A stretch of 64,000 nucleotides of DNA from contig JAHFNS010000001.1 in NCBI GenBank assembly GCA_023267215.1, positions 174,710-238,709 on the forward strand. Reading direction: 5' to 3'. The position numbers and the translations under genes were made by a program. Positions 1 to 64,000 of this stretch are shown one piece after another (within the stretch, counting starts at the first letter, position 1; each line of letters begins with the position of its first letter). Origin of the DNA: Candidatus Nomurabacteria bacterium. Its GTDB lineage: Bacteria > Patescibacteriota > Minisyncoccia > Phycocordibacterales > UBA9973. The notes under the pieces are model-generated. The model worked only from the letters and a program-made list of their open reading frames with translations, searched no databases and had not been told where the DNA came from.

Positions 1-13
1 TATTCCTGAATTT

Positions 14-1438
14 TTAATAACCTTCTATAAACCTATATAGAAGTCTGACTGGAGTGCCTAGGGCGCCGCCTGCGAGGTTTTCGCCTTGTATTGCAGTCAT
101 ACGAGGGGCCATGTCTATGTGTATCCATTTATGACCTTTTATGAATTGGTAGAGAAAAATAGCTGCATAGATAGCTCCGCCATATCCCCCATCTTTATTT
201 TTAACATTCGTCCAATCCCCGAGCGAACCTTTGATTTCATTTTCATATTCTTCCCACATAGGCAATCTCCAAACATAATCCCCTGTCTCTTCTCCAGCTT
301 TTTCTATTGCTTTAGATAAATTGTCATCATCAGTAAAAATTGCCGAAGCTCTCTCGCCAAGTGCGACCATCGCAGCACCAGTCAAAGTCGCAATGTCTAT
401 AACGACTTCTGGTTTATATTTTTGAGAATAAGTTAATGCATCAGCTAAGATGACTCTGCCTTCGGCATCAGTATTTAAAATCTCAATCGTTTTACCGGAC
501 ATTGAGCGAATGACATCTCCTGGACGATAACTTTTCCCCGATGCCATATTTTCAACGGCCGGTATGAGCCCGATGACATTCTTTTTCAATTTCATTTTTG
601 CAACCAGAGCGAGGGTGTGGATGACAGCGGCACCACCAGACATATCCATATTCATACCGAGAAGACTATTTGAGGGTTTCAAATTTATTCCTCCAGTATC
701 AAATGTCACACCTTTGCCGACGAGGACAATAGGTTTCTCATTTTTCTTTCCGCCAGCGTATTCCATAATGATAAATTTAGATTCTTCGTCTGAACCACGG
801 CCGACAGAAAGTATCGCTCGCATTTTTTGCTTTTCCATTTCTTTTTCACCAAGTACAGTGACTTTCACAGGTAGATTTTTTACGGCTTCTTTTGCTTTTT
901 GCGCCAAAATTTGAGGAGTCATATCTCCACCTGGCATATTTGCAAGTGTCCTAGTCTTGTTCACTTCTTCTGCAATAGTGTGGCCTTTAAGAATGGATTT
1001 TTCAATATCCCCGAAAGACGGTCTTTGAGGAGTTCCCAAAAGACCGTCTTTGGGAGAATCTATACCAGAAATAATAATTTCTTTTACAAAATTAAAACCT
1101 TCTTCTGTCGGTGTTTTATATTCCACAAATTCATAATTTGCAAAATCTAGTTGAGAACCGATGAGTTCTCCCAATTCTGTATCTGTTAATTTAATATTTT
1201 TAAATTTAAAATCAGAAAAATCAAAAGCAATCTTTTCCGCTTTTATTCCTTTTGCCATTGTCACCATTTTACGGACAAGCAAAAAAAGCTTTCTCAAAGT
1301 CATTTTCTCATCGCATTTCAAAAAGAATGTTTTTGCACCATTTTCTTTTATAATCTCATCTTTATTTTTAGAACCGACAGATACAAAAAGAACTTCTCCT
1401 TTTACATCTTTTGGGTTGTTTTTAAATGCTATTTTCAT
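14..1438 (-). CDS. pepA: Leucyl aminopeptidase, M17 family
   Basis: 474 aa; M17 signature NTDAEGRL region (ILNTDAEGRVILADALTY) and conserved C-terminal catalytic domain. Confidence 0.85.
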   Translation of the reverse strand: MKIAFKNNPKDVKGEVLFVSVGSKNKDEIIKENGAKTFFLKCDEKMTLRKLFLLVRKMVTMAKGIKAEKIAFDFSDFKFKNIKLTDTELGELIGSQLDFANYEFVEYKTPTEEGFNFVKEIIISGIDSPKDGLLGTPQRPSFGDIEKSILKGHTIAEEVNKTRTLANMPGGDMTPQILAQKAKEAVKNLPVKVTVLGEKEMEKQKMRAILSVGRGSDEESKFIIMEYAGGKKNEKPIVLVGKGVTFDTGGINLKPSNSLLGMNMDMSGGAAVIHTLALVAKMKLKKNVIGLIPAVENMASGKSYRPGDVIRSMSGKTIEILNTDAEGRVILADALTYSQKYKPEVVIDIATLTGAAMVALGERASAIFTDDDNLSKAIEKAGEETGDYVWRLPMWEEYENEIKGSLGDWTNVKNKDGGYGGAIYAAIFLYQFIKGHKWIHIDMAPRMTAIQGENLAGGALGTPVRLLYRFIEGY

Positions 1439-1442
1439 ATTT

Positions 1443-2792
1443 TTAAAATCCTTCTTCTGTTAATCTTTCATCTATTCTATTCATATCTCGTGGAAACATA
1501 CAAGCTTCACGAATATTTTTTAGACCTAAAAGTTGCATAGTGATACGTTCAGCTCCAAAAGCAAAACCTCCTTCAGGCGGAACTCCATATTTGAAAGCTT
1601 CAAGAAACATTTTTATTTTAGCCGGATCCATTTTCCAAATTTTTACATGCTCCATGAGCTGGTCATAATCATTGATTCTGCGTCCACCAGAGAGCCATTC
1701 TACTCCACGACAAATGAGATCCACGCCTTCATTGTATTCTGGCTCTTCTTTACTTGGATAAATGTAAAATGGTTTTTTTAGTGTTGGATATCCGTAAATA
1801 AATACGAAATCCGAACCAGTCTCTTCTTTTATTATTTCACAAATTTGTCTTTCATCTTCTCCGTTTGTATCTTTTTCTCCACGAACATCACGACCAAATT
1901 TTTCAAAAATCTTTTGTTGAACTTCTCTTAAAGAAAGTGTTGGCGTTTTGTCTGTCATTGTCGGAAGAGTAACCCCTAACAATTTCAAATGTTCTTTGTT
2001 TTTTGTCTCTACTTGTTTCAAAATGTATCTTACTGTTTCTTCAGCCATATCTCGCACATCTGTCCATGAATCAATGAAGGCCATCTCTGCATCAAGTGAA
2101 ACCACTTCCGTCAAATGTCTAGTGGTTGAAGATGGCTCTGCGCGGAAAACTTTATTCACAGAAAAAACTCTTTCAAATGCTGACATCACGATTTGTTTGT
2201 AAAGTTGAGGAGATTGAGAAAGAAAAGCTTTTTTATCAAAATAATCAATCTTAAAAACTTCTGCTCCTCCTTCGGCAACAGCTGGAGATATACTAGGAGC
2301 TTGAAATTCAAAAAACATATTCTTTTTCATAAATTCCCTGAAAGCATCTATTACTGTTTCCTGTATTTTGAAAATTGCTTGTATTTTTGGTTGTCTTAAA
2401 ACTAACGCTCTATTATCAAGTTCTGCGGTCAACTCTAGATTATACCCACCAAGAGACATATCAAAAGGAAGAGGTGCTGCTTCGGATAAAATTTCAATAT
2501 TTAAAATTTCAAGTTCTATGTCGCCATTTAATACATCTGCTTTCACATTTCTCTCTGGACGCTTGTTTACTAAACCAGTGATCTTGAGAACCCATTCGAG
2601 TCTGATTTCTTTTGATTTTTCAATAACTTCCACATGAGAAGGTAATGCAACTACTTGCACTTTACCTGTCATATCTCGCATATCAAAAAATACCATTTTG
2701 CCTTGATCACGACGGACATCTACCCAGCCAGCTATGATGACTTCTTTGCCAACATTGTCTTTCAAATCTTTAATATAAATCCTATTTTTCAT
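1443..2792 (-). CDS. aspS: Aspartyl-tRNA synthetase, class IIb, short archaeal/non-discriminating type (AsnRS not fully excluded)
   Basis: 449 aa; N-terminal OB anticodon-binding domain; motif 2 FRAEPSSTTRHLTE; motif 3 GGFAFGAERI; GGRRINDYDQL resembles the AspRS-type GGxRIH segment rather than AsnRS GGSQREER. Confidence 0.8.
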   Translation of the reverse strand: MKNRIYIKDLKDNVGKEVIIAGWVDVRRDQGKMVFFDMRDMTGKVQVVALPSHVEVIEKSKEIRLEWVLKITGLVNKRPERNVKADVLNGDIELEILNIEILSEAAPLPFDMSLGGYNLELTAELDNRALVLRQPKIQAIFKIQETVIDAFREFMKKNMFFEFQAPSISPAVAEGGAEVFKIDYFDKKAFLSQSPQLYKQIVMSAFERVFSVNKVFRAEPSSTTRHLTEVVSLDAEMAFIDSWTDVRDMAEETVRYILKQVETKNKEHLKLLGVTLPTMTDKTPTLSLREVQQKIFEKFGRDVRGEKDTNGEDERQICEIIKEETGSDFVFIYGYPTLKKPFYIYPSKEEPEYNEGVDLICRGVEWLSGGRRINDYDQLMEHVKIWKMDPAKIKMFLEAFKYGVPPEGGFAFGAERITMQLLGLKNIREACMFPRDMNRIDERLTEEGF

Positions 2793-2820
2793 ATAAATAT
2801 TCTATCATATATTGAAAATA

Positions 2821-2856
2821 AAAAAAGCGGAGAATATGATGGGTCCCCGCTTTCTT
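2821..2856 (-). terminator. Intrinsic terminator (minus-strand stem AAAGCGGGGA...TCTCCGCTTT followed by a T-run), 28 nt upstream of the aspS start
   Basis: GC hairpin plus a run of 7 T on the minus strand, read directly from the sequence. Confidence 0.6.
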
Positions 2857-3300
2857 AATTTACCCTTTCCTTTATTAAGAAGGGTTTTAAAATTTATCAA
2901 TAATTTTTAAAAGCGGATTGCTACGTGGCTCTGCAGGAAGCCACTTTCCACTTATTTCTCTTATGCATCGGCTTTTTCCCCAATCAGGGTTAACACCGAT
3001 AAATTTGTTTTTTAAAGTCAGGAATTTTCTTCCTGATTTTGTGGCTTCTGCAAGCCACTTTAAACAATTCTCTAGGTCGCCACTGGCGACTTGGGAATCA
3101 CAAGAATTAGACATAAGAACTCCTTATAAAATTGATAAAATATTTAAAACAGTAAGGAACTATTACCCTCAGACCCAAATTTCATTTATTATTTGGGACT
3201 GGTGTGTATGTTTCTAGAAAACTGAGAGCACACACATCAGACTCAAACGCAAAACTGACTTCGATTTTATTCGGAGCCAGTTTTGTTTTTGTATTATTTC
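2857..3300 (-). ncRNA. GC-rich structured island upstream of aspS: candidate cis-regulatory leader or small structured RNA; the alternative reading is a 75-aa ORF at 2887..3114
   Basis: Local GC is about 45% against ~30% background. Two related hairpins occur (GTGGCTTGCAGAAGCCAC and GTGGCTTCCTGCAGAGCCAC), plus a GTCGCCACTGGCGAC hairpin and a GGTGTGTATG...CACACACATCAG hairpin. An upstream CCGCTTTT could pair with the terminator 5' arm as an antiterminator alternative. I could not match it to the RNase P, tmRNA, SRP or T-box consensus by eye. Confidence 0.3.
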
Positions 3301-3447
3301 AATTTTTCCAATTTATACAAAAGCAAATGGCTCCTTCTTAATGAGGGTGAGAATAAAGAGAACATTAATTTGTATATTTCTTAATTTCATAACTATATAA
3401 ACATATTAGCATAAAAAATAGAAACAACAACACACCTGTGGAAAACT

Positions 3448-4125
3448 CTAGACTTTTTCTACATTGAGCACTCTTCCATTTTTATCTAAAGAAACACAAA
3501 ATCCTTCTAAAAAATCGTAAGGCTTGATTTTCCAATCATAGTTTTTTATAAAAATATTTGCATTTTCAATCTTCATGTCATTTAAAAATAAAATTTCAAA
3601 AAATTTCATTACAAAAGCATGACTAATACAGACAGAACCATTGGGAATTTTTTTAAGTTTCTTGAAAAAAGAATCTATCCTCGCTATAACATCATTTACT
3701 TTCTCCTCATTTTTATCTTCCACAATACTTTTTACCACATTTTCACGCAATAAATTTACATTGAAATCTTTATTTTCTGGTGTAACAAAATTAGCTACTG
3801 AAAATTTAATTTCCTTTAATTCTGGTAAAATTTTTATGGGTAAATCAAAAAGCTTAGCTGTCTGTACGCAACGAGACACTGGCGAAGATAGGATATATTT
3901 AATTTTAAAATTTTTCTTTAAATTCTTAACTCTTTTAATTGTTTTTTCTGTATTCGTATCTAACAATGGATCATTTAACTGTAAACCATTTAAATCAAAA
4001 CTAGAAATCAAATCCATCCCTGGTATTAGGTCTAGATATATTGCTGGTCTTAAAAATAGTATTTTTTTCATAATTTTAATAAAGAAGCAGAGAAAATTTT
4101 CTCTGCTTAATAATTTAATAAACAA
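3448..4125 (-). CDS. Hypothetical protein with weak histidine-phosphatase-superfamily resemblance (degenerate RHG motif)
   Basis: 225 aa; SSPVSRCVQTAKLF resembles SSPLxRAxQTA and ISHAFVMKFF resembles the second His motif, but the N-terminal R-H-G is LRPA (no catalytic His). Confidence 0.4.
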   Translation of the reverse strand: MFIKLLSRENFLCFFIKIMKKILFLRPAIYLDLIPGMDLISSFDLNGLQLNDPLLDTNTEKTIKRVKNLKKNFKIKYILSSPVSRCVQTAKLFDLPIKILPELKEIKFSVANFVTPENKDFNVNLLRENVVKSIVEDKNEEKVNDVIARIDSFFKKLKKIPNGSVCISHAFVMKFFEILFLNDMKIENANIFIKNYDWKIKPYDFLEGFCVSLDKNGRVLNVEKV

Positions 4126-4786
4126 TTACTTCTAATTTTTGTCTATTTTGAGCTAAAAAAGAATGATTTTTTGTTATTCCTCTCAAATTTTCAGTTGCAT
4201 AATTCATAAGAATTTTCTTATTCATTTCATACATGATTTCTCTCAAAAGTATGTATTGAGCATAATGTCTAATTTGAAGTTTGCTTGTTTCTTCTATACT
4301 CAATTCTCTATTATACTGCAAAGAATATCTCTCTTTCCTTTTTTCCTGATAAAGAAGAAAAAAATAATTTAATTCAGAATCTGTGGGTAAAGAATCTCTT
4401 ATTTTGTCTTCTAGCTCATATTGACGAATATGCCAATTTTTAAACTGATTACTAAACAAAGAAACTTTTCCTTTAATATCTTGACTTAAAATTTCTTGAC
4501 TAAACTTAATTTCAGAGGTTTTTATATTGTCTCTTGGAAAATCAATGAAAATATCTTCCTCTGTATCGGCTATTAGAAATATAAAGAAGTTTTTTGGATA
4601 TTTACTTTGAACTTCTGACACTGCCTGAAGAGCTGAAATCATAAGAGAAGAAACACCATCAGAAATTCCCCCAGGAATATAATCTGGACAAAGTGGAACA
4701 AAAATTTCATTTCCATCTTCTAATATTTTTGGAAGCCTTCTCGAGGCTTCTTGTTTTTGAAAAGAAAAAATCTTGTTACTTATCAT
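4115..4786 (-). CDS. Hypothetical protein
   Basis: 223-aa ORF, no recognisable motifs; ends overlap the downstream ORF, suggesting an operon. Confidence 0.5.
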   Translation of the reverse strand: MISNKIFSFQKQEASRRLPKILEDGNEIFVPLCPDYIPGGISDGVSSLMISALQAVSEVQSKYPKNFFIFLIADTEEDIFIDFPRDNIKTSEIKFSQEILSQDIKGKVSLFSNQFKNWHIRQYELEDKIRDSLPTDSELNYFFLLYQEKRKERYSLQYNRELSIEETSKLQIRHYAQYILLREIMYEMNKKILMNYATENLRGITKNHSFLAQNRQKLEVIVY

Positions 4787-4849
4787 TCTGTAGTCCCTCC
4801 TAGGACTTTTTTAACTAATTAATTTTTAAAGAACAAAATACTCTCTCCT

Positions 4850-4881
4850 TCTGCTATCATGTACTAGTACATGATAGCAGA
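4850..4881. promoter_or_regulatory. Perfect 32-bp palindrome TCTGCTATCATGTACTAGTACATGATAGCAGA; candidate operator
   Basis: Perfect inverted repeat with a core GTACTAGTAC that resembles trp-operator CTAG half-sites. It lies between the TrpR-like gene and the 4115..4786 operon and has no flanking T-run, so it is unlikely to be a terminator. Confidence 0.45.
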
Positions 4882-4945
4882 AGAAAAAAGTAATGCAAGT
4901 GCATTTTATATAAAAACTGTGGATAACCCACAATCTCTTTTTTTA

Positions 4946-5233
4946 TTATTTACTTAATTTTTTTAACACTAAATGAAAACCCCCATTTTTATTACGAAGT
5001 TCGCGAGACCCTCTAGTGACCGTGCTTATACCAATACCTAAATCCCCTGCTATGTCTCTATGTTTCTCGTTTTTGTTAAGCCTCTTCACTATTTGCCATC
5101 TTATACAAATTTCATCAAATTCTGCAGGTGTCAAAATATCTCTCAAAAATTCAAATATTAATTCCTTATCTGTAGAAATTTTTGAAAAAACTTCTATAAT
5201 CTCCTTTTTGTATTGTGCGGAATTTTTTTTCAT
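4946..5233 (-). CDS. TrpR-like DNA-binding protein, YerC/YecD family
   Basis: 95 aa; RWQIVKRL...DIAGDLGIGISTVTRGSRELR matches the TrpR/YerC helix-turn-helix core. Confidence 0.7.
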   Translation of the reverse strand: MKKNSAQYKKEIIEVFSKISTDKELIFEFLRDILTPAEFDEICIRWQIVKRLNKNEKHRDIAGDLGIGISTVTRGSRELRNKNGGFHLVLKKLSK

Positions 5234-5236
5234 TTT

Positions 5237-6244
5237 TTAAAAATAATCAATCTTGATAGCTTTTTTAACTTTAGCCATTGTCTTTTTAGCTTCTTCTCTT
5301 GCCTTTTTTGTCCCATCTTCTAAAATCTTCATAACCTCTTCTGGGTGCTTTTCGAATTCTTTTCTTTTTTCACGAATTGGTTTAATTAATTTTTCTAAAA
5401 CCTCTATCAATCTTTTCTTAATAACAACATCTCCTAAACCACCCTTTTCATATTGCTTTTTTAATTCTAGAACTTCTTCTTTATTTTCATCAAAAATATC
5501 TAAATAAGTAAAGACAATATTTCCTTCTACTTTACCTTTATCTTCCACATGAATGTGGTTCGGGTCAGTATACATATTCATAACTTTTTTTGAAATTTCA
5601 TCATAACTATCTGAAAGATAAATACCATTATTAAGAGATTTACCCATTTTAGAATTTCCATCAGTGCCAATTAACCTCGGGATATCTCCCACTAAATGCT
5701 TTACACGTTTAAATGTTTCTCCGTAGAAACGATTGAAGTCGTCCACAATTTCATTCACTTGTTCAATAACTGGTAATTGATCTTCACCGACTGGAATTAA
5801 ATTTGATTCTGCAAAAAGAATATCCGCTGCTTGAGAAACAGGATAAGTTAAAAATCCAGCGGGAACATCTTCTCCATACCCTTTGTCTTTCATTTCACTT
5901 TTTACAGTCGGGTTCCTCTTCAATCGAGCAAGTGTCACCAAATTTAAAAACAAAACTGTAAGCTCTGCAATTTCTGGAATTTCTGATTGAATAAACATAA
6001 TAGTTTTTTTAGGGTCAAGACCACAAGCCAGATTATCAAGGGCAACTTCTAAAACATTTGCTCTAACTTTTTCTGGATTTTGTGCATTATCGGTAAGTGC
6101 TTGAATATCCGCAACCATATAAAAAGATTTATCGGCTTCATCTTGAAGTTTAACTCTATTTCTTATAGACCCGACAAAATGACCCAAATGGAGTTTACCC
6201 GTTGGGCGATCACCCGTGAGCACTATTTTTTCATCTTTTACCAT
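5237..6244 (-). CDS. trpS: Tryptophanyl-tRNA synthetase
   Basis: 335 aa; class I HIGH motif (TGDRPTGKLHLGHFVG) and KMSKS motif (KMGKS); size typical of TrpRS. Confidence 0.9.
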   Translation of the reverse strand: MVKDEKIVLTGDRPTGKLHLGHFVGSIRNRVKLQDEADKSFYMVADIQALTDNAQNPEKVRANVLEVALDNLACGLDPKKTIMFIQSEIPEIAELTVLFLNLVTLARLKRNPTVKSEMKDKGYGEDVPAGFLTYPVSQAADILFAESNLIPVGEDQLPVIEQVNEIVDDFNRFYGETFKRVKHLVGDIPRLIGTDGNSKMGKSLNNGIYLSDSYDEISKKVMNMYTDPNHIHVEDKGKVEGNIVFTYLDIFDENKEEVLELKKQYEKGGLGDVVIKKRLIEVLEKLIKPIREKRKEFEKHPEEVMKILEDGTKKAREEAKKTMAKVKKAIKIDYF

Positions 6245-6335
6245 ATAAATATATTACCATATTTGTCCCCATTTTAATAACATATTTAATAACTTTTCGT
6301 CTTTGACTATTTTTTTAAAGTGCTAGAATAACCAA

Positions 6336-7730
6336 ATGATAAAAGCAAAAAAAGATATAAATATACGTATTCCTCCTCAAAATATACCTTCTGAGCAGGC
6401 AGTGCTTGGTTCTATAATGCTCCGCAAAGATGCTATCCATGAAGTAGAAGATGTGATCACTCCAGATTCTTTTTACGTTGAAAAACACAAAATAATTTTC
6501 AGAGCAATGCTTGACCTCTCTCTTAAAAATGAACCAATAGATATGCTTTCTCTTTCTACAAAATTAGGTGAACAGAAAGTTTTAGAAAGAATTGGGGGTA
6601 ATCAATATTTAGCAGAAATAGCAAATATTGTCCCTTCTTCTGTAAATGTAAAACACTATGCCGAAATTGTACAAAAAAAATACGTTTTAAGAAGTTTAAT
6701 AGAAGCAGCAGATTATGTATCTGAACTTGGTTTTGAAGAAGGTGATGACCATATGGATGACATTTTAGATATGGCAGAAAAAAGAATTTTTAGCGTGATC
6801 TCTTCTCCTAAAAATCAAAAATATACGAATTTAAAAGATGCCTTACCTGAAGCATGGGAACGTCTTGAAAAATTACATGAACACAAAGGAGCTCTCAGAG
6901 GATTGCCGACTGGTTTCAAAGATTTGGATAGTACTCTTTCTGGTTTACAAAAGTCTGATCTAATTATTTTAGCCGCTCGTCCTTCTATGGGTAAAACGAC
7001 TCTGGCACTCGACATCGCTCGTATGTCTTCTGTTGTTCATGATAAATCTGTTTTAATTTTTTCCTTAGAAATGTCTTCTCAACAATTAGTAGATAGAATG
7101 CTTTCAGCACAATCTCGAGTAAATGCTTGGAACTTACGTACTGGACATTTGTCTTCTGATAGAGATTTTTCTCAACTTCGAGATTCATTAGATAAACTTG
7201 CTAAAGCAAAAATATATATTGATGATCAACCTGGCAATTCTATCGTTCGAATGAAAGCTCTTGCTCGCAGATTAAAAGCTGAAAAAGGATTGGATCTTAT
7301 AATCGTAGATTACTTACAACTTATGACTACTTCTAAAAATTATGATTCTATGGTCAATCAAGTGACAGAAATTTCAAGATCTTTAAAGAGCCTAGCAAAA
7401 GAACTCGATGTGCCCGTGCTCGCCCTCTCGCAGCTTTCTCGTGCTGTGGAATCTCGTGGAGGCAAACCAAGACTATCCGATCTTCGTGATTCAGGATCTA
7501 TCGAGCAGGATGCCGACGTCGTGATGTTTATTCATAGAGAAGATAAAGGCAAAGACGAATCTGAGAAAACAAACATTGCTGAAATATTGATTGAAAAACA
7601 CAGAAATGGTCCTACTGGTAAAGTTGATCTTTACTTTGATGAAAAAACAACTACCTTCTTAAATCTTGAAAAAAGTAGCTTGAGTGAATTTACCCAACCA
7701 AAAGTTAGTGGAGAGTTGGATGAGTTTTAA
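6336..7730 (+). CDS. dnaB: Replicative DNA helicase DnaB
   Basis: 464 aa; N-terminal DnaB domain, Walker A ARPSMGKTTLALDIA, conserved VPVLALSQLSR and DADVVMFIHR motifs. Confidence 0.95.
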   Translation: MIKAKKDINIRIPPQNIPSEQAVLGSIMLRKDAIHEVEDVITPDSFYVEKHKIIFRAMLDLSLKNEPIDMLSLSTKLGEQKVLERIGGNQYLAEIANIVPSSVNVKHYAEIVQKKYVLRSLIEAADYVSELGFEEGDDHMDDILDMAEKRIFSVISSPKNQKYTNLKDALPEAWERLEKLHEHKGALRGLPTGFKDLDSTLSGLQKSDLIILAARPSMGKTTLALDIARMSSVVHDKSVLIFSLEMSSQQLVDRMLSAQSRVNAWNLRTGHLSSDRDFSQLRDSLDKLAKAKIYIDDQPGNSIVRMKALARRLKAEKGLDLIIVDYLQLMTTSKNYDSMVNQVTEISRSLKSLAKELDVPVLALSQLSRAVESRGGKPRLSDLRDSGSIEQDADVVMFIHREDKGKDESEKTNIAEILIEKHRNGPTGKVDLYFDEKTTTFLNLEKSSLSEFTQPKVSGELDEF

Positions 7731-7740
7731 ATAAATAATT

Positions 7741-8373
7741 ATGAACACAATAGAAAGATTAACTGAAGTATTTAAAGAATTTCCAGGTATTGGGGAGAGA
7801 CAAGCAAAACGCTTTGTTTACTTTTTAATGTCTCGAGATGGAAGCTATTCTGACAATCTATCTAGTCTAGTGAAAGAATTAAAAAAGGAAGTATCTCAAT
7901 GTAAAGAATGTTTTAAATTTTTCCTTTTAGACTCAAACAATAAACTTTGCGAAATCTGCAGAGACCCAAATCTAGACTCTTCTGTACTTATGGTCGTCGA
8001 AAAAGATTCTGATTTAGAAAGTATGCATAAAAGTAGAATATATAATGGCAAATATTTTATCCTGGGAGGACTCGTGCCGATCGTGGAAAAAAATACAAAT
8101 TCAAGAATCAGAGTAAATGGACTTATAGAAAAAATAAAACGTGATTCAAAAGCCACACCAGAGGACGGACAAGCCTTAAAAGAAATTATTCTGGCTTTTT
8201 CATTGAGCCCTCAAGGCAACCATACAGACTTTTATATTCGCAACCAATTAAAACCCATCATTGAACCATTGGATATAAAAATTTCATCTTTGGGTAAAGG
8301 CCTCTCCACTGGCACCGAGCTCGAATACTCAGACAACGACACCCTCAAAAACGCTCTCAAAAATAGGCAATAA
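7741..8373 (+). CDS. recR: Recombination protein RecR
   Basis: 210 aa; HhH N-terminus, C4 zinc finger CKECFKF...CEIC, Toprim domain. Confidence 0.9.
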   Translation: MNTIERLTEVFKEFPGIGERQAKRFVYFLMSRDGSYSDNLSSLVKELKKEVSQCKECFKFFLLDSNNKLCEICRDPNLDSSVLMVVEKDSDLESMHKSRIYNGKYFILGGLVPIVEKNTNSRIRVNGLIEKIKRDSKATPEDGQALKEIILAFSLSPQGNHTDFYIRNQLKPIIEPLDIKISSLGKGLSTGTELEYSDNDTLKNALKNRQ

Positions 8374-8377
8374 AAAA

Positions 8378-8398
8378 TCCCGGAAACTAGTTCCGGGG
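8378..8398. terminator. Bidirectional hairpin CCCGGAAACTAGTTCCGGG between recR and the convergent ORF
   Basis: Perfect stem with A/T-rich flanks on both sides. Confidence 0.5.
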
Positions 8399-8401
8399 AA
8401 A

Positions 8402-8704
8402 TTAACTTTTGTAAAAACAAATATAACTGGCTACAAAAGTATCTACTTTTATATACACTTCAGTGCCAGATTTTACTATAAACTCTTGGTCAGTAAGAAG
8501 TAGCACTTCATTGTTGACTTTAAACATACCCGATGTTGCTTTCAACACCACTTCTTTTGAACTCATCTTTCCAAAAGGATAACTCCCAGGAAGTATAGTA
8601 CCAATAGAAATAATCTTTCTTCCATTTTCATCTACTACTTCAATGGTATCTACATTTCGTTGTCCTTCAAAATGAAGGACCCTAGGTATAGAAATATACT
8701 CCAT
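8402..8704 (-). CDS. Hypothetical protein
   Basis: 100-aa ORF between the rplU terminator and the recR terminator; no motif recognised; not L27. Confidence 0.45.
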   Translation of the reverse strand: MEYISIPRVLHFEGQRNVDTIEVVDENGRKIISIGTILPGSYPFGKMSSKEVVLKATSGMFKVNNEVLLLTDQEFIVKSGTEVYIKVDTFVASYICFYKS

Positions 8705-8801
8705 TTTTTACCTCGCTCTTTGTTTAAAAAACATTTAACTAAATTCATGAACTAATATGATTTAGTAATAACATAAACACAAGAAAAAGTCTATTAAAAA
8801 A

Positions 8802-8832
8802 TAAAAACACCCCTTACGGGGCATTTTTATTT
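8802..8832 (-). terminator. Intrinsic terminator downstream of rplU (CACCCCTTACGGGGCA hairpin plus T-run)
   Basis: Hairpin plus T-run readable on both strands. Confidence 0.6.
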
Positions 8833-9144
8833 TATATCTAAGATTTTTACTTTAAAGAATGGCTGACGGTGACCGTTTCTTTTGAGATAACGTGATTTTT
8901 GTTTATATTTGACAACCATAACTTTCCTAGTACGGCCGATTTGGACGAGCTCCGCTTCGACACTTGCCTCTTTTATATAAGGTGTACCGATAGTGGTATT
9001 TTTCCCATCATCAACTAAGAGGACTTTGTCAAAGGAAATCTTGTCTCCGACTTTGTATTCCCCCTTCATTTTCTCAACAGAAACAACGCTGTCTTTTGAG
9101 ACTTTATACTGCTTTCCACCTGTTTGTATAACTGCAAATTTCAT
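8827..9144 (-). CDS. rplU: 50S ribosomal protein L21
   Basis: 105 aa; MKFAVIQTGGKQYKV N-terminus characteristic of bL21. Confidence 0.9.
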   Translation of the reverse strand: MKFAVIQTGGKQYKVSKDSVVSVEKMKGEYKVGDKISFDKVLLVDDGKNTTIGTPYIKEASVEAELVQIGRTRKVMVVKYKQKSRYLKRNGHRQPFFKVKILDIK

Positions 9145-9206
9145 AAGATGTATATTATATTAATTTTCTTGAAAATGCAAGTCCAAGGTGTTATAATAAG
9201 CCTTAT

Positions 9207-10232
9207 ATGCAAACAAAAATTATTGAGAGATATTTTTTCTTTAGTTTATTATTAGCAACTCTCGCTTTTTCTCTTTTTATTTTTCGTCCATTTTGGATAG
9301 TGTTAGTGCTTTCTATCTCTTTTTCAATAGTCCTTTTTCCTATCTATAAATGGTTTAACAAAAAATTACCCAATTGGCTCTCAGCAGTTTTGACAGTATT
9401 GATTTTTGTCATTGCGATAATGATTTTGCTTTTTGGTATAGCGATAATTGTCTTGAATCAAAGTCAGAGTGTTTATAATCTTTTTATGAATGGAAATACT
9501 TTATCGACAATAGATTCTATAAACAATTCTATTATCAAGATATTACCTCAAGGACTATCTTTCAATCTATATGAAAAAATTTCAAACATAATCTCTTTTA
9601 TAACAAACAACGTGGCTAATCTTTTCACTACTACATTATCTACAGCCTTCGCTTTCTTCCTCACTTTTCTTTCGATGTTTTATTTTTTAAAAGACAATAT
9701 GTATTGGAAAAAAGCTATTAAGCTATTAAGTCCTCTTTCAGATAATGACGATGAAAAAATAATAAACAAACTTTCTATGGCGGTAAATGGAATTTTAAAA
9801 GGATATCTTTTATTAGCTTTTATTCAAGGATCTTTGGTCGGGATTGGTTTTGCTTTATTTGGCATACCAAACCCTGCACTTTGGGCATTGGTCGCTATGG
9901 TCACAGCTCTCGTACCTACCATAGGTAGTGGACTTGTCACAATACCAGCTATAATTTTTCTTTTAATAACTGAAAGCTATCTACCAGCACTGGGTCTCAC
10001 TATTTGGGGAGTAGCCATCGTTGGTACTATCGATAACATTTTAAATCCAGTTATCATTGGAAATAAAATAAATTTACATCCAATTTTAATTATGTTTTCT
10101 GCTTTAGGTGGTATATCTCTTTTTGGTCCGATTGGTATTTTGGTCGGACCATTGACAGTGAGCTTGCTCTATACCTTGATCTCTATATATAGAGATGAAT
10201 TTCGACAAAACCAAGTGACAGACAATTTGTAA
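9207..10232 (+). CDS. AI-2E family transporter (PerM/YdiK-like membrane protein)
   Basis: 341 aa; about 8 TM segments with the AI-2E/UPF0118 topology and a conserved C-terminal core. Confidence 0.75.
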   Translation: MQTKIIERYFFFSLLLATLAFSLFIFRPFWIVLVLSISFSIVLFPIYKWFNKKLPNWLSAVLTVLIFVIAIMILLFGIAIIVLNQSQSVYNLFMNGNTLSTIDSINNSIIKILPQGLSFNLYEKISNIISFITNNVANLFTTTLSTAFAFFLTFLSMFYFLKDNMYWKKAIKLLSPLSDNDDEKIINKLSMAVNGILKGYLLLAFIQGSLVGIGFALFGIPNPALWALVAMVTALVPTIGSGLVTIPAIIFLLITESYLPALGLTIWGVAIVGTIDNILNPVIIGNKINLHPILIMFSALGGISLFGPIGILVGPLTVSLLYTLISIYRDEFRQNQVTDNL

Positions 10233-10242
10233 TTTATTATAT

Positions 10243-11586
10243 ATGTCTCTAAAATTTTACAATACTTTAACTAAAGAAAAGGAAGAATTCGTACCGATTG
10301 ATAAAAAAAAGGTAAGTTTTTTTGTGTGTGGTCCTACCGTATATGATTACTCTCATTTAGGACATGGAAAAACATACACACAATTTGATGTTCTTGTTAG
10401 AGCTTTAAGATACTTTGGATATGAAGTTTTTTATCTACAGAATATTACAGATATAGATGATAAAATCATAAATCGTGCCAAAGAACAAAACATCTCTCCG
10501 AAGGAGCTATCAGAAAAATTCGAAAAAATTTATTTAGAAGACATGACAAGTTTAGGCAATACATCAATCAATAAATATGCAAGAGCTACTGATTATATTT
10601 CACAGATCATCAAACAGATTGAGACACTGATTGAAAAAGGCTATGCCTATAAAACAAGCGATGGTATTTATTTTGAAACAGCAAAATTTAAGAATTATGG
10701 AAAACTTTCCGGCCGAACAGAATTAAAAGAAGATGATGCCGTGTCTCGTATTGATGAATCAAAAGAAAAAAAGGGTTGGAATGATTTCTGTCTCTGGAAA
10801 GCGGAAAAAGAAGGCGAACCATCTTGGGATACACCTTTTGGTAAGGGACGTCCAGGTTGGCATATTGAAGATACTGCCATTACTGAAACTTTTTTCGGTC
10901 CACAATATGATATCCATGGAGGTGCAAGAGATCTAATTTTTCCTCATCACGAATGTGAAATTGCTCAAATGGAATCTGCTTCGGGTCGTTCTCCGCTTGT
11001 GAAATATTGGCTACACACTGGATTTCTGAATATAGATTCAAAAAGAATGGGTAAATCAAATGGTAATTTTAAGACACTTCGAACGATGATTGAGTTTGGT
11101 ATTTCCCCTATGTCTTTCCGTTTTTGGGTTTTAATGGCTCATTATCGTTCACCCATGAATTGGAACCAAGAAGCCTTAGAAGGCGCTGAAATAGCCCTAA
11201 AACGCTTATATAAGCTCTATATAGAGCTAGGTAAAGACTCTGGTGAAATAAGCACAAAATACCAGCAAAAGTTCAAAGAATACCTAGAAGACGACTTAGA
11301 TACACCGAGGGCAATTTCCCTACTTTGGGATGTGATAAAAGATGAGGACCTTTCTCCCGCCGATAAAAAAGCAACCATTCTTGATTTTGATAAAGTCTTT
11401 GGACTTGGTTTTGAAAATTTGAAAACAGAAAAAATTCCGGAAGAAATAATAAAAATTGCAGAAGAGCGCGAACTCGCTCGTAAAAATAAAGACTGGAAAA
11501 AATCTGACGAACTAAGAGATAAAATAATTTCCCTAGGATATGAAATAAAAGATTCTTCCGACGGCTACAAAATTTCTAAGATTTAA
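10243..11586 (+). CDS. cysS: Cysteinyl-tRNA synthetase
   Basis: 447 aa; CGPTVYDYSHLGHGKTY (HIGH) and KMGKS (KMSKS) motifs. Confidence 0.95.
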   Translation: MSLKFYNTLTKEKEEFVPIDKKKVSFFVCGPTVYDYSHLGHGKTYTQFDVLVRALRYFGYEVFYLQNITDIDDKIINRAKEQNISPKELSEKFEKIYLEDMTSLGNTSINKYARATDYISQIIKQIETLIEKGYAYKTSDGIYFETAKFKNYGKLSGRTELKEDDAVSRIDESKEKKGWNDFCLWKAEKEGEPSWDTPFGKGRPGWHIEDTAITETFFGPQYDIHGGARDLIFPHHECEIAQMESASGRSPLVKYWLHTGFLNIDSKRMGKSNGNFKTLRTMIEFGISPMSFRFWVLMAHYRSPMNWNQEALEGAEIALKRLYKLYIELGKDSGEISTKYQQKFKEYLEDDLDTPRAISLLWDVIKDEDLSPADKKATILDFDKVFGLGFENLKTEKIPEEIIKIAEERELARKNKDWKKSDELRDKIISLGYEIKDSSDGYKISKI

Positions 11587-12560
11587 TTATCCCAATTAAA
11601 ATTTCTACCAAAATGTCCCCATTTGGAAGTTTCAGCAAAATTTACATTTTCTAAATCTAAAAAATTTTTTATACCTTTAGGAGTCAAATTATATTCTGTT
11701 TGTGTATTTATTTTTATTTCCACACCATCTAAAATTGCTACAGCCATCACTGGCTCTGGTTTACCAATAGCATAAGCAAGTTTTACAAATACTTCTTTAG
11801 CTTTACCACTTTTTATAAAATCTACTGCTATCTTCCGAGCGATGTATGCTCCACTTCTATCTACTTTCGTATAATCTTTTCCAGAAAAAGAACCACCACC
11901 AATAGGAATTTCTGGTCCATAATTATCAATCACTAACTTCCTACCAGACAAACCTGTATCCGCATCAAAACCACCTTGAATCCATTCACCTGCAGGATTG
12001 ATTAAATACTGTGCCCCGTCGCTCGAGAGCGACTGGGGTTTTTTTGTTTCTATTATATTTTTTACTAATGGTAATAACTCTTCATTTTTTGTATTTTGGA
12101 AACTCACCACAACTGTCTCCACTTCACCATTATTTAATGTCACTTGTACTTTTCCATCATAGGGATATTTTTCAAAAACCCTCTCACATAAATCTCTTGC
12201 AAGTTCATACTCAGGTGGCATCATACTTTCCGTATCACTCGTCGCATATCCTTTCATTATTCCTTGGTCTCCTGCTCCACCTATATCTACTCCGAGTGCA
12301 ATACTAGGACTTTGTTTTGATAAATTAATTATTATTTTAAAATCTTCTCCGACTATTTCTTTTACTATTTTTTCTAATAGAGGAGACGCATGGCTCGTCA
12401 CTTCACCATTGATAGTTATCAACTTATGTCCACCCATCACTTCCACAGCCACTCGGCTATTTTTGTCTTCCGCCAAATAAGCATCTAAAATAGAATCAGC
12501 AATAAAATCACAGATTTTATCAGGGTGTTTAGGGCTCACAAATTCGGCTGTTTTTATCAT
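11583..12560 (-). CDS. metK: S-adenosylmethionine synthetase (short form)
   Basis: 325 aa; SPKHPDKICDFIADSILDA (GHPDK motif), INPAGEWIQGGFDADTGLSGRKLVIDNYG and GGGSFSGKDYTKVDRSGAY conserved MetK blocks; contains a GC-rich in-frame hairpin at 12014..12038. Confidence 0.8.
   Translation of the reverse strand: MIKTAEFVSPKHPDKICDFIADSILDAYLAEDKNSRVAVEVMGGHKLITINGEVTSHASPLLEKIVKEIVGEDFKIIINLSKQSPSIALGVDIGGAGDQGIMKGYATSDTESMMPPEYELARDLCERVFEKYPYDGKVQVTLNNGEVETVVVSFQNTKNEELLPLVKNIIETKKPQSLSSDGAQYLINPAGEWIQGGFDADTGLSGRKLVIDNYGPEIPIGGGSFSGKDYTKVDRSGAYIARKIAVDFIKSGKAKEVFVKLAYAIGKPEPVMAVAILDGVEIKINTQTEYNLTPKGIKNFLDLENVNFAETSKWGHFGRNFNWDN
12014..12038. repeat. GC-rich hairpin CCCCGTCGCTC-GAG-AGCGACTGGGG inside metK, in frame
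   Basis: Near-perfect 11-bp inverted repeat encoding KPQSLSSDGA in a variable MetK loop. Confidence 0.5.
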
Positions 12561-12621
12561 AAGTAAATCTAGTATAACAATAATTTTGCAAAATATGCAA
12601 TAATTTAGTAATCTTATAACT

Positions 12622-13515
12622 ATGATAGATAAAATAATAAATACGAAAAATATAAATGGATCTGAAGTAATATTATTAAGCGCTCCTTATGAAGGAAGTG
12701 TATCTTTTATGACAGGAACAACAAAAGCACCTCAAAAAATAATCGACTGCTTGGATAATTCTTTAGAACTTTTTGATACAGAATTACTTTGTGAACCAGG
12801 TAATAATATAAAAACTGCACATAAAAAAATTACTGGATTAGAAAAACTTAATTCAGAAAAAGCTGTTAAAAAAATAAAATCAGAATATTTAAACTTATTT
12901 AGTAATAAAAAATTTATAATTATTCTAGGAGGAGAACACACTGTATCTTTAGGGGCATTTGAATCAATTTCTAAAAAAGAAAATCCAAAAGATATAACTA
13001 TATTACAAATAGATGCTCATCAAGATTTGCGAAATGATAATAGCGATTATAGTAATGAAAAAAATAAATATGCTCATTCTTGTGTGATGCGTAGAGCTCA
13101 TGAACTTGGTTTTAATTTAGTACAAGTCGGCATTCGTACTTTTTCTAAATATGAATATGAATACACAGAAAAAAATAAAAAAACTATTACAGTTTTCCCT
13201 TGGAATAAAAACAATAAAATCCCAAAAATTGAAAATATTATAAAATCTATCAAAACCAAAAACGTATATTTATCACTTGATGTAGATGGCATAGATCCAA
13301 GTTTCATGCCTGGTACTGGTACTCCAGTTCAAGGAGGACTCGATTGGAATTACACACTTAATTTAATAGAAAAATTATTTGAGAAAAAAAATATAATAGG
13401 CGCAGATATTGTGGAAGTTTCTCCACAAAGAGATTCTGTACTTACAGAATTTGGGGCAGCTTTATTGTGTTATAAAATAATGACTTACAAATTTAAACAA
13501 AAATTACTTTCTTAA
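12622..13515 (+). CDS. speB: Agmatinase/arginase-family ureohydrolase
   Basis: 297 aa; GGEHTVS, DAHQDL and SLDVDGIDPSFMPGTGTP metal-binding signature motifs. Confidence 0.8.
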   Translation: MIDKIINTKNINGSEVILLSAPYEGSVSFMTGTTKAPQKIIDCLDNSLELFDTELLCEPGNNIKTAHKKITGLEKLNSEKAVKKIKSEYLNLFSNKKFIIILGGEHTVSLGAFESISKKENPKDITILQIDAHQDLRNDNSDYSNEKNKYAHSCVMRRAHELGFNLVQVGIRTFSKYEYEYTEKNKKTITVFPWNKNNKIPKIENIIKSIKTKNVYLSLDVDGIDPSFMPGTGTPVQGGLDWNYTLNLIEKLFEKKNIIGADIVEVSPQRDSVLTEFGAALLCYKIMTYKFKQKLLS

Positions 13516-14083
13516 AAATTTTTTTATGTAGAATAGCAAAACTAATTATCGCATTAATTAATATAAAATAAATACCTAAAGAATATATAGAAAAAGTCCA
13601 ATCTTTTATAATTAGCAACCCTATTATATTGTTAACAATTCCTAACATGTAAAGACCCGCATTTTCTGTTTCGGGGAACTTCCAAGATTTTACAATAGTA
13701 GGAACAGCAGCTAATCCATCACTTAAAATCACAAAAAGAATTGATATTTCTAAACTATGAGTAAATACATAAAGCACTAATGCTAATAAAGAAAGAATTC
13801 CACAAATTAAATCAAAAAGTGTAATCTTCCAATAACCATTTCTCAAAATCAAAGAATAAATAATAACCAAAAGAGGACAAAAACCTGATGCAAATACCGG
13901 AAATACAGAAAAACCCGCTCCAGCTTTAAGCTGAAAATATACTCCCAAAAATGGTGCTAACATCCAAATGAACCAAGAAACTAGGTTTGGCTTAGCATGT
14001 CCTAAATACATGCTCCTTAAATAAAGAAAATCTCCTATTAAACTTATTACAACCGCTATAATAATTATTTTTTCTGACAACAT
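13493..14083 (-). CDS. Hypothetical polytopic membrane protein
   Basis: 196 aa with about 6 hydrophobic segments; no other motif. Confidence 0.5.
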   Translation of the reverse strand: MLSEKIIIIAVVISLIGDFLYLRSMYLGHAKPNLVSWFIWMLAPFLGVYFQLKAGAGFSVFPVFASGFCPLLVIIYSLILRNGYWKITLFDLICGILSLLALVLYVFTHSLEISILFVILSDGLAAVPTIVKSWKFPETENAGLYMLGIVNNIIGLLIIKDWTFSIYSLGIYFILINAIISFAILHKKIFKKVIFV

Positions 14084-14085
14084 AA

Positions 14086-14123
14086 ATGTGGATAACTGCC
14101 CCTAAGCTGGGCTTAGGGGCACT
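14086..14123. repeat. DnaA-box-like TGTGGATAA followed by palindrome GCCCCTAAGC-TGG-GCTTAGGGGC (member of the CCTAAGC palindrome family)
   Basis: Perfect 10-bp stem; near-identical copy at 41006..41044 with an inverted loop; sits at the 3' end of Cys-rich paralog 1. Confidence 0.6.
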
Positions 14124-15834
14124 AATATATTTCTTGCTGATAACATCGTTCACAATAAACAATCTCTGATCTATCCGGTGCATATGTCGTTTCAAATTCA
14201 TTTTGACAACCTTCTTTCATACATTTTCTGTGCCAAAGTTTTAAAGGATTTCTCAAATTGATACGTTGATAATGTCGGCAGTTTGGACAAAGTCTCGGTA
14301 AAGGCAAATTCATTCTTTTGTAAAATTTTAATTCCTCTGGAAAAATTCTAAATGCTTCTGTGCATTGTTCTTTGCATTTACCAGCATGCTCACAAGCTAT
14401 AACTTTATTTATTATGTCATCTGTAATATCTTTAATACCATCTGGTATATCCGTGCATTCTATATCAATCTTATAATTTCTAATTTCTGCATCTTCCCAA
14501 TTATAACCTTTCTCAATTGCTTCTCTTTTGTCTAACGGAAAATATTCCTGAGCAATACTTTCATTATAAGCAAAAGGTGAAAGCTCGCTCGGGAAAAATT
14601 CTCCATATTTATATGTTCTTCCTTTTTTATCTACATATGGCATATCGTCCATATGTTTGATAATTTTAGGAATTAAATCTTCATACTCTTCTTTTGTGTA
14701 CTGTTTATTTAAAATACAGTATTGTTTTTTATATAGACCCTCACAACCAAAGATATTTAAACAATCATGACATTCTTCATTGTATCTTGAATCTTGATTT
14801 GAAAAATTTCTAATACCAAAAGCCCCGTTTGATCCACCAAAACCATGAGCAATCTCATAGAGAAGTTCCGCATTAAAGCCTTGAAATGAAGTATCATAAC
14901 TATCTTTGGTATTATTTCTGCTAAAAAATAGATACTTCGAATTTTCAGCTTGTCTAGAACTAAAAGAATTGTGGGTATTTCTAACTTCATATAAATCATC
15001 CCCATTAGAATTAATAGATTTGTATATATGGGCGTAGCGATGTGGTATTTTTAAATTGAGTTTTTTTAATTTTTCTAAATTATCAAGATGTATTTTATAA
15101 CTACCAATATTATTTGATTTAATAAATTCTTGATATTTTTCCTTTGTGTATTGCTGATTGAAAATATTATATTGTTTATTTACAAGTCCAACACAACCAA
15201 AACAATTCATACAATTTCTACAATCTAACAAATAATAACTATCAATACAATCTGTACAGTTATAACTAAAAAATAAAAGATTTGTTCGTGCGCATTCAAA
15301 AAGTTCATAACTAAATTGTATTTTTTCTGAAAAAGCTATATCTAAAGAATCTTGAGAATCAAAAATTTGATTACTAAAATAAACTCGTTCATTATTTATT
15401 CCACCAAATAAAAGATAGCATTCTTTAAGATCAAGACCATAATTACAATATTCGCTTGAAACAAAATTAGTCTGATATAAATTAGATCTTGGAACTTCTA
15501 ATTGTAATAATTGAAATTGACTAAAAAATGGAACAGAAAAATCATACTCACGACCATAATCTAATGGATTCCATTCATCAGAAAGCCAACAATCATGACA
15601 ATAAATTATATATAGTCTTTTTTTGCTATAAACACTAAGTATAGATTTTTTACATATAACACACTCATGTCTATAAAATACACGATTATTGCGAAATAAT
15701 AACCTTTTTTGAAATCGACAGTCCGGACAAAATGTTGGAGCTGGAACTTTTATTTTTTCGTAGAATTTAAAATCTTCGGGCTCTATAATGAAATCCTTCT
15801 TACAGTTTTGACAATTTTTTGTTTCAGAATTCAT
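14122..15834 (-). CDS. Cysteine-rich repeat protein, paralog 1 of 7 (uncharacterised family)
   Basis: 570 aa; N-terminal CQNCKKDFIIEPEDFKFYEKIKVPAPTFCPDCR; internal CxxCxxCFGCxxL modules followed by KxYCILNKQYTKEEY; PYVDKKGRTYKYGEFFPSELSPFAYNE block; C-terminal LCPNCRHYQRINLRNPLKLWHRKCMKEGCQNEFETTYAPDRSEIVYCERCY. Confidence 0.8.
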   Translation of the reverse strand: MNSETKNCQNCKKDFIIEPEDFKFYEKIKVPAPTFCPDCRFQKRLLFRNNRVFYRHECVICKKSILSVYSKKRLYIIYCHDCWLSDEWNPLDYGREYDFSVPFFSQFQLLQLEVPRSNLYQTNFVSSEYCNYGLDLKECYLLFGGINNERVYFSNQIFDSQDSLDIAFSEKIQFSYELFECARTNLLFFSYNCTDCIDSYYLLDCRNCMNCFGCVGLVNKQYNIFNQQYTKEKYQEFIKSNNIGSYKIHLDNLEKLKKLNLKIPHRYAHIYKSINSNGDDLYEVRNTHNSFSSRQAENSKYLFFSRNNTKDSYDTSFQGFNAELLYEIAHGFGGSNGAFGIRNFSNQDSRYNEECHDCLNIFGCEGLYKKQYCILNKQYTKEEYEDLIPKIIKHMDDMPYVDKKGRTYKYGEFFPSELSPFAYNESIAQEYFPLDKREAIEKGYNWEDAEIRNYKIDIECTDIPDGIKDITDDIINKVIACEHAGKCKEQCTEAFRIFPEELKFYKRMNLPLPRLCPNCRHYQRINLRNPLKLWHRKCMKEGCQNEFETTYAPDRSEIVYCERCYQQEIY

Positions 15835-15851
15835 GATTTATCTATTCTATA

Positions 15852-15874
15852 ATTCTATAGAATATTAGAATACT
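15852..15874. promoter_or_regulatory. Conserved upstream motif ATTCTATAGAAT-A-TTAGAATAC ahead of Cys-rich paralog 1
   Basis: Perfect 12-bp palindrome; the same motif recurs upstream of paralog 3 at 22208..22232. Confidence 0.4.
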
Positions 15875-16534
15875 TTAAATCCCCTCTTTTTTAAGTTCTT
15901 CTAGAAGTTCGCGGGCTTTTTTGGAAATTTTGTTTGGTATTCTAAAATTTATTTTTATATATAAATCACCTGCTTTTCCGTTTTTTATTGCCTCACCATA
16001 ACCTGTCATTTTGATAGTCTGTTTATTGTGAATACCAGCAGAAATTTTTATAATTACTTCTTTGTTTCCACTTACTACTATCTTTTTCTCTACACCTAAA
16101 ATAGAATCAATTAAAGAAATATATATATCCATCTGCATATCTCTTCCACGAGGAGTCCGCGTAAACCCCCCTCTACCTCCAGTGAAAAAATCACTGAATA
16201 TATCATTCAAATTTCCAAAATCAAAATCTACATTCCCACCTTGGAAACCTCCACCGAAACCAGAAAAATCAAAACCTTCAAAACCACCTTGTCTAGCTCC
16301 TCCATAACCACCTGCACCCATATTTTCAAAACCAGAGCCAAATTGGTCGTATTTTGCGCGTTTAGTGTCATCTGAAAGCACTTGGTAAGCTTCATTTACT
16401 TCTTTAAATTTTGCTTCATTCCCTTCTTTTTTGTCAGGATGATATTTGTGCGCCAACTTATAAAAAGCCTTCTTTATTTCGTCTTTGGAAGCACCTTTAT
16501 TTATACCTAAAACTTCATAATAATCCTTACTCAT
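15875..16534 (-). CDS. dnaJ: DnaJ-family co-chaperone: J domain, G/F region and short C-terminal domain, lacking the CxxCxGxG zinc finger
   Basis: 219 aa; [35 protein letters not shown] with the HPD motif; Gly/Phe-rich linker; no Cys repeats. Confidence 0.8.
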
Positions 16535-16541
16535 AGGGCTA

Positions 16542-18038
16542 TTATATCATAGGTTCAGCTTCTACTGAAGTCTTGTTTTTTGTTCCAATCTCTGATGAAC
16601 TTTCTTCATTTTCTTCTCCTTCTTCTTTCTTTTTTCCCTTTCCTTCAATTATAGCTTTCTCTTCCGCACTTCGGATAATCGTCGCTTCTTCTTCAGCAAT
16701 TAATCTTGCAGCATCATCTTTCGAAATTGAATATTTTTCTCGAGAAGAAGCAATTATTTCTTCTCTACAAGAACGATGAGTGGGAGGCAAAACTCGTAAA
16801 GTTTCTGCTGAAAATGGATCGTAAGATTCTCCATCGATAGTCATCTTAACGAAAATTTCTCCGACAGCAAGATTGATCATATCTTTTACAGCAAATATCG
16901 GATCAAATTCTGGCTTCATTTTTACCGCATCTTCACCACCAACACGAAAAGTAATGAGACTACCACAATTACCGAGCACAGCTTGATGAACTTTCGGAAT
17001 AATTTGTCCGACATATTGATGCGCAATGGTTAAATTCAATCCGTATTTTCTAGCCTCTGATAAAATATTTTCAAAAGTTTGCGTAACAACATTTTGGAAC
17101 TCATCTACATATAGGTAAAAGTCTTTACGATCTCGCTCTGGTATGGCAGCTCGCTCCATTCCTGCTTGTTTTATTTTCGTCAAAAACATTGAACCCAAAA
17201 AGGAAGAGTTCTCTTCTCCCAAACGTCCTTTTGATAAATTAATAAGAATAATTTTTTCTTCATTCATTAATTTACTTATATCTATTTTATTTTGCTTCTG
17301 TCCAAAAATATTTCGGAGTAATGGATCAGAAAGAAACTGCCCGAGTTTGTTGACGAGTGGGATGATAGCGTCTGTATCAAATTTTTCAGACCAATCGGCA
17401 AATTCGATAGCGAAGAATCTTTTGACCATGTCGTCTGTAATATACTCGACAACTTTTTGTCTATAATTTCTATCAGTCAACATTGAGATCATTCCACGCA
17501 TCGTGGCATGAGGATAGTCTAAAAGCGCCAAACAAGTAAAACGAAAAACGTGCTCCAAACGTGGAGTCCAGTTTGCACCGAATTGTTTCTGAAAAACTTC
17601 GATCAAACCTTGAGTAAGTTGAAACTTAAAAGTTGGTTCAACATTTGCGAGCGGATTAAAGGACGCTGGAAAATCAACATCTGCTGGATCAATAATACAA
17701 ACATCCGCTACTCTTTCCTTAGGAATATAATCAAGTATTGCATCAATAACATCTCCGTGTGGGTCGATCAAACATAAACCATGTTTGTAAGTAATATCTT
17801 GCCGTAAAAAAAGTTCCAATAATTTTGTTTTTCCGACACCTGACTTTCCAATAATATATAAGTGTCTTCTTCTGTCTATTCGTTTAATACCAAAAATAAA
17901 TTTCTTCTCTTCTAAAGAAGCAACATAATTTGTACGTCCAAAAAAAGAAACCTCTTCCGGGTCAACCTTTCCAAAAACAGGAAGCTCTGGTGGTGGTGGA
18001 GCGTATTTGATTATTTGCACTCGATTTGGCTTCGGCAT
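16542..18038 (-). CDS. P-loop ATPase of the FtsK/HerA/VirD4 (TraD/TraG-like, 'T4SS DNA-binding domain') superfamily, paralog A
   Basis: 498 aa; Walker [11 protein letters not shown], Walker [14 protein letters not shown] motif; soluble (no TM segment); acidic/Lys-rich C-terminal tail. Confidence 0.75.
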
Positions 18039-18057
18039 ATTTGATTATTCTAGCATA

Positions 18058-18130
18058 AATCACCACCCCTTTCATCCCCTAGCCCATATTCACCTCACCC
18101 CTGCCCCTCTCCTTAGTGAAATAGAGGGGT
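18058..18130. repeat. GC-rich palindromic element, family 1 (CACCTCACCCCTGCCCCTCTCCTT...AGAGGGG), intergenic copy
   Basis: GC island in an AT-rich spacer between ATPase A and Cys-rich paralog 2; shares the CCCCTCTCCTT arm with the copies at 22441 and 26504. Confidence 0.6.
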
Positions 18131-18132
18131 TT

Positions 18133-19839
18133 TTAATATACCTCTTTATTATAACAACTCTTACAAAATATTTTTGGTGCTTCTTCTTTAGTGTAATGGG
18201 TTTTAAAATTAATACCACATTTGTCGCAATTTCTATCAACTTGTTTCATTTGAGAAACCCATATCTTTGCTTTTTCTTCTATTCTACAAAATGGACACTG
18301 TCTAGAAAGAGGCACATTTAATTTTTTTACTAAATCAAGTTCTTGTTTTGCTATTCTGTACCCTCTTGGACAAACACTGCATTTTATAATTTCTTTTAAA
18401 ATTTTGTCATCAGTATTTTTGATATTATCTGGAATTTCTGAAGAATCCAGTGTTATTGGATATTTTTCAAAAAAATGATTACGCCATTTCAATTTATATT
18501 CTTCGACTTCTTTTTCTGTTTTTGGAAATAAAAAGTTAGCATAAGAGTTATTATAAGCGTGTGGAGAAAATTCCATTGGGAAAAATTCTCCATATTTGTA
18601 GATATTTCCTTTTTTGTCTACATATGGCATTTTATTCATGTGTTCAATAATTTTTTCTTTCAATCTAAAATATTCTTCTTTTGTGTATTGTTTATTTAAA
18701 ATACAGTATTTTTTATTTCTTAAAGAGATACATCCAAAACAATCTGACCCTCCGACAACTGACTTACAATATTCTGCATCATTTAATCCCCACCCAGATT
18801 CATGGCTAAATTTAACATTAAATGGGTTCTCCCCGACTGTCACACATTCATAAATCAATTCAGCATTAAATCCCCAATCTACATAATCATAACTATCTTT
18901 CGTAGAGCCTTCTTTCATAAGCATAAGATATTTAGAATTTTCACAGTTTGTAACATCAAAACATTCTTGGCAATTTTTTGATCTAAAAACATAACTACCC
19001 GAAACATTTTTACTTTGAGTTGCCCATACTGGTTGAGGAATATTTTCTTTAAAATATTCCTGCGCTTTTTCTTTCCAATATTGATATTGTTTATATGAAC
19101 CTAAATCAATACTTTTCATTTTATTTTTATATTCCTCTTCAGAAAGTTTCTCACCCATAAATATATATGACCCATTTTTAACATTCACAGCACCCAAACA
19201 ATGATGCACCCCCTCGCAATCTCGAAGAAAGGCACTATCATAACAAAATCTATTATTACTCAAAGATCCTACAATATTAAAAGATTTAAAGAGGTTCGAG
19301 CAATCAAAACACTTTTCTGAATCAAAAACAACTGAACACATATATAAATCTTTATTTCTGGTTAGCCAAAAACTAGAGACACAATCTTCATTGTAATCCG
19401 AGTAATAAACTAAATATAAATTTTTTGAGTGAGCGACATGGTTAACATATGGAGAAGTTTTAATAGTCGCAAAATCGACATGTAAACTCAAAACAGGAGT
19501 TTTTTGCAAAAGTTCTCTCCATTGTTCCAAAAATGGTCTAGAAAAATCAATATTCATACCCATAACAAATGGATCCCAGTTATCACTCCACCAACATTTA
19601 ACACAGTAAACAGTAAAAGGCGTATTTGGTTCATACATAGAAAACCCTTCTTCTCCACAAAGATCACATTTCCGTTTAAATAAAGTAAAATTCGGCATCC
19701 AAATTAATCTTCTTTGTAATCGACAAGATGGGCAAAAAGTTGGTGGTGGAACTTTTATCTTTTCATAAAATCCAAAATCATCTGGCTCGATGATAAAGTC
19801 TTTTTTGCAATTTTTACATTGTCGCATTTCACTTTGCAT
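18133..19839 (-). CDS. Cysteine-rich repeat protein, paralog 2
   Basis: 568 aa; same N-terminal CKNCKKDFIIEPDDFGFYEKIKVPPPTFCPSCR and PYVDKKGNIYKYGEFFPMEFSPHAYN block; diverged C terminus. Confidence 0.8.
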   Translation of the reverse strand: MQSEMRQCKNCKKDFIIEPDDFGFYEKIKVPPPTFCPSCRLQRRLIWMPNFTLFKRKCDLCGEEGFSMYEPNTPFTVYCVKCWWSDNWDPFVMGMNIDFSRPFLEQWRELLQKTPVLSLHVDFATIKTSPYVNHVAHSKNLYLVYYSDYNEDCVSSFWLTRNKDLYMCSVVFDSEKCFDCSNLFKSFNIVGSLSNNRFCYDSAFLRDCEGVHHCLGAVNVKNGSYIFMGEKLSEEEYKNKMKSIDLGSYKQYQYWKEKAQEYFKENIPQPVWATQSKNVSGSYVFRSKNCQECFDVTNCENSKYLMLMKEGSTKDSYDYVDWGFNAELIYECVTVGENPFNVKFSHESGWGLNDAEYCKSVVGGSDCFGCISLRNKKYCILNKQYTKEEYFRLKEKIIEHMNKMPYVDKKGNIYKYGEFFPMEFSPHAYNNSYANFLFPKTEKEVEEYKLKWRNHFFEKYPITLDSSEIPDNIKNTDDKILKEIIKCSVCPRGYRIAKQELDLVKKLNVPLSRQCPFCRIEEKAKIWVSQMKQVDRNCDKCGINFKTHYTKEEAPKIFCKSCYNKEVY

Positions 19840-19842
19840 AAA

Positions 19843-20427
19843 TTATTTCTTAATAATTACAAAAGCTATGCCGTATTTAATGTTTACTTCTTTATATTCT
19901 ATATTTAATTCATCCAACTGTCTTTTCCATCTATTTAATGGAACAGCGAATTGTCCATTTGATAACAACTTCTCTTCTGTTTCATAATCCCCTTTATCCA
20001 TAACATGAATAGCAAATCCACCAGACCTGAGAGAATCATAAGAATTTTTTATTAGATCCCATTGTTTTTCAGTCTCTATAAATTTTAATAAAACATGAGC
20101 ATAAGTAATATCAAAAGGAGCGTTTGGTAAAGTTAAAGTACAGTCATGTTCTACAACATTTTCACCACCTAAAAGGTGATCAACTGTAATATCAAATGTT
20201 GTTATCAAAAGAGGCCTTGTGATAAATTCTTGAAAAATTTTCTCATGATAATATATAAATCTTTTATCTCCACAACCAAGCACTGCAATTTTTACTAAAT
20301 CACTTTTTGTTTCTAGTTTTACTTGCTTAAAAATAAGAAACAACTCGTCTCTTTTTTCTTTAACACGATTTTCAATTTCTTCGTCTGAATAACTTATGTA
20401 TTTTTTATGGTAATCACTTAATTGCAT
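19843..20427 (-). CDS. Small class I SAM-dependent methyltransferase-like protein
   Basis: 194 aa; motif I IAVLGCGDKRF, motif II-like PFDITYAHVLL, LRSGGFAIHV; 4 nt upstream of paralog 2, suggesting translational coupling. Confidence 0.55.
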   Translation of the reverse strand: MQLSDYHKKYISYSDEEIENRVKEKRDELFLIFKQVKLETKSDLVKIAVLGCGDKRFIYYHEKIFQEFITRPLLITTFDITVDHLLGGENVVEHDCTLTLPNAPFDITYAHVLLKFIETEKQWDLIKNSYDSLRSGGFAIHVMDKGDYETEEKLLSNGQFAVPLNRWKRQLDELNIEYKEVNIKYGIAFVIIKK

Positions 20428-20476
20428 ATTTTTATATTAAATTTAAATTGTTGATATAATTTTTTCTCCTAATTTT

Positions 20477-22201
20477 TTAATACACTTCAGCTTGATAACA
20501 ACGTTCACAATAAATTATCTCTTTTCTATCTGGTGCGTAAGAAGTCTCGAATTCATTTTGACAGCCTTCTTTCATGCATTTGCGATGCCAGAGCTTCATA
20601 GGGTTACGCTTCTTTAATCTAGCCTCATGCCTACAAAGAAAACACAGATGTTGTAATGGCACTCCTATCTTTCTATATAAATTCAATTCATCTGGTGTTA
20701 TTTTATAAGCTCCTCTACAATAATTACTTTCTTTGTCTTTATTCTCACAACCTATGACTTCTTTTGTTATAGAATCATCAACATCATCTAAGCTATCTGG
20801 AAGATCTTTAGCTTCTATTGTTATTTCATATTCATTTGCCTTTTTATCTCTCCATCTATAACCCATCTCTAACGCCTTCTGTTTTGTTATTGGAAAATAA
20901 TCTTGAGCTTGAGTCTCGTTATAACAAAATGTCGAAAGTTCTGCTGGAAAAAATTCTCCATATTTATATATTCTTCCTTTTTTGTCCACATACGGCATAT
21001 TCATCATGTGCTCTTTTATTTTGGAAATTAACTCTTCATATTTTTCTTTAGAATATTGTTTATTTAAAATACAGTATTTTTTATTTCGTAATCCAATACA
21101 ACCAAACAAATTTGAACATCCATGACAACTAATGGAATATTCAACATCACTAGAACTATAAACCACACTTGTAAAAAGATTACGATAATTCCCTATCCCA
21201 GTATCGAAACATTCATACACAAGCTCTGCAAACCCTATACCAGGACCAGAATCATAAGTATCTTTCACATTTTTTGCCAACCAATGAGAATTTTTTGTAT
21301 CTTCAACATTTCCACTAATATCAAAACAGGTTTTACAATTCTTTGCACCCTCTAGATTATCACCTGTCGAATTTACAGTTTTTATCTGAACGGCGAAACG
21401 GTGTATTGTTTTTAAACAAAATTCATCAAATTTATTTTTTTGCTCTATGACACTTTTATGTTTCTTAAGATTTAATTTTTCTAAGCGTGTGTTGTATTCT
21501 TCTCTCGTTAGTTGCTCATTCCACATACAGTATGATTTGTTGCGCAAGTTCGTACAACCAAAACAATTTGTACAACCCATACAATCATATAAAAAATATG
21601 AATCAACACAACTTTTACAATTGAAAGAATACAATAAATGATAACTATCAGCACATATCATATCTTCATAACAAAGTTCTGAACGATGTAATATATAAGA
21701 ATCTAAACACTCCCTAGTTTCTGAAATTCTATTTGAATAGAATGTTTTCTCAATTCTCCAAGAACCAGAAGACATATAGCTATCTTTACTTTCTTCTGCC
21801 ACATTACAATAATCACTATTCGTAGCATGTATATTTGAAAGACATTGTATAGGAACACGGTCTCTCAATTCTCTCCATTGTTCAAAAAAATTCTTAGAAA
21901 AATCATATTCCTTTCCATATGAAGTAGAATCCCATGCATCACTCCACCAATATTCTGAATCATATACACAAACTTTTTCTTCTGGAGAAATAAAAGAAAT
22001 TATCGTTTCACTATGATTTGGAGCATCACATTTTCTTCTAAAGAAAGACATTTCATTACGCCAACATAAACGCCGAATAGTCCGACATTCCGGACAAAAT
22101 GTAGGTGGCGGAACTTTTATCTTTTCATAAAAATGAAAATCTTCAGATTCTATCTTAAATTCTTGCTTACAATTTTGACATATTTTAATTTCTTCTTTCA
22201 T
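20477..22201 (-). CDS. Cysteine-rich repeat protein, paralog 3
   Basis: 574 aa; CQNCKQEFKIESEDFHFYEKIKVPPPTFCPECR N terminus; C-terminal KLWHRKCMKEGCQNEFETSYAPDRKEIIYCERCY. Confidence 0.8.
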   Translation of the reverse strand: MKEEIKICQNCKQEFKIESEDFHFYEKIKVPPPTFCPECRTIRRLCWRNEMSFFRRKCDAPNHSETIISFISPEEKVCVYDSEYWWSDAWDSTSYGKEYDFSKNFFEQWRELRDRVPIQCLSNIHATNSDYCNVAEESKDSYMSSGSWRIEKTFYSNRISETRECLDSYILHRSELCYEDMICADSYHLLYSFNCKSCVDSYFLYDCMGCTNCFGCTNLRNKSYCMWNEQLTREEYNTRLEKLNLKKHKSVIEQKNKFDEFCLKTIHRFAVQIKTVNSTGDNLEGAKNCKTCFDISGNVEDTKNSHWLAKNVKDTYDSGPGIGFAELVYECFDTGIGNYRNLFTSVVYSSSDVEYSISCHGCSNLFGCIGLRNKKYCILNKQYSKEKYEELISKIKEHMMNMPYVDKKGRIYKYGEFFPAELSTFCYNETQAQDYFPITKQKALEMGYRWRDKKANEYEITIEAKDLPDSLDDVDDSITKEVIGCENKDKESNYCRGAYKITPDELNLYRKIGVPLQHLCFLCRHEARLKKRNPMKLWHRKCMKEGCQNEFETSYAPDRKEIIYCERCYQAEVY

Positions 22202-22207
22202 TCTAAT

Positions 22208-22232
22208 ATTCTATAGAATTTTAGAATAGATA
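22208..22232. promoter_or_regulatory. Conserved upstream motif ATTCTATAGAAT-TT-TAGAATAGATAC ahead of paralog 3
   Basis: Same 12-bp palindrome plus TAGAATA as upstream of paralog 1. Confidence 0.4.
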
Positions 22233-24308
22233 CTATTCTAATACTTTTTTCAAAACATCTTCTGGTACTTCTTTAATTTCTTTTTTTTCTGTCACAATAT
22301 TTGCTGTATCTATTAAACTTTTTAATTTATCCATATCACTCCTACTTGCTGATTTATCTTTCAAGATATTTTTATGTTCAGGTTTTTCATTTTTTAATTC
22401 ACTCAGTGAAATTGCTGGAGGTTTAGGCACAACTATATTTCCCCTCTCCTTGGTAAGGAGAGGGTCAGGGTGAGGTAAATTTGTTTCATTCAACGCTTTA
22501 TCTAAAACTTCTTTTAATGCTGAATTATCTTTAGCTCCTAAAGGTTTTGATTTTATTTTAAATGGTTCAAAAGAAGGTTTTTTACTGAAAACTTTTTTAA
22601 TAGTTGAAAATATTTTAGGAGAAACAGGTGCTACTTTTTTAATTGGTGCAATATTTTTAATTGGAACAGCTTTACCAAATTCATAACACACAGGTTTATC
22701 TTCTCTGTATCTATCTTCTCCTTCTTTCACATCTATCTCTTCGTTTGTTATATCCTTGTTCTGAAATTCTATTCCTAAATCTGCCAATGGTTTATAAAAT
22801 TTTGTTTCATCTTGTTTTATTTGTTTCATTGAACCAGCCACTGGTTTCAATTCTCCTGCTTTTATTTTAGAGATGCAATCTTTACAATAAACAGCTCGGC
22901 CTGGTTCTGGTTTAAAAGGCACTAACGTATCTTTTTTACAAATAGAACAAACTGCCGGAAATTTCTCCATACTACCTATATCACTTTCGTTACCAAGAGA
23001 CATCCCGCTCCAATTATTAATTTCTCTTTCCACTACTTCTCTTGGTCGACAATAAAGTTCTCGAGAAGTCTTAATAACTTCATCTTCAATATCTTTGTTA
23101 CCAGATTTTACCATCGGCGGAAGAGTTTTAGCAGAAAATGGACGCGAAGAAACACCATCTATCATTAATTTCAAATAAATTTTGTAATTTGGCAAACTGA
23201 CAATATCTTGAGGGGTAAATTCTGGTTCAAATTCTTTTTCTAAAAATTCTGCATCATCTGCACCAACCCTAAAAATCATCATCGTGCCAACGTTACCAAA
23301 AATAGAATCTCTCACACTTGAATTTTTATCTGAAATTAATTGAGCAGTGTATTGATGTGCCACGGTCAAATTTAATCTATATTTTCTAGCCTCGGACAAG
23401 ATACCAGCAAAAGCCTCCGTCACGAAATTTTGAAATTCATCTACATAAAGATAAAAATCTTTTCTATCATCTTCTGGAATACGCACACGTTCCATTGCAG
23501 CCAATTGAATCTTAGTAATTATCATCCCTCCTAAGAGTGCGGAGTTGTCTTCACCGATACGCCCTTTGGAAACATTCACTAAAAAAATTTTCCCTTCATT
23601 CATTATGTCAAAAACATTTATGGTGCTTATGGATTGTCCGACTATATTTCGAATAATAGAAGTGGAAAGAAATTGTCCGACTTTGTTTTGAATAGGTGCA
23701 ATAGCTTCATTTCTAAATTTCTCTTGCCAGGCTTCATATTCATGAACCCAAAAAGCTTTAATGACTGGATCTTTTAAATTCGAAATTATTTTTTGACGAT
23801 AATCTTTATCCACCAACATTCGAGGTATACCTAATAGTGTCGAACCTGGAGTATCAAGCAAAGCTAAAATAGTATTATTTAAAATATATTCCATACGGGC
23901 AGACCAAGCATTTGCCCAAATTTTCGTAAAGATACCCATCAATCCAGAAGCCACTAAATGTTTATACTTTGGATCAACAAGTTCAAGTACATTGAAACCA
24001 ATATGAAAATCTGCATCGGCTGGATTAAAATAAATAACATCTTTCATGCGGTGTGGCGGAATGGCAGAAAGAATGGCTTCCACATTTTCTCCGTGCGGGT
24101 CAACCATACAAACGCCGTCACCATTTTCAATGTTCTGAATGATCATATTAAACATCAAAGCAGATTTACCAGTACCAGACTTTCCAAGAATATAAACATG
24201 CTGACGCCTGTCTTTGCGCTTGATACCAAAAAGCTGGTTTTTATCCCTGTAAGTAGTGTAACCAATATAAGTAAGTTCTTTATTTTTAGGTATTTCCTTC
24301 AGGTCCAT
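22233..24308 (-). CDS. P-loop ATPase of the FtsK/HerA/VirD4 superfamily, paralog B, with a C-terminal CxxC...CxxC zinc-ribbon extension
   Basis: 691 aa; Walker A ILGKSGTGKS, Walker [13 protein letters not shown]; about 45% identical to paralog A over the ATPase core; C-terminal CSICKKDTLVPFKPEPGRAVYCKDC; contains an in-frame GC-rich element at 22441..22476. Confidence 0.75.
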   Translation of the reverse strand: MDLKEIPKNKELTYIGYTTYRDKNQLFGIKRKDRRQHVYILGKSGTGKSALMFNMIIQNIENGDGVCMVDPHGENVEAILSAIPPHRMKDVIYFNPADADFHIGFNVLELVDPKYKHLVASGLMGIFTKIWANAWSARMEYILNNTILALLDTPGSTLLGIPRMLVDKDYRQKIISNLKDPVIKAFWVHEYEAWQEKFRNEAIAPIQNKVGQFLSTSIIRNIVGQSISTINVFDIMNEGKIFLVNVSKGRIGEDNSALLGGMIITKIQLAAMERVRIPEDDRKDFYLYVDEFQNFVTEAFAGILSEARKYRLNLTVAHQYTAQLISDKNSSVRDSIFGNVGTMMIFRVGADDAEFLEKEFEPEFTPQDIVSLPNYKIYLKLMIDGVSSRPFSAKTLPPMVKSGNKDIEDEVIKTSRELYCRPREVVEREINNWSGMSLGNESDIGSMEKFPAVCSICKKDTLVPFKPEPGRAVYCKDCISKIKAGELKPVAGSMKQIKQDETKFYKPLADLGIEFQNKDITNEEIDVKEGEDRYREDKPVCYEFGKAVPIKNIAPIKKVAPVSPKIFSTIKKVFSKKPSFEPFKIKSKPLGAKDNSALKEVLDKALNETNLPHPDPLLTKERGNIVVPKPPAISLSELKNEKPEHKNILKDKSASRSDMDKLKSLIDTANIVTEKKEIKEVPEDVLKKVLE
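22441..22476. repeat. GC-rich palindromic element, family 1 (CCCCTCTCCTTGGTAAGGAGAGGGTCAGGGTGAGGT), inside the CDS in frame
   Basis: Perfect 11-bp inverted repeat; encodes PDPLLTKERG in ATPase B. Confidence 0.6.
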
Positions 24309-24357
24309 ATAGGTAAATTATACATCCTGTAGTCAATTTTAACAATATATTTCAGTC

Positions 24358-24393
24358 AAAAAAAAGACGGAAGCCTTGCTTCCGTCTTTTTTT
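24358..24393 (-). terminator. Intrinsic terminator downstream of dnaK (GACGGAAGC-CTT-GCTTCCGTC plus T-run)
   Basis: 9-bp perfect stem flanked by A-run and T-run (bidirectional). Confidence 0.7.
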
Positions 24394-24394
24394 C

Positions 24395-26317
24395 TTATTT
24401 TGTTTCCCCTTCAGGTTTTTCGCCTGCCTTATCGGCGGGTGAATTTTCTTTGTATTCCGCATCGTGGACTTCGGGATTTTGTTCTTCAGGAGCACTTGCA
24501 GGAGGAGTCTCAGCGCCAGCTTTATTCATAGCCTCACCGATTTTGGACATCTCAGCAGAAAGCTCTTCTGTTGCTTTCTTTATCGCTTCAACATCCGTTC
24601 CGTCTTTCACTCCACGAAGTGTAGTGATTTTCGTATTCACATTTTCTTTCACATCCGCAGGAATTTTTGCTTCATTATCTTTCAATGCTTTTTCAGCAGT
24701 GTAGATAATCATTTCTGCAGTATTTTTGATATCAACAATTTCTCTTTTCTTTTTATCTTCTTCAGCATGAAGCTCTGCATCTTGTTGCATTTTTTTAATA
24801 TCTTCTTCTTTGAGACCAGAACTTGCTTCAATCTTGATTGATTGAGCTTTACCTGAAGCTTTATCTTTCGCAGTCACGTTCAAGATTCCATTTACATCAA
24901 TATCAAATATAACTTCCACTTGTGGTATGCCACGTGGTGCTGGCGGAATTCCATCTAGAATAAAGCGTCCGAGTGATTTATTATCAGAGGCCATTGGGCG
25001 TTCTCCTTGGACAATATGAATCTCCACAGAAGTCTGATTATCAGCAGCAGTTGAAAACACTTGAGATTTTGAAGCTGGAATAGTCGTATTTCTATCAATC
25101 AATTTTGTACCCACTCCTCCTAATGTTTCAATACCTAAAGATAAAGGTATAACATCTAAAAGCAAAACATCTCGCACATCTCCTGCTAAAACGCCTGCTT
25201 GCACAGCAGCACCAAGAGCCACAACTTCATCTGGATTGATAGACATATTTGGCATTTTACCAAAAAGATTTTTCACTGCTTCCACAATCATTGGCATTCT
25301 AGTTTGTCCACCAACCATTATAATTTCATTTATTTCACCCATTTTAAATGGAGAAGCTTCTAAGGCTCTTTTAGTTATTTCAATTGACCTATCAACATAT
25401 TCTTTTGCTAAAGATTCCAAAGTTGCACGAGACATTTTCAAAAGTAAATGTTTTGGTCCACCAGCATCAGAAGTGATAAATGGGATATTTATTTCTGCTT
25501 CCATTGTGGTAGAAAGTTCGTGTTTTGCTTTTTCTGCTGCTTCTTTCAATCTTTGATGAGCAAGAGGGTCTTTGCGAACATCGATACCTGATTCCTTTTT
25601 ATACTCTTCAGCAATCCAAGAAATGATTTTTCTATCAATATCTCCTCCACCCATGTGCGAGTCACCATCTGTAGACTTCACTTCTATCACATCATCTCCA
25701 ATTTCAAGCACAGATACGTCGAAAGTTCCTCCACCGAAGTCATAAACAACTATTTTTTCATTTTTCTTTTTATTAAATCCATAAGCAAGTGCAGCAGCAG
25801 TTGGTTCATTGATGATTCTTTTGACATCAAGCCCTGCTATTTGTCCTGCATCTTTCGTTGCTTTTCTTTGTGCATCATTAAAATAAGCAGGCACAGTGAT
25901 GACAGCTTCTGTAATTTTTTCTCCAAGCTTTGCTTCTACATCTGTTTTTATTTTCTGCAAAATCATCGCAGAAATTTCTTCTGGACGATAAAACTTATCA
26001 GACATTTTTACTTTTACTCCACCATCTTCTCCAGTCTCAATTTTAAACGGAGCAGTTCCTTTATCTTTCTGTACTTCTGGATCATCAAATCTGTGACCCA
26101 TGTATCTTTTTATTTCAGAAATTGTATTTTCCGGATTTGTGACTGCTTGTCTTTTTGCAAGAAGCCCAACGATACGGTCACCATTCTTTGCTGTCGCGAC
26201 GACAGAAGGAGTGGTGCGATTGCCCTCCACATTTTCAATAATTTTTGGCACGCCTCCTTCAATGAAAGCGACTGCCGAATTTGTTGTACCTAAATCTATA
26301 CCTATTATTTTTGACAT
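24395..26317 (-). CDS. dnaK: Chaperone DnaK (Hsp70)
   Basis: 640 aa; [21 protein letters not shown] and VGGQTRMP Hsp70 signatures. Confidence 0.97.
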
Positions 26318-26416
26318 ATATTTTATAAGGTTAATTTATAATGTTTAATAATTTTACTAATATTTCGCGACCACTAAAAACTTGTATAATTAGAGTATAT
26401 ATGATAGCATATAGGT

Positions 26417-26974
26417 ATGTCAAGTAAAAATGAATATTCTAATAAAATACTTAAAATTCTAGGTGAAAAACCAGTTATTCCTGTAGACGAAGTAAAAAGA
26501 ATTCACCTCTCCCCAACCCCTCTCCTTGATAAGGAGAGGGGCGAAGGGGTGAGGTCTGGCTATGCCTTAAATCGTTCAATAAAAAACTTAATTGAATCTG
26601 GATGCGTAGATATGATTCAATCTGATAATCAAAATTATTTAAAATTAACCAAAAAAGGGAAAAATAAATTAAACTCTATTAAGCTTGAAGGAGATCAAGC
26701 TCTCGTATCTAACACTTGGGATGGTTTGTGGAGAATAATAATTTTAGATATTCCAGAAAACAGAAAAAACGAAAGAGAAAGTTTACGTTATCTTTTAAAG
26801 AAAGCCGATTTCGTTTGTATTAAGAATACTGTTTGGATATCACCTTTCCCTTATGAACATCTTTTTACAAATATCAAAAAAGATTTAGGTCTCGGTACTG
26901 AACTGATGATTATCGTCACCGACAAAATTGACGAGGAAACAAAACTCGCTTTTTTGAAAAGTCTCAAAAAATAG
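26417..26974 (+). CDS. Hypothetical protein: N-terminal winged-helix-like region plus a C-terminal Cas2/VapD-like segment
   Basis: 185 aa; WDGLWRIIILDIPENRKNERESLRYLLKKADFVCIKNTVWISPFP resembles the Cas2 beta1-alpha1 core pattern; contains an in-frame GC-rich element. Confidence 0.4.
   Translation: MSSKNEYSNKILKILGEKPVIPVDEVKRIHLSPTPLLDKERGEGVRSGYALNRSIKNLIESGCVDMIQSDNQNYLKLTKKGKNKLNSIKLEGDQALVSNTWDGLWRIIILDIPENRKNERESLRYLLKKADFVCIKNTVWISPFPYEHLFTNIKKDLGLGTELMIIVTDKIDEETKLAFLKSLKK
26504..26555. repeat. GC-rich nested palindromic element, family 1 (CACCTCTCCCCAA-CCCCTCTCCTTGATAAGGAGAGGGG-CGAAGGGGTGAGGT), in frame
   Basis: Inner perfect 11-bp stem plus outer complementary arms; encodes LSPTPLLDKERGEGV. 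Confidence 0.65.
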
Positions 26975-27000
26975 GAAATTTAAAAAATTTTAAGAGTCGT

Positions 27001-27045
27001 GTTGGTCCCCTGTCCTCTTGACTCCGAGGGCGAAGGCTCAAGAAA
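27001..27045. repeat. Degenerate GC-rich element (...GAGGGCGAAGGCTCAAG), intergenic
   Basis: Shares GAGGGCGAAGG with the 26504 copy; GC island in an AT-rich spacer. Confidence 0.35.
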
Positions 27046-27072
27046 TTTTTTGAAATTCCCTATTTTTTATTT

Positions 27073-28947
27073 TTAAATTCTATTTTTAAATCCTCCAGCT
27101 TGTAGATCCCAAAGTTTTTTGTAAACTCCATCTTGTTTATTTGAGAGTTCGTCGTGATTTCCATCTTCCACAATTTTTCCTTTTTCTAAAACAATAATCC
27201 GATCCATCTGTCTTATCGTAGAAAGTCTGTGAGCAATTACGATTGTTGTCTTCCCTTTTATAAGTTTAACAAGAGCATCTTGGATTAAGGATTCAGAGTG
27301 AGAGTCAAGTGAAGATGTCGCTTCGTCTAATGTGAGTATTGGAGCATTTTTGAGAATTGCTCGAGCAATAGCCACGCGTTGACGTTCTCCCCCAGAAAGT
27401 TTGATTCCTCGTTCTCCTACATATGTTTCATATTTTTGTGGTAATTGATCTATAAAGTCATCACAATGAGCCATGTGTGCTGCTACTAATACTTCTTCGT
27501 CTGTCGCATCTCTCCTGCCATAACGAATATTCTCCATTAAAGTACGGTGAAAAAGCACAGGGTCTTGGGGAACGAAAGCAATTTGTTCGCGAAGATTTTC
27601 TTGAGAAATTTTACTTATATCTATTCCATCAATCATTATCTTGCCATCAGTTATATTAAATAATCTCATTAAAAGACGTACAAAAGTTGTTTTACCAGAG
27701 CCAGAAGAACCAACAATAGCTATCTTCTGTCCGGCAGGTATAGTCAAAGAAAAATCATCTAATACTTTACTATTGTTATTTTTATAAATATAAGTCACTT
27801 TATCAAAAACAACTTCTCCCTTCGGATATAAAGCTACCGGCAAAACTTTTATATTTTTTGCAACTTCTACTCCATTATCAATTATTTCATAAGGTGTGTC
27901 AAAAATTAATGCCATTTCTTGAGCGTTAGAAAAACTGTCATAGTAAGTTCTAATGATTCCAGCAAAACCCCATAAACTATCACCGAGACGGACAAAATAA
28001 GTTTGTAATAATATCATTACAGGTAAAGTGATAAGAGAGATTTGCCAATCACTAATAGCTACCCAAAAAATAATAAATTCAGTAATAACTAAATAAAAAC
28101 TTTGAACAAGAGTGAGCCCTTCCCACAAGTACCAATTGAAAATAGTTGCTTTTTGTTGTTCTTCAATCACTTCCCCTGTACGCTTCCTTTCGTATTGAGT
28201 TCCCGTAAAAAATTGTATCGAAGAATGGTTTCCAATAGCGTCAGAAACAACCCCATTGGTTTTACTGTCGGCAATAGAAGCTAAAACATCATACTTGAGT
28301 TTGTATCGAGTGTAAATAAAAGCTGTTAACAAAAATACAAGACAAAAAATACCTAAAATATAAGCATATTTAGGAAATAAGGTATAAATAGCTATGACTG
28401 TACCAACACTACGAATAAGAAGAGGTAATGCATTAGCAGCCATTTGATCTGTTAACCTTTCAAACGCATTAGAATATTTATTTATTTTTTGAGTTAATGA
28501 TCCAGTAAAACTATTCGCAAAAAAAGAATGCGAATGTCCAATCATATAAGAAAAAGCTTGTTCACGTAATCCTGCTTTTACTTTTGATTCAAAATAAGCC
28601 AAACAAAATCCTGAAATTCTACGCATGGCCCAAGCAGATAAATTTAATATAAAAATAAAGATTATTATAGATTTAGCAATTGAGACAATTGAAAAATTGT
28701 TAACGCTTAAAACATCCCATAATTTCAAATATTGAAGTGGTATATAAACACTTAGAGCCGAAAAAAGTGTAGTCAAAATGATAACAGAAAAAAAAGAAAT
28801 CTTGTATTTCCTTATAACTTGCCAATAATATTTAAGCACCAACTTAAGGCGCAAATTTGAATAATCCTTTTCTTTTTCCATATAAAGCCAAAAAATAAGG
28901 CATTTCTGCCTTGTTTTTACTATACCATAAAAAATATAAATCACCAA
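27073..28947 (-). CDS. ABC exporter, fused permease/ATPase (MsbA-like type I)
   Basis: 624 aa; six-TM domain; Walker A GSSGSGKTT; ABC signature LSGGERQRVAIARA; Walker B ILTLDEATS; true start may be the internal Met at about 28881. Confidence 0.9.
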   Translation of the reverse strand: MVIYIFYGIVKTRQKCLIFWLYMEKEKDYSNLRLKLVLKYYWQVIRKYKISFFSVIILTTLFSALSVYIPLQYLKLWDVLSVNNFSIVSIAKSIIIFIFILNLSAWAMRRISGFCLAYFESKVKAGLREQAFSYMIGHSHSFFANSFTGSLTQKINKYSNAFERLTDQMAANALPLLIRSVGTVIAIYTLFPKYAYILGIFCLVFLLTAFIYTRYKLKYDVLASIADSKTNGVVSDAIGNHSSIQFFTGTQYERKRTGEVIEEQQKATIFNWYLWEGLTLVQSFYLVITEFIIFWVAISDWQISLITLPVMILLQTYFVRLGDSLWGFAGIIRTYYDSFSNAQEMALIFDTPYEIIDNGVEVAKNIKVLPVALYPKGEVVFDKVTYIYKNNNSKVLDDFSLTIPAGQKIAIVGSSGSGKTTFVRLLMRLFNITDGKIMIDGIDISKISQENLREQIAFVPQDPVLFHRTLMENIRYGRRDATDEEVLVAAHMAHCDDFIDQLPQKYETYVGERGIKLSGGERQRVAIARAILKNAPILTLDEATSSLDSHSESLIQDALVKLIKGKTTIVIAHRLSTIRQMDRIIVLEKGKIVEDGNHDELSNKQDGVYKKLWDLQAGGFKNRI

Positions 28948-28990
28948 AATTTAACTCTTTCACACATATACGCTATCGCTGATATGTGTA

Positions 28991-30706
28991 TTAGTATATC
29001 TCTTTTTTATAACATTCACTACAAATGACTTTTTTAGGGCCACCCTCTGACTCCGATCTATATGTCGTATCTATTTCTTTTTTACATAAAAAACACGATC
29101 TCCTATTTAATCTCATTGGATTACGAAGTTTTAATCTTCTATTGTGTCGTTCATCTGGATGGACAGACGGCAAAGGTAAATCAAATCTTCTATAAAAATT
29201 TAATTCTTGTTCTATTATTTTGAAAGGCCTGCCAGTAACTTCACATTCAATGACCTCATTTAAAATTGAATCATCTACTTCAGAAATTGTTTGTGGTAAA
29301 TCTTTACCTTTTATTGTAACTTTATAAGAACCAGAAATATACTCACGCCAAAGATATCCTTTTTCTTCTGCTATTTTTTCACTAATTGGAAAATAATCTT
29401 GAGCAACAGTTTCATTATAGGCAAATGGCGAAAGTTCAGATGGAAAAAATTCACCAAACTTATATATTTTCCCCTCTTTATCTACATATGGCATATCTAG
29501 CATATGCTGTTTGATTTTTGGAAGCAAATTTTCATATTCCTCTTTCGTATATTGTTTATTTAAAATACAATATTTTTTTCTATTCATTTCTGTGCAACCA
29601 AAACAATCCTGACAGTTATTCATCATAAAACTATAATAGATATCCCTAGAATACCAAATAATGGCACCTAAAAAACATCTACTGTTGTAAACACCAATAC
29701 TTATGCCTTCGTAAGTTAATTCTGAATTACCTCCAGATCCAGGGCCTACATCATAGGCATCACTACATCCTTGACTACCCCAATTTGCATATTTTACATT
29801 TTGAAATTCACCATCTAAATCAAAAACGTTATAACAATTGCGTGAATTATATACGTGATCACCAACAACATTTGTCGTGTTTATAAGTTTTACATCTCTG
29901 TGTAAAGCTTCCTGCCAAAGTTTTTTAAATTTATTTCTAGCTTCTTCTATGCCATGACGTGTATCAAGAGCAAGCGCATCTTTCTTTTTCAAATATTCTT
30001 CTTTTGTATATTGAATATTCTCAATACAATAATTTTTGTTTCTCAAATTTGTGCACAAAACACAATCCGAACAATTTCTACAGTCATATAGGAAATAAGA
30101 ATCCAAACATCCTTCACTTTCTAGTGAAAAAAATAATCGACTAGAATCTCGGCAATATACATTTTCATATCCAAATTCCATATCATAACAAATATAAGAA
30201 TCTTGAATAAATTTACATCTAGAGACCCTGTTGCAATATAAAGAATCCTCACAATTCCAAGCTGCAGTAATTAAATAACAATTTTTTAGTTCTACACTTA
30301 CATTACAAAATCTAGAATTTACCGACTTTGAATCGGATAAGGCAAGATGTGGTACTTCCTCTATAAGATTAGCAAATTGCTCAAAAAATGGCTTAGAAAA
30401 ATCATAATCTCTGCCATGGGAAGATGAATCCCATCGATCGCTCCACCACATTTCCTTATCATAAGTTTTTACCTTAGCATCAGGATGAAAAACTGAAATA
30501 ATTAAATCTTTTTTACCCTCTTCTGCATTTGGTCTCTTAAAAAGTGAATGTTCATTACGCCAAACAAGCCGACGAATAAGTCTACACTCCGGACACCAAG
30601 TCGGCGGAGGGACTTTTATTTTTTCATAAAATTTAAAATCTTCCGGTTCTATCATGAAGTTTTGTTTACAATTCTGACATATTCTTTTTTCTTGTTTATA
30701 TTCCAT
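28991..30706 (-). CDS. Cysteine-rich repeat protein, paralog 4
   Basis: 571 aa; MEYKQEKRICQNCKQNFMIEPEDFKFYEKIKVPPPTWCPECR; C-terminal ribbon partly degenerate (SVHPDERHNRR in place of CPNCRHYQR). Confidence 0.8.
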   Translation of the reverse strand: MEYKQEKRICQNCKQNFMIEPEDFKFYEKIKVPPPTWCPECRLIRRLVWRNEHSLFKRPNAEEGKKDLIISVFHPDAKVKTYDKEMWWSDRWDSSSHGRDYDFSKPFFEQFANLIEEVPHLALSDSKSVNSRFCNVSVELKNCYLITAAWNCEDSLYCNRVSRCKFIQDSYICYDMEFGYENVYCRDSSRLFFSLESEGCLDSYFLYDCRNCSDCVLCTNLRNKNYCIENIQYTKEEYLKKKDALALDTRHGIEEARNKFKKLWQEALHRDVKLINTTNVVGDHVYNSRNCYNVFDLDGEFQNVKYANWGSQGCSDAYDVGPGSGGNSELTYEGISIGVYNSRCFLGAIIWYSRDIYYSFMMNNCQDCFGCTEMNRKKYCILNKQYTKEEYENLLPKIKQHMLDMPYVDKEGKIYKFGEFFPSELSPFAYNETVAQDYFPISEKIAEEKGYLWREYISGSYKVTIKGKDLPQTISEVDDSILNEVIECEVTGRPFKIIEQELNFYRRFDLPLPSVHPDERHNRRLKLRNPMRLNRRSCFLCKKEIDTTYRSESEGGPKKVICSECYKKEIY

Positions 30707-30713
30707 AATTCAA

Positions 30714-30731
30714 TCTACGCCATGGCGTAGA
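30714..30731. promoter_or_regulatory. Perfect palindrome TCTACGCCATGGCGTAGA just upstream of the paralog 4 start
   Basis: 18-bp inverted repeat; related ACGCCATGGC at 32641..32652 upstream of paralog 5. Confidence 0.4.
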
Positions 30732-30840
30732 TGCTACTTTTTGATATTGTGCCACCAGATTTTAACGCGAAATTTAACTGTCTGCCAAGCCATTGGCACA
30801 ACATATCTGATATATTTTAATTTTGTTTTTATTCTGTTCA

Positions 30841-32622
30841 TCATACAAATTCAGCTTGATAACATTTCTCACAATATACTATTTCCTTCCTTTCGTCACT
30901 TATAGCTGTCTCAAATTCATTCTGGCAAGGACTATTATCATGTGTATGTTTTATGGTATTTTTATATACACCATCTTTTGATTCTACACCATTACACATA
31001 CATTTTCTATGCCATAATTTCGGTGGATTTTTCTTTTTTGTACGTTGTATGTATCTACAATTAGGACATAAATGCGGTAAGGTTATATTTATTTGTCTGT
31101 GAAATTGTAGCTCATTAGGCAATATACGGAAAGCCTCTGTACATTGTTCATTACATTCTCCTTTATGTTCACATTCTATTACTTCGTTTAAAATCGAATC
31201 TTCTACATCTTTAATATCATCTGGTAAATCTTCAGCTTTTAAAGTAACTCTATAATTTCTTTCTTTTTCTTCATGCCATTTAAATCCTTTTTCTAGAGCT
31301 TCTTCTTTACTTAAAGGAAAATATTTATGAGCCCATGTTTCATTGTAAGAGAATAAAGAAAGATCACTCGGAAAATGCTCCCCATATTTATATATCTTTC
31401 CACAACTATCTATATGTGGCATATCCATCATATGCTGTTTGATTTTAGGAATTAATTCCTCATATTCCTCTTTAGTATATTGTTTATTTAAAATGCAATA
31501 TTTTTTATTTTTTAGATTTGTGCAACCAAAACAATTTGAACAATTATATATTTTATTAGAATATTCAATATCTTTAGAGTCATAACAGGCACGGCTAAAA
31601 AAACAACGTTGAGAATGCATCCCTCCGGTATTTTCATAATAAAGTTCTGTATTACCACCACATAAAATGGCATCATAACTATCTTTCATTAAAAGACCAG
31701 CCATAAAAATAAACTTGCTGTTTTCAACCCCCATACGTGTAGCAAAACAAAATTGACAATTTTTAGTATTTCTAAGATCGTCCCCAGTTACATTTACAGA
31801 ATTAGTTATTAAAGCAAATCGTCTTGGAATTTTATAATAAAAATCCCAGAATTTTTCTTCTATTTTTTTTAAAGTACCATAACTACTTAAATTCCAATTT
31901 TTGATTTCTTTTTCATATTCTTCTTTTGTATATTTCTTGTTAAAGATACAATATTTTTGATTTCTCAAATTTACACAACCAAAACAGTTCGAACATCCAA
32001 TACAATTTAAAAGAAATGCGGAATCCATACATTCATCTGAAAAATAAACAAATTTAGTGTTATAAACCCCATTTGAGTCTAAAGTTTCATATATGTGGTC
32101 ACCATTTATTATAAAATCAGAATCCATAGAATCACGAACAAAACCAGGGGTTTGACAGTTATAACAATTAATTGATTCATAGCCATCAAATGTCAGCATG
32201 CAATTTTTACAACGGATATTCCCATTACAATAACCAAGATCAGAGGAGTTTTTAGATCCCGTCGCTTGATTTGGTACAACTTTTTGCAATTCATAAAATT
32301 GTTCTAAAAATGGCTTTGAAAAATCATATTCCCTACCATATTCTATTCCATCCCAAGAATCTCCATGCCAACATGAAATACAATAAACCTTAAATGGAGA
32401 ATTTTCATTATAAATACTTATAATTTCTTTATTACAATTTTCACATTTATCCTTATAGAGAGATCTATCTTCACGATAAGCAAGACGTCTTATCATTCTA
32501 CACTCCGGACACCAAGTCGGTGAAGGTACTTTTATCTTTTCATAAAAATTAAAATCTTCCGGCTCTATTGTGAAGTCTTTTTTGCAATTCTGACATATTC
32601 TTTTTTCTTGTTTATATTCCAT
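30841..32622 (-). CDS. Cysteine-rich repeat protein, paralog 5
   Basis: 593 aa; same N terminus as paralog 4; C-terminal CEHKGECNEQCTEAFRILPNELQFHRQINITLPHLCPNCR with a 20-aa insertion. Confidence 0.8.
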   Translation of the reverse strand: MEYKQEKRICQNCKKDFTIEPEDFNFYEKIKVPSPTWCPECRMIRRLAYREDRSLYKDKCENCNKEIISIYNENSPFKVYCISCWHGDSWDGIEYGREYDFSKPFLEQFYELQKVVPNQATGSKNSSDLGYCNGNIRCKNCMLTFDGYESINCYNCQTPGFVRDSMDSDFIINGDHIYETLDSNGVYNTKFVYFSDECMDSAFLLNCIGCSNCFGCVNLRNQKYCIFNKKYTKEEYEKEIKNWNLSSYGTLKKIEEKFWDFYYKIPRRFALITNSVNVTGDDLRNTKNCQFCFATRMGVENSKFIFMAGLLMKDSYDAILCGGNTELYYENTGGMHSQRCFFSRACYDSKDIEYSNKIYNCSNCFGCTNLKNKKYCILNKQYTKEEYEELIPKIKQHMMDMPHIDSCGKIYKYGEHFPSDLSLFSYNETWAHKYFPLSKEEALEKGFKWHEEKERNYRVTLKAEDLPDDIKDVEDSILNEVIECEHKGECNEQCTEAFRILPNELQFHRQINITLPHLCPNCRYIQRTKKKNPPKLWHRKCMCNGVESKDGVYKNTIKHTHDNSPCQNEFETAISDERKEIVYCEKCYQAEFV

Positions 32623-32664
32623 AATCCAGATTCCCCCATATACGCCATGGCTGATATGAGGGAA

Positions 32665-34335
32665 TTAATTGATATTTTGTTTATAACACTCTTCGCAGGC
32701 TATTTTTTGATATCCCCATTCTGGTAAATAATATGCTTCTATATCCTTTTTACAATAAATACATTTGTATGGATATACTTGCAATACCATCAAATCTTTC
32801 AAGATATTTTTTATTCTCACATCAAAATGTAATCTCGGAAGTGGAATATTATTTTCTTTATAAAAAATAAGTTCATTTTTTGCAATATTAAAACGCCATC
32901 CTGTCTCCGGGCAAATGAGTGCTTGGGTAACTATCGTATCTTCTACATCTTTAATATCATCTGGTAATTGATTTGTCGGCATACCTTCTACATTATTTTC
33001 AACAACATCTTCCCAGTAACCCCCAAGTTTTAAAATATCCTCTTTTTTCGTATCAGGAAAATATAAAAATGCACTGGAAAAATTGAAAGGTCCAGCGCTC
33101 ATAGAATAAGGTAAAAACTTTCCATATTCTTCTCTTTTCTTCATATCAGAAATAATTTTATTTTTTAATTCTTCATACTGTTCTTTAGTATATTGTTTAT
33201 TTAAAATACAATATTTCTTCTTCTTTAAGCCAACACAACCAAAACAATATTCACATTCAATACATAGATCTAAATATTCAGAATATCTAGATGAAGACCA
33301 GTTAGAGTACTTGAGTGCATAATTCTTATCACAACAACTACAATTACCAGATAATTCTGAATACCAACAACCATTAGCATCAATATCGGATTTTTTTCTC
33401 ATTCCTCGAATACAATTCGAGCAATCCTCAGATTCATTTATTGTATTACAATTATGACAATTTTTTACATCTAGTAGATAATCGCCATCAGAACCATAAG
33501 CTCTCATATTAAAGTTTTCTCTATGGACTACTTCTTTTTGAACAATTTCATCAAAATGTCTCTTATAATCTTGTATTGATTCATACGAGCCGAGTTTGAA
33601 TAATTTTAATTTTTCCAAATATTCTTCCCTTTTATATTGAATATTTTCTATACAATATGATTTTCCCCTTAAATTCCAACACATAAAACAATTCTGGCAA
33701 TTGCGACAATCATACAAGAAATAGGAATCTATGCAATCGCGGGAATGTTTAGAGAAAAAAAGTCTATAAGAATGGTGACATTCTGAAATTTCATAGCATT
33801 TTTCACAATCAAAACATATTGTTGCGTCCAGGGAATTTTTAACTTTTATGTTTCTATATGAATAGAATAAATCTTCACATTCTTCCATAGAACGAGATAA
33901 GTAACAATTTTTAGAATTCCATACATCATCACACCAATCACAGCCAGTATTTTTTTTACCGTTCTGATGAGGATGAGGGACTTTTTCTTGAAGCTCTTGA
34001 AGTTGTTCAAAAAATGATTTATTTTCATCATAATCTTGACCGTAATCCATAGCATCCCATTTGTCGCTATACCATTCGGAAGATGTATAGATTGGATAAC
34101 GACTTTTTTCCGGTAATACTGTGATCAAGCTTTCACCTGAGAGGTCAGACTTGCCTTTTCTAAATTTTCCAAACATCCAAAAAGATAAATGTATCTTTAC
34201 ACGACAGAAAAAACATATGGTTGGTAATTCTATGCCAACTTTTTCATATAAAGAAAGTTCCCCCTCTGTTATGGTAAATAGATTTAGACAGTGCTCACAA
34301 GTTTTACTTTGCGTTTTCATTGTACTCAAAAACAT
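32665..34335 (-). CDS. Cysteine-rich repeat protein, paralog 6 (most divergent)
   Basis: 556 aa; retains the CxxCxxCF(G/M)CxxL plus KKKYCILNKQYTKEQYEEL modules; N and C termini diverged; start overlaps the grpE stop. Confidence 0.7.
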   Translation of the reverse strand: MFLSTMKTQSKTCEHCLNLFTITEGELSLYEKVGIELPTICFFCRVKIHLSFWMFGKFRKGKSDLSGESLITVLPEKSRYPIYTSSEWYSDKWDAMDYGQDYDENKSFFEQLQELQEKVPHPHQNGKKNTGCDWCDDVWNSKNCYLSRSMEECEDLFYSYRNIKVKNSLDATICFDCEKCYEISECHHSYRLFFSKHSRDCIDSYFLYDCRNCQNCFMCWNLRGKSYCIENIQYKREEYLEKLKLFKLGSYESIQDYKRHFDEIVQKEVVHRENFNMRAYGSDGDYLLDVKNCHNCNTINESEDCSNCIRGMRKKSDIDANGCWYSELSGNCSCCDKNYALKYSNWSSSRYSEYLDLCIECEYCFGCVGLKKKKYCILNKQYTKEQYEELKNKIISDMKKREEYGKFLPYSMSAGPFNFSSAFLYFPDTKKEDILKLGGYWEDVVENNVEGMPTNQLPDDIKDVEDTIVTQALICPETGWRFNIAKNELIFYKENNIPLPRLHFDVRIKNILKDLMVLQVYPYKCIYCKKDIEAYYLPEWGYQKIACEECYKQNIN

Positions 34336-34900
34336 TCACTCGGGCGGCACGAATCACACGGTCGCCAAGTTTATAACCCTTTTGAATAACTTCAGATATT
34401 TTATGATTATCTTCTTTTTTTTCTGTCGGCGTCATATCTATAGATTGATGAATATTTGGATCAAAATTTTCTCCAACTTCTCCTATTTCTTTCACATTAT
34501 ATTCTTCAAAAATTGTGTTCAATTGAGCATGAATATATTCCACTCCTTTTCTCCAACTTTCATCCACTTTCTCCCAAGCTTCACGATTAGCAAAAGCCAT
34601 ATTAAAACTATCTAAAACACTTAAAAATCTAGTTAGAATTCTCTCACGCATAGATTCTGAAAAATTGGCTTTCCTTTCTTCTTCTTGTTTTTTATAATTT
34701 ATAAAATCTGCTCGCTCTTTCTGCCAACCTGTCAGATATTCTTCTTTTTCAGCTTTACACGTCTTCAAATCGGCCCTTAGTTTCTTAAGAGTCTTTTTTA
34801 GATCTTCTTCACCATCTTCATTGAATTCAAACTCCAAAACTTCTGCCTCTGGTTCAGATTCTTTTGAGATTTCTTTATTTTCTTCTTCTGCCATAAGCAT
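34304..34900 (-). CDS. grpE: Nucleotide exchange factor GrpE
   Basis: 198 aa; GWQKERADFINYKKQ and FDPNIHQSI conserved GrpE blocks. Confidence 0.85.
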   Translation of the reverse strand: MLMAEEENKEISKESEPEAEVLEFEFNEDGEEDLKKTLKKLRADLKTCKAEKEEYLTGWQKERADFINYKKQEEERKANFSESMRERILTRFLSVLDSFNMAFANREAWEKVDESWRKGVEYIHAQLNTIFEEYNVKEIGEVGENFDPNIHQSIDMTPTEKKEDNHKISEVIQKGYKLGDRVIRAARVNVFEYNENAK

Positions 34901-34927
34901 ATATTAGCATATCTTTTAAAAAAGATA

Positions 34928-35012
34928 AAATAATACTTTTTTCGACATACGCTTCAAAAAGATACTTAACGATATCAGGTTCGAGTGCGAGCCGTTAAAA
35001 AGTGTTATTTTA
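34928..35012. repeat. ~85-nt intergenic element, copy A (second copy at 48312..48396)
   Basis: About 85% identical to copy B: ACTTTTTTCGACATACGCT...AGATACTTAA.GA..TCAGGTTCG.GTGCGAG.CG..AAAAAGT. On the minus strand it contains sigma-70-like TTGAAG-N16-TATTAT ahead of grpE. Confidence 0.55.
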
Positions 35013-35018
35013 TATTTT

Positions 35019-35444
35019 TTATCTCTTAGACCACTGAGGTGCCTTTCTTGCCTTTTTGAGGCCGAATTTTCTACGTTCTTTTGCACGAGGGTCACGTTTT
35101 AAATATCCTAAATCTTTCAAATTGTGTCGTAATTCTCCATCAAATAAAACCAAGGCTCTAGAGAGACCATGTCGTACAGCTTCTGCTTGTGAATGAATCC
35201 CCCCACCTAGAACTTTTGCTACAACTTTCCATTTTAAATTATTCTTTTCTTTATCTTCAATCCCTTTCATAAGCGGATCCCAAATTAAGCGACGTTGTTC
35301 TTCAGTTCTAAAATATTCCTTGGAATCTTTATCATTAACAACAAAACTAGATTTAGAGGCTTCAAAAATACGCACTCTAGCTGTTGAAGTTTTTCTTCTA
35401 CCTATTGCCTCAATATATTTTTCTTTTGATATTTCTTTTATCAT
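35019..35444 (-). CDS. rpsI: 30S ribosomal protein S9
   Basis: 141 aa; C-terminal RRKFGLKKARKAPQWSKR. Confidence 0.9.
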   Translation of the reverse strand: MIKEISKEKYIEAIGRRKTSTARVRIFEASKSSFVVNDKDSKEYFRTEEQRRLIWDPLMKGIEDKEKNNLKWKVVAKVLGGGIHSQAEAVRHGLSRALVLFDGELRHNLKDLGYLKRDPRAKERRKFGLKKARKAPQWSKR

Positions 35445-35460
35445 TTTTCTTATAAATATT

Positions 35461-35829
35461 TTAATCTTCTACTATTAAATTTTTCATCATTTCTCTTCTT
35501 AATTTATTTCCTGGAAGCATGTGATAGACAGCTAGTTTGACTAATTCTTTCATCCCTTTCTTTTCAGCTGTTTCTGTGCCTTTCAAAATACGAAGACCAC
35601 CTCTATATCCAGAATATCTAGTGTGAAAAATTTCATCTAATTTTTTGGTAGTAATCTTAATTTTTGAAGAATTCATCACTCTTACTTTAAAACCAGAATA
35701 AACATTTCTTTCAAATGAAGCTTTATTTTTACCCATCAAAAATACAGCCACCTCGCTTGCAACTCGGCCTAAAGTTCTCCCACTGGCATCTATTATTTTT
35801 TCTTCTGTTTTATTGTCTTGCTTTTTCAT
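35461..35829 (-). CDS. rplM: 50S ribosomal protein L13
   Basis: 122 aa; IIDASGRTLGRVASEVA uL13 N terminus. Confidence 0.9.
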   Translation of the reverse strand: MKKQDNKTEEKIIDASGRTLGRVASEVAVFLMGKNKASFERNVYSGFKVRVMNSSKIKITTKKLDEIFHTRYSGYRGGLRILKGTETAEKKGMKELVKLAVYHMLPGNKLRREMMKNLIVED

Positions 35830-35835
35830 AATTTT

Positions 35836-36189
35836 TTATACAAATTCTATTAAAGCCATCGGTGCTCCATCTGCTTTTCTAAGACCCAATTTTAAAACTC
35901 TAGTGTAACCACCTTTTTGATCTTTATATTTAGGCGCAATTATTTCAAAAAGTTTCTTCACTTCACGACTACGATTTGAAAGTTTGGAAATAATAACTCT
36001 GCGTGTAGCCATATCTCCTTTTTTTGCTTTTGTTATAAGTTTCTCAATAAAAGGACGCAATTCTTTTGCTTTTGGTTCAGTTGTTTTTATTTTTCCACGT
36101 ACAATCAAATTAAGTGCCAAAGAATTCAACAGCGCTTTTTTTTGATTTTTAGTTCTTCCAAATTTTCTTTTTGTATTATGGTGTCGCAT
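35836..36189 (-). CDS. rplQ: 50S ribosomal protein L17
   Basis: 117 aa; MRHHNTKRKFGRTKNQKKALLNSLA bL17 N terminus. Confidence 0.9.
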   Translation of the reverse strand: MRHHNTKRKFGRTKNQKKALLNSLALNLIVRGKIKTTEPKAKELRPFIEKLITKAKKGDMATRRVIISKLSNRSREVKKLFEIIAPKYKDQKGGYTRVLKLGLRKADGAPMALIEFV

Positions 36190-36193
36190 ATAA

Positions 36194-37183
36194 TTATTCT
36201 TTTAGGTTTAAACCAAATTTGCTCAAAACTTTTTTAATTTCACTTATTCCTTTTTCTCCAATACCTTCAATTTCAAGTAAATCTTCTCGTTTTTTTCGAG
36301 CCAAACCTCCTAAGGTTCTCACATTTCCAGCTGTAAGAGCATTCAATGTTCTAGTAGAAAGATCAAGACTGTCAGTGCGAGTTTTTAAAACATCGGTAAA
36401 ATCATCACCTTTTTTTTCTTCATTATCTTCTTTTTTATCTTTTCCAATATTTTTAACTGCAACTTCTTTATTTTCAAGTATTGGAACTTCCACTTCTTTA
36501 AAATCAATAATGGACTTTAATTGATAAATCATTATTTCAATAGACTTTAAAAATGCTTCACGTGGAGTAAGGGTGCCATCTGTCTCAATAGAGATTCTTA
36601 AACGGTTATAATTTGTATTGTCTCCGACACGCATATTTTCAACTTCATAAGCTACACGACGAATCGGAGTAAAGATACCATCAACAGCAATCATCCCTAT
36701 ATCAACTTTTTCTTTTTGTAAAATTTCTTTAGGAACAAAACCTAAACCTTTTTCAACCTTCATTTCAATATTTAAATCAACTTTGCCTGTGACCTCAACA
36801 ATGTATAATTCAGGATTTAAAATTTCTACTTGTCCACCAGTTTTTACATCTTTTGCAGTAACTTCTTTTGGACCTTTAACAGAAAGCGTCACCATTTGTG
36901 GTTCATCGGATATCATCTTAAAACGAATCTTTTTCAAGTTCAAGATCATCACAATGACATCTTCTTTTATACCATCCATTGTTTGAAATTCATGGCTAAT
37001 ACCATCTATCTTTATAGATGTAATACTAGCACCCGGCAAAGAAGAGAGAATAATTCTTCTCAAACTATTGCCAAGAGTATGACCATATCCAGGATAAAGA
37101 CCATCTATTTCAAATACTCCTTTATTGTTTTCTTCTAAAACAATACGAGGTTTAGAAGGCAAAATTATTTTATATTCAGGCAT
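36194..37183 (-). CDS. rpoA: DNA-directed RNA polymerase alpha subunit
   Basis: 329 aa; GYGHTLGNSLRRIILSSLPG N-terminal domain and C-terminal domain. Confidence 0.92.
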   Translation of the reverse strand: MPEYKIILPSKPRIVLEENNKGVFEIDGLYPGYGHTLGNSLRRIILSSLPGASITSIKIDGISHEFQTMDGIKEDVIVMILNLKKIRFKMISDEPQMVTLSVKGPKEVTAKDVKTGGQVEILNPELYIVEVTGKVDLNIEMKVEKGLGFVPKEILQKEKVDIGMIAVDGIFTPIRRVAYEVENMRVGDNTNYNRLRISIETDGTLTPREAFLKSIEIMIYQLKSIIDFKEVEVPILENKEVAVKNIGKDKKEDNEEKKGDDFTDVLKTRTDSLDLSTRTLNALTAGNVRTLGGLARKKREDLLEIEGIGEKGISEIKKVLSKFGLNLKE

Positions 37184-37248
37184 AATATTTTTATACTTTT
37201 AAATTTTAATAATGCTTGTTCCGCTTTTAGCGGAAATAAATAATAAAA

Positions 37249-37854
37249 TTAACGACTATAAAATTCGAGCACAGCATTTAAATCAAGAAAAGTCTCTACA
37301 TTTTTTGGCTTTGCTAAAATATTTCCTTCCATCTTAGTAACATCAAATGTCATCCAAGAAGGAGAATTATAATCTTTCAATCTTTCGGTTAAATTATCAA
37401 ATATTTTCTTTATTTTTGAACCTTCACGAATCTTGACCACATCTCCTACTTTTACCTCATAGGAAGGAATAGTGATTTTATGGTTATTCACAATAAAATG
37501 TCCATGAGAAACCATCTGTCTTGCTGCTCGTCTACTTGCTGCTAAACCCATTCGATAAACTACGTTATCTAAACGAGCTTCTAATTCTTCATAAAATTTC
37601 TCGGCTGTTCCAGCTCCTTTAATATGACTTGCTTTTTTAACGTAATTTGAAAGTTGACGTTCAGTGATACCATAAGAAAAACGGATTTTTTGCTTTTCTA
37701 TAAGTTGAACACCGTATTCAGATAAAGCTTTGGGGCGACGCGCGTTTGGACCACCAAATTTAGGAGATGAAGCAGAAAACTTTGGAGTCTGACATTTGTC
37801 ATATACCCCGGCTCCTAATCTTCTTCCTATTTTAAATTTTGGTTTTGATATCAT
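37249..37854 (-). CDS. rpsD: 30S ribosomal protein S4
   Basis: 201 aa; uS4 N terminus and S4 RNA-binding domain. Confidence 0.9.
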   Translation of the reverse strand: MISKPKFKIGRRLGAGVYDKCQTPKFSASSPKFGGPNARRPKALSEYGVQLIEKQKIRFSYGITERQLSNYVKKASHIKGAGTAEKFYEELEARLDNVVYRMGLAASRRAARQMVSHGHFIVNNHKITIPSYEVKVGDVVKIREGSKIKKIFDNLTERLKDYNSPSWMTFDVTKMEGNILAKPKNVETFLDLNAVLEFYSR

Positions 37855-37898
37855 AAGTTAGTTTCTAGATTCACTAATCGCTAGTACCTAATTGATAA

Positions 37899-38330
37899 TT
37901 ACACTCTCCTTGGTTTCTTGGCTTTTGGACCATTATGTGGAACTGGAGTAGCATCTTTTATGGCTGTTATTTCTATTCCATGAGCCATAAATGCTCTAAT
38001 AACTGGTTCACGTCCTGAACCAACCCCTCGTACCACAACATCCGAATCTTTTACTCCGAGTACAGCTGCCTTATCACCTATCAAATCACCTACTTTGGAA
38101 GCTGCAAATGGAGTCCCCTTTTTTGCTCCTCTAAAACCTAAACTCCCTGCACTAGACCAAAATAGTGTATTTCCTAATTTGTCTCCAAAAAGAACCTTCG
38201 TATTATTAAATGTTGCGTCAATATACAAAATCCCAGAAGTTATTTTTTTCTTAGGTGTTTTCGCCTGAGTTGTTTTAACTTCTACTTTTTCTAAAGAATC
38301 AGATTCAGTTGTAATTTTTGTTTTTCCCAT
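37899..38330 (-). CDS. rpsK: 30S ribosomal protein S11
   Basis: 143 aa; GILYIDATFNNT...FRGAKKGTPFAA uS11 core. Confidence 0.9.
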   Translation of the reverse strand: MGKTKITTESDSLEKVEVKTTQAKTPKKKITSGILYIDATFNNTKVLFGDKLGNTLFWSSAGSLGFRGAKKGTPFAASKVGDLIGDKAAVLGVKDSDVVVRGVGSGREPVIRAFMAHGIEITAIKDATPVPHNGPKAKKPRRV

Positions 38331-38339
38331 TTTTATAAA

Positions 38340-38720
38340 TTATGTTTTACTTTCTTTTCTCTTACCTGAAGCCATTGTACGTCTTACATTTCCTCTTACT
38401 GTTCGAGAATTTGTTTTTGTTCTTTGGCCTCTAACTGGCAATCTTTTGATATGTCTAACACCTCTATAGGTCTTAATGTCTTTCAATCTTTTGATATTTG
38501 CAGAAATTTCTCTTTTTAAATTTCCTTCAATTTTCATTCCTTCAATAATTGCACGAATTTTATTTTCCTCTTCGGGTGTCAAATCTTTTGCTTTTTTACC
38601 GACATCTATACTAACTTGTTTTAAAATTTTTCGAGCAGTCGAAATACCTATTCCATAAAGGCATGTCAAACCAATCTCAAGTCTCTTTTCGTCTGGTACT
38701 GTTATTCCTAAAATTCTCAT
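38340..38720 (-). CDS. rpsM: 30S ribosomal protein S13
   Basis: 126 aa; MRILGITVPDEKRLEIGLTCLYGIG. Confidence 0.9.
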   Translation of the reverse strand: MRILGITVPDEKRLEIGLTCLYGIGISTARKILKQVSIDVGKKAKDLTPEEENKIRAIIEGMKIEGNLKREISANIKRLKDIKTYRGVRHIKRLPVRGQRTKTNSRTVRGNVRRTMASGKRKESKT

Positions 38721-38722
38721 AA

Positions 38723-38833
38723 TTATTGTTTTTGTTTATGTTTTGGATTAGAACAAATCACTCTTAAATGTCTGGCTCTTTTAACCATTTTACAATTATC
38801 ACATATTTTTTTAACTGTTGATCTAATTCGCAT
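38723..38833 (-). CDS. rpmJ: 50S ribosomal protein L36 (absent from the ORF track because it is under 60 aa)
   Basis: Manual translation gives [36 protein letters not shown], the canonical bL36 with its C-x2-C...C-x4-H zinc ribbon; it sits between rpsM and infA as expected. Confidence 0.85.
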
Positions 38834-38955
38834 AAAAATATTTAATTGACCAAAACAAGACAAAAATAAAGGGAAAACCCTTATTTTTCAATGTTTAAAA
38901 TCTTTTATAAACTGTAATTACTATAATACACCATTCTTAAAAAAAATACAACTAT

Positions 38956-39201
38956 TTAAAACCTTTTTATTATTCTTCCTTTTCCACCATAAGGATCGAG
39001 TACGACCTCTACAGAATCCCCAATTAAAACTTTAATTCTATGCATACGCATTTTTCCACTAAGATAAGCCAGAATTTCTTTCTTCCCTTCTATATTACTT
39101 TCTGTTTTATCTTCAATTTGAACTCTAAACAAAGTAGAAGGTAATGATTCAGTAATAACCCCTCTAGTCGTTAAAATTTTTTCGTTTTTTAAATCACTCA
39201 T
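38956..39201 (-). CDS. infA: Translation initiation factor IF-1
   Basis: 81 aa; S1-like OB fold; GVITESLPSTLFRVQIE...MRMHRIKVLIGDSVEV. Confidence 0.9.
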   Translation of the reverse strand: MSDLKNEKILTTRGVITESLPSTLFRVQIEDKTESNIEGKKEILAYLSGKMRMHRIKVLIGDSVEVVLDPYGGKGRIIKRF

Positions 39202-39253
39202 TAAGTACTATGATTATAATAAATATAAAACTTTAAGTCAAAGCACAATGTTG

Positions 39254-39297
39254 ATAAGCTGGGCTTAAGGAAACTTCTCCTAAGCCCAGCTTACGGG
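39254..39297. repeat. Long hairpin TAAGCTGGGCTTAAGGA-AACTTC-TCCTAAGCCCAGCTTA (CCTAAGC palindrome family) at the 3' end of paralog 7
   Basis: About 16-bp stem read directly; shares its core with the 14098, 41021 and 50635 copies. Confidence 0.6.
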
Positions 39298-39300
39298 AAA

Positions 39301-41004
39301 TTAATATACCTCTTGATTATAACATTTCTCACAGTAAATTATTTCTGGTCTATCTGGTGCATAGCTAGTCTCAAACTCGTTTTGGCAACCATCTTTCATA
39401 CACTTTCTATGCCAAAGTTTAAGAGGATTTCTTTGTTTAAGTCTATTATAGTGTCTGCAGTTAGGACAGAAGTGAGAAATGGGTAGATTCATTCGTTTAT
39501 AGAAGGATAGCTCATCTGGTATGATTTTGAAGGCTTCAGTACATTGTTCATTACATTTTCCTTTATGTTCACATTCTATGACTTTGTTCACGATATCATC
39601 TTTCACATCTTTTATATCATTAGGAATATCTTCATTCTTAATGTCTATTGTGTAATTTCTCTCTTCTTTATCTTTCCACTTATATCCTTGTGTTATGGCT
39701 TCTTCTTTAGTTAATGGGAAGTATTCTTGGGCTATGGTTTCGTTATAGCAGAATGGACTTAATTCACTTGGGAAGAATTCACCGTATTTATAGATTCTTC
39801 CCTTTTTATCTATATAGGGCATATCGTTCATGTGTTTGATTATCTTGGGGACTAATTCTTCGTATTCTTCCTTTGTATATTGTTTGTTTAAGATGCAGTA
39901 TTGTTTGGAACGGAGACCGATGCAGGCGAAACAATTATTACAAACATAACAAAAATCACAATAAGAAAGTTCACTTGATTCTCCACAAGTATTGGTAATT
40001 TTCGTATTAGTATTTTTCCAAAATGATATATTCTCATAAACGAGTTCCATAAATTCACAAAAGTTTGCATCATAAACATTACGACCATCTATCATTCTGG
40101 TACAATACTTTTCGTCTTCACATTTTTTCACGTCAAAACAATCATGAACATTTTTTGACTGGATGATATTATTTCCTGATACATTTTTACTCTGTAACTC
40201 TATTGAAAATTTATGAGGAATTGTTTTTTTAACTTTCAAAAACTCTTCTTTCACTTTTTCAAGTCCCTCTTTTGTATTTAAGCCTAATGCATTTTTTTTA
40301 TTTGAAAATTCCTCTTTTGTATAGGCTTTATTAAAAATATGATATTTCTGTCCACGAAGACCTACACAACCAATACAATCTTGGCAATTTTTACAATCGA
40401 AGCAATAAATTAGGTCAAAAGAATTTGAACATTCTTGTGCAAAAATAGAATGGGAAAGTTTTTCACAATCTATGCATTCATAACAATATTCACATTCTCG
40501 TGCTAGGTGTGTATCAATACAATTCTTTGATTCATAAGGAGAACCATACATACAATCTTCAATGGCAATAGAACCAAAACAAAGATAGGAATTTTTTACA
40601 TCGCCAACATAATTACAATAATCACTATTATAAACAAAATTTGCGTTTAAATTTATTCTTGGTACTTTTTCTTGTAACTCCTTTAATTGAATAAAAAAGT
40701 TTTTAGAGAAATCATAATCTATTCCATAAGATAAAGCATCCCAATTGTCAGACCAAAAATAATCTCTTTCATATACTTTATATGGTTTATCTAAAGAATA
40801 AACGGAAATTATATTTTTACCAGTTCCATCACACAATCTTTTATAAAGAGAACGTTCATTTCTGAAAGAAAAACGTCTAATTAATCTACATTCCGGACAA
40901 AAAGTTGGAGGTGGAACTTTGATTTTTTCATAAAATCCAAAATCATCTGGCTCTATAATAAAGTCTTTTTTGCAATTCTGGCAATTTCTAGTTTCACTTT
41001 GCAT
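39301..41004 (-). CDS. Cysteine-rich repeat protein, paralog 7
   Basis: 567 aa; N-terminal 45 aa nearly identical to paralog 2; C terminus nearly identical to paralog 1 (KLWHRKCMKDGCQNEFETSYAPDRPEIIYCEKCY). Confidence 0.8.
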   Translation of the reverse strand: MQSETRNCQNCKKDFIIEPDDFGFYEKIKVPPPTFCPECRLIRRFSFRNERSLYKRLCDGTGKNIISVYSLDKPYKVYERDYFWSDNWDALSYGIDYDFSKNFFIQLKELQEKVPRINLNANFVYNSDYCNYVGDVKNSYLCFGSIAIEDCMYGSPYESKNCIDTHLARECEYCYECIDCEKLSHSIFAQECSNSFDLIYCFDCKNCQDCIGCVGLRGQKYHIFNKAYTKEEFSNKKNALGLNTKEGLEKVKEEFLKVKKTIPHKFSIELQSKNVSGNNIIQSKNVHDCFDVKKCEDEKYCTRMIDGRNVYDANFCEFMELVYENISFWKNTNTKITNTCGESSELSYCDFCYVCNNCFACIGLRSKQYCILNKQYTKEEYEELVPKIIKHMNDMPYIDKKGRIYKYGEFFPSELSPFCYNETIAQEYFPLTKEEAITQGYKWKDKEERNYTIDIKNEDIPNDIKDVKDDIVNKVIECEHKGKCNEQCTEAFKIIPDELSFYKRMNLPISHFCPNCRHYNRLKQRNPLKLWHRKCMKDGCQNEFETSYAPDRPEIIYCEKCYNQEVY

Positions 41005-41005
41005 A

Positions 41006-41044
41006 ACTGTGGATAACTGCCCCTAAGCCCAGCTTAGGAGAGAT
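41006..41044. repeat. CTGTGGATAACTGCCCCTAAGC-CCA-GCTTAGGAG (DnaA-box-like motif plus CCTAAGC palindrome) at the 5' side of paralog 7
   Basis: Near-identical to 14086..14123 with the loop inverted. Confidence 0.6.
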
Positions 41045-42354
41045 TATTTTGGATAATTTACAATAACTTGAATGCTTTTACTTTTATCAGGAAAAGAAGA
41101 TTTCCAAAAAGGACGAAGAACTAACTCAGCAGAATCAATATTTGGGTACTTGGATAAAATCTGGTTAAACTCAGTTTTCTTTTTTCCTAATACATCATTA
41201 ATGAATGATGTTTGATCAACTTTCCAAATGATTTTCGAAGTACCAGTTAAAGTGAAATTAATACTTTTTACATCTGCAAAAGATACATTTTCTTTATCTG
41301 CTAAAACGAAAGACATATCTCTAATGTTTGGTATATAAATATCTTCTCCTGCGTATTTATCAACAATATCTTCTGCTATTTTTTTGGTTAACTTTTTTTC
41401 ATCAAAAAGAAAACCATAAAGGGTACCTTTCACTTTTACCGAAACTTTATTATCTTTATCTGGAGAAAAAGTGATATCTTTATCTAAAATACTGGTAAAT
41501 ACAGCATCTTTGTAAAGGATAAACCCACTTGGAATCTGATCTGTTACTTTTTTCACAAGCTTAGTCTCTAAAATAGCTTTTAGTTCATTCACTGCACTCG
41601 CCTTATCTAATGAAGATACAACTGGTGATTTACCTTTAAAACCACCACTAATATCTCCCTTTGACCTAGCATAAAATTTAGAATACTTAGGTGTGCCCTT
41701 AAATCCTAAAATTTTAAAATCTAACGGAGTACTGTTGTATTCTTCTCCGCCTTCTGCTCCATAGATACCTACCTCGACGTTTCCAGGTTTACCATCTTTT
41801 GTGATTCCGGGTACAGTTATTTTATTACTTGTCTTGTAAATTTTTCCATTTGACCCCTCTAAGCGAGTATCTATGTCGAGCATTTGTGGGGAAGAATTGT
41901 AAGAGTTATAAACAATGATAGTGCCTGTAGCTTTTATGGTTGTGTCTTTCATTTCTCCACCCTGTATAGATTTATTTTCTTCTCCTGAAATAACAACTAA
42001 ATCAAAAGATAAACCAGGTGTACTTAAATCTTTTGTAGCTGTTAAATTATCATTCAATTGTATTTCTTTTACCTTGGGAATTATTGTAATTTTGGCACCA
42101 GAAAATAAAAAAGAAAGAGCAAAAAGAAGAAATAAAACAGAAATAAACGCTACAAAAAAAAGCCTATACTTAGATTTTTTACTGCTCTTTTTTACTCCAC
42201 CATAAACTATTTCTCTTTCTCTTATTTTTTCTTTTTTTCTATCAGAAAAACTCTCAGCATTAATAGTAGGTCTCTCTTTAACTTTTATAATTTTTATAGA
42301 TGCAGGTGTATGAGTTTTAACTTTCACCATATCCTGCATTAAATTTTTTGCCAT
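41044..42354 (-). CDS. Hypothetical single-pass membrane-anchored protein (possibly PilN/PilO-like)
   Basis: 436 aa; basic cytoplasmic N terminus, one TM segment (VAFISVLFLLFALSFLF), large extracytoplasmic domain; placed downstream of an actin-fold ATPase. Confidence 0.3.
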   Translation of the reverse strand: MAKNLMQDMVKVKTHTPASIKIIKVKERPTINAESFSDRKKEKIREREIVYGGVKKSSKKSKYRLFFVAFISVLFLLFALSFLFSGAKITIIPKVKEIQLNDNLTATKDLSTPGLSFDLVVISGEENKSIQGGEMKDTTIKATGTIIVYNSYNSSPQMLDIDTRLEGSNGKIYKTSNKITVPGITKDGKPGNVEVGIYGAEGGEEYNSTPLDFKILGFKGTPKYSKFYARSKGDISGGFKGKSPVVSSLDKASAVNELKAILETKLVKKVTDQIPSGFILYKDAVFTSILDKDITFSPDKDNKVSVKVKGTLYGFLFDEKKLTKKIAEDIVDKYAGEDIYIPNIRDMSFVLADKENVSFADVKSINFTLTGTSKIIWKVDQTSFINDVLGKKKTEFNQILSKYPNIDSAELVLRPFWKSSFPDKSKSIQVIVNYPK

Positions 42355-42363
42355 AATATAATT

Positions 42364-43566
42364 TTAACAAATAAAACGATTAATATAAACAGACTCAATA
42401 ATAAGGAATGGGTCACGATCTATATTTTCTTTATCTGAGTAATCCAATCGGACAGATTTGAAATCTACATTTCCGTGAAGAATTTGGTTATTCAAAAATA
42501 TAATTTTAAACTTGGAAATAGTTGAAATATATTGATTAAATTGTTCCCTATTAATAATATCACCAAAAAAATCTGCAAAATCTTGATCTACTGTTATAAA
42601 AATAGTTGATGGAATAGATGTATTTTTTGAAATATCCACTAAAGATTTTTGGAATAGATCAAGCCATTCTGTTTTTAATTTATCCATAACAGGACCAATT
42701 TTTTTAAAAATGGCATCCGAGGCATGTCCATCCATATAGATGGAAATATAAGTTTTTGCTTCATCTAAGGAACAATTTAATTTGGTAGCGGTTTTGCGAA
42801 TCATAAAATTACGTCCTAAAGGAAAAGAAACAGAACTTATTAACGCTTCTTTTTTGATTATAGAAATATCCGTCATCTCTCCACAAATATCCATTAAAAG
42901 AAAGTCTTCCTGGCTCATAAACATATCTCGAACGATGGTGAAAGATGCTATGGTAAAAGAAGAAAATCTTATGTCTCTCGGATGAAAGTGTTTAAATATA
43001 CTCTCTTCAATTTTTTTTAAAACTTTTTCTCCACTCATAGAAACAAAAATATTCATCTCGAGCTTTTGACATTTTTTATTAAAAGGTTCTTTAGTTACAT
43101 AACCATTTAACATGGTCTTAATATTTTTAAATTCAATCATTCTAATTTTATTTGGAGTATCTTTAAATTCTGCCAAGTGCTCTTTTTCAAATAAACTTAT
43201 CTCTTTTTGAATTAAACCGTCAGCAAGTTTAGAAGTAAATATGAAAGGAATATTTTTCTCTAATTTAATAATTCTAGTCTCCGAGACATACCAAGGTGAA
43301 GAAAGAACACAGAAAATTTTGGTTGGATTTCCAACCGAAGATAAAGATATTTTTTTAGCTATAATATCAAGTGCTTTTAAAGTTAATAAAAGAAACCTAT
43401 CGGAATCCATCTTGTTTTCAAAAGTTATTGATTCTCTAATAGAAAAAATTATTTTAGGAGTTTTGTTTTTATTTATTTCAAAAACTGCACCTCCAACAGA
43501 AGAAGATCCAATATCAAAAACTAAACCTAATTTCTTCCCTTCTGCTTTCTTAGAAAAGATTCCCAT
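42364..43566 (-). CDS. Actin-like ATPase-fold protein (PilM/FtsA-like)
   Basis: 400 aa; N-terminal phosphate-1 motif GLVFDIGSSSVGGAVFE typical of the ASKHA/actin fold. Confidence 0.4.
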   Translation of the reverse strand: MGIFSKKAEGKKLGLVFDIGSSSVGGAVFEINKNKTPKIIFSIRESITFENKMDSDRFLLLTLKALDIIAKKISLSSVGNPTKIFCVLSSPWYVSETRIIKLEKNIPFIFTSKLADGLIQKEISLFEKEHLAEFKDTPNKIRMIEFKNIKTMLNGYVTKEPFNKKCQKLEMNIFVSMSGEKVLKKIEESIFKHFHPRDIRFSSFTIASFTIVRDMFMSQEDFLLMDICGEMTDISIIKKEALISSVSFPLGRNFMIRKTATKLNCSLDEAKTYISIYMDGHASDAIFKKIGPVMDKLKTEWLDLFQKSLVDISKNTSIPSTIFITVDQDFADFFGDIINREQFNQYISTISKFKIIFLNNQILHGNVDFKSVRLDYSDKENIDRDPFLIIESVYINRFIC

Positions 43567-43590
43567 AAATGTAATTGTATCATAAAAACT

Positions 43591-45234
43591 CTATAGAAGC
43601 ACAGCCTTTATACGTCTAACTCCAGCTGAAACAGCTTCTTCTTTTATTATTTTAAATTGTCCTAATTCACCTGTATTTTTGACATGCGGCCCTCCACAAA
43701 ATTCTTTTGAAATTTGATTCCCATCTTTGTCTTCAATAAAATATACGCTCACCATATCTGGGTATTTAGCTCCGAATTCCATTTCTGCCCCTATTTTTTC
43801 TGCCTCAGAAAGAGGCATTTCACAACGAATAACGTCAAGCTTATTTTCTATTTTTTCATTAACAAAATCTTCTACTTTCTTTTTTTCTTCATCTGTTAGT
43901 TTGTGATCACAAATGAAATCTATACGCAAACGTTCTTCTGTGATATTACTTCCCTTTTGTTTTATATTTTTATCAACAATATTTTGTAAACCAGCTAAAA
44001 GTAAATGATGTGCAGTATGTAATCTAATAGTTTTTTCATTATGATTAAGAAGTCCACCCTTGAACATTCCCGCCGAAGCAGTCTGCGAAAGCCTCTGGTG
44101 TTCTGCCATTTTTTTATTAAAATCTTCTAAATCTATCTTTTGTTCTTTCTCTTTTGCAAGCTCAAGAGTAAGCTCGATTGGGAAACCATAAGTAGTAGCC
44201 AAAATAAATGGATCTTCTCCTCTTTCAAATTCTTTTAAACCTCTACCTAGCGTTTCTCTAAATTTTTGTTCTTCTTTATTTATTTCTCCATTATCATTCA
44301 AAACATAAATACCTTCATACCTTTTTTTATTTCTTTCAATTATTTTTTCTAATGGCTCCTTAGAAAATCTTACAGCCCTGCGTACTAATCTCCTCAAAAC
44401 ATATCCTCGTCCAGTATTAGAAGGTAAAACTCCATCAGAAATAATAAAAAGTGCAGCTTTTATATGGTCAGAAATAATTCTCTCTTCTTTTGCCTTTTCT
44501 CCATTAAATAAATCCGTATCATAAACACTTTCTTTTTTTTGTACTATCGAAACCAATCTTTCAAGTCCCATACCTGTATCAATACCCAATATATCTAGCT
44601 TTTTAAGGGTTACCTCACCTTTATCTAATTTTTCTCGAGAACCATCACAAAAATACTCATTGAAAACTATATTCCAAATTTCAACATCTTCTCCGTTTGC
44701 ATTTTTGCAATAAACTTCTGTAGTTCTACCACAAGGACCAGAATTTCCTGTCGGTCCCCAAAATACATCTTCCCCTTCTTCTTTTATATTTTTAACTCCG
44801 ATTTCTTTCCAAATTCTTTCTGACTCTTCATCTTTCGGAACATTTTTACTTCCTTTATAAACTGTCACATAAGAAATATCCAAATTCATTTCTTTAGTAA
44901 TAAAATCATAAGCATACTCTATCGCTTCTTTTCTTCCATATCCACCAAAAGAAAAATTACCCAACATTTCAAAAAATGTTAAATGCGTAGAATCTCCGAC
45001 TTCATCAATATCTCCTGTACGTATACATTTTTGAATAGTGGTTACATTTAAACTTCCAAAATCTTTTTCTGCATCCTTTGGATTAATATAATAAGGTTTA
45101 AATTGTTGCATTCCTGCCGTTGTAAAAAGTACTGAAGGATCATTCTCAGGTATTAATAAAGAAGAAGGTATTATTTTGTGTCCTCTTTTCTCAAAAAACT
45201 TTAAAAATCTTGACCTAATTTCATTTGAATCCAT
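43591..45234 (-). CDS. alaS: Alanyl-tRNA synthetase, short form (catalytic plus editing domains, no C-Ala domain)
   Basis: 547 aa; FTTAGMQQFKPYY catalytic motif; editing-domain HTAHHLL and CGGPHV zinc motifs. Confidence 0.85.
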   Translation of the reverse strand: MDSNEIRSRFLKFFEKRGHKIIPSSLLIPENDPSVLFTTAGMQQFKPYYINPKDAEKDFGSLNVTTIQKCIRTGDIDEVGDSTHLTFFEMLGNFSFGGYGRKEAIEYAYDFITKEMNLDISYVTVYKGSKNVPKDEESERIWKEIGVKNIKEEGEDVFWGPTGNSGPCGRTTEVYCKNANGEDVEIWNIVFNEYFCDGSREKLDKGEVTLKKLDILGIDTGMGLERLVSIVQKKESVYDTDLFNGEKAKEERIISDHIKAALFIISDGVLPSNTGRGYVLRRLVRRAVRFSKEPLEKIIERNKKRYEGIYVLNDNGEINKEEQKFRETLGRGLKEFERGEDPFILATTYGFPIELTLELAKEKEQKIDLEDFNKKMAEHQRLSQTASAGMFKGGLLNHNEKTIRLHTAHHLLLAGLQNIVDKNIKQKGSNITEERLRIDFICDHKLTDEEKKKVEDFVNEKIENKLDVIRCEMPLSEAEKIGAEMEFGAKYPDMVSVYFIEDKDGNQISKEFCGGPHVKNTGELGQFKIIKEEAVSAGVRRIKAVLL

Positions 45235-45238
45235 AAAC

Positions 45239-45727
45239 TTATCTTTCTTTATTTAAATTTTCATCAGAAATTCTTCTAATTGGTTTTTCAAGAATATTAA
45301 GAAAAATAAAAATCAAAAGTACTAAAATAGTTGATATAATTGCAAGATTAAAAAGTCCGAATCCAGCAGCCATACCAATGCCTGCAGTCACCCAAAGTCC
45401 ACCAGCGGTCGTAAGCCCCCTTGTACGAGAATCTCTGAACATTATCATACCAGCGCCAAGAAAGCCGATACCCACAATAATATTAGAAGCTATCATTACA
45501 GGATTAAAACCTGGTGTATTTATATATTTTTCTCCCATAGTCTCAGAAATCATTATAAAAAGAGCTGCTCCCATAGAAACAAGGGCATGAGTTTTCATTC
45601 CCGCTTCTTTATGTACCAAAAGACGTTCAACACCAATAAGCATTCCTAAAACTATCGCTACTATTAATTTTAAAAAAATATCACTATTTTGTATAAAAAA
45701 TTGTTCCATATAATAATCATACAACAA
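45239..45727 (-). CDS. MgtC/SapB-family membrane protein
   Basis: 162 aa; LIVAIVLGMLIGVERLLVHKEAGMKTHALVSMGAALFIM MgtC signature. Confidence 0.75.
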   Translation of the reverse strand: MLYDYYMEQFFIQNSDIFLKLIVAIVLGMLIGVERLLVHKEAGMKTHALVSMGAALFIMISETMGEKYINTPGFNPVMIASNIIVGIGFLGAGMIMFRDSRTRGLTTAGGLWVTAGIGMAAGFGLFNLAIISTILVLLIFIFLNILEKPIRRISDENLNKER

Positions 45728-46910
45728 TTCCTCCGCCTAAACAAACATCTTTATCATATATGACACAAGATTGCCCAGAGGCCACCAATATAGGTTTTTT
45801 AAATATAACCTCTGCGGAAGCCTTGCTTCCGCAAATTACATTACAGGTCAAAAATTCACTATGATAACGAATTTGAGCTGTGTAAGTTTTATCTTGTTTA
45901 GGAGTAGTAAAGATCCAATTTATATTACTTATTTTAATTTCTTCCCCTCCTTGATGAGGAGGGGTGCCCTTTAGGGTGGGGTGGTGCTTTTTAGAATTAC
46001 CACCCCCTGCCCCCTCCTCCACGAGGAGGGGGTTAAGATTTTTGTCTTGCGACACATATAAAATATTTTTCTTTATATCTTTACCAACTATATAATAGGC
46101 TCCATCATTAGGACTTTTTTTAATAATAGTAAAACCATGACGTTCTCCTAAAGTATGGAAAACTACTCCATCGTGATATCCAATTTCTTCTCCTTTTTCA
46201 TTCCCCGCCTCTGACGGGGCAAGCAAAACTTTTCCCTTTTTTTCTTTAATATAATGTTTCAAAAAATCTTTCAAATCTACAGCCCCTAGAAAGCAAATAC
46301 CCTGGCTATCTTTTTTAAGAGCGACTGGCAATTTGAATTTTTTAGCAAGCTTGCGGACTTCTGTTTTTTTTAGATGACCTATAGGAAATAAAATTCTACT
46401 TAATTGCTCTTGCTTCAATGTCCACAAAAAATATGATTGATCTTTTGAAGGGTCAATGCCTTTTCTTAAATTTTTGGAAAAAGTCGGCCCTTTTTGAATT
46501 CTTAAGGGCCGGCCTTCTCCAAAAATTTGTGCATAATGCCCTGTTGCGATGTAGTCAGCTCCCATAGCAATTGCTTTTTTAAGAAAAGCCCCAAATTTCA
46601 CTTCTTTATTACACATCACATCAGGATTCGGCGTTCTCCCTCTCTTATATTCGGCAATCATATAGTCTGCAACTTCTTTTTTATACACGTCACTCAAATC
46701 AAAAGTAAGAAATGGAATATCCAAAAAAGCTGCGACGCGCATAGCGTCCAGGCGTTCTTCTTCTTCATTACATTCCAAGAAATCCGGATGCCAAGTACGT
46801 ATAAAAACCCCGACTACGTCATAGCCTTGTTTTTTTAATAATGCTGCACTTACAGCAGAATCAACACCACCAGATAAACCAACAAATACTACTTTTTTAT
46901 TCTTTTTCAT
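45717..46910 (-). CDS. mnmA: tRNA-specific 2-thiouridylase MnmA
   Basis: 397 aa; PP-loop VGLSGGVDSAVSA; conserved catalytic Cys; carries an ~85-nt GC-rich in-frame insertion encoding EEGAGGGNSKKHHPTLKGTPPHQGGEE. Confidence 0.85.
   Translation of the reverse strand: MKKNKKVVFVGLSGGVDSAVSAALLKKQGYDVVGVFIRTWHPDFLECNEEEERLDAMRVAAFLDIPFLTFDLSDVYKKEVADYMIAEYKRGRTPNPDVMCNKEVKFGAFLKKAIAMGADYIATGHYAQIFGEGRPLRIQKGPTFSKNLRKGIDPSKDQSYFLWTLKQEQLSRILFPIGHLKKTEVRKLAKKFKLPVALKKDSQGICFLGAVDLKDFLKHYIKEKKGKVLLAPSEAGNEKGEEIGYHDGVVFHTLGERHGFTIIKKSPNDGAYYIVGKDIKKNILYVSQDKNLNPLLVEEGAGGGNSKKHHPTLKGTPPHQGGEEIKISNINWIFTTPKQDKTYTAQIRYHSEFLTCNVICGSKASAEVIFKKPILVASGQSCVIYDKDVCLGGGIVV
45944..46032. repeat. Composite GC-rich palindromic element (CCCCTCCTTGATGAGGAGGGG ... 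GGTGG..CCACC ... CCCCCTCCTCCACGAGGAGGGGG), in frame inside mnmA
   Basis: Two hairpins related to the family 1 core plus a third stem; strongly GC-rich against the surrounding coding sequence. Confidence 0.6.
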
Positions 46911-46914
46911 AAAA

Positions 46915-47757
46915 CTATCTAATTCCTATAAACTTTTTTATCACTTCATCAAGTTTTTCAAAATTTTCTCTCTTAAAACTATGTTCTTCACTAAGTAATA
47001 TACTTATTTGATGATTGTTCTCAATGGCAAAATTTACATAGTCTCTTCTTGGAAAAATCATATCTTTTTCACCACAAATAAATAAGATATCCTTGTCCAT
47101 TAATTTATATTTATGTGCAACTACATGTGTTGATTTCATATTACCAAATATATCGTATCCGGCTTTTGCATATTTTGAGACAATTTTACCCCAATCTTTT
47201 ATTTTTAAATTATTTTGTAAAACCTTTCTTGGTCTCTTCTTTGGAATCCAAAAAGAACATAACCATGACAATATAATACTTTTTGTTATAACCCGACTAA
47301 AAAAAGCAAAAACATAGCCCATCTTTTTATCAAAACCTGCTGGAGTAACTAAAATTATTTTTTCAAAATTATTTTTATAATCATTATACAGATAAGCCAA
47401 TGGTATTGCAGACATTGATTTAGCAATAATATAAAATTTATCTTCCAAAATTTGATTCTTAATTAAATTATCAATTACTACACTCAAATAACTTGCCATA
47501 TATCTTGCATCGTATGTATCTTCTTCTCTAAATAATTTAGTTGCTTTTCCATGCCCTAACCAATCGATAGCACACAAACGTTCATTGGGAATATCTACAG
47601 CCATTCTTTCATAAAATTCATATGCATCTGATCCTAATCCATGAAGTAAAAGAATATCTTTCTTGATTTTCGTATTATCCTTACAAACCCCAACATCAAC
47701 GTTAAGTCCTTTAAAATCAATCTTCATTAAAAAACATTCAAATTTTGAATTTAACAT
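46915..47757 (-). CDS. Alpha/beta-hydrolase-fold protein
   Basis: 280 aa; LLLHGLGSD motif; nucleophile elbow IIAKSMSA. Confidence 0.6.
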   Translation of the reverse strand: MLNSKFECFLMKIDFKGLNVDVGVCKDNTKIKKDILLLHGLGSDAYEFYERMAVDIPNERLCAIDWLGHGKATKLFREEDTYDARYMASYLSVVIDNLIKNQILEDKFYIIAKSMSAIPLAYLYNDYKNNFEKIILVTPAGFDKKMGYVFAFFSRVITKSIILSWLCSFWIPKKRPRKVLQNNLKIKDWGKIVSKYAKAGYDIFGNMKSTHVVAHKYKLMDKDILFICGEKDMIFPRRDYVNFAIENNHQISILLSEEHSFKRENFEKLDEVIKKFIGIR

Positions 47758-47766
47758 TATATTAAT

Positions 47767-48294
47767 TTACAGTTTCATTAGCTTTTTGTAAAGCTCATAT
47801 GTCGCATAAGCGTCTGATAAGGCACTATGGGGACGTTCATTTTTTATATCAAAAAGCTTGCACATATCACGCAAAGAAAAATGTTTGAAATTTGGTTTTT
47901 TGTGAAATTTCGCCCAAGCAATAGAGATAGTATCTAATTTATGGTAATGCATGGTATTTTTCCATTTATTTTTAGCAAAAGCATATTCCAAAAATCCATA
48001 ATCAAAAGAAACGTTTTGCCCAACCATAATACAATCTTTTACTTTTTTGGCTAAAATCTGTATCGCCTCTTCTAAATTAGAAGCTTGATTCCAATCTTTT
48101 TTATTATAATGATTTATTTTTAAAGCCACAGGGTCTGCGTTTTTTATATGTTTTGGTTTTATTTTTAATTCAAATTTCTCAATAACTCTGAGTTTTGGTG
48201 TTGTTATCACGCAACCAATCTCAATAATTTCATGTCTAGTGAAATCAAGTCCCGTAGTTTCTATATCTATAAAAGCTAAATTGTGTTTTCGCAT
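47767..48294 (-). CDS. DEDDh 3'-5' exonuclease (DnaQ/epsilon-like)
   Basis: 175 aa; Exo I FIDIETTGLD, Exo II GQNVSFDYGFL, Exo III HSALSDAYAT. Confidence 0.8.
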   Translation of the reverse strand: MRKHNLAFIDIETTGLDFTRHEIIEIGCVITTPKLRVIEKFELKIKPKHIKNADPVALKINHYNKKDWNQASNLEEAIQILAKKVKDCIMVGQNVSFDYGFLEYAFAKNKWKNTMHYHKLDTISIAWAKFHKKPNFKHFSLRDMCKLFDIKNERPHSALSDAYATYELYKKLMKL

Positions 48295-48311
48295 ATAATT
48301 TATAAAATCTA

Positions 48312-48396
48312 AAATAGTACTTTTTTCGACATACGCTACTGTAAGATACTTAATGACGTCAGGTTCGTGTGCGAGTCGTGAAAAAGTAGCTATTTT
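48312..48396. repeat. ~85-nt intergenic element, copy B
   Basis: See copy A at 34928..35012; located upstream of the exonuclease gene on the minus strand. Confidence 0.55.
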
Positions 48397-48406
48397 GAAT
48401 TTTATA

Positions 48407-49291
48407 TTAATTTTTTAAATATCTCTGTTTGTTTAATAAATGCTCTGCAAAAGTCTTCGCATAATGAATATTACCATCTTTATCATGTAAATAATAAAGA
48501 TAAGGTGAACTTACAGGATTTATAGCAGCTTCAATAGCTTTTATACCCGGATTAGAAATAGGATTTTCTGGTAATCCTTTCATTTTATAAGTGATAGAAG
48601 CGGCATCTACTTGTAAAGGCATACCCATAGCTATTCTTTTCCATAAAATTCCCGAGATAAATTTTCTATCTGTGTCTCCTTTTGATTCTTCTTCTATAAG
48701 AGAAGCCATAATAATGATATCTTTTTCAGATTTGCCAGATGACATAATCTGAGATTTTAAAATTGAGATTTTCTTTTCAAAATTATTACCCATAGCAGAC
48801 AAAACATCTTGTTCTCCATCAGTAGTTAAGAAAAAATATGTATCAGGAAAAAGATATCCCTCTTTTGCTTTTGCTAAAAAATTATCTTGATTAAAATTTG
48901 GTAATTTAGAAATAAAAGTTTTAGAAATATCGGATAAATTAAAACCTTCTGGAATCGTTACTTTTACTGGAGCCAAATGTCTTTCACCTTTTGCTAAACG
49001 TTTAGCAATTTCTATAACGGACAATTTATCTTCAAACAGATAGTCTCCAGAAATTATATGTTTCTCTCCGCCAAAAATTATAGCAAAAATCTCAAATAAG
49101 GCACGAGAATGAATAAGATTTTTTGTTTTTAAATCTTTAGAAATAGATCTTAAACTTGTTCCTTCTTTTATGCTTATAATCGTTCCCAAAGGAAAATCTT
49201 TTGGAGAATTAAAAAATAAAGAAAAAACTAATAAAAAAAGCACAATCAAACAAACTATATAGACAGTTTTAGATGAAGAAAAATTTAACAT
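48407..49291 (-). CDS. mltG: Endolytic murein transglycosylase MltG (YceG-like)
   Basis: 294 aa; N-terminal TM segment; YLFPDTYFF and GILWKRIAMGMPLQVDA YceG motifs. Confidence 0.8.
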   Translation of the reverse strand: MLNFSSSKTVYIVCLIVLFLLVFSLFFNSPKDFPLGTIISIKEGTSLRSISKDLKTKNLIHSRALFEIFAIIFGGEKHIISGDYLFEDKLSVIEIAKRLAKGERHLAPVKVTIPEGFNLSDISKTFISKLPNFNQDNFLAKAKEGYLFPDTYFFLTTDGEQDVLSAMGNNFEKKISILKSQIMSSGKSEKDIIIMASLIEEESKGDTDRKFISGILWKRIAMGMPLQVDAASITYKMKGLPENPISNPGIKAIEAAINPVSSPYLYYLHDKDGNIHYAKTFAEHLLNKQRYLKN

Positions 49292-49294
49292 AAG

Positions 49295-50590
49295 CTATGT
49301 AGGTAAATTTGTAGGTGGAGAAGCTTCTTTTGATTCGATACGTTCCAAAGAAGGAACTTTCAATATTTGACCTGGAAAATGCCATAAAGTAGCCAGCTCT
49401 TCAGTGTTTAAAATCATTATATGGTGATGAAAAAAGTTTGGAAATATCAAAGGAGAAAGAGGCCAAGGTAACTGAATTTTATGTCTCATTGGTGGATGGA
49501 AGAATTCTCTTTCTTGATACTCTTGCAACATTCTGTTTGATAAACGCATAATCTTTTTACTAGAAAGTGGGAAAAATCCAGAAATAAAGTTGGGACTCAT
49601 GGCATCTGCTTGTGTAGGGTTGATACGCCAAAGTTCGTTTATGAAAGGCTGAGCATATTGTCTAAAAATAAGACGAATATTTCTTCTATTGTTTATATTA
49701 AACAATTCTCTTTTTGCAACATAACAAACTCTAATACCGGTTTCAAAACCAACTTTCAACATTTTTCTGCCAGCCCCTTCCATCATTGGTCTCATAAAAT
49801 CAGGAGAACGAACTTCTTTCGAGTATGTCCCATCTGGTCTTTCTCGAGCACCAGTAAACTCTTCTAAGGCTTTTAAAATCACCTCTCTTCCTTCTTCTAC
49901 CCAATCATGAGTGCCAAACCAAGTTCCTTTTGTTTTATATTTTTTCTGTGAAGGAGTAACAACTATTTGCATCCACATTTGTTCTCCTTTCCCCATTGAA
50001 CCAAAAAGTTCAACCACTGGAGAAATAGGGTCAACTTTAAATTCTTCTTTCGGATCTTTGTCCAGCCCGAAATCAACATAAGTTTTAATCGGAAAAACAT
50101 CCGGCTTTAATAATTTAAACTCGCAACCCCATAAACTATATTCACTATTTACACTAATTTTATCAACGGCTAAAGTATAATCTTCCACTTCTTTTACTTG
50201 TGCTTGAGGATATTGTGCATACATCTGAGTTTCTATTAAACCTTTTACACGAGAAGGTGTACGAATATAAAAATGAACTTGTCCTTCAATAGAGGCTATC
50301 TCTAGTGAGAACCAAAACCAGACAGCCCCTTGCCAGTATGTCTCAAGCCCACTTTTTTGGCTCCAGTGATATAAGGCATTGGTTATAAAAAGTTCCATTG
50401 CTTTCGGAGACCTCAAAACATCTCGTGGAGGGACAATTTCAAGTAAAACCCACTCGATACCAGAAATAAAATTGGCCTGCACATAATGCAACCAAAATTG
50501 ATGAGCAATATAAACTAAAAGTGCTGTACCCAAAAAAGGTAAAATACCTAAAATTATTTTATAAATCCAAAGGATGATTAAATCTGCCAT
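49295..50590 (-). CDS. Hypothetical protein with N-terminal TM segments
   Basis: 431-aa ORF; no P-loop or other catalytic motif recognised. Confidence 0.5.
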   Translation of the reverse strand: MADLIILWIYKIILGILPFLGTALLVYIAHQFWLHYVQANFISGIEWVLLEIVPPRDVLRSPKAMELFITNALYHWSQKSGLETYWQGAVWFWFSLEIASIEGQVHFYIRTPSRVKGLIETQMYAQYPQAQVKEVEDYTLAVDKISVNSEYSLWGCEFKLLKPDVFPIKTYVDFGLDKDPKEEFKVDPISPVVELFGSMGKGEQMWMQIVVTPSQKKYKTKGTWFGTHDWVEEGREVILKALEEFTGARERPDGTYSKEVRSPDFMRPMMEGAGRKMLKVGFETGIRVCYVAKRELFNINNRRNIRLIFRQYAQPFINELWRINPTQADAMSPNFISGFFPLSSKKIMRLSNRMLQEYQEREFFHPPMRHKIQLPWPLSPLIFPNFFHHHIMILNTEELATLWHFPGQILKVPSLERIESKEASPPTNLPT

Positions 50591-50632
50591 TAGTTATATT
50601 TTAATATAAAAAAGAAAATAAAGAAAGAAAAT

Positions 50633-50675
50633 ACCCCTAAGCTCCGCTTAGGGGTTCCAGAAGCCCAGCTTATTT
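50633..50675. repeat. CCCCTAAGC-TCCG-CTTAGGGG palindrome plus an AGAAGCCCAGCTTA fragment (CCTAAGC family)
   Basis: Perfect 9-bp stem; the adjacent half-copy matches the arms of the 39254 and 41021 copies. Confidence 0.55.
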
Positions 50676-51702
50676 ACACCAAAGCATAAAGCCCATTCTT
50701 GTTTTTCTTAAAGAATTTAGGATTTACAAGATTGACTAAAATAGTATTCTTCTTAAAATATCTTTCTTTCATTACTCTTTCTACTATATCTTCTTTTGAG
50801 AGTGGACCTTCTTTTTTTAAGATATCTTTTATGACTTCTCTGGCAATACCAGTCTTGTATCCCCATTCAGCTAACGCATAAAGCCCACGACCGACAAGTA
50901 CAAATCTAGAATCTTTGATAAGTTCATTGTGGCAAGTGGCATAATGAGTCTTCTTGCCAAAAGTCTTAGAAATAGCATCCGCTACTTCTCTAAAATGCAT
51001 TGGAGAACCGTGACGTCTCATTACTAGAAAAGCATAATCTTTCACTCCGCGAGTACGAACATTTGGTGAGCTTAATTTACCCCATTCCCCTAATGGATTT
51101 TTAGAAATTGTTTTAGATATAGAAAGCCATCTCTTTGCTATTTCATCATTTTTATATTGTTCTGACACATCTTTCATTTGGTCAAAAAACTTTTTAATCA
51201 TTTCTGCTTCCAAGACAAGATCTTCATCTTTTAAAGATGAATAGAGTTTTTTTAGAGAATCATGAACTTTTTCTGCCATTTCATCATCTACGCTCCAACG
51301 AGTCTTAAAATGATCATCTTCACGATGTTTCTTAAAATAATCTCCCAATTCTAGATAAAAATGAATATGATTTTGAGTATTTTTATCTTTGGAAATATGA
51401 GCTAAAAGATCATGTTCGGCAACAATTGAACCTAAAGAATGTATAACTTGTTTAAGTTCTTCAAAAATTACTTGCTCTTCTTTATAAGCAGCAGATTTTT
51501 TTATCAAAGCGAGTGCAGCATCTTCAATCTGACGAACACGCTCTCTGGTGATGTTGTATTTCTTGCCTATTTCTTCTAAAGTCTTCCTCTCGGCGTCAGC
51601 TGTCAAACCAAAACGATTCATAATGACATCGCGAGTACGGTCTTGAAGATGTGAAGTTATTTTTTTAGTGACTTGTTTTGGTTTAAAAGATATTATTGCC
51701 AT
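50674..51702 (-). CDS. Protein with a sigma-70 region-4-like HTH followed by a ~250-aa uncharacterised C-terminal domain
   Basis: 342 aa; DVIMNRFGL...TLEEIGKKYNITRERVRQIEDAAL matches sigma-70 region 4.2; no region 2 visible. Confidence 0.55.
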   Translation of the reverse strand: MAIISFKPKQVTKKITSHLQDRTRDVIMNRFGLTADAERKTLEEIGKKYNITRERVRQIEDAALALIKKSAAYKEEQVIFEELKQVIHSLGSIVAEHDLLAHISKDKNTQNHIHFYLELGDYFKKHREDDHFKTRWSVDDEMAEKVHDSLKKLYSSLKDEDLVLEAEMIKKFFDQMKDVSEQYKNDEIAKRWLSISKTISKNPLGEWGKLSSPNVRTRGVKDYAFLVMRRHGSPMHFREVADAISKTFGKKTHYATCHNELIKDSRFVLVGRGLYALAEWGYKTGIAREVIKDILKKEGPLSKEDIVERVMKERYFKKNTILVNLVNPKFFKKNKNGLYALV

Positions 51703-51771
51703 AATTTTTTTATTAATTAAATTTAATACTTTTATAATACACCTATGTCAACTTAATGTCAAATCTCCCAA

Positions 51772-53586
51772 CTACTTTTTTCTTAATGCTCTCGCTCGAT
51801 CTATCTCAGTAAGATATTTTTTACGAATTCGGACTGATTTCGGAGTGATTTCTAAATATTCATCTCCATTCATAACCTCAAGGCCTCGTTCAATACTCAA
51901 GGTAAATACAGGATTTAAATAAATTGCTTCATCAGTACCTGAAGCTCTCATGTTTGTAAGCTGTTTACCTTTGGTAGGATTTACTGACATATCGTCTCCT
52001 TTTAAGACATTACCAATAACCATACCTTCATATACCTCTGTACCGTGATCAACATACATTATACCACGTTCTTGTAAATTTGCAAGAGAAAAAGTTACAG
52101 CTTTACCAGGGACCATAGAAACCATAGAACCATACTCTCTCCTTTTTATTTCCCCTGCATACTCCTTAAAGCCTATAACCCTAGAAGACATTATGCCTTC
52201 CCCTTTTGTATCTATAATAAATTCTCCACGGTATCCTAATAATCCACGTGTTGGTATGTCAAAAACGATTCTCGCAACACCATGCTTCTCTGACATGTCT
52301 TTCATTAAACCTCTTCTTTTATTAATTTTTTCTATAACTCCTCCAGAAGACTCCATCGGTACATCTATCACTAATTCTTCATACGGCTCTGTCATCACGC
52401 CATCTTGTTCTTTAATAATAACTTCTGGTTGAGAAACCTGCATTTCAAATCCTTCTCTACGCATGTTTTCCAATAAAATAGCAATATGAAGCTCTCCTCT
52501 TCCGTAAATTTTAAAGAAACTAGGTCCCATTTTATCGCCTTGATCTGGAGAAAAATCAACTTTTAATCCGACATTTATTTCAAGTTCTTTTTCCAATCTC
52601 TCTTTGATTTGTCGAGAAGTGACAAATTTACCTTCGCGGCCAGCAAATGGAGAATCATTCACCAAAAAATTTAAAGATAAAGTCGGTTCGTCAATCGCGA
52701 TATGCGGGAGTTGCTCTACACTTTCATCTTCACAAATAGTTTCTCCAATATAAATATCTGGAATACCAGACAAAAGTACAATATCACCAGAAGTCGCTTC
52801 TCTCACCTCTTTTCTATTTATTCCTTCAAAACCGAAAAGCTTGGTTATCTTACCTACTCTCGTGCTAGCTTGTTCTCCTTTTATAAAAACCTGGCTTCCT
52901 GAAATCATTTTGCCAGAATAAATTCTAGCGACAGCCATACGTCCTAAAAAATTGTCATAGCCTAAGTTGAAAACTTGAGCAGACATTTTCCCCTCTGCGT
53001 TTAAAGAAGCTGGTGACACATGTTCTAGTATCATATCTAATAATGGAGACAAATCTTCACTTTTATCTCTATCCTCTAATTTTCTAAAAGCTTTTCCTTC
53101 ACGTCCTATAGCATATACTGTCTCGAAATTTGCTTGGTCATCATTTGCACCCAATTCAAAAAACAATTCTAAAACTTCTTCATGCACTCTATGCGGATCT
53201 GAAGCAGGTTTATCTATCTTATTTATAACTACAATAGGCTTGATACCAAGTTCAAGAGATTTCTTCAAAACAAATCTAGTCTGTGGCATTGGTCCTTCTA
53301 CGGCATCCACAAGCAATAAAACTGAATCTACGGCTCTTAGCACACGTTCTACTTCTGAACCGAAATCTGCGTGGCCAGGAGTATCTACAATATTTATTTT
53401 CGTACCCTTATACATTATAGAGGTATTTTTGGAATAAATAGTAATACCTCGCTCTTTTTCTAGAGCGTTTGAATCCATTGATATATTTTCATCTTGAAGC
53501 CCTCCGTTTTGTTTCATCAAGGCATCCGTCAGAGTCGTCTTGCCATGGTCCACGTGGGCGATGATTGCGATATTGCGTATTTCCAT
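51772..53586 (-). CDS. typA: Translational GTPase TypA/BipA
   Basis: 604 aa; [14 protein letters not shown] and DTPGHADF G motifs; EF-G-like domains; BipA C-terminal domain. Confidence 0.9.
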
Positions 53587-53718
53587 ACAATAATTCTTTT
53601 GTAAACGAAAAAAGCCCTTGGGCTCTCATTCGATTAAATATATAATAGCATACTTTTTAAAAAATAACAAATAAAATAATAAAAGGAGTGCGTTTTTCAT
53701 TGCACTCCTTTAAACATT

Positions 53719-54183
53719 TTACTCTTTACAAACTATCACCCCGACCCTTGACTCAGAACGGTCTAAGGGGAAAGGTTTTTTTGATAAAAAAATTTGCTGT
53801 TTAGAATTTAAAATTGCTTCCAATTCAGAAGCAAAATCTTCCAAGTTTATTAATCTTTTCTCTACTAAAATCTCTGGCTCAGCAAAGTATTCAATCGCCT
53901 TTACCATAGATATTCTCTGCTGATCCTTGTCAATGAAGCAAGCAATTATAGAAATACTATTGTTCCGATCATGAATATTTTTAAATAATTTTTGGATATC
54001 GGTGTTTGAAAGTTCAATATCAAAAATTACTGCAAAATAATTCGTCCCGTCCCATATTTCCTCTAACGCCTGTTGTCCTGAGGAAACAATTATAAACTTG
54101 TAACCCCATTTGTTTAGATAATTACTAAGTAGTTTGGAAGTTAAGTAATCATCTTCAATAATTAGAATTTTTTTACTAAACAT
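53719..54183 (-). CDS. Receiver-domain (CheY-like) protein
   Basis: 154 aa; KKILIIEDD... N terminus and an acidic pocket; no output domain. Confidence 0.5.
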   Translation of the reverse strand: MFSKKILIIEDDYLTSKLLSNYLNKWGYKFIIVSSGQQALEEIWDGTNYFAVIFDIELSNTDIQKLFKNIHDRNNSISIIACFIDKDQQRISMVKAIEYFAEPEILVEKRLINLEDFASELEAILNSKQQIFLSKKPFPLDRSESRVGVIVCKE

Positions 54184-54228
54184 ATGTCCTCCTTTTAAGT
54201 CAACAACTTATTTCTTAATAAAGAATAA

Positions 54229-54462
54229 TTAATTACATTGAGCTTTGATTAATTTAATGCCTTCATCAGAATACCTGCAAAGAATGACTTTGCCCTGTTT
54301 TTCTGAATCTTTTCTTGCTTCCTTTATCCTTGTTTCTAAAGAATTGATTATTTGATCATCTACTTCCTGATCAGGACAAAAATCAATTTCTTCATCCCCA
54401 AAGTTCATATTACTACAGAAGTCAAAAATTCTTTGAAGAGATGTATAAACAATGGTAGCCAT
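54229..54462 (-). CDS. Hypothetical small protein
   Basis: 77-aa ORF, no motif; weak support. Confidence 0.3.
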   Translation of the reverse strand: MATIVYTSLQRIFDFCSNMNFGDEEIDFCPDQEVDDQIINSLETRIKEARKDSEKQGKVILCRYSDEGIKLIKAQCN

Positions 54463-54547
54463 TGTGCCTCCGATTTAATTGTAAAAATAACTAAATTTAT
54501 TTACCTAAAAGATTACAACTTTATAGAAAAAAGTCAATGCGTGGATT

Positions 54548-55033
54548 TTAAGAAAAAACATTGTGAGATTTTATGTAACGATACTCGTGAATCGTTAAAG
54601 AGATGATGACTACATCAAGAATTGTGAGCAATAGCAATGGAATTGAAAAGGTATGGAAATAACGATAAATTTCATAAATAATAAATAGGCTGAAAACTAC
54701 GATGGAAACGGGATAAGCCAAAAGCTTTCTTCTTAGTAGTCCGACTACCAATAAAAGCTTGATGACACCATGAGTAAGTAAATAAAAAGCTAAAAGATAT
54801 TTTGTATGAATAGAAAAATTATTAATTATAGTCATAAAATAATTCGCAAAGAAGTCTCTAGGATCTTCTAAGAGCTCACCATGAGAAAGAAATGCGACGA
54901 CAGAAACGATAAAAGTTTTCGTCACAAAAAAAGCGATAATTCCTGTAACAATTTCGAGAAAAGCATACACCCCCTTCACGACGACGATCACTTCAAATAT
55001 AGAATGAATTTTTTTTTCGCTGATCTTTTTCAC
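54548..55033 (-). CDS. Hypothetical 4-TM membrane protein
   Basis: 161 aa with four hydrophobic helices. Confidence 0.5.
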   Translation of the reverse strand: MKKISEKKIHSIFEVIVVVKGVYAFLEIVTGIIAFFVTKTFIVSVVAFLSHGELLEDPRDFFANYFMTIINNFSIHTKYLLAFYLLTHGVIKLLLVVGLLRRKLLAYPVSIVVFSLFIIYEIYRYFHTFSIPLLLLTILDVVIISLTIHEYRYIKSHNVFS

Positions 55034-55059
55034 ATATTAATGATAGCACAAATTAATTG

Positions 55060-55142
55060 TGCGCCGGGTAGGATTCGAACCTACGTAGCCCGAAGGCGAC
55101 AGATTTACAGTCTGTTGTAATTGACCACTCTACCACCGACGC
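55060..55142 (-). tRNA. tRNA-Tyr (anticodon GTA), long variable arm, no encoded CCA
   Basis: Manual fold: acceptor GCGTCGG/CCGGCGC with one G-U pair, anticodon loop CTGTAAA, variable arm TCGCCTTCGGGCTACG, T-loop GGTTCGAATCC. Confidence 0.85.
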
Positions 55143-55296
55143 ATTAGTATAAATTAACATAAAATAACTTTTTTTGCATCTTATTTATTCTCACTTTACA
55201 TTCATTGATTAATCCTATATGAAGTGGTATCCTTACCATAAATAGATTTAGTCTCTGTTTAAAAAACAATTTGACAATAAAATCTCGGAGGTAAAA

Positions 55297-55725
55297 TTGA
55301 ACAAAATAAAAGTATTACTCGTGGAAGATTCAAAGGAATTACAATGCGTTCTTTTTAATCTTCTAAAAGAAAATGGCTTCGACTATATTTCATGTGCAGA
55401 CAACGGCAAAGAAGCCATTGAACTTTCTGAAATAGATGATTTTGATTTAATCATAATGGATATGCAAATGCCCGTTATAAATGGTTTTGAAGCATCTGAA
55501 AAGATTCGCAAAATGCTGGGTTATGGGAAAATTCCAATCTTCGCATTGCATTTTTATGACTCAGAAATAGACATAAAAATGTGTGTTGAAGCTGGAGCCA
55601 CAAAAGTCTTCAAAAAACCACTTAATCAAAAAGATTTAATTTTCAAAGTAAAAGAGTGTTTTCCAAAAGACGCTCCTAAAAAAATAGGGAAACGCCGTTA
55701 TACAAACAAAAAACCGTTTGCATAA
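55297..55725 (+). CDS. Stand-alone response-regulator receiver domain (CheY-like)
   Basis: 142 aa; VLLVEDS...DLIIMDMQMPVINGF with phospho-acceptor Asp and a conserved Lys. Confidence 0.75.
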   Translation: MNKIKVLLVEDSKELQCVLFNLLKENGFDYISCADNGKEAIELSEIDDFDLIIMDMQMPVINGFEASEKIRKMLGYGKIPIFALHFYDSEIDIKMCVEAGATKVFKKPLNQKDLIFKVKECFPKDAPKKIGKRRYTNKKPFA

Positions 55726-55741
55726 CGGCTTTTTGTTTTTT
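55695..55741. terminator. Hairpin (CCGTT-TGCAT-AACGG inside GCCGTTAT...ATAACGGC) plus T-run, overlapping the receiver-gene stop
   Basis: Stem-loop followed by CTTTTTGTTTTTT. Confidence 0.5.
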
Positions 55742-58427
55742 ATACTCTGCTTTTTGATTTTAGATGGATTGGACTTTTAACTCTCGATTTTTTAGTTTCA
55801 ATAAGAAGCTCGTCGTTTTTGACGGAAACAAATACAGTGTCCCCTTTCTTCACATTATTAGAGATTATGAAATTTGCCACAGGGTTTAAGATTTTATTTT
55901 GTATCAAGCGATTGAGTGGTCTTGCACCATAGTGTGGATCGTATCCTTCTTTTGCTAGGAAAGACAATGCTTCTTCAGAAACCTTAAAATCAATCTCTTT
56001 TGCGAGGAGTCTTTCTTTCACAACTTTCATTCTCAAATCAACGATGCCTTTGATAGCTTCTTCTGAAAGAATATCAAAAACAATAATCTCATCCAGACGA
56101 TTTATAAATTCTGGTCGAAAATGATCCTTCATTGCTTCCATTACTTTATCTTTCATATTACTATAATCTTCTTTGTCGGATTTATTTGAAAATCCAATTG
56201 ATTCCATTTTTTCTATAAACTGTGAGCCAATATTGGAAGTCAAAATAATAATGGCATTTTTGAAATTAACTACTCTCCCTTTACCATCCGTCAATCTTCC
56301 TTCATCAATAACCTGTAATAACATATTGAAAACTTCCGGATGAGCTTTTTCTATCTCGTCAAAAAGTATTACGGAAAATGGACGATGACGAATAGATTCA
56401 GTGAGTTGTCCTGCTTCATCATAGCCAACATATCCTGGAGGAGAACCGATAAGTTTAGAAATAGAATGTTTTTCCATATATTCAGACATATCAACACGAA
56501 TGAGAGAGCTGTCGTCGTTAAACATAAATTGTGCCAAAGCCTTAGTAAGTTCTGTTTTACCGACTCCTGTTGGCCCTAGGAAAATAAAGGAGCCATTAGG
56601 TCTATTCGGGTCTCCAATACCTGCACGTGAACGACGAATGACATCTGAGACACGCTTAATAGCTTCATCTTGACCGACTACTCTCTTCTTCAATTCTTCT
56701 TCCATTCTTTGTAATTTTGCACGATCTTCTTCAAGCATTTTTGTAAGTGGAATACCCGTCCAACGTGCAACGACTTCAGCAATATCTTCAGTAGTCACTT
56801 CTTCTTTCAAGATTCTGCGTAACTTTTGAAGTTTTTGTAAACGCGTAAGTTTTATTTCTAACTCTTTTTTCAAAATAGGTATTTTACCATAACGGATTTC
56901 AGCAGCTTTAGATAAATCAGATCTCATTTCTGCATCTTCAGCTAAAAGACGCAAGACATCCAATTCTTTTTTGATAGAACGAATCTCAACAACTGTTTCT
57001 TTTTCGTTTTGCCATTTTAACTCAAGTTCTTTTGTTTTTTCGTGTAAATTGGCAATCTCTTTATCTATTTCTTTTATTCTTAACTTATTTTTTGTATCTT
57101 TAATATTTTTTGTATCATTTTCAATTTCTGTTTTTAATGCTTCTTTTTCAATTTCTAGACGCATAATTCTTCGATGAGCATCTTCTAAAACAGGAGGCTT
57201 ATTTTCAAGTGCAATTTTTAAAGAAGAAGAAGCTTCATCTATAAGATCAACAGCTTTATCTGGTAAAAATCTATTTGTCACATAACGAGTCGAAAGATTT
57301 ACTGCAGAAATTATTGCATCATCGGTAATTCTCACACCGTGGAAAAGTTCATATTTCTCTTTAAGGCCACGCAGAATAGTGATGGCATCATCCACACTCG
57401 GTTCATCGATATAAACTGGTTGGAAACGTCTGGCAAGTGCTGGATCTTTTTCAATATGTTTTTGATATTCTTTCAAAGTCGTCGCGCCAACAGCTCGAAG
57501 CTCTCCACGAGAAAGCGCAGGCTTCAACATATTTGAGGCATCCATTGTGCCCTCTCCGCCACCAGCCCCAACGATAGTGTGAATTTCGTCAATAAAAAGA
57601 ATTATTTTACCATCTGCTCTTTCTATTTCTTTCATTATCCCTTTTAATCTTTCTTCAAATTCTCCACGATATTTTGTGCCAGCAATAAGAGAACCTAAAT
57701 CAAGCGAAACAAGTTCTTTTTCTTTTAAAGATTCAGGCACGTTACCTTTAGCAATACGTTCTGCCAAACCTTCGACTACAGCTGTTTTTCCTGTACCTGC
57801 TTCTCCGATTAAAATTGGATTATTTTTCGTTCGACGCGAAAGAATTTGTATAATTCGCATTATTTCATTATCTCTTCCTATCACAGGATCCAACTTATCT
57901 TCTTTGGCTAATTTTGTAAGATTGCGGGTATATTTCAAAATTAATTTAAATTTTTTAGGCTCTCCAGCATCTGTAATATTTTGATTGCGGAGTTCTTCTA
58001 GCACTTTCAAAACAGGCTCTTTTAAAATTCGAAATCGTGCCAATACTTCTTTCGCCTCACCACCAACTTCGAGCATAGCAATAAAAAGATGTTCAGTAGA
58101 AACAAAATCATCTTTCATATATTCTGCTAGTTTTACAGAATGTTCTATCACCTGTGCTAAATCAGGATTGAGATAAATTTGATATGCAGGTGAAAGAGTA
58201 CTACGAGATTCTGGTGTTTCGATAGATTCTAAAATAGAGTCAGTTAAAAATACTATATCCACTTCCAATTTATCTAAAATAGAATTAACCATGCTTTCTT
58301 CCTGAAGCAAAAGAGCAGCTAGTAAATGCAAAGAAGAGACATGATTTTGTCCACGTTCAATAGCTAGCTCATGAGCTTTTTTGATTGCGTCTTTTGATTT
58401 AGTTGTGAATTTATTAAGTGGTGGCAT
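55740..58427 (-). CDS. clpB: Chaperone ClpB (AAA+ disaggregase)
   Basis: 895 aa; Clp_N, two AAA+ modules (GEAGTGKTA and GPTGVGKTE Walker A), long coiled-coil M domain. Confidence 0.9.
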
Positions 58428-58493
58428 ACGTAATAGTTATAAAGTTAAAAGTTTATAAAGTAGAAAGTTAAATAGAGAAGCTAGAAAATAATT

Positions 58494-59273
58494 TTATGGC
58501 GTGGTTTTTGTTTCTGGTTTAGAATCTTTTGTTTTTAGTGCTTCAAGTATTGAATTAATTGGGGTAAAAGAAGTGACGTCACCTGATAATGCTATACCTA
58601 AAATATCTCCATCTAAGTCAAGTACCAACCCGCCAGCATTTGCTTTTGTAACATTAAATCTCATATCTTTGTTTCCATCAAAAATAAAAGAAGATACTGT
58701 ACTACCAAAAACTAAAATTTTCTGGCCTATCTTCATTTTACTTAAATCTCCAAAGGTGGGTAATGTGAAAGCAATTTTATTCTTTTCATCAAGAGGTGCT
58801 CCTACTTTTAAAAAAGAAAAACCATTTTTATCAAGAGAAACAAAACTTGCTTTAAATTTGCCACTATCATTTTTTACATAATATATTCCGACATCTGACA
58901 CAAGTGTACCGTCAGCCACAATAATGTCATCATTAGAAATCACAAAACCTCTCCCAGCCCCTACTTCAATAATTTTACCATCGACGTCTTGTGTTTCTTT
59001 AGTGATAGTGAAAACAGATGATTGATTTTTAGCAATTGCATCAACTACCAAATCTTCCTCTTTTATAACTACAGTCTGTACTGTATTTTTGATTTCACCT
59101 GGTACTATTTTTTCAACTGTCTGTCTAATAACACGATTTATGGGAGCAGTTACTGATGTCGGTGCTTGCTGCATTAAAGTCACTGTCGTAATACCTGTCG
59201 CAATAGAAGTGACAAAAGAAAGCAATATGGCAAGTAATATAAGCTGAGGTTTATTTAAATCTTTAATATCCAT
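58494..59273 (-). CDS. Trypsin-like (S1C/HtrA-like) peptidase-fold protein, probably catalytically inactive (Ser to Ala)
   Basis: 259 aa; N-terminal TM anchor; ANAGGLVLDLDGDILGIA aligns to the HtrA GNSGGPLvNxxGevIGIN block with the nucleophile Ser replaced by Ala. Confidence 0.5.
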   Translation of the reverse strand: MDIKDLNKPQLILLAILLSFVTSIATGITTVTLMQQAPTSVTAPINRVIRQTVEKIVPGEIKNTVQTVVIKEEDLVVDAIAKNQSSVFTITKETQDVDGKIIEVGAGRGFVISNDDIIVADGTLVSDVGIYYVKNDSGKFKASFVSLDKNGFSFLKVGAPLDEKNKIAFTLPTFGDLSKMKIGQKILVFGSTVSSFIFDGNKDMRFNVTKANAGGLVLDLDGDILGIALSGDVTSFTPINSILEALKTKDSKPETKTTP

Positions 59274-59276
59274 ACG

Positions 59277-60521
59277 TCAATTATACCATTTTTTTAATTT
59301 TTGCAAAATCTGAGATAAGGCTTTAATTGTGTAATCTATATCAGATTTAGTTGTCTTAACTCCTAGAGAAAAACGTAAACCACCTATTTCAGTATTCTGT
59401 TCTGGACGGATAGCGTCTATAACATACGAACCTTCTTTACGAGAGCTTTCACAAGCACTTTTTGCTGAAGCCATTATTCCCTTCGCTGAAAGTTCTATCA
59501 CCAGAAGTTCACTCGGGATTTTTGGAAAAGTAATATTTATATTATTTGGTAATCTATTTTCTAAATCTCCGTTAATAATCATCCCCGTGTCAAGGGGCAT
59601 CCTTGACAGTTTATTAACAAAATAATCTCGCAAAATTGTTAAACGTTTATTTTCTTTTTCTTTATTTTTTTGTACAGATTTTAAAGCAGAAGAAAATTTA
59701 ATAATTGCTGGTAAATTCTCTGTCCCCGGACGCAAACCATTTTCTTGATCTCCCCCACCAAACATTGGCGAAAGCGGCACAGTTTTTCTCTTATAAAGCA
59801 CCCCGACCCTCCCTGACCCTTCTATTTTAGAACCAGAAATTGAAAGCAAGTCAACTCCCAATTTTTCTACATTTAAATCTAAATAATTTACTGCTTGCAC
59901 AGCGTCTATGTGAAATAGAGGAAAGGAAAACTCGTCAAAAATCTTTTTTCCAGGTCCTCGGTTCTCGGGGTCCCCTACCCCCGCCAGACCATGTAAAAAA
60001 GTTTTTTGCCGAGTTTTCCTGCAATACCTAATTTCTTTTGCAATTTCTTTTATAGGCTGAATAATACCAATTTCATTATTCGCATACATTACTGAAATAA
60101 GTACAGTATTTTTCTTTATTTCTTTTTTTATTTTTTTAGGATCTATTATTCCATTTTTTTCAACTGACACTATCGATATTTCTGCAAATTTCCTTTTCTC
60201 TAACATTCTAAAAGTTTCGAGCACTGAAGGATGTTCTATGTTGGTGGTGATGATATGTGGCTTAGTGAAGGCCTTTCTTTCGCCTAAAAGCGAAGGAAAG
60301 ACTTTCGCTAATACGACTCCCTGAATCGCAAGATTGTTTGATTCTGTTCCTCCACTTGTAAAAATTATTTCTTCAGATCGACAATTCAAACTATTAGCGA
60401 CCTCCTTTCTCGCATTTTCAAGCCTTTTTTTAGCTTCTACTCCTTCTCTATGTACAGAACTAGAATTAGCAGAGAACCCTGCTGCATAATCTATGTATAT
60501 ATTTTTATTTGATTTAGCCAT
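59277..60521 (-). CDS. Cysteine desulfurase (class V aminotransferase, IscS/NifS-like)
   Basis: 414 aa; PLP-fold IIFTSGGTESNN, HIDAVQAV, SGSKIEG (Lys) motifs; contains a GC-rich in-frame insertion at 59951..59990. Confidence 0.8.
   Translation of the reverse strand: MAKSNKNIYIDYAAGFSANSSSVHREGVEAKKRLENARKEVANSLNCRSEEIIFTSGGTESNNLAIQGVVLAKVFPSLLGERKAFTKPHIITTNIEHPSVLETFRMLEKRKFAEISIVSVEKNGIIDPKKIKKEIKKNTVLISVMYANNEIGIIQPIKEIAKEIRYCRKTRQKTFLHGLAGVGDPENRGPGKKIFDEFSFPLFHIDAVQAVNYLDLNVEKLGVDLLSISGSKIEGSGRVGVLYKRKTVPLSPMFGGGDQENGLRPGTENLPAIIKFSSALKSVQKNKEKENKRLTILRDYFVNKLSRMPLDTGMIINGDLENRLPNNINITFPKIPSELLVIELSAKGIMASAKSACESSRKEGSYVIDAIRPEQNTEIGGLRFSLGVKTTKSDIDYTIKALSQILQKLKKWYN
59951..59990. repeat. 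GC-rich insertion inside the cysteine desulfurase CDS, in frame
   Basis: CAGGTCCTCGGTTCTCGGGGTCCCCTACCCCCGCCAGACC encodes GLAGVGDPENRGPG just before the conserved HIDAVQAV block. Confidence 0.45.
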
Positions 60522-60545
60522 TTAAATAGTATATATTGAAACAAT

Positions 60546-61016
60546 ATGAATATAAAGCTTGAAATCATTTTTTTTGTTTTTCTTGGGATAATTATTTTAA
60601 TCGATGCTATTTGGATATTCAGGACAGAAAAACGTCTAAGGAAGTTTTTTGCTGGTAAAAAAGCTAAGGACCTAGAAGAAAACATAGAAGTATTAGAAGA
60701 AAATATTTTAAAATTAAAATTAGCTAAAGAAGAAATAGAAAAAGAGTTAAAAAATATAAATACAAAATTAAGAAAAAGTATAAGAGGTCTTGAAACAATT
60801 CGTTTCAATCCTTTTCCAGACCAAGGCAGTAATCAAAGTTTCGCTATAGGAATCATGAATGAAGATGGTGATGGAGTAGTACTTTCTAGTTTATATTCTC
60901 GAGAAAGAATGAGTATATTTGCCAAATCTATTAAAAATGGTAAATCAGAATACGAACTTACTAAAGAAGAAAAAGAGGTTTTAAAAAAAGCAGAAGTAGA
61001 GCACAAAGCTTTATAA
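60546..61016 (+). CDS. Hypothetical protein: N-terminal TM segment plus coiled coil
   Basis: 156 aa. Confidence 0.5.
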   Translation: MNIKLEIIFFVFLGIIILIDAIWIFRTEKRLRKFFAGKKAKDLEENIEVLEENILKLKLAKEEIEKELKNINTKLRKSIRGLETIRFNPFPDQGSNQSFAIGIMNEDGDGVVLSSLYSRERMSIFAKSIKNGKSEYELTKEEKEVLKKAEVEHKAL

Positions 61017-61037
61017 ATTTTGTATTAACAAAATAAA

Positions 61038-62549
61038 ATGGAAGAAAACAAAAACAATATAATAACTAGACCACCAATAGTGGTAGTGATGGGACACATT
61101 GATCATGGTAAATCAACGCTTCTTGACTATATAAGAAAAACAAATGTAGTTGATAAAGAAGTTGGAGGTATTACTCAAAATATTTCTGCTTACGAAGTTA
61201 TGCATTTGACAGATAAAGGAGAAAATCGAAAAATTACTTTTATTGATACACCAGGACATGAGTCATTTTCAAAAATGCGTGAACGAGGATGTCAAATAGC
61301 TGATGTTGCTATCTTAATAGTTTCTGCTGAAGATGGAGTAAAACCTCAAACGATAGAAGCTTGGAAAACAATAGTTGCTAATAATATTCCCTGCTTGATT
61401 GCAATAAATAAAATAGATAAACCAAATGCAAATATAGAAAAGACTAAAAACGAACTTGCAGAAAACGAAATTTATTTGGAAAATTATGGAGGGAAAATTC
61501 CATTTGTAGAGATTTCTGCAAAAACTGGCGTAGGAATAGATGATTTATTATCTTTAGTAAATATTGTAGCGGAAATGGAAAATTTTACTGGCAATACGAA
61601 TGAAAACGCTTCTGGTTTTGTATTAGAAGCAAATCTTGATTCAAAACGTGGAATAGAGGCAACTCTCATAATTAAAAATGGAACTCTTTCCAAGGGAATG
61701 GTAGTGATAGTAGAAGATAGTATGTGTTCTGTACATATTATGGAAGATTTTAAAGGAAAAAATATAAATGAAGCAACTTTCTCTTCTCCTGTTCGACTTA
61801 TTGGTTTCTGTAAAATTCCCAGGATAGGTGCAGAATTTAAATCTTTCAAAAACAAAAAGGAAGCAGAAAAATTTTCAGAATCTTTAAAGTCTGATTTAAA
61901 ATCTTCAAAAAGATCCAACCTTTGTCCACCAGAAGAAAATGGTAAAAAAATTATTCCAATTATTTTAAAAGCAGATATATCTGGCTCAATAGAGGCAATA
62001 GAAAAAGAAATAAAAAAGATACAAAACGAAAACACTGAATTTAGAATCATCCAAAAAGGTGTCGGACCCATTGGGGAGTCAGATATTAAAACCATAGGTG
62101 GTTGTGAAAATATATTGGTTATCGGATTCAATGTAAAAATAGAAAAAAGTGCTATTGAATTGGCAGAAAAACGCAGTATTACTATCTCCTCTTTTGATAT
62201 TATTTACAAAATGACTGAATGGCTAGAAATGGAAATGGAAAACCGAAGATCTAAAATAGAAACCATAGAAACAACTGGCAAAACTAAAATTCTGAAAGTC
62301 TTTAGTCATACTAAAGAGCGTCAAATAGTCGGTGGTAAAGTATTACAAGGAAGAATAGTCTTAGATAAAACGGTAAAGATCTTGCGTCGAGATTTTGAAA
62401 TAGGTCGTGGAAAAATAGTAAATTTAGAAAAAAACAAAACAAAAGTAAAAGAAGTTGAAGAAGGTGCAGAATTTGGAATGATGCTTGAATCGAAAATAGA
62501 AGTTGTCGAAGGTGACATAATAGAATCTTTTAATATTACCCAAAAATAA
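61038..62549 (+). CDS. infB: Translation initiation factor IF-2 (short form)
   Basis: 503 aa; G domain VVVMGHIDHGKSTLLD, DTPGHESF, NKID; beta-barrel and C2 domains. Confidence 0.9.
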   Translation: MEENKNNIITRPPIVVVMGHIDHGKSTLLDYIRKTNVVDKEVGGITQNISAYEVMHLTDKGENRKITFIDTPGHESFSKMRERGCQIADVAILIVSAEDGVKPQTIEAWKTIVANNIPCLIAINKIDKPNANIEKTKNELAENEIYLENYGGKIPFVEISAKTGVGIDDLLSLVNIVAEMENFTGNTNENASGFVLEANLDSKRGIEATLIIKNGTLSKGMVVIVEDSMCSVHIMEDFKGKNINEATFSSPVRLIGFCKIPRIGAEFKSFKNKKEAEKFSESLKSDLKSSKRSNLCPPEENGKKIIPIILKADISGSIEAIEKEIKKIQNENTEFRIIQKGVGPIGESDIKTIGGCENILVIGFNVKIEKSAIELAEKRSITISSFDIIYKMTEWLEMEMENRRSKIETIETTGKTKILKVFSHTKERQIVGGKVLQGRIVLDKTVKILRRDFEIGRGKIVNLEKNKTKVKEVEEGAEFGMMLESKIEVVEGDIIESFNITQK

Positions 62550-62550
62550 G

Positions 62551-62874
62551 ATGCTTCAGAGAAATGAAAAAGTGGCAAATTTAATAAAGGAGTTGGGGGC
62601 TCAATTTCTAGAACGTGAAAATAACGGCACTTCTCTTATCACTGTCACTTCCTGCAACGTCTCCCCTGATCTTAAAAAAGCAACTCTCTTCATAACAGTT
62701 CTTCCTGACGAAAAAGAACATGATGCCTTAGACTTCGCTAAAAGAAGACGTGGAGATTTGAGAGATTATTTAAAAAAGAATATAGAAATAAAGACTATTC
62801 CTTTTATTGATATAAAAATAGATCAAGGAGAAAAAAATAGGCAAAAAATTGAAGAATTGCTTCGAGAAAAATAA
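62551..62874 (+). CDS. rbfA: Ribosome-binding factor A
   Basis: 107 aa; KH-like RbfA fold signature ITVTSCNVSPDLKKATLFITV; immediately follows infB. Confidence 0.8.
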   Translation: MLQRNEKVANLIKELGAQFLERENNGTSLITVTSCNVSPDLKKATLFITVLPDEKEHDALDFAKRRRGDLRDYLKKNIEIKTIPFIDIKIDQGEKNRQKIEELLREK

Positions 62875-62882
62875 TATTTTTG

Positions 62883-62964
62883 TGCCCGGAGTGGGAATCG
62901 AACCCACATCCCTTGCGAGACACGATTTTAAGTCGTGCGCGTATACCAGTTCCGCCATCCGGGC
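62883..62964 (-). tRNA. tRNA-Leu (anticodon TAA), no encoded CCA
   Basis: Manual fold: acceptor GCCCGGA/TCCGGGC, anticodon loop CTTAAAA, long variable arm, T-loop GGGTTCGATTCCC. Confidence 0.85.
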
Positions 62965-62980
62965 ATTTCTTTTCGTAGTG

Positions 62981-63052
62981 AGGCCTGGGGCGGAATTGAA
63001 CCGCCGTATAGAGATTTTGCAGATCTCTGCCTTACCACTTGGCTACCAGGCC
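62981..63052 (-). tRNA. tRNA-Cys (anticodon GCA)
   Basis: Manual fold: acceptor GGCCTGG/CCAGGCC, anticodon loop CTGCAAA, T-loop GGTTCAATTCC. Confidence 0.8.
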
Positions 63053-63124
63053 ATTAAGTTAATATAACATTTTTAAAAAAATTTTCAAAATAAAGAAAAT
63101 GTGTTAAACTTATATTGTTCTAAT

Positions 63125-63197
63125 CCGCCCTTAGCTCAGCTGGTAGAGCAGATCCCTCTTAAGGATAAGGTCGAAGGTTCGATCCCTTCAGGGCGGA
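63125..63197 (+). tRNA. tRNA-Lys (anticodon CTT) with an unusual C1-G72 first pair
   Basis: Manual fold: acceptor CCGCCCT/AGGGCGG, D arm GCTC-AGCTGGTA-GAGC, anticodon loop CTCTTAA, T arm GAAGG-TTCGATC-CCTTC. Confidence 0.75.
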
Positions 63198-63326
63198 CAA
63201 TTTAAAAAGTTTATGTTATAAAGTTTTTAAATTGTCCGAGACGGAGCATGACGGTGCGAGTCCGGGTCGGGGAAGTTTTTAGTAAAAAACTATTCCTGAC
63301 GACAAGTACAAATAGAGTTTATATAT

Positions 63327-63410
63327 GCCGGGGTGGCGAAATTGGCAGACGCACTTGCCTTAGGAGCAAGCGAGAGTAATCTCATGGGAGTTCAAGTCTC
63401 CCCTCCGGCA
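63327..63410 (+). tRNA. tRNA-Leu (anticodon TAG), no encoded CCA
   Basis: Manual fold: acceptor GCCGGGG/CTCCGGC, anticodon loop CTTAGGA, long variable arm, T-loop GAGTTCAAGTCTC. Confidence 0.85.
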
Positions 63411-63445
63411 CTTGACTTTTTATTTCAATATGCTATACTATTAGC

Positions 63446-64000
63446 ATGAGTAAAACAAACAACAAATTAATCTTTATTTCCGGTGTTTTTTCCTTTATTT
63501 TGGGGCTTTTATTGTCAGCTTCACCTGTTTATGCTCGTGGTGGTGTAGTAGAAAGTGGATTAACGTTTACTCCCTATAATTATCCTATACAATATTTATC
63601 AAATCCTGTACCTAATCAAACATCAATCCCTGGCTGTGAAGGAAGAAATACTGGTTTTAGTACAATAAATGGACAATCTTGTGTTGGAAATAATATAAAC
63701 AACACAAATAATGCTGATCAAAATACAAACACAACTTCTTCAAATATCACCAACACTACTACAAAAAATTCTAACACTACCACAGAGAATAATAATACTG
63801 TTTCAAAAATTACTGACACAAACAACACTATAGCCACTCTTGATTCTAATAGTAGTAATAAAGACACTTACGGTAGTCTTACAGCTAATGCTTTAATTGG
63901 CTCAAATAGTTTTATGCCTACTGGCTTATTGCAATGGATTATCTGTATAATCTTAATATTAGCAATAATCTTTTTGTGGAGATATGTTCATAATTCAAAA
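63446..64000 (+). CDS. 3'-partial Asn/Thr-rich secreted or surface protein (runs off the window end; not in the ORF track)
   Basis: Manual translation from ATG at 63446 gives MSKTNNKLIFISGVFSFILGLLLSASPVYARGG... with a signal-peptide-like N terminus, a CEGRNTGFSTINGQSCVG Cys pair, long N/T-rich low complexity and a C-terminal hydrophobic segment; no stop before 64000. Confidence 0.55.
   Translation, partial: MSKTNNKLIFISGVFSFILGLLLSASPVYARGGVVESGLTFTPYNYPIQYLSNPVPNQTSIPGCEGRNTGFSTINGQSCVGNNINNTNNADQNTNTTSSNITNTTTKNSNTTTENNNTVSKITDTNNTIATLDSNSSNKDTYGSLTANALIGSNSFMPTGLLQWIICIILILAIIFLWRYVHNSK

What the first reader, a model, noticed from the sequence alone, without database searches (positions are those of the whole stretch)
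2793..3300. GC-rich structured island with an intrinsic terminator immediately upstream of aspS: candidate attenuator/riboswitch-like leader or unrecognised ncRNA
The roughly 400 nt upstream of aspS on the minus strand is about 45% GC in a ~30% GC genome. It contains two near-duplicate hairpins (GTGGCTTGCAGAAGCCAC and GTGGCTTCCTGCAGAGCCAC) that could also pair with each other, a GTCGCCACTGGCGAC hairpin, a GT/AC-repeat hairpin, and a clean terminator (AAAGCGGGGA...TCTCCGCTTT plus T7) ending 28 nt before the aspS ATG. An upstream CCGCTTTT can alternatively pair with the terminator's 5' arm, which gives antiterminator logic.

This geometry is typical of T-box or attenuation leaders of aminoacyl-tRNA synthetase genes. 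However, I could not find a convincing T-box consensus (AANNNGGGUGGNACCGCG) or a match to the RNase P, tmRNA or SRP motifs.

An alternative reading is a 75-aa ORF (2887..3114) preceded by a perfect AAGGAG. That is odd in a genome whose genes mostly lack Shine-Dalgarno sequences.
Basis: partly seen in the sequence, partly recalled or inferred. Interest (0 to 1): 0.55.

Follow-up and report, generated by a model that had tools for sequence, protein, structure and literature searches.

The report
Leader-peptide attenuator plus small gene
The flagged stretch is not a leader of aspS: it is a separate small gene (75 codons) with its own terminator, switched by a previously uncatalogued leader-peptide transcription attenuator just upstream, while aspS starts from its own promoter as a leaderless mRNA.

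Summary
The window comes from a Nomurabacteria-like CPR bacterium. The hairpins, the terminator, the AAGGAG and the 75-codon ORF are all present, but the "45% GC island" is not (33.5% against 32.3% for the window).

The flagged terminator (2853..2820) ends a separate upstream unit. aspS has an extended -10 (TGATAGAAT) 6 nt before its ATG. The same arrangement occurs in 36 of 79 relatives, against about 0.5 expected by chance. There is no T-box here, although some relatives have one.

The real regulatory element lies at 3390..3244, partly outside the flagged interval. It has a near-leaderless 25-codon leader ORF, and mutually exclusive antiterminator and terminator helices. Both helices are backed by compensatory changes in 29 homologous leaders (14 of 18 and 12 of 16 pairs). 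Most homologues carry Phe-codon runs. One precedes prephenate dehydratase and one precedes phenylalanine hydroxylase. The family has no Rfam match.

The element controls ORF75. ORF75 is a divergent member of an uncharacterised small-protein family that lay behind this leader in every case examined, and whose other members show dN/dS of 0.09-0.22.

The window's leader lacks the Phe run, so its signal is unknown. The ORF75 mRNA is unusually structured (z = -5.1), which is unexplained.

The parts
3434..3445 (-). Conserved upstream element TTTTCCACAGGT (DnaA-box-like T[TA]TCCACAG). It lies directly after the stop codon of the His_Phos gene and just upstream of the -35.
   Evidence: The only match in the window. 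It is invariant in the window-type leaders and recurs upstream of other promoters in related loci. Its function was not tested.
3403..3430 (-). Promoter of the leader unit: -35 TTGTTG (3430..3425), a 16-nt spacer, and an extended -10 TGCTAATAT (3411..3403). This leaves 12 nt to the leader ATG, so the predicted 5' UTR is about 5 nt.
   Evidence: Read from the sequence. It aligns with TG-n-TAnAAT in the 5 other window-type leaders. The main-type leaders have their -10 ending 6-9 nt before an ATG or GTG. It is predicted only.
3313..3390 (-). Leader ORF of 25 codons plus stop: MKLRNIQINVLFILTLIKKEPFAFV*.
   Evidence: A homologous short ORF was found at the same position for all 29 leader starts tabulated; a few are cut short or ambiguous (L002, L023 copy a, L088). 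Most carry Phe runs of 2-6 codons. 23 of 27 C bases in the pyrimidine tracts fall on codon position 3. The window copy has only one Phe at the homologous position.
3355..3376 (-). Region 1 (leader codons about 5-12). It pairs with region 2 when no ribosome is present.
   Evidence: The minimum-energy fold of 3390..3236 forms the 1:2 helix plus the terminator. In the 6-sequence window-type alignment the 1:2 helix shows a compensatory AU-to-GC change. Duplex z is below -2 in 16 of 29 leaders.
3314..3336 (-). Region 2: the last 7 leader codons plus the stop codon. It is the 5' strand of the antiterminator.
   Evidence: Inverted repeat I4. The 2:3 duplex is -21.5 to -22.7 kcal/mol in the window. 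Across 29 leaders 87.3% of cells are paired, 14 of 18 pairs have changes on both sides, and 0 of 500 shuffles reach the observed covariation.
3271..3294 (-). Region 3: the 3' strand of the antiterminator, which is also the 5' arm of the attenuator terminator (AAAACTGGCTCCGA).
   Evidence: It is shared by the two mutually exclusive helices (inverted repeats I2 and I4).
3244..3264 (-). Region 4: the 3' arm of the attenuator terminator (TCGAAGTCAG) plus the U-tract TTTTGCGTTTG.
   Evidence: The 3:4 duplex is -17.1 to -17.6 kcal/mol. Across 29 leaders 87.7% of cells are paired, 12 of 16 pairs have changes on both sides, and 0 of 500 shuffles reach the observed covariation.
3199..3240 (-).
   Evidence: -13.2 kcal/mol. 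It is predicted in the window-type consensus with one compensatory and three one-sided changes. The main-type leaders lack it. Its role is unknown.
3174..3197 (-). Hairpin D (CCCAAAT...ATTTGGG).
   Evidence: -6.3 kcal/mol. The arms co-vary among window-type leaders: CCTCAA/TTGAGG, CCTCAAA/TTTGAGG and CCTTAAAT/ATTTAAGG (sequences, read by eye). Its role is unknown.
3120..3125 (-). Shine-Dalgarno AAGGAG, 5 nt before the ORF75 ATG.
   Evidence: Small ORFs behind homologous leaders mostly also carry strong SD sequences. Only 3 of 46 long ORFs in the window have an SD-like motif.
2887..3114 (-). ORF75, a 75-aa small protein.
   Evidence: A profile built without ORF75 ranks it first of 914 fragments, E = 0.0066, over 23 residues. 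The family has 47 cluster representatives. Members show dN/dS of 0.09-0.22. All members examined lie behind the same leader. ORF75 lacks the Pro, CGC and W.H..C motifs. The mRNA folding z-score is -5.1.
2909..2916 (-). CCGCTTTT, inside ORF75 codons 67-69.
   Evidence: The helix forms in the minimum-energy fold of the nascent RNA. The full-length alternative fold is -37.1 kcal/mol against -42.2 for the terminator fold. A partner this good appears in 12 of 5000 shuffles, but in 0 of 12 relatives.
2820..2853 (-). Intrinsic terminator T2 of the leader-ORF75 unit: a 10-bp stem, a 10-nt loop and T7.
   Evidence: Equivalent terminators followed by a promoter precede aspS in many relatives.
2799..2807 (-). 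aspS promoter: an extended -10 TGATAGAAT ending 6 nt before the ATG. The predicted transcription start is at or next to the A of the ATG, giving a leaderless aspS mRNA.
   Evidence: TGnTAnWWT ends 4-10 nt before the start codon in 36 of 79 upstream regions (78 related loci plus the window), against about 0.5 expected. Window-wide, 26 of 46 long ORFs have TAnnnT in that position and 11 have the extended form, against 0 in a control placement.
1443..2792 (-). aspS, an archaeal-type non-discriminating aspartyl-tRNA synthetase. It is not part of the attenuator unit.
   Evidence: Pfam tRNA-synt_2 at 1e-78. NCBIfam NF003483, aspartate--tRNA(Asn) ligase, 456.9 bits.

Best explanation
Between the His_Phos gene and aspS lies an independent transcription unit on the minus strand. 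It runs in this order: promoter (3430..3403), a near-leaderless 25-codon leader ORF (3390..3313), a four-region ribosome-mediated transcription attenuator (regions 1-4, 3376..3244), a structured 5' UTR (hairpins C and D), a Shine-Dalgarno, ORF75 (3114..2887), and the intrinsic terminator T2 (2853..2820).

Proposed mechanism (inferred from anatomy and comparison; no expression data):
- If the ribosome reads the leader ORF through to its stop, it covers region 2. Regions 3 and 4 then form the terminator, and transcription ends at about 3244.
- If no ribosome is present, regions 1 and 2 pair. The terminator again forms.
- If the ribosome stalls over region 1 (codons about 8-15), region 2 pairs with region 3. 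This is the antiterminator, and RNA polymerase reads on into ORF75.

In most homologous leaders the stall site is a run of Phe codons, so the family senses charged tRNA-Phe. The window's subtype has lost the run (VLFILTL), so its signal is uncertain.

ORF75 needs a Shine-Dalgarno because it is an internal cistron in a genome whose genes are otherwise mostly leaderless.

aspS is transcribed separately. Its extended -10 promoter lies between T2 and the ATG, and its mRNA is leaderless.
For: Anatomy: the minimum-energy fold of the window leader gives the 1:2 helix plus the terminator. The antiterminator and terminator share 3294..3271.

Homology: nhmmer finds one copy in the window (E = 6.5e-13) and 28 more in related loci, plus 4 further copies.

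Covariation in the 29-sequence alignment A6:
- Antiterminator: 87.3% of cells paired, 14 of 18 pairs with compensatory changes. Slid controls give 29-52% paired.
- Terminator: 87.7% of cells paired, 12 of 16 pairs compensatory.
- Duplex z-scores: mean -5.4 (29 of 29 below -2) for the antiterminator, and -5.1 (28 of 29) for the terminator.

Translation of the leader:
- The ORF is kept despite indels.
- Phe runs are in frame, with 23 of 27 C bases at codon position 3.
- The -10 ends 6-12 nt before the start codon.

Amino-acid link:
- The L041 leader precedes prephenate dehydratase (Pfam PDT, 1.1e-35).
- In L088 a leader encoding FYFY precedes a Biopterin_H hydroxylase.
- Short ORFs encoding NYY, with terminator-like hairpins, precede two more Biopterin_H genes.

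ORF75 as a gene: profile hit; the family is always behind this leader; dN/dS 0.09-0.22; strong SD.

Independence of aspS.
Against: - There are no transcript, transcription-start or ribosome data. Everything is inferred from sequence.
- The window's leader peptide has only one Phe at the homologous site and no codon run. A defining feature of classical attenuators is therefore missing in this copy, and the copy could be constitutive or respond to something else.
- The 1:2 helix is only moderately supported (16 of 29 leaders).
- ORF75 matches the family over only 23 residues at E = 0.0066 and has lost the Cys motif. No variant copies were found for a direct dN/dS test; the only other copies recovered encode the identical 75-aa protein, and the one whose DNA was read (L087) also has identical neighbouring proteins.
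- The ORF75 mRNA is unusually structured (z = -5.1). The protein-coding reading does not explain this.
- Read-through of T2 into aspS cannot be excluded.
Confidence: 0.75

Rival explanations
1. Terminator T2 (2853..2820) is an attenuator for aspS. The upstream CCGCTTTT (2916..2909) pairs with the 5' arm of T2 as an antiterminator. Transcripts from the upstream unit then read into aspS under some condition, for example when ORF75 is not being translated.
For: - The alternative helix forms in the minimum-energy fold of the nascent RNA before the 3' arm of T2 is made.
- A partner this good appears in only 12 of 5000 shuffles.
- It is listed as inverted repeat I11.
- T2 ends only 27 nt before the aspS ATG.
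Against: - None of the 12 relatives with a detectable terminator before aspS has an equivalent partner.
- The full-length terminator fold is 5 kcal/mol more stable.
- aspS has a well-placed extended -10 promoter, conserved in position in 36 of 79 upstream regions.
- There is no T-box or any other known leader.
- Relatives that do regulate aspS through RNA use a recognisable T-box instead.
Confidence: 0.12
2. The ORF75 region is primarily a structured non-coding RNA, or a decaying pseudogene whose RNA has taken on a role. The 75-codon ORF is not translated into a functional protein.
For: - Folding z-score of -5.1, with five perfect local hairpins.
- Loss of the family's Pro, CGC and W.H..C motifs.
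- The only exact-word hit in the protein database is ORF75 itself.
- Homologous ORFs behind this leader are also unusually structured, with z of -2.4 to -3.8.
Against: - The reading frame is intact.
- It has an optimal AAGGAG-N5-ATG in a genome where SD motifs are rare.
- The N-terminal motif is conserved through synonymous codon changes.
- Other family members are under strong purifying selection as proteins, and one gives a confident AlphaFold model (mean pLDDT 82).
- There is no Rfam match on either strand.
Confidence: 0.15
3. The conserved leader is not a ribosome-sensing attenuator. It would instead be a ligand- or protein-binding riboswitch-like RNA, or its short ORF would encode a functional micropeptide or toxin, with the Phe runs incidental to a U-rich tract.
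For: - The N- and C-terminal parts of the leader peptide are conserved (MNKNIQ......RLIFAL).
- The window subtype lacks a codon run.
- Most of the controlled genes are not amino-acid biosynthesis genes.
Against: - The conserved peptide ends coincide with RNA regions 1 and 2, which explains their conservation.
- The C bases in the tract are in frame.
- The cognate enzyme genes (PDT with Phe codons; Biopterin_H with Tyr codons) sit behind such leaders.
- The stop codon always lies inside the antiterminator strand, as the ribosome model requires.
Confidence: 0.08

Closest known systems
Classical Phe leader-peptide attenuators of Gammaproteobacteria (pheL-pheA and the pheST leader; Rfam RF01859 Phe_leader; PMC3082878, PMC1183508)
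   Same: - A short leader ORF with a run of Phe codons (in most family members).
- A stop codon inside the antiterminator strand.
- Mutually exclusive antiterminator and intrinsic terminator.
- A prephenate dehydratase gene downstream in at least one member (L041).
   Different: - No sequence or structure similarity: RF01859 scores 18.9 bits against a gathering score of 55 in the window, and gives no hit on the L041 leader.
- The leader ORF is leaderless or nearly so and often starts with GTG.
- Most controlled genes are tiny proteins of unknown function.
- The window copy has no Phe run.
- The host is a CPR bacterium, a group for which I found no report of attenuators.
Polycysteine leaderless short-ORF attenuators of mycobacteria (Canestrari et al., bioRxiv 10.1101/834739)
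   Same: - Leaderless short ORFs starting with AUG or GUG, with a codon run for one amino acid.
- They act as ribosome-stalling sensors, and many copies form a ribosome-directed regulon.
- One related leader here (L016) even carries CCC (Cys-Cys-Cys) in place of the Phe run.
   Different: - The mycobacterial elements work by unmasking the ribosome-binding site (translational control, per the abstract). Here a canonical intrinsic terminator with a U-tract is the output.
- Different amino acid, different phylum, no sequence relationship.
T-box leaders (Rfam RF00230)
   Same: - They sit upstream of aminoacyl-tRNA synthetase genes and have a terminator/antiterminator pair.
- At least 7 relatives carry one directly upstream of aspS, with AGTAGGGTGGNACCGCG. 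In L020 it scores 52.4 bits, E = 6.7e-11.
   Different: - The window has no T-box sequence and no RF00230 match at E <= 10.
- Its aspS has a promoter where the T-box would be.
Classical attenuators predicted upstream of aminoacyl-tRNA synthetase genes in Actinobacteria (trpS and leuS in Streptomyces; Seliverstov et al. 2005, PMC1262725)
   Same: Leader peptide plus terminator, found in the neighbourhood of synthetase genes and outside the Proteobacteria.
   Different: There the synthetase itself is the regulated gene. Here the attenuator unit ends at its own terminator, and the adjacent synthetase (aspS) has a separate promoter.

Membership tests
T-box leader (RF00230) | Conserved T-box sequence AANNNGGGUGGNACCGCG in the antiterminator bulge | tested here: not met
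   A search for TGGNACCNCG in the 700 nt upstream of aspS finds nothing in the window, but finds TGGNACCGCG in 7 relatives.
T-box leader (RF00230) | Covariance-model match (Stem I, specifier loop, antiterminator) | tested here: not met
   RF00230 gives no hit at E <= 10 in 2600..3600. The same search gives 52.4 bits on the L020 aspS leader.
Ribosome-mediated (leader-peptide) transcription attenuator | Short translated ORF at the start of the leader transcript | tested here: inconclusive
   The window has a 25-codon ORF at 3390..3313. A homologous short ORF at a fixed position was found for all 29 leader starts tabulated; a few are cut short or ambiguous (L002, L023 copy a, L088). The codon-position signature is present. 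Translation itself was not observed.
Ribosome-mediated (leader-peptide) transcription attenuator | Mutually exclusive antiterminator and intrinsic terminator, with the leader stop codon inside the antiterminator 5' strand | tested here: met
   Both helices are supported by compensatory changes, and they share window positions 3294..3271.
Ribosome-mediated (leader-peptide) transcription attenuator | Run of regulatory codons for one amino acid at the stall site | tested here: not met
   The window leader reads ...NVLFILTLI..., with 3 Phe in total and no run of two or more. Most homologues have FF to FFFFFF. The feature is met for the family but not for this copy.
Ribosome-mediated (leader-peptide) transcription attenuator | Regulated gene belongs to the metabolism of the sensed amino acid | tested here: not met
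   In the window the regulated gene is ORF75, of unknown function. The feature is met in L041 (PDT) and in L088, L026 and L013 (Biopterin_H with Tyr-containing leaders).
Rfam Phe_leader (RF01859) | Covariance-model score at or above the gathering threshold | tested here: not met
   18.9 bits against a threshold of 55, E = 2.6, at 3249..3343 on the minus strand.
Small-protein family EWF..A..SGR..LTVP..LPCGC.R..W.H..C (unnamed, no Pfam entry) | N-terminal W...A.KSGR..LT motif | tested here: met
   A profile built without ORF75 aligns residues 19-41. ORF75 is the top hit of 914 window fragments, E = 0.0066.
Small-protein family EWF..A..SGR..LTVP..LPCGC.R..W.H..C (unnamed, no Pfam entry) | Nearly invariant P27, C35-G36, R39, W56 and H58 (numbering of P0002) | tested here: not met
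   ORF75 has LTLK instead of LTVP, has no CGC, and has no H after the second Trp.
Small-protein family EWF..A..SGR..LTVP..LPCGC.R..W.H..C (unnamed, no Pfam entry) | Gene lies directly downstream of the conserved leader | tested here: met
   The window, L003, L007, L029, L088, L089, L090 and L091-L094 all have the leader upstream.
Intrinsic (Rho-independent) terminator | GC-rich hairpin immediately followed by a U-tract | tested here: met
   T2 (2853..2820) has a 10-bp stem plus T7. The attenuator terminator (3284..3244) is followed by UUUUGCGUUUG. The simple scanner missed T2 because its loop is 10 nt.
Leaderless mRNA gene (aspS) | -10 element ending about 6-8 nt before the start codon, with no Shine-Dalgarno | tested here: met
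   TGATAGAAT at 2807..2799 with the ATG at 2792. The arrangement is seen in 36 of 79 upstream regions (78 related loci plus the window) and is common across the window. The transcription start was not measured.

The most novel reading that the evidence does not exclude
Paceibacteria (CPR) possess a ribosome-directed regulon that has not been described. It would consist of a family of leaderless short-ORF transcription attenuators carrying Phe codons, with Tyr and possibly Cys variants. These attenuators control a few aromatic amino-acid enzymes and, above all, a fast-evolving family of about 100-aa Cys-motif proteins of unknown fold whose mRNAs are themselves unusually structured. On this reading the proteins are a starvation-response effector in organisms that cannot make their own amino acids. 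The window carries a derived subtype that has lost the Phe run and may sense a different translational cue.
Probability: 0.45. Interest if true: 0.65.

Novelty: new variant of a known kind. Interest (0 to 1): 0.5.

Why it matters
Ribosome-mediated attenuation is a textbook mechanism, but it is known mainly from amino-acid biosynthetic operons of Proteobacteria and a few other phyla. This case differs in three ways.
- It is a well-supported attenuator family with no Rfam match, found in CPR bacteria. These are tiny, largely unculturable symbionts with almost no biosynthesis and mostly leaderless genes.
- It mostly controls small proteins of unknown function rather than enzymes.
- It offers a direct sequence-level handle on how such organisms sense amino-acid supply, and it points to a protein family worth studying.

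There is also a practical lesson for annotation in leaderless genomes. A terminator a few dozen bases before a start codon does not imply an attenuator for that gene. The promoter can lie between the two.

Tried and rejected
**Searches that found nothing relevant**
- Known RNA families. Rfam at gathering thresholds over the whole window finds only 5 tRNAs. In E-value mode over 2600..3600 it finds nothing credible: no T-box, RNase P, tmRNA, SRP or 6S. It finds nothing on 16 related loci.
- Direct conservation of the flagged DNA. blastn of the 655-nt upstream region against 80 orthologous loci finds only L020, and only for the leader part. The exact-word protein search with ORF75 returns only itself.
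- Literature. There are no papers combining CPR, Patescibacteria or Parcubacteria with leader peptide, attenuator or T-box in the searchable library.

**Ideas tested and rejected**
- GC island or foreign DNA. Rejected: the composition is ordinary.
- The two near-duplicate hairpins as a dispersed palindromic repeat element. Rejected: there are no other copies in the window, and their spacing is in frame.
- A conserved antiterminator for T2. No relative has one.

**Tests I could not run**
- I could not obtain a variant copy of ORF75 for a direct dN/dS test. The only other copies recovered encode the identical 75-aa protein; only one (L087) had readable DNA, and its neighbouring proteins are identical too.
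Full report
**Source and setting.** The AspRS encoded at 1443..2792 (minus strand) is an archaeal-type aspartate--tRNA(Asn) ligase. It is 77-87% identical to proteins of 80 metagenome-assembled genomes labelled Candidatus Nomurabacteria, Paceibacterota or Patescibacteria. The window therefore comes from a CPR bacterium.

On the minus strand the local gene order is:
- a class I aminoacyl-tRNA synthetase related to TrpRS (5237..6244)
- a TrpR-like gene (4946..5233)
- a 223-aa ORF
- a His_Phos_1 gene (3448..4125)
- the region in question
- aspS
- pepA

**Observation check.** The terminator and the AAGGAG-ORF are also present.

The GC claim fails. 2793..3192 is 33.5% GC against 32.3% for the window, and 37% of 400-nt windows are as high. 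The ORF alone is 38.2% GC, which is similar to aspS at 35.3%.

The "structured" claim holds. The ORF folds with z = -5.1 and the terminator region with z = -3.4.

**aspS is not downstream of an attenuator.** I aligned the last 130 nt before the aspS start in 79 upstream regions (78 related loci plus the window). A recurrent layout appears: terminator hairpin, T-run, TGnTAnAAT, 6-9 nt, ATG.
- The extended -10 motif ends 4-10 nt before the start codon in 36 of 79 regions, where about 0.5 would be expected by chance.
- The window has TGATAGAAT (2807..2799) 6 nt before the ATG.
- Across the window, 26 of 46 long ORFs have TAnnnT in that position and 11 have the extended form, against 0 in a control placement. 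Only 3 have an SD-like motif.

aspS is therefore predicted to be leaderless. The flagged terminator (T2, 2853..2820) belongs to whatever lies upstream of it.

A minority of relatives (at least 7) instead carry a genuine T-box directly before aspS. In L020 it scores 52.4 bits, E = 6.7e-11, with a truncated Stem I. The window has none.

**The upstream unit and its leader.** L020 shares about 260 nt with window 3445..3189. L007, L002 and others share a related element. Alignment (A1) and nhmmer define a leader family with 29 distinct instances in the sampled loci. A metagenome scan added six window-type loci (four distinct leader sequences among them), and four more instances came from later look-ups. 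The 64-kb window holds exactly one copy (3389..3242, E = 6.5e-13).

Each instance has the same parts:
- A promoter whose -10 ends 6-12 nt before an ATG or GTG.
- A 20-30-codon ORF.
- A region 2, formed by the last codons of the ORF plus its stop, that can pair with region 3.
- A region 3 that is also the 5' arm of an intrinsic terminator (with region 4 and a U-tract).

In the window:
- The 2:3 duplex is -21.5 kcal/mol and the 3:4 duplex is -17.1 kcal/mol.
- The minimum-energy fold is the 1:2 helix plus the terminator.
- The repeat finder independently lists both helices (I4 and I2).

Across the 29-sequence alignment A6:
- The antiterminator is paired in 87.3% of cells, with compensatory changes at 14 of 18 pairs.
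- The terminator is paired in 87.7% of cells, with compensatory changes at 12 of 16 pairs.
- In both cases 0 of 500 shuffles reach the observed covariation, and slid controls give only 29-59% paired.
- Per-sequence duplex z-scores are below -2 in 29 of 29 (2:3) and 28 of 29 (3:4). The 1:2 helix is weaker, at 16 of 29.

Two mutually exclusive, co-varying helices that share a strand, with a leader stop codon inside the shared switch, are the signature of ribosome-mediated attenuation. This rests on established knowledge of the trp, phe and his attenuators (PMC1183508).

**What is sensed.** Leader peptides of the main type read MNKNIQANSYFFFSF...LRRLIFAL, with Phe runs of 2-6 codons. Of the C bases inside the pyrimidine tract, 23 of 27 fall on codon position 3, as expected for TTY codons.

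Links to amino-acid metabolism:
- The L041 leader (FFF..FFF) precedes a prephenate dehydratase (Pfam PDT, 1.1e-35).
- In L088 a leader encoding GFYFYG precedes a Biopterin_H (aromatic amino-acid hydroxylase) gene, and a second leader precedes a small-family gene.
- In L026 and L013, short ORFs encoding NYY, followed by terminator-like hairpins, precede Biopterin_H genes.

This codon-to-pathway correspondence supports sensing of Phe (and Tyr) tRNA charging.

The window belongs to a subtype (with L020 and L081-L086) whose peptides are conserved: MK(S)YRNIQIN..F....IKKE(L/P)(L/F)F.... They carry only 0-2 Phe codons at the homologous site, and the window reads NVLFILTLI. The switch architecture is intact in this subtype, and its 1:2 helix shows a compensatory change. 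Its cue, however, cannot be read from the sequence.

**What is controlled.** Behind the leaders lie mostly small ORFs with strong SD sequences, from several unrelated families. ORF75 shares W..A.KSGR.FLT with the ORFs behind the L003, L007 and L029 leaders.

Profile searches expand this to a family of 47 cluster representatives, typically 60-150 aa. The consensus is EWF..A..SGR..LTVP..IT.LPCGC.R...F.I...W.H...C. There is no Pfam match. A confident AlphaFold model (pLDDT 82) has no PDB neighbour.

Every member whose DNA I could read sits directly behind this leader: L088, L089 and L090 and L091-L094. Pairwise dN/dS among six members is 0.09-0.22 wherever dS is not saturated, so the family is protein-coding.

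A profile built without ORF75 ranks ORF75 first of 914 six-frame fragments of the window. The match is only over residues 19-41, at E = 0.0066. ORF75 lacks the Pro, CGC and W.H..C positions. It is therefore a divergent, possibly remodelled member.

The KSGR codons differ synonymously between the window (AAA TCA GGA AGA), L007 (AAA AGT GGA CGG) and L003 (AAG TCC GGC AGG).

The "odd" SD is explained. In a leaderless genome, an internal cistron on a roughly 280-nt leader needs one.

**Loose ends.**
- ORF75 and most homologous ORFs fold much better than codon-shuffled controls (z = -5.1; others -2.4 to -3.8). Background coding pieces give a mean of 0.0 with sd 1.4. I have no explanation for this.
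- Hairpins C and D (3240..3174) are conserved only in the window subtype.
It has no counterpart in 12 relatives. I keep it as a low-probability rival.

**Comparison with known systems.** Mechanistically this works like the pheL-pheA attenuator. It is not a member of Rfam Phe_leader (18.9 bits against a threshold of 55) or of any other Rfam family.

Leaderless codon-run short ORFs acting as amino-acid sensors are known from mycobacteria (polycysteine; 10.1101/834739). Per that paper's abstract they act on translation. The elements here end in an intrinsic terminator.

I found no report of attenuators in CPR bacteria in the searchable literature. That is absence of evidence only.

**Verdict.** The finding as interpreted (an aspS leader or ncRNA) is mostly wrong. 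Following it up uncovers a real, comparatively well-supported regulatory RNA family and a new small-protein family. Interest is moderate (0.5). Novelty: a new variant of a known kind.

Noticed in passing
L020:3791-3985 (also L013, L015, L025, L033, L034, L042, L065, about 90-135 nt before aspS): Some relatives regulate aspS with a T-box that has a canonical AGTAGGGTGGNACCGCG box and a terminator, but a drastically shortened Stem I. RF00230 scores only 52.4 bits (E = 6.7e-11), below the gathering score of 93, so standard Rfam annotation misses it.
   Followed up: partly
window 4851-4927 (minus strand); also L050:466, L059:1400, L066:3130, L074:3079, L081:5001, L020:2950-2990: A promoter-like region lies downstream of the TrpR-like gene. 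It has GTTATCCACAG (a perfect DnaA-box-like 9-mer) at 4927..4917, TTGCAT at 4898..4893, and a 30-nt perfect palindrome CTGCTATCATGTACTAGTACATGATAGCAG at 4880..4851. The core of the palindrome, GTACTAGTAC, resembles the E. coli trp operator. This is probably a TrpR-family operator in front of the 223-aa ORF.
   Followed up: partly
window 3434-3445 and 4917-4927; many loci: T[TA]TCCACAG, which matches the DnaA-box consensus TTATCCACA, recurs immediately upstream of the -35 of several promoters in these genomes. It precedes both the attenuator leaders and the palindrome-bearing promoters. It may be a transcription-factor site or a promoter element.
   Followed up: partly
L026:7846-7995 and L013:6680-6870; L088:428-550: Biopterin_H (aromatic amino-acid hydroxylase) genes are preceded by short ORFs containing Tyr codons (NYY, or FYFY in L088), followed by GC-rich terminator-like hairpins. 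These look like Tyr-type attenuators for an enzyme that makes Tyr from Phe.
   Followed up: partly
L016:353-500: A homologue of the leader carries Cys-Cys-Cys (TGT TGT TGT) where the others have the Phe run, and has a weak terminator (3:4 duplex -6.0 kcal/mol). It lies upstream of a 41-aa ORF and rplU (L21). It may be a Cys-sensing or decayed variant.
   Followed up: no
L006:499-646 and 973-1121; L023:3101-3238 and 3693-3832; L088:428-549 and 1251-1362: Leader-plus-small-gene modules occur in tandem, two per locus, in some genomes. Different, unrelated small ORFs sit behind near-identical leaders, which suggests the cargo is exchanged behind a conserved switch.
   Followed up: partly
window, whole (46 ORFs of at least 150 aa): The genome appears largely leaderless. 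26 of 46 long ORFs have a TAnnnT -10-like hexamer ending 4-10 nt before the ATG, and 11 have the TG extension (0 in a control placement). Only 3 have an SD-like motif.
   Followed up: partly
window 2887-3114; L003, L007, L088-L090, L020:3472-3705: The small ORFs controlled by the attenuator have mRNAs that fold far better than codon-shuffled controls (z = -2.4 to -5.1), even though the protein family is under purifying selection. This hints at an additional RNA-level constraint.
   Followed up: partly
L082:5171-6499, L085, L081, L086: In window-type metagenome loci, the synthetase gene downstream of the leader-small-ORF unit is only 37-47% identical to the window's AspRS. It is probably AsnRS or another class IIb enzyme. 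The slot 'trpS - leader - small ORF - class IIb synthetase - pepA' is therefore conserved, while the synthetase differs.
   Followed up: no
window 55060-55142 and 62883-63410: Five tRNA genes. Four of them are clustered on both strands at 62.9-63.4 kb (Rfam).
   Followed up: no

What the first reader, a model, noticed from the sequence alone, without database searches (positions are those of the whole stretch)
4850..6244. TrpR-like (YerC/YecD) regulator next to trpS, with a perfect 32-bp palindrome containing GTACTAGTAC
A 95-aa TrpR-fold protein (4946..5233) lies immediately downstream of trpS (5237..6244) on the same strand, 4 nt apart, so they are probably co-transcribed. Just beyond it is a perfect 32-bp palindrome TCTGCTATCATGTACTAGTACATGATAGCAGA (4850..4881).

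The central CTAG flanked by GTAC echoes the CTAG-centred half-sites of the E. coli trp operator (GTACTAGTT/AACTAGTAC). No T-run follows, so it is unlikely to be a terminator.

In an organism without Trp biosynthesis genes nearby, a TrpR-like protein co-transcribed with trpS and a TrpR-like operator could be a minimal tryptophan-sensing circuit. It might control the downstream 4115..4786 and 3448..4125 operon, or autoregulate.
Basis: partly seen in the sequence, partly recalled or inferred. Interest (0 to 1): 0.5.

Follow-up and report, generated by a model that had tools for sequence, protein, structure and literature searches.

The report
Tryptophan-repressor operator in a Nomurabacteria genome
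The palindrome is very probably the DNA site where the neighbouring tryptophan-repressor-like protein binds, placed on the promoter of the next two genes, so this tiny uncultured bacterium appears to use an E. coli-style tryptophan switch to control two genes of unknown function.

Summary
A perfect palindrome (36 bp, 4848..4883) lies 63 nt beyond a 95-aa Trp_repressor-family gene that follows trpS.

Its 14-bp core ATGTACTAGTACAT, with conserved flanks, occurs in the same place in all 26 related Candidatus Nomurabacteria/Paceibacterota genome loci and in 36 metagenome loci. It always sits 16 bp after a conserved TTGCAT and overlaps a TGnTAYYAT extended -10. That places it on the -10/start site of a promoter pointing at the downstream genes.

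In most relatives the site is followed by a leader peptide with tandem Trp codons and a terminator/antiterminator. In several relatives trpB, trpE or trpDC come next.

Operator variants co-vary with repressor residues: GCAC with Ile69-to-Met, and ATAC with loss of Arg59, which aligns with E. coli TrpR Arg69. Distantly related TrpR genes in other lineages carry the same motif on their own promoters.

The window has no leader. The operator directly precedes a 223-aa protein with a cyclodipeptide-synthase/aaRS-like predicted fold and a histidine-phosphatase homologue that lacks its first catalytic His. This gene pair is linked to a TrpR-family gene in three different genomic contexts.

Binding, tryptophan dependence and the start site are inferred, not shown. 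The protein is closer to true TrpR than to YerC/YecD. A secondary terminator role in this genome is not excluded.

The parts
5237..6244 (-). trpS (tryptophan--tRNA ligase), 335 aa. First gene of the trpS-trpR pair.
   Evidence: TIGR00233 268 bits, PF00579. The dnaB(divergent)-trpS-trpR synteny is kept in 22 of 26 genome loci.
4946..5233 (-). TrpR-family repressor, 95 aa. It starts 3 nt after the trpS stop codon.
   Evidence: PF01371 59.4 bits; TIGR01321 47 bits (below cutoff); TIGR02531 29 bits (below cutoff). The helix GIGISTVTRGSREL aligns to E. coli GAGIATITRGSNSL. 426 homologues, the best 120 listed at 66-86% identity; 32 invariant columns in an alignment of 34.
4917..4927 (-). GTTATCCACAG, a DnaA-box-like motif conserved upstream of the promoter. 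Function unknown.
   Evidence: Present at about 8 or 19 nt upstream of the -35 in nearly all loci. Three exact TTATCCACA sites in the window.
4884..4904 (-). Small hairpin ATGCAcTTGCAT followed by TACTTTTTT. Likely terminator of trpS-trpR. Its 3' arm is the -35 hexamer TTGCAT (4898..4893) and the T-run is the promoter spacer.
   Evidence: TTGC is almost invariant at -33..-30 from the palindrome centre. The upstream arm changes to keep pairing in L012, L013 and L018, read by eye from the sequences. The MFE fold shows the hairpin.
4871..4879 (-). Extended -10 element TGCTATCAT (family consensus TGnTAYYAT), 16 bp after TTGCAT. It forms the outer left arm of the palindrome.
   Evidence: Gapless alignment anchored on the CTAG centre, with information profile.
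4848..4883 (.). 36-bp perfect palindrome, the proposed TrpR operator. The conserved 28-bp element is 4852..4879 and the 14-bp core ATGTACTAGTACAT is 4859..4872. The predicted transcription start is about 4864..4866 on the - strand.
   Evidence: Conserved in 27 of 27 genome loci and in 36 TrpR-linked metagenome loci. Co-variation with the repressor.
4819..4860 (-). 13-codon mini-ORF MIAEGESILFFKN* starting at the ATG in the right arm (+6). A remnant of the leader-peptide start, with no Trp codons.
   Evidence: Read. In L001, L007, L010, L016, L017 and L023 the ATG at the same position opens an ORF in frame with the tandem Trp codons.
4828..4840 (-). TATTTTGTTCTTT, a U-rich tail. It matches the terminator tail TTTTTGTTCTTTG of the attenuators in relatives.
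   Evidence: The scan tool calls hairpin plus tail terminator-like.
4792..4807 (-). 5'-UTR hairpin AGTCCTAGGAGGGACT containing the Shine-Dalgarno GGAGGG of the 223-aa gene.
   Evidence: Fold. A nearly identical UTR occurs in L014 before an unrelated gene.
4115..4786 (-). 223-aa protein of an uncharacterised family with a cyclodipeptide-synthase / class-Ic aaRS / isonitrile-synthase-like predicted fold. First regulated gene.
4085..4108 (-). Hairpin AAGCAGAGAAAATTTTCTCTGCTT between the two regulated genes.
   Evidence: (I9).
3448..4071 (-). His_Phos_1-family protein (207 aa from the ATG at 4071) lacking the RHG catalytic histidine (LRPA). Second regulated gene.
   Evidence: PF00300 47 bits, matching profile positions 21-165 only. 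Alignment with partner proteins and a canonical RHGE member.

Best explanation
The palindrome is the operator of the adjacent TrpR-family repressor. It overlaps the -10 element and start site of the promoter that drives the next two genes: the 223-aa CDPS/aaRS-like protein and the His_Phos-like protein.

Proposed mechanism: trpS and the repressor gene are transcribed together from a separate promoter that has no operator. When tryptophan is plentiful, the Trp-loaded repressor binds the CTAG-centred palindrome and blocks RNA polymerase. Two dimers probably share the central CTAG, as in E. coli tandem binding. When tryptophan is scarce, the repressor leaves and the two genes are expressed.

Most relatives add a second layer, a trpL-like leader peptide with tandem Trp codons plus a terminator/antiterminator. 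This genome has lost that layer and kept only the repressor layer.

Shown: the sequence features, their conservation, their position relative to promoter elements, the linked genes, and the co-variation.

Inferred: physical binding, tryptophan as co-repressor, the transcription start, and the direction of regulation.
For: 1. Conservation. The element TGYTAYYATGTACTAGTACATRRATACA is present in 26 of 26 related genome loci plus the window. It lies 54-88 nt after the trpR stop in 25 of them. In L026 it lies further downstream, directly before trpDC-trpF-trpB. Information content drops to background on both sides of the element.

2. Promoter geometry. TTGCAT at -33..-28, a T-rich 16-bp spacer and TGnTAYYAT at -14..-6 are at a fixed distance from the CTAG centre. 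Relatives with other operator variants have TTGACT or TTGCTT at equivalent spacing. In 6 of 8 relatives (the window left out) that have an ATG at +6, that ATG opens the leader ORF in frame with the Trp codons. This fits a start site at the palindrome centre.

3. Tryptophan link.
- 20 of 24 loci (with L026 scored separately: 21 of 25) encode a leader MKNNFKxNKxxKSWWGAK... after the operator; in two of them (L004, L024) the second Trp codon is CGG.
- RNAalifold's consensus is the antiterminator.
- The 1:2 and terminator helices are 90% paired against 39-53% in slid controls.
- Genes after the module include TrpB, TrpE, TrpG, an IGPS-like gene and TrpDC-F-B.

4. Repressor residues. Equivalents of E. 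coli Thr44, Arg54, Arg69, Ile79, Thr81, Thr83, Arg84 and Gly85 are present in the window's protein; Thr35, Arg45, Arg59, Thr71, Arg74 and Gly75 are invariant in the alignment of 34 homologues, while Ile69 and Thr73 vary there.

5. Protein-DNA co-variation.
- All three genome loci with ATGCACTAGTGCAT (L011, L012, L024), plus L147, have Ile69-to-Met. All 23 others have GTAC with Ile, Val or Leu.
- L150 and L152 have ATACTAG half-sites and carry His or Gln in place of Arg59. Arg59 aligns with E. coli Arg69, the residue that contacts the G of GTAC.

6. Independent association.
- Four loci from unrelated lineages (GC 0.35-0.61, TrpR 30-49% identical) carry the same motif on their own trpR promoter or start.
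- 40 of 120 metagenome hits to the 18-mer have a TrpR-family ORF beside it.

7. Target linkage. The CDPS-like / His_Phos pair lies next to a TrpR-family gene in three different neighbourhoods, each with a CTAG operator upstream.
Against: - There is no experimental evidence for binding, effector or transcription start.
- Ser88 of E. coli TrpR, a ligand contact, is Glu here. The protein is below the NCBIfam TrpR cutoff.
- The window's operator has a single CTAG rather than the two CTAGs 8 bp apart of canonical operators. The outer half-sites match the E. coli consensus poorly.
- Each co-variation case may be a single evolutionary event.
- In the window the palindrome is far more symmetric and more stable as RNA (-29 kcal/mol against -5 to -17 in relatives). 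It is followed by a U-rich tail. It may therefore also, or instead, terminate trpS-trpR transcripts.
- The regulated genes have no known role in tryptophan metabolism.
Confidence: 0.8

Rival explanations
1. The palindrome is primarily an intrinsic terminator (RNA hairpin plus U-rich tail) that ends the trpS-trpR transcript. Its resemblance to a trp operator is incidental.
For: On the - strand the hairpin (up to 25 pairs with G-U) is followed by GUAUUUUGUUCUUU. The scan tool lists it as terminator-like. RNA MFE of the intergenic region is -57.7 kcal/mol, z = -8. The window's hairpin is much stronger than in relatives.
Against: - Relatives conserve the sequence, not hairpin strength: 14 invariant bases, stems of only -5 to -17 kcal/mol and no adjacent U-run.
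- In L026 the element is not next to trpR at all but directly before the trp genes.
- Two smaller terminator-like hairpins already follow trpR.
- A terminator would not co-vary with residues of the repressor's recognition helix.
- A secondary terminator role in this one genome remains possible.
Confidence: 0.07
2. The site is a real operator for the TrpR-like protein, but the effector is not tryptophan. It could be another indole compound or the product of the CDPS-like enzyme. The logic may then be induction rather than Trp-dependent repression.
For: The position aligned with Ser88, a ligand contact in E. coli TrpR, is Glu78 here; Glu78 is invariant in the 34-sequence alignment but Met, Ala or Phe in some relatives. 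The protein is below the TrpR equivalog cutoff. In this genome the targets are not Trp-biosynthetic genes. No trp genes lie in the 64-kb window.
Against: The same operator and repressor control trpB, trpE and trpDC in close relatives, and are paired with a tandem-Trp leader peptide. Equivalents of Arg54, Arg84, Thr44 and Gly85 are invariant. The gene is welded to trpS.
Confidence: 0.08
3. The palindrome acts at the RNA level in the 5' UTR of the downstream operon, affecting stability or translation, or it is bound by some other protein or is a remnant of a mobile element.
For: Symmetric double substitutions (GTAC to GCAC on both arms) also preserve an RNA hairpin. The transcription start is only predicted.
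Against: - The fixed -35 / extended -10 geometry puts the start inside the palindrome, so the left arm would not be transcribed from this promoter.
- The element is unique in the window and is not flanked by repeats.
- Its association with TrpR-family genes holds across unrelated lineages and arrangements.
- There is no Rfam match.
Confidence: 0.05

Closest known systems
E. coli TrpR repressor with the trpEDCBA, aroH and trpR operators (PDB 1TRO; tandem half-site complex 1TRR)
   Same: - Same Pfam family. The recognition helix is nearly identical (GIGISTVTRGS against GAGIATITRGS).
- The operator core GTACTAG/CTAGTAC overlaps the -10 region and start site.
- Both half-site variants seen here, ATGTACTAG and ATGCACTAG, also occur in the E. 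coli aroH operator (from my own knowledge).
- Relatives L148, L150 and L152 have two CTAGs 8 bp apart, as in E. coli.
   Different: - The window and most Nomurabacteria have a single central CTAG (ATGTACTAGTACAT). That corresponds to the 'half-site' DNA bound by two tandem dimers, not to the canonical 18-bp site.
- The protein has no long N-terminal arm (95 aa) and has Glu at the Ser88 position.
- The gene is fused into an operon with trpS and lacks its own operator.
- The targets in this genome are not biosynthetic genes.
E. coli-type trp operon dual control (TrpR repression plus trpL leader-peptide attenuation)
   Same: Relatives have the operator on the promoter, then a short ORF with tandem Trp codons overlapping segment 1. 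They also have 1:2, 2:3 and 3:4 alternative helices and a U-run.
   Different: The window has lost the leader peptide and the alternative helices; only the start of the ORF and the U-rich tail remain. No match to any Rfam family, which would include a Trp-leader model. The lineage is the Candidate Phyla Radiation, where I found no published description.
Chlamydia trachomatis trpRBA (a TrpR gene physically linked to the genes it controls)
   Same: A small-genome bacterium in which trpR sits immediately upstream of its regulated genes, with an intergenic regulatory region between them (abstracts listed, PMC7755916).
   Different: In Chlamydia the TrpR operator is at the promoter upstream of trpR (autoregulated) and the intergenic region is controlled by YtgR. 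Here the operator lies in the intergenic region downstream of trpR, and trpR appears unregulated.
YerC/YecD family (TIGR02531; PDB 3KOR, 3G1C, 3FRW)
   Same: Same TrpR fold and similar length. The best single PDB sequence hit is the TrpR-like protein 3g1c (E 5.7e-6).
   Different: Scores 29 bits against a cutoff of 42 on the YerC/YecD model, and lower than on the TrpR model. No function or operator is known for YerC/YecD (from my own knowledge).
Cyclodipeptide synthases and IsnA/PvcA isonitrile synthases (for the regulated 223-aa protein)
   Different: Only 7-15% identity. No Pfam hit to any family, CDPS included, and no PDB sequence hit. An invariant PLCPDY motif puts a Cys where, by my reading, CDPSs have the catalytic Ser. 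The protein is always paired with a His_Phos homologue lacking its first catalytic His.

Membership tests
TrpR family (Pfam PF01371 Trp_repressor) | Domain match above Pfam's gathering score | tested here: met
   59.4 bits against 27; residues 20-93 match profile positions 13-87 of 88.
TrpR, trp operon repressor equivalog (NCBIfam TIGR01321) | Score above the curated equivalog cutoff | tested here: not met
   47 bits against a cutoff of 67.25, although the match is full length, 1-91 of 94.
TrpR, trp operon repressor | Conserved co-repressor pocket and DNA-contact residues (E. coli Thr44, Arg54, Arg69, Ile79, Thr81, Thr83, Arg84, Gly85, Ser88) | tested here: inconclusive
   Eight of nine are present in the window's protein; six of these (Thr35, Arg45, Arg59, Thr71, Arg74, Gly75) are invariant in the 34-sequence alignment, Ile69 and Thr73 vary. 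The Ser88 position is Glu78. The residue roles come from my knowledge of the 1TRO/2OZ9 literature, not from a tool.
TrpR, trp operon repressor | Operator with CTAG-centred GNACTAG half-sites overlapping the regulated promoter | tested here: met
   GTACTAGTAC core at -5..+5 of a TTGCAT-16-TGnTAYYAT promoter, in 27 of 27 loci.
TrpR, trp operon repressor | Two CTAG cores 8 bp apart (canonical 18-bp operator for one dimer) | tested here: not met
   The window has one CTAG, and no CTAGnnnnCTAG occurs anywhere in the window. The feature is met in relatives L148, L150 and L152.
TrpR, trp operon repressor | Tryptophan-dependent binding to the operator | not testable with these tools
   Needs EMSA or ITC. 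Indirect support comes from Trp leader peptides and trp genes downstream in relatives.
YerC/YecD family (NCBIfam TIGR02531) | Score above the curated cutoff | tested here: not met
   29.3 bits against 42.2.
Intrinsic (Rho-independent) terminator | Stable hairpin immediately followed by a U-tract on the transcribed strand | tested here: inconclusive
   The consensus scan lists it (20 pairs, 6 G-C, tail GTATTTTGTT). The U-tract is interrupted and adjoins the stem only if G-U pairs extend it.
Intrinsic (Rho-independent) terminator | Hairpin strength and U-tract, rather than sequence, conserved in orthologous positions | tested here: not met
   Relatives keep the 14-bp sequence but fold at only -5 to -17 kcal/mol, against -29 in the window, and lack the tail.
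Leader-peptide transcription attenuator (trpL type) | Short ORF with tandem regulatory Trp codons plus mutually exclusive terminator and antiterminator helices | tested here: not met
   The window has only a 13-codon ORF without Trp and no alternative helices. The feature is met in 21 relatives, two of which keep only one Trp codon.
Cyclodipeptide synthase family (for the 223-aa protein) | Sequence-profile membership | tested here: not met
   No Pfam family at E<=0.01. No PDB sequence match at E<=10.
Cyclodipeptide synthase family (for the 223-aa protein) | CDPS / class-Ic aaRS Rossmann-type fold | tested here: met
Cyclodipeptide synthase family (for the 223-aa protein) | Catalytic Ser after strand 1, and aminoacyl-tRNA use | not tested
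   No residue-level structural alignment was available. The invariant Cys33 in PLCPDY follows strand 27-32. Its equivalence to the CDPS Ser is my inference.
Histidine phosphatase superfamily branch 1 (for the 207-aa protein) | Pfam match and catalytic RHG histidine | tested here: inconclusive
   PF00300 47 bits against 21.7, but only profile positions 21-165 match. The N-terminal motif is LRPA in place of RHGE in the four close partner proteins (L019, more distant, has ITSA); the second His (ISHAF) is kept.

The most novel reading that the evidence does not exclude
The repressor, the CDPS/isonitrile-synthase-like enzyme (invariant Cys in PLCPDY) and the catalytically altered His_Phos partner form a conserved, mobile three-gene module. 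An ultra-small, probably Trp-auxotrophic symbiont switches this module on when tryptophan runs out. The module would carry out a so far unknown tRNA- or amino-acid-dependent reaction, for example making a small molecule that signals to or extracts tryptophan from the host, or a new salvage step. The Nomurabacteria locus would then be a Trp-starvation regulon whose cargo has been exchanged repeatedly behind an E. coli-like repressor-plus-attenuator control region.
Probability: 0.3. Interest if true: 0.8.

Novelty: new member of a known kind. Interest (0 to 1): 0.55.

Why it matters
Almost nothing is known about gene regulation in Candidate Phyla Radiation bacteria, which cannot be grown alone.

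This locus offers a readable and testable circuit: a repressor, its operator, the promoter and, in relatives, a classic Trp attenuator. Parts of it resemble the best-understood system in bacterial genetics closely enough that the protein and DNA could be tested directly in E. coli.

It also assigns a physiological cue, tryptophan shortage, to two uncharacterised protein families and to a variable set of genes in organisms thought to depend on hosts for amino acids. Finally, it gives natural operator/repressor variant pairs (GTAC/Ile, GCAC/Met, ATAC/His-Gln) that bear on how TrpR reads DNA.

Tried and rejected
- Rfam searches of six related loci (gathering thresholds) and of window 1..9000 (E<=0.01) found nothing, including no Trp-leader or T-box match.
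- A literature search for the core sequence and for TrpR/operator/CTAG gave nothing useful. Searches for TrpR in Patescibacteria/CPR gave only a passing remark on trp repressor genes next to TrpRS-A operons.
- The idea that the motif is a repeated element was rejected. There is one copy in the window, and weaker matches are at chance level.
- The idea that the motif is frequent elsewhere was tested with an 18-mer scan of metagenomes.
  - 80 of the 120 hits have no TrpR ORF nearby. They have mixed GC (0.25-0.69) and mostly look like chance or unrelated sequence.
  - The 40 hits with a TrpR ORF all have the motif beside it.
- Autoregulation was rejected. There is no ACTAGT/GTACTAG site between dnaB and trpS or elsewhere near the operon.
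- tblastn with the 223-aa protein did not detect the 'CPDY' proteins of L005, L019 and L023. A profile did detect L019 (2e-12) and L023 (1e-5) but not L005.
- A profile search of PDB sequences with the 223-aa family found nothing. The afdb50 fold library was unavailable.
- An assembly artefact as the origin of the palindrome was rejected. Independent assemblies reproduce it, and L152 shares the flanking synteny.
Full report
**1. The observation**

Window 4850..4881 reads TCTGCTATCATGTACTAGTACATGATAGCAGA and is a perfect palindrome. Two more pairs extend it to 36 bp, 4848..4883.

- It has no second copy in the window, even with three mismatches, and none of 100 shuffles produced a match.
- Matches to the 14-bp core with three mismatches occur only about as often as chance allows.
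- It is the longest inverted repeat in the 64 kb.
- Two independent Logan assemblies of the same organism end inside it. This reproduces the sequence and shows that it breaks de Bruijn assemblies.

All genes here are on the - strand:
- trpS, 6244..5237.
- A 95-aa Trp_repressor-family gene, 5233..4946, starting three bases after the trpS stop codon.
- A 223-aa ORF, 4786..4115.
- A His_Phos_1 ORF, most likely starting at the ATG at 4071 and ending at 3448.

**2. The regulator**

The 95-aa protein matches Pfam Trp_repressor well above threshold. Among NCBI's models it scores higher on TrpR (47 bits) than on YerC/YecD (29 bits), though both are below their cutoffs.

The pairwise alignment with E. 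coli TrpR pairs the helix-turn-helix GIGISTVTRGSREL with GAGIATITRGSNSL. From my knowledge of the TrpR structures, the following equivalents are present:
- Ligand-pocket residues Thr44, Arg54, Arg84 and Gly85.
- DNA-contact residues Arg69, Ile79, Thr81 and Thr83.
- Ser88 is Glu here.

The family is large and very conserved. A search returned 426 homologues, the best 120 at 66-86% identity, and an alignment of 34 has 32 invariant columns. Members come from Candidatus Nomurabacteria, Paceibacterota and Patescibacteria assemblies.

**3. Conservation of the palindrome**

In 26 genome loci found through the protein, the order dnaB (divergent) - trpS - trpR - variable stretch - aspS is kept. Twenty-five loci carry TGYTAYYATGTACTAGTACATRRATACA 54-88 nt after the trpR stop. 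The twenty-sixth, L026, carries it further downstream, directly before trpDC-trpF-trpB.

A gapless alignment anchored on the CTAG centre shows three features at fixed distances:
- TTGCAT at -33..-28.
- A T-rich 16-bp spacer.
- TGnTAYYAT at -14..-6.

This is a -35 element and an extended -10 element pointing away from trpR. It places the predicted start site at the centre of the palindrome, about window 4865 on the - strand. Information content falls to background beyond +14. The left arm is therefore constrained both as a -10 element and as part of the site, which explains why the flanks are only partly symmetric in most genomes.

The TTGCAT is also the 3' arm of a small hairpin followed by the T-run. 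Its 5' arm changes in a compensating way in several loci (L012, L013, L018; read). This hairpin is a likely terminator for trpS-trpR.

**4. The link to tryptophan**

After the operator, 20 of 24 loci scored encode a short peptide of the form MKNNFKxNKxxKSWWGAK..AFA..C; L026, read separately, makes it 21 of 25. In L004 and L024 the second Trp codon is CGG (SWRG). The two Trp codons abut a G+C-rich segment.
- RNAalifold on 18 leaders returns the antiterminator, segment 2 paired with the 5' arm of the terminator.
- The alternative 1:2 helix and the terminator helix are 90% paired, against 39-53% in slid controls, and show changes on both sides of some pairs.

This is the architecture of the E. 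coli trp attenuator.

In six of the eight relatives that have an ATG at +6 in the right arm (the window left out), that ATG opens the leader ORF in frame with the Trp codons. This fits a transcript that starts at the palindrome centre.

The genes that follow the module vary:
- TrpB (L001).
- TrpE (L002).
- An IGPS-like gene, TrpE and TrpG (L009).
- TrpDC-TrpF-TrpB (L026).
- PRPP synthetase in six loci.
- Several unknown genes.

A metagenome scan adds further cases of TrpB, TrpE and TrpDC.

**5. Evidence that the repressor reads this DNA**

*Co-variation.*
- The three genome loci whose core is ATGCACTAGTGCAT (L011, L012, L024) are exactly the three whose repressor has Met instead of Ile at position 69, which aligns with E. 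coli Ile79. The other 23 have GTAC with Ile, Val or Leu.
- The only Met69 protein among the stored hits (P0104) also has ATGCACTAGTG downstream.
- L150 and L152 have operators built from ATACTAG half-sites. Their repressors have His or Gln in place of Arg59. Arg59 aligns with E. coli Arg69, which contacts the G of GTAC (my knowledge).
- Each case may be a single evolutionary event, so this is suggestive rather than statistical proof.

*Independent association.*
- An 18-mer scan of metagenomes returned 120 loci. Forty have a TrpR-family ORF beside the motif.
- Thirty-six of these are of the Nomurabacteria type. In 34 the motif centre lies 54-98 nt beyond the end of the trpR reading frame, stop codon included; in two it lies 815 nt beyond.
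- The other four come from unrelated lineages (GC 0.35-0.61, TrpR 30-49% identical). There the motif sits on the promoter or start of trpR itself. One has TTGACA-17-TATTAT and one has a tandem pair of sites.
- The remaining 80 hits have mixed composition and look like chance or unrelated sequence.

**6. Operator architecture**

The window and most relatives have one central CTAG. L148, L150 and L152 have two CTAGs 8 bp apart (GTACTAGTATACTAGTGA, ATACTAGTATACTAGTAT, ATACTAGCATACTAGTAT), which is the canonical E. coli spacing.

From my knowledge of the tandem-binding model and the 1TRR complex, a single GTACTAGTAC is a shared half-site for two dimers centred 4 bp to each side. The conserved G at -13 and -5, and C at +5 and +13, fall where the Arg69 contacts of two such dimers would be. 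This is inference.

**7. What is special about the window**

The window has no Trp leader. The ATG at +6 opens only a 13-codon ORF, MIAEGESILFFKN (4860..4819). The operator is followed directly by TATTTTGTTCTTT, which matches the terminator tail of the relatives. Then comes a hairpin containing the ribosome-binding site (4792..4807) and the 223-aa gene. Four relatives are also leaderless (L008, L009, L013, L019).

The window's palindrome is symmetric over 18 positions per arm and folds at -29 kcal/mol as RNA. Relatives fold at -5 to -17 kcal/mol. With G-U pairs the stem reaches the U-rich tail, and the scan tool calls it terminator-like. A secondary role as a terminator for read-through from trpR is therefore possible in this genome. 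It cannot be the conserved function.

No operator-like site lies upstream of trpS, and no trp biosynthetic gene lies in the 64 kb.

**8. The regulated genes**

*The 223-aa protein.*
- It has no Pfam or NCBIfam match. It has 13 close homologues and 67 distant ones without annotation.
- There is no sequence-level match to any solved structure.
- An invariant PLCPDY motif follows the first strand. I infer, but did not test, that its Cys occupies the place of the CDPS catalytic Ser.

*The partner.*
- It is a His_Phos_1 homologue whose first catalytic motif RHG is replaced by RPA in every close partner.

*Linkage.*
- The pair lies next to a TrpR-family gene in three different neighbourhoods, each with a CTAG operator upstream.
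  - One has the window's synteny (L152).
  - One lies after MurB with trpR upstream (L150).
  - One lies after Thy1 and a peptidase with trpR downstream (L148).
- More distant family members, each with a His_Phos-like partner, follow the operator in L019 and L023.

Function remains unknown. The linkage says these genes belong to the repressor's regulon.

**9. Comparison with known systems, and novelty**

Mechanistically this is a TrpR repressor/operator of the E. coli kind. In relatives it is combined with a trpL-type attenuator.

It differs in several ways:
- Lineage: the Candidate Phyla Radiation.
- The dominant single-CTAG operator form.
- Fusion of the repressor gene to trpS, without autoregulation.
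- The cargo under control.

I found no published description. The nearest is a remark that trp repressor genes accompany TrpRS-A operons in some CPR genomes (PMC5370408). I file it as a new member of a known kind. A more novel open question is attached: what a Trp-starved symbiont does with a CDPS-like enzyme.

**10. Verdict**

- About 0.8 that the palindrome is the TrpR-family operator controlling the downstream two-gene operon.
- About 0.7 that tryptophan is the co-repressor.

Binding, effector, start site and the function of the targets all need experiments.

Noticed in passing
window 4917-4927, 3436-3446, 14086-14096, 41007-41017 (all - strand); L001-L026 about 8 or 19 nt upstream of TTGCAT: The motif GTT(A/T)TCCACAG, containing a perfect DnaA box TTATCCACA, is conserved just upstream of the Trp-regulated promoter in nearly all loci. 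It also follows the His_Phos stop codon, before another promoter-like TTGTTG-16-TGcTAATAT. It lies 3 nt before two ATGs, preceded by CTTAGGGGCA. Its role is unknown: a promoter-upstream element, a DnaA site or something else.
   Followed up: partly
L001-L026 and L027-L146, the gene between dnaB and trpR: trpS comes in two forms at the same position. The window type is 62-83% identical (L005, L006, L019, L030, L033). Most loci have a form only 33-39% identical, while the neighbouring dnaB stays 79-92% identical. This suggests in-place displacement of the synthetase gene.
   Followed up: no
L026 4300-4490: Between trpR and the Trp module lies a second module. It has the promoter TTGCAT-17-TATAAT, a short ORF MKLQRSNNFFFFFFSPNLRGQIFAL with six consecutive Phe codons, and a strong hairpin. 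It looks like a Phe-type leader-peptide attenuator.
   Followed up: no
L004, L005, L011, L012, L024, about 30-120 nt after the attenuator terminator: A further conserved block (GTTTGTGAAAACTTT ... AAATTCTCAGGTGAnGGAATCTACCT ... AAGTGG) precedes small Trp-rich ORFs (MWEAGYEP..., MWGASDEQ...). It may be another RNA element. There is no Rfam match.
   Followed up: no
window 3448-4071 (-); L148 3728-4372; L150 3732-4358; L152 3742-4374: The His_Phos_1 partners of the CDPS-like gene all have F(L/I)RPAPY where canonical members have RHGE. The phospho-acceptor histidine is therefore missing, while the later ISHAF histidine is kept. This may be a pseudo-enzyme or a changed chemistry.
   Followed up: partly
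window 4085-4108: A 24-bp palindrome AAGCAGAGAAAATTTTCTCTGCTT lies between the CDPS-like and His_Phos genes. It is terminator-like on the - strand and shares GCAGA with the outer arms of the main palindrome.
   Followed up: no
window 4792-4807; L014 about 660-700: The 5'-UTR hairpin AGTCCTAGGAGGGACT, which buries the Shine-Dalgarno sequence, is nearly identical in L014. There it precedes an unrelated 427-aa gene. The regulatory and UTR cassette seems to be reused in front of different cargo.
   Followed up: no
L154 end (4015) and L155 end (2235): Short-read assemblies from two sequencing runs both stop inside the palindrome. Long perfect palindromes like this one fragment such assemblies, so linked genes will often be split across contigs.
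   Followed up: yes
L150 2700-2760; L148 2600-2640; L152 2800-2830: Relatives with two CTAGs 8 bp apart include a 34-bp perfect palindrome, ATATCACCATACTAGTATACTAGTATGGTGATAT, in L150. Their repressors have His or Gln where the window's has Arg59, which aligns with E. coli Arg69. Their half-sites begin with A instead of G.
   Followed up: partly
L039 about 1740-1800: A high-GC (0.61) unrelated lineage has two tandem copies, CATGTACTAGTACATG ... CTGTACTAGTACATG, just upstream of its own divergent TrpR-family gene. The single-CTAG operator form is therefore widespread beyond the Candidate Phyla Radiation.
   Followed up: no

What the first reader, a model, noticed from the sequence alone, without database searches (positions are those of the whole stretch)
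12014..12038. Additional GC-rich in-frame hairpin insertions in metK and the cysteine desulfurase gene
metK carries CCCCGTCGCTC-GAG-AGCGACTGGGG at 12014..12038, encoding KPQSLSSDGA immediately before the conserved INP(A/T)G block. The cysteine desulfurase carries a 40-nt GC-rich segment at 59951..59990, encoding GLAGVGDPENRGPG just before HIDAVQAV.

These differ in sequence from family 1 but show the same pattern: a GC-rich hairpin, in frame, in a variable loop of a conserved enzyme. This suggests more than one family of coding-tolerated palindromic elements.
Basis: seen in the sequence. Interest (0 to 1): 0.5.

Follow-up and report, generated by a model that had tools for sequence, protein, structure and literature searches.

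The report
Hairpin DNA inserted inside conserved enzymes
Two essential enzyme genes of an AT-rich, ultra-small (CPR/Paceibacteria) bacterium carry short GC-rich hairpin DNA inserted in frame into tolerant protein loops; this resembles the palindromic elements in Rickettsia genes, and one of the two occurs flipped in either direction at the same spot in related species.

Summary
Both observations are real and far beyond chance. The metK hairpin (12014-12038) is the core of a clean 30-nt, 10-codon insertion (12009-12038). It is absent from the closest relatives and from about 90% of related species, and it is patchily distributed. It is conserved at synonymous sites and related to intergenic terminator-like hairpins in sister genomes. 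The desulfurase GC segment (59951-59990) is the core of a 95-nt palindrome (59925-60019) that adds about 26 residues to a hypervariable loop. The same 38-nt core sits at this site in related lineages in both orientations and in several reading frames. Its AT-rich arms differ between lineages but are inverted repeats within each. One sister genome has a second identical core copy outside the gene. All alleles keep the reading frame, so the inserts are translated. Best reading: selfish or neutral hairpin DNA, elaborated by replication template switching (arm extension, arm homogenisation, spacer inversion), that survives only in permissive loops. This is a new variant of a known kind (Rickettsia RPEs, intragenic REPs, mitochondrial coding palindromes). 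I found no report of it in CPR bacteria. The mobilising mechanism and any nucleic-acid-level function remain unresolved.

The parts
11583..12560 (-). metK (S-adenosylmethionine synthetase), 325 aa, reduced CPR form; host gene of insert 1
   Evidence: PDB phmmer E=1e-56 to MetK; Pfam PF00438/PF02772/PF02773 precomputed for the homologues
12009..12038 (-). 30-nt in-frame insertion (codons P175-Q184, PQSLSSDGAQ)
   Evidence: Clean 30-nt gap against the nearest relative P0002 (88.9% aa, 83% nt identity), and the same gap in the independent pair P0016/P0077
12014..12038 (.). 25-nt GC-rich hairpin: 6-bp inner stem, 4-nt loop, one bulged base, 4-bp CCCC/GGGG outer stem
   Evidence: Folding z = -4 to -5. 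The right arm and codons CTC, AGC, GAC are invariant in 7 carriers. The covariance model finds terminator-like relatives in other genomes
12039..12049 (+). TTTTTTTGTTT run following the hairpin on the + strand (antisense to metK); together they look like an intrinsic terminator facing the convergent cysS-like gene 10243..11586
   Evidence: The run is not conserved in the other carriers (codons), so function is doubtful
59277..60521 (-). NifS/IscS-type cysteine desulfurase (class V aminotransferase), 414 aa; host gene of insert 2
   Evidence: PDB phmmer E=3e-64, aligned as two blocks, 17-164 and 202-410, with query 165-201 unmatched; PF00266
59925..60019 (.). 95-nt palindrome spanning the extra loop (about residues 170-199); its base is the conserved gene flank AGGAAAA...TTTTCCT
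   Evidence: In the AF2 model the insert lies between helix 157-171 and strand 202-209 with pLDDT 55-58
59953..59990 (-). Conserved 38-nt GC-rich core GGTCTGGC...CCGAGGACC (forward orientation here)
   Evidence: Same core at the same site: forward in L100 and L161, reverse in L160, L162 and L163. One stem pair covaries (CG:3, UA:2, GC:1) and all cells are paired
59925..59950 (.). AT-rich arm of the palindrome (right arm in gene orientation)
   Evidence: About 85% complementary to 59993-60019 in the 20-nt stretch compared by eye. Arms differ between lineages but are inverted repeats within each
59993..60019 (.). AT-rich arm of the palindrome (left arm in gene orientation)

Best explanation
Both segments are lineage-specific, translated, in-frame insertions of GC-rich stem-loop DNA into permissive surface loops of conserved enzymes in an AT-rich Paceibacteria (CPR) genome. 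They behave as selfish or neutral hairpin DNA rather than as protein features.

Shown: (i) they are insertions relative to close relatives; (ii) both sites are hotspots that hold several unrelated hairpins in different lineages; (iii) the desulfurase core is one DNA element that is read in different frames and on both strands in different lineages; (iv) a core can exist as a second identical copy elsewhere in a genome; (v) the metK hairpin belongs to a low-copy family whose other members are intergenic terminator-like stem-loops, plus one in-frame copy in another gene; (vi) every allele preserves the reading frame.

Inferred: GC-rich cores are copied into new sites by an unidentified route. 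Replication template switching then extends and homogenises the flanking arms from local sequence and flips the spacer. Slippage deletes the hairpins again. Selection only filters for multiples of three, absence of stop codons and a tolerant loop.
For: Insertion status.

Patchiness among near relatives: P0016 and P0077 are 93.5% identical yet differ by the insert, and the query is closest to insert-free P0002.

DNA-level identity independent of frame and strand: six-frame match, then direct DNA alignment scoring 81-88 on the reverse strand against 31-39 on the forward strand for L160, L162 and L163. Forward, reverse, family 1 and short alleles are intermingled in the desulfurase tree.

Arms: they are lineage-specific, yet each lineage folds at z = -3 to -11.5. 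Perfect lineage-unique palindromes with no GC core occur in L080 and L088, and the 26-residue baseline alleles have no hairpin. The arms have no copies elsewhere.

Core duplication: a 34-nt, 100% identical second copy in L099 sits in different arms.

Nucleotide conservation beyond protein need: codons CTC, AGC and GAC are invariant, whereas only 25 of 179 identical-residue columns elsewhere keep one codon, and GC3 is 0.19-0.36.

metK hairpin family.

Frame kept: 36 of 36 and 69 of 69 loci.

Loop location.

Generality: all four MnmA hairpins coincide with extra residues.

Mechanistic precedent for arm homogenisation, repeat expansion and spacer inversion by template switching: PMC8604942, PMC8794818, PMC5941160 and the discussion of PMC6649704.
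Against: No transposase, no target-site duplication and no conserved terminal repeats were found. Copy number is low: apart from the variant copy in L099, the desulfurase core was found only at the desulfurase site in 2.17 Mb, and neither element has a second copy in this window. The metK hairpin is always at the identical site and frame, which is odd for repeated independent insertion and fits one old insertion with many losses. Gain and loss could not be polarised. Strong nucleotide conservation of both cores could instead mean a function. Covariation support is thin: one pair in six sequences for the desulfurase core and none beyond shuffles for metK. Template switching is inferred from its signatures, not observed.
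Confidence: 0.6

Rival explanations
1. The hairpins are selected nucleic-acid signals. In metK the stem-loop plus T-run on the antisense strand would terminate transcripts of the convergent, overlapping cysS-like gene. More generally, the conserved cores would be DNA- or RNA-level sites housed inside essential genes.
For: On the + strand the hairpin at 12014-12038 is followed by TTTTTTTGTTT, and the cysS-like ORF 10243..11586 overlaps the end of metK by 4 nt, leaving no intergenic space. Extragenic relatives of the hairpin are canonical terminators. Synonymous-site conservation. The desulfurase core is 85-93% conserved regardless of frame and strand.
Against: The T-run is weak or absent in most other type A carriers (codons). 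Most relatives with the same convergent cysS arrangement have no insert. The distribution among close relatives is patchy. The desulfurase gene has no convergent neighbour. Occurrence in both orientations argues against an mRNA-specific role.
Confidence: 0.2
2. There is no mobility. Each hairpin arose once, or arises repeatedly, purely in situ by template-switch mutation within a fast-evolving loop, and it is inherited vertically with frequent inversion and loss.
For: Lineage-unique perfect palindromes without any shared core occur at the desulfurase hotspot. The arms have no copies elsewhere. The metK insert always has the same site and frame. The desulfurase core profile hits only the desulfurase site.
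Against: There is a second identical core copy outside the gene in L099. The metK hairpin has significant relatives in intergenic regions and in another gene. The multi-copy family 1 element occupies the same desulfurase hotspot in L106 and in several homologous proteins. Conserved GC-rich core sequence would not arise independently from AT-rich local DNA.
Confidence: 0.2
3. The inserts are adaptive protein loops and the hairpin potential is incidental.
For: The PQSLSSDG peptide is conserved among carriers. The inserts lie between secondary-structure elements.
Against: The desulfurase core is translated in at least four different frame and strand combinations, giving unrelated peptides. Hairpin codons are fixed at synonymous sites and are GC-ending in genes with GC3 of about 0.2-0.36. 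Close relatives lack the inserts.
Confidence: 0.05
4. The inserts are not translated. They are bypassed by the ribosome (as with T4 gene 60 or the mitochondrial byp elements) or excised from the mRNA.
For: GC-rich hairpins in an AT-rich genome resemble the byp elements of Magnusiomyces mitochondria (cited in PMC6649704).
Against: All alleles keep the frame: 36 of 36 and 69 of 69 loci, with 18 distinct desulfurase hotspot lengths all multiples of 3 and no internal stop codons.
Confidence: 0.03

Closest known systems
Rickettsia palindromic elements (RPEs; Ogata et al. 2000, from my own knowledge) and intragenic REPs (Di Nocera et al. 2013, PMC3733652)
   Same: Short palindromic DNA inserted in frame in conserved protein genes of a reduced, AT-rich genome, translated and tolerated. 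The same families also occur between genes, and no dedicated transposase is known for the CGTC class.
   Different: No sequence tag (unpaired GTAG or CGTC) and no CCA tail. Much lower copy number in the sample. The same site is reused by several families. The core occurs in both orientations at one site. The arms are lineage-specific. The host is a CPR bacterium.
Coding palindromes in Nematomorpha mitochondrial genes (Mikhailov et al. 2019, PMC6649704)
   Same: (Near-)perfect inverted repeats inside ORFs with both arms translated, dynamic gain and loss, and template switching or arm conversion proposed as the maintenance mechanism.
   Different: There the arms encode conserved protein regions and no extra residues are added. 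Here the palindromes are extra loop sequence built around a GC-rich conserved core, and the genome is bacterial.
Template-switch mutations at inverted repeats (PMC8604942, PMC8794818, PMC5941160)
   Same: Arm homogenisation, repeat expansion and spacer inversion are the three signatures seen at the desulfurase hotspot.
   Different: Those studies describe a mutational process, not a recurring conserved core. The process alone does not explain the GC-rich core or its second copy.
Mobile GC clusters and byp elements of yeast mitochondria (from my own knowledge; byps are cited in PMC6649704)
   Same: GC-rich hairpins invading the coding regions of an AT-rich genome.
   Different: Byps are skipped by the ribosome and need not keep the frame. 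Here the frame is always kept.
Intrinsic (Rho-independent) terminators
   Same: The extragenic relatives of the metK hairpin are a GC stem plus T-run, and the window copy has a T-run on the antisense strand.
   Different: It lies inside a coding sequence, and the T-run is not conserved among carriers.

Membership tests
Rickettsia palindromic elements (RPE) | In-frame insertion in ORFs without disrupting them | tested here: met
   A 30-nt and a roughly 78-nt insertion; the frame is kept in all alleles
Rickettsia palindromic elements (RPE) | Repeated family with many copies per genome, coding and non-coding | tested here: inconclusive
   Only 64 kb of this genome is available. Relatives of the metK hairpin and a second desulfurase-core copy exist in other genomes, but at low density
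Rickettsia palindromic elements (RPE) | Sequence homology to the RPE-1 to RPE-8 consensus sequences | not tested
   No RPE consensus library was available. The host phylum and element lengths differ
REP / REPIN-RAYT (GTAG or CGTC superfamilies) | Unpaired terminal GTAG or CGTC tag beside an 8-13 bp stem (the CGTC class also has A/T first stem pairs and a CCA tail) | tested here: not met
   CGTC in the metK hairpin lies within the stem. GTAG in the window's desulfurase core is not conserved in L161-L163
REP / REPIN-RAYT (GTAG or CGTC superfamilies) | High copy number, mostly extragenic, often as inverted dimers | tested here: not met
   Single copies in the window and a handful in 2.17 Mb
REP / REPIN-RAYT (GTAG or CGTC superfamilies) | Associated RAYT (IS200-like tyrosine transposase) gene | not testable with these tools
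   Only a 64-kb window of the genome is available, and its ORFs were not scanned against Pfam
MITE | Conserved terminal inverted repeats shared by all copies | tested here: not met
   The arms are lineage-specific and locally derived; only the core is shared
MITE | Target-site duplication | tested here: not met
   No consistent duplication at two filled/empty metK junctions
Translational bypass elements (T4 gene 60, mitochondrial byps) | Insert need not preserve the frame and may carry stop codons; matching take-off and landing codons | tested here: not met
   All alleles are multiples of 3 with no stops
Coding palindromes (Nematomorpha type) | Long (near-)perfect inverted repeat within an ORF, both arms translated | tested here: met
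   A 95-nt palindrome in the window, with the longest and most stable stems in L162 and L160
Coding palindromes (Nematomorpha type) | Arms encode conserved regions of the protein | tested here: not met
   The arms are extra residues in a hypervariable loop
Template-switch mutation signature | Arm homogenisation, repeat expansion and spacer inversion between related sequences | tested here: met
   Lineage-specific complementary arms; forward and reverse cores intermingled in the tree. This is comparative inference only
Intrinsic terminator | GC-rich stem-loop followed directly by a T-run, downstream of a gene on that strand | tested here: met
   On the + strand, 12014-12038 is followed by T7 GTTT, about 430 nt after the cysS-like stop codon
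Intrinsic terminator | Terminator features conserved in orthologous copies | tested here: not met
   The T-run is absent or weak in L005, L164, L166 and L167

The most novel reading that the evidence does not exclude
Paceibacteria harbour a previously undescribed system of small GC-rich hairpin cores that move between intergenic (terminator-like) positions and permissive loops of essential genes. They would insert at the apex of local palindromes, and their sequence would be held constant by selection at the DNA or RNA level, or by an unknown dedicated enzyme, independently of reading frame and orientation. That would make conserved enzymes 'safe harbours' for a nucleic-acid signal or a new class of mobile element in CPR bacteria.
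Probability: 0.2. Interest if true: 0.75.

Novelty: new variant of a known kind. Interest (0 to 1): 0.55.

Why it matters
CPR/Patescibacteria proteins are known for odd insertions and reduced sizes. This finding shows that at least some loop insertions are by-products of hairpin DNA dynamics, not protein adaptations. That matters for annotation, for alignment-based phylogeny and for structure prediction of CPR proteins. The desulfurase hotspot is an unusually clear natural record of arm extension, arm homogenisation and spacer inversion around a conserved core inside an essential bacterial gene. It could serve as a test-bed for template-switch mutagenesis and for how selfish palindromes persist in tiny genomes. 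If the cores prove to be mobile or functional, this would be a new element class in a major, poorly studied part of the bacterial tree.

Tried and rejected
- **Distant MetKs only:** comparison with solved MetK structures showed no gap at the segment and would wrongly suggest 'not an insertion'. Close relatives resolved it.
- **Rfam:** the gathering and E-value searches gave only tRNAs and noise.
- **Viral contigs:** an exact scan for the metK core gave 0 hits.
- **Recombination-tract test:** the flanks of type A carriers are no more similar than the rest of the gene, so there is no support for local recombinational spread, though power was low.
- **Covariation in the metK hairpin:** not above shuffles.
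- **Type B metK inserts:** no relatives elsewhere, and the group is heterogeneous.
- **Target-site duplication:** none convincing.
- **CGTC-REP membership:** rejected after reading the family definition.
- **Translational bypass:** rejected on frame conservation.
- **MetK AF2 model:** low confidence over residues 175-228, well beyond the insert, so it is only weakly informative.
- **P0022:** the DNA could not be fetched because the sample file was too large.
- **Not done:** I did not scan the window's ORFs for transposases or SbcCD, because absence from 64 kb would not be informative.

Full report
**Setting.** The window is 32% GC. The homologues of both genes come from Patescibacteria (CPR), class Paceibacteria, mostly 'Candidatus Nomurabacteria'. 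metK is ORF 11583..12560 on the minus strand (325 aa; PDB MetK hits at E=1e-56). The cysteine desulfurase is ORF 59277..60521 on the minus strand (414 aa; PDB NifS/IscS hits at E=3e-64; PF00266).

**Observation.** The sequence CCCCGTCGCTC-GAG-AGCGACTGGGG is at exactly 12014..12038, is 76% GC and encodes KPQSLSSDGA just before YLINPAG. It folds with z = -5.0 on the sense strand and -4.0 on the antisense strand. The segment 59951..59990 is 72% GC and encodes GLAGVGDPENRGPG. However, it is 12 residues upstream of HIDAVQ, and it is only the centre of a 95-nt palindrome, 59925..60019, with z = -7.8 and -6.2. The window holds 10 strong GC-rich hairpins, against 0.1 expected from dinucleotide shuffles. 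Five are intergenic and five are inside ORFs.

**metK is an insertion, but only close relatives show it.** Against distant solved MetKs the segment aligns without a gap. Among the 120 closest homologues (74-89% identity) the modal length is 313 aa, and 88 of 121 aligned sequences have nothing in these columns. Thirteen carry 'type A' (PQSLSSDG[VA]Q) and 20 carry a heterogeneous 'type B'. In species-representative genomes, 63 of 69 loci with anchors have the short hotspot form, and 59 of 69 extracted genes have nothing in the insert columns. The insert-free form includes Kaiserbacteria and Moraniibacteriota. Type A carriers are scattered. The query is 88.9% identical to insert-free P0002 but only 81.7% to the nearest other type A, and P0016 (type A) is 93.5% identical to insert-free P0077. 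DNA alignment of both filled/empty pairs shows a clean 30-nt indel at the same position (12009..12038 in the window) with no convincing target-site duplication.

**The metK hairpin is conserved as DNA and has extragenic relatives.** In seven type A genes, codons CTC, AGC and GAC are invariant and TCG and GGG nearly so. Elsewhere only 25 of 179 identical-residue columns keep a single codon, and gene GC3 is 0.19-0.36. The right arm is fixed. The left arm shows mismatches rather than clean compensation, and covariation is not above shuffles. An nhmmer profile built from the metK copies alone, and a covariance model, find related hairpins outside metK in sister genomes. Intergenic GC-stem plus T-run terminator-like copies occur at L002 5825, L014 5756, L058 44, L110 1805 and L036 11795. 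One in-frame copy lies in a different gene, at L005 2890, in a homologue of window ORF 22233..24308. On the window's + strand the hairpin is followed by TTTTTTTGTTT and faces the convergent cysS-like ORF, which overlaps the end of metK by 4 nt. This T-run is weak or absent in most other carriers.

**The desulfurase hotspot.** Canonical enzymes have 20 residues between NNEIGxIQPI and HTDAVQ. The clade baseline is 26 and this gene has 52. Homologues span 376-456 aa, mostly because of this and a few other hotspots. The peptides at the hotspot fall into recurring types. Six-frame translation of the window element shows that these types correspond to different frames and strands of one DNA sequence. 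DNA confirms this. The 38-nt core GGTCTGGC...CCGAGGACC is forward in the window, L100 and L161, and reverse in L160, L162 and L163, with alignment scores of 81-88 against 31-39 for the wrong strand. One inner-stem pair covaries (CG, UA, GC), and all 66 cells are paired. In the protein tree, forward (21), reverse (19), family 1 (9), other (9) and short (63) alleles are intermingled. P0133 looks like a deletion derivative that retains one arm.

**Arms versus core.** Outside the core, the AT-rich arms differ between lineages but are inverted repeats within each one (for example 21 of 21 in L162). The stem base is always the conserved gene flank AGGAAAA...TTTTCCT. Baseline alleles have no hairpin. 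Several intermediate alleles carry perfect, lineage-unique palindromes with no GC core (L080, L088) or with other cores (L083 and L085: GGACAGTCC; L106: family 1). The arms have no copies elsewhere, whereas the L098/L099 core variant has a second, 100% identical 34-nt copy in L099. That copy lies outside the gene, upstream of an RbfA-like ORF, and is embedded in different arms. So cores are copied between sites and arms are made locally.

**The inserts are translated and tolerated.** Every allele at both hotspots keeps the frame (36 of 36 and 69 of 69 loci where anchors were searched in all frames). There are 18 distinct desulfurase hotspot lengths, all multiples of 3, and no stop codons. In the AF2 models the desulfurase insert is a loop of pLDDT 55-58 between helix 157-171 and strand 202-209, with flanks at 89 or more. 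The MetK insert follows helix 159-173 in a low-confidence region.

**Generality in the window.** The MnmA-like gene (45717..46910) has four hairpin segments, and each coincides with extra residues relative to a solved MnmA. One of them shares 17 nt with an intergenic terminator-like hairpin at 24358-24394. Family 1 has 8 strict copies in 2.18 Mb, four of them in long ORFs.

**Interpretation.** The data fit selfish or neutral hairpin DNA that survives only in frame and in tolerant loops. GC-rich cores are related to the genome's terminator-type stem-loops. Arm growth, arm homogenisation and core inversion are attributed to replication template switching, whose known signatures are exactly these (PMC8604942, PMC8794818, PMC5941160, PMC6649704). 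Three things remain unresolved: how cores reach new sites, whether metK type A reflects recurrent site-specific gain or an old insertion with repeated precise loss, and why both cores stay so conserved. The last point leaves room for a nucleic-acid-level function.

**Comparison with known systems.** In-frame palindromic insertions are known from Rickettsia (RPEs) and from intragenic REPs (PMC3733652). Coding palindromes are known from Nematomorpha mitochondria (PMC6649704). The present elements lack the GTAG or CGTC tags, lack conserved terminal repeats and target-site duplications, and are not bypass elements. Full-text searches found no description of such elements in CPR/Patescibacteria. 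I therefore rate this a new variant of a known kind, of moderate interest.

Noticed in passing
window 45717-46910 (hairpins at 46468-46528, 46201-46226, 45958-46034, 45811-45835): The MnmA-like tRNA thiouridylase gene carries four hairpin segments. Each coincides with extra residues (+9, +7, about +24, +2) relative to solved MnmA 9hlv.
   Followed up: partly
window 24358-24394 and 45811-45835: An intergenic, bidirectional terminator-like hairpin and a coding hairpin in the MnmA-like gene share 17 identical nucleotides (CGGAAGCCTTGCTTCCG). This is the same terminator-to-coding relationship as for the metK hairpin.
   Followed up: partly
window 22441-22465, 26506-26556, 46009-46033; L106 196-218: The 'family 1' nested hairpin (CCCTCTCCTT..AAGGAGAGGG, flanked by CACCTC/GAGGTG) lies in frame in three window ORFs. 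It has 8 strict copies in 2.18 Mb (4 in long ORFs) and fills the desulfurase hotspot in L106 and in about 9 homologous proteins, in two reading frames.
   Followed up: partly
window 14095-14123 and 50632-50656: Two intergenic hairpins share the motif CCCCTAAGC...GCTTAGGGG. They are probably terminators of one sequence family.
   Followed up: no
window 1008-1057: A 50-nt near-perfect hairpin (-31.9 kcal/mol) lies in frame in ORF 14..1438 (peptide SPKDGLLGTPQRPSFGD). Its insertion status was not checked.
   Followed up: no
window 63194-63276: An AT-rich palindrome with 21-nt arms abuts the 3' end of tRNA-Lys and is followed by an unannotated GC-rich island (63242-63276). Rfam gives nothing meaningful.
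   Followed up: partly
L099 7390-7423: A second, 100% identical 34-nt copy of the desulfurase-type core lies outside the desulfurase gene, upstream of an RbfA-like ORF, inside its own different AT-rich palindrome.
   Followed up: yes
MetK hotspot in L017, L003, L015 and proteins P0006, P0014, P0045 and others: 'Type B' inserts occupy the same MetK site. L017 is a different GC-rich hairpin (ACCGCC..GGCGGT). Others are AT-rich, lack a hairpin and resemble the canonical MetK loop (LPAEAL against E. coli LPAEWL). They could be decayed old inserts or remnants of the ancestral loop.
   Followed up: partly
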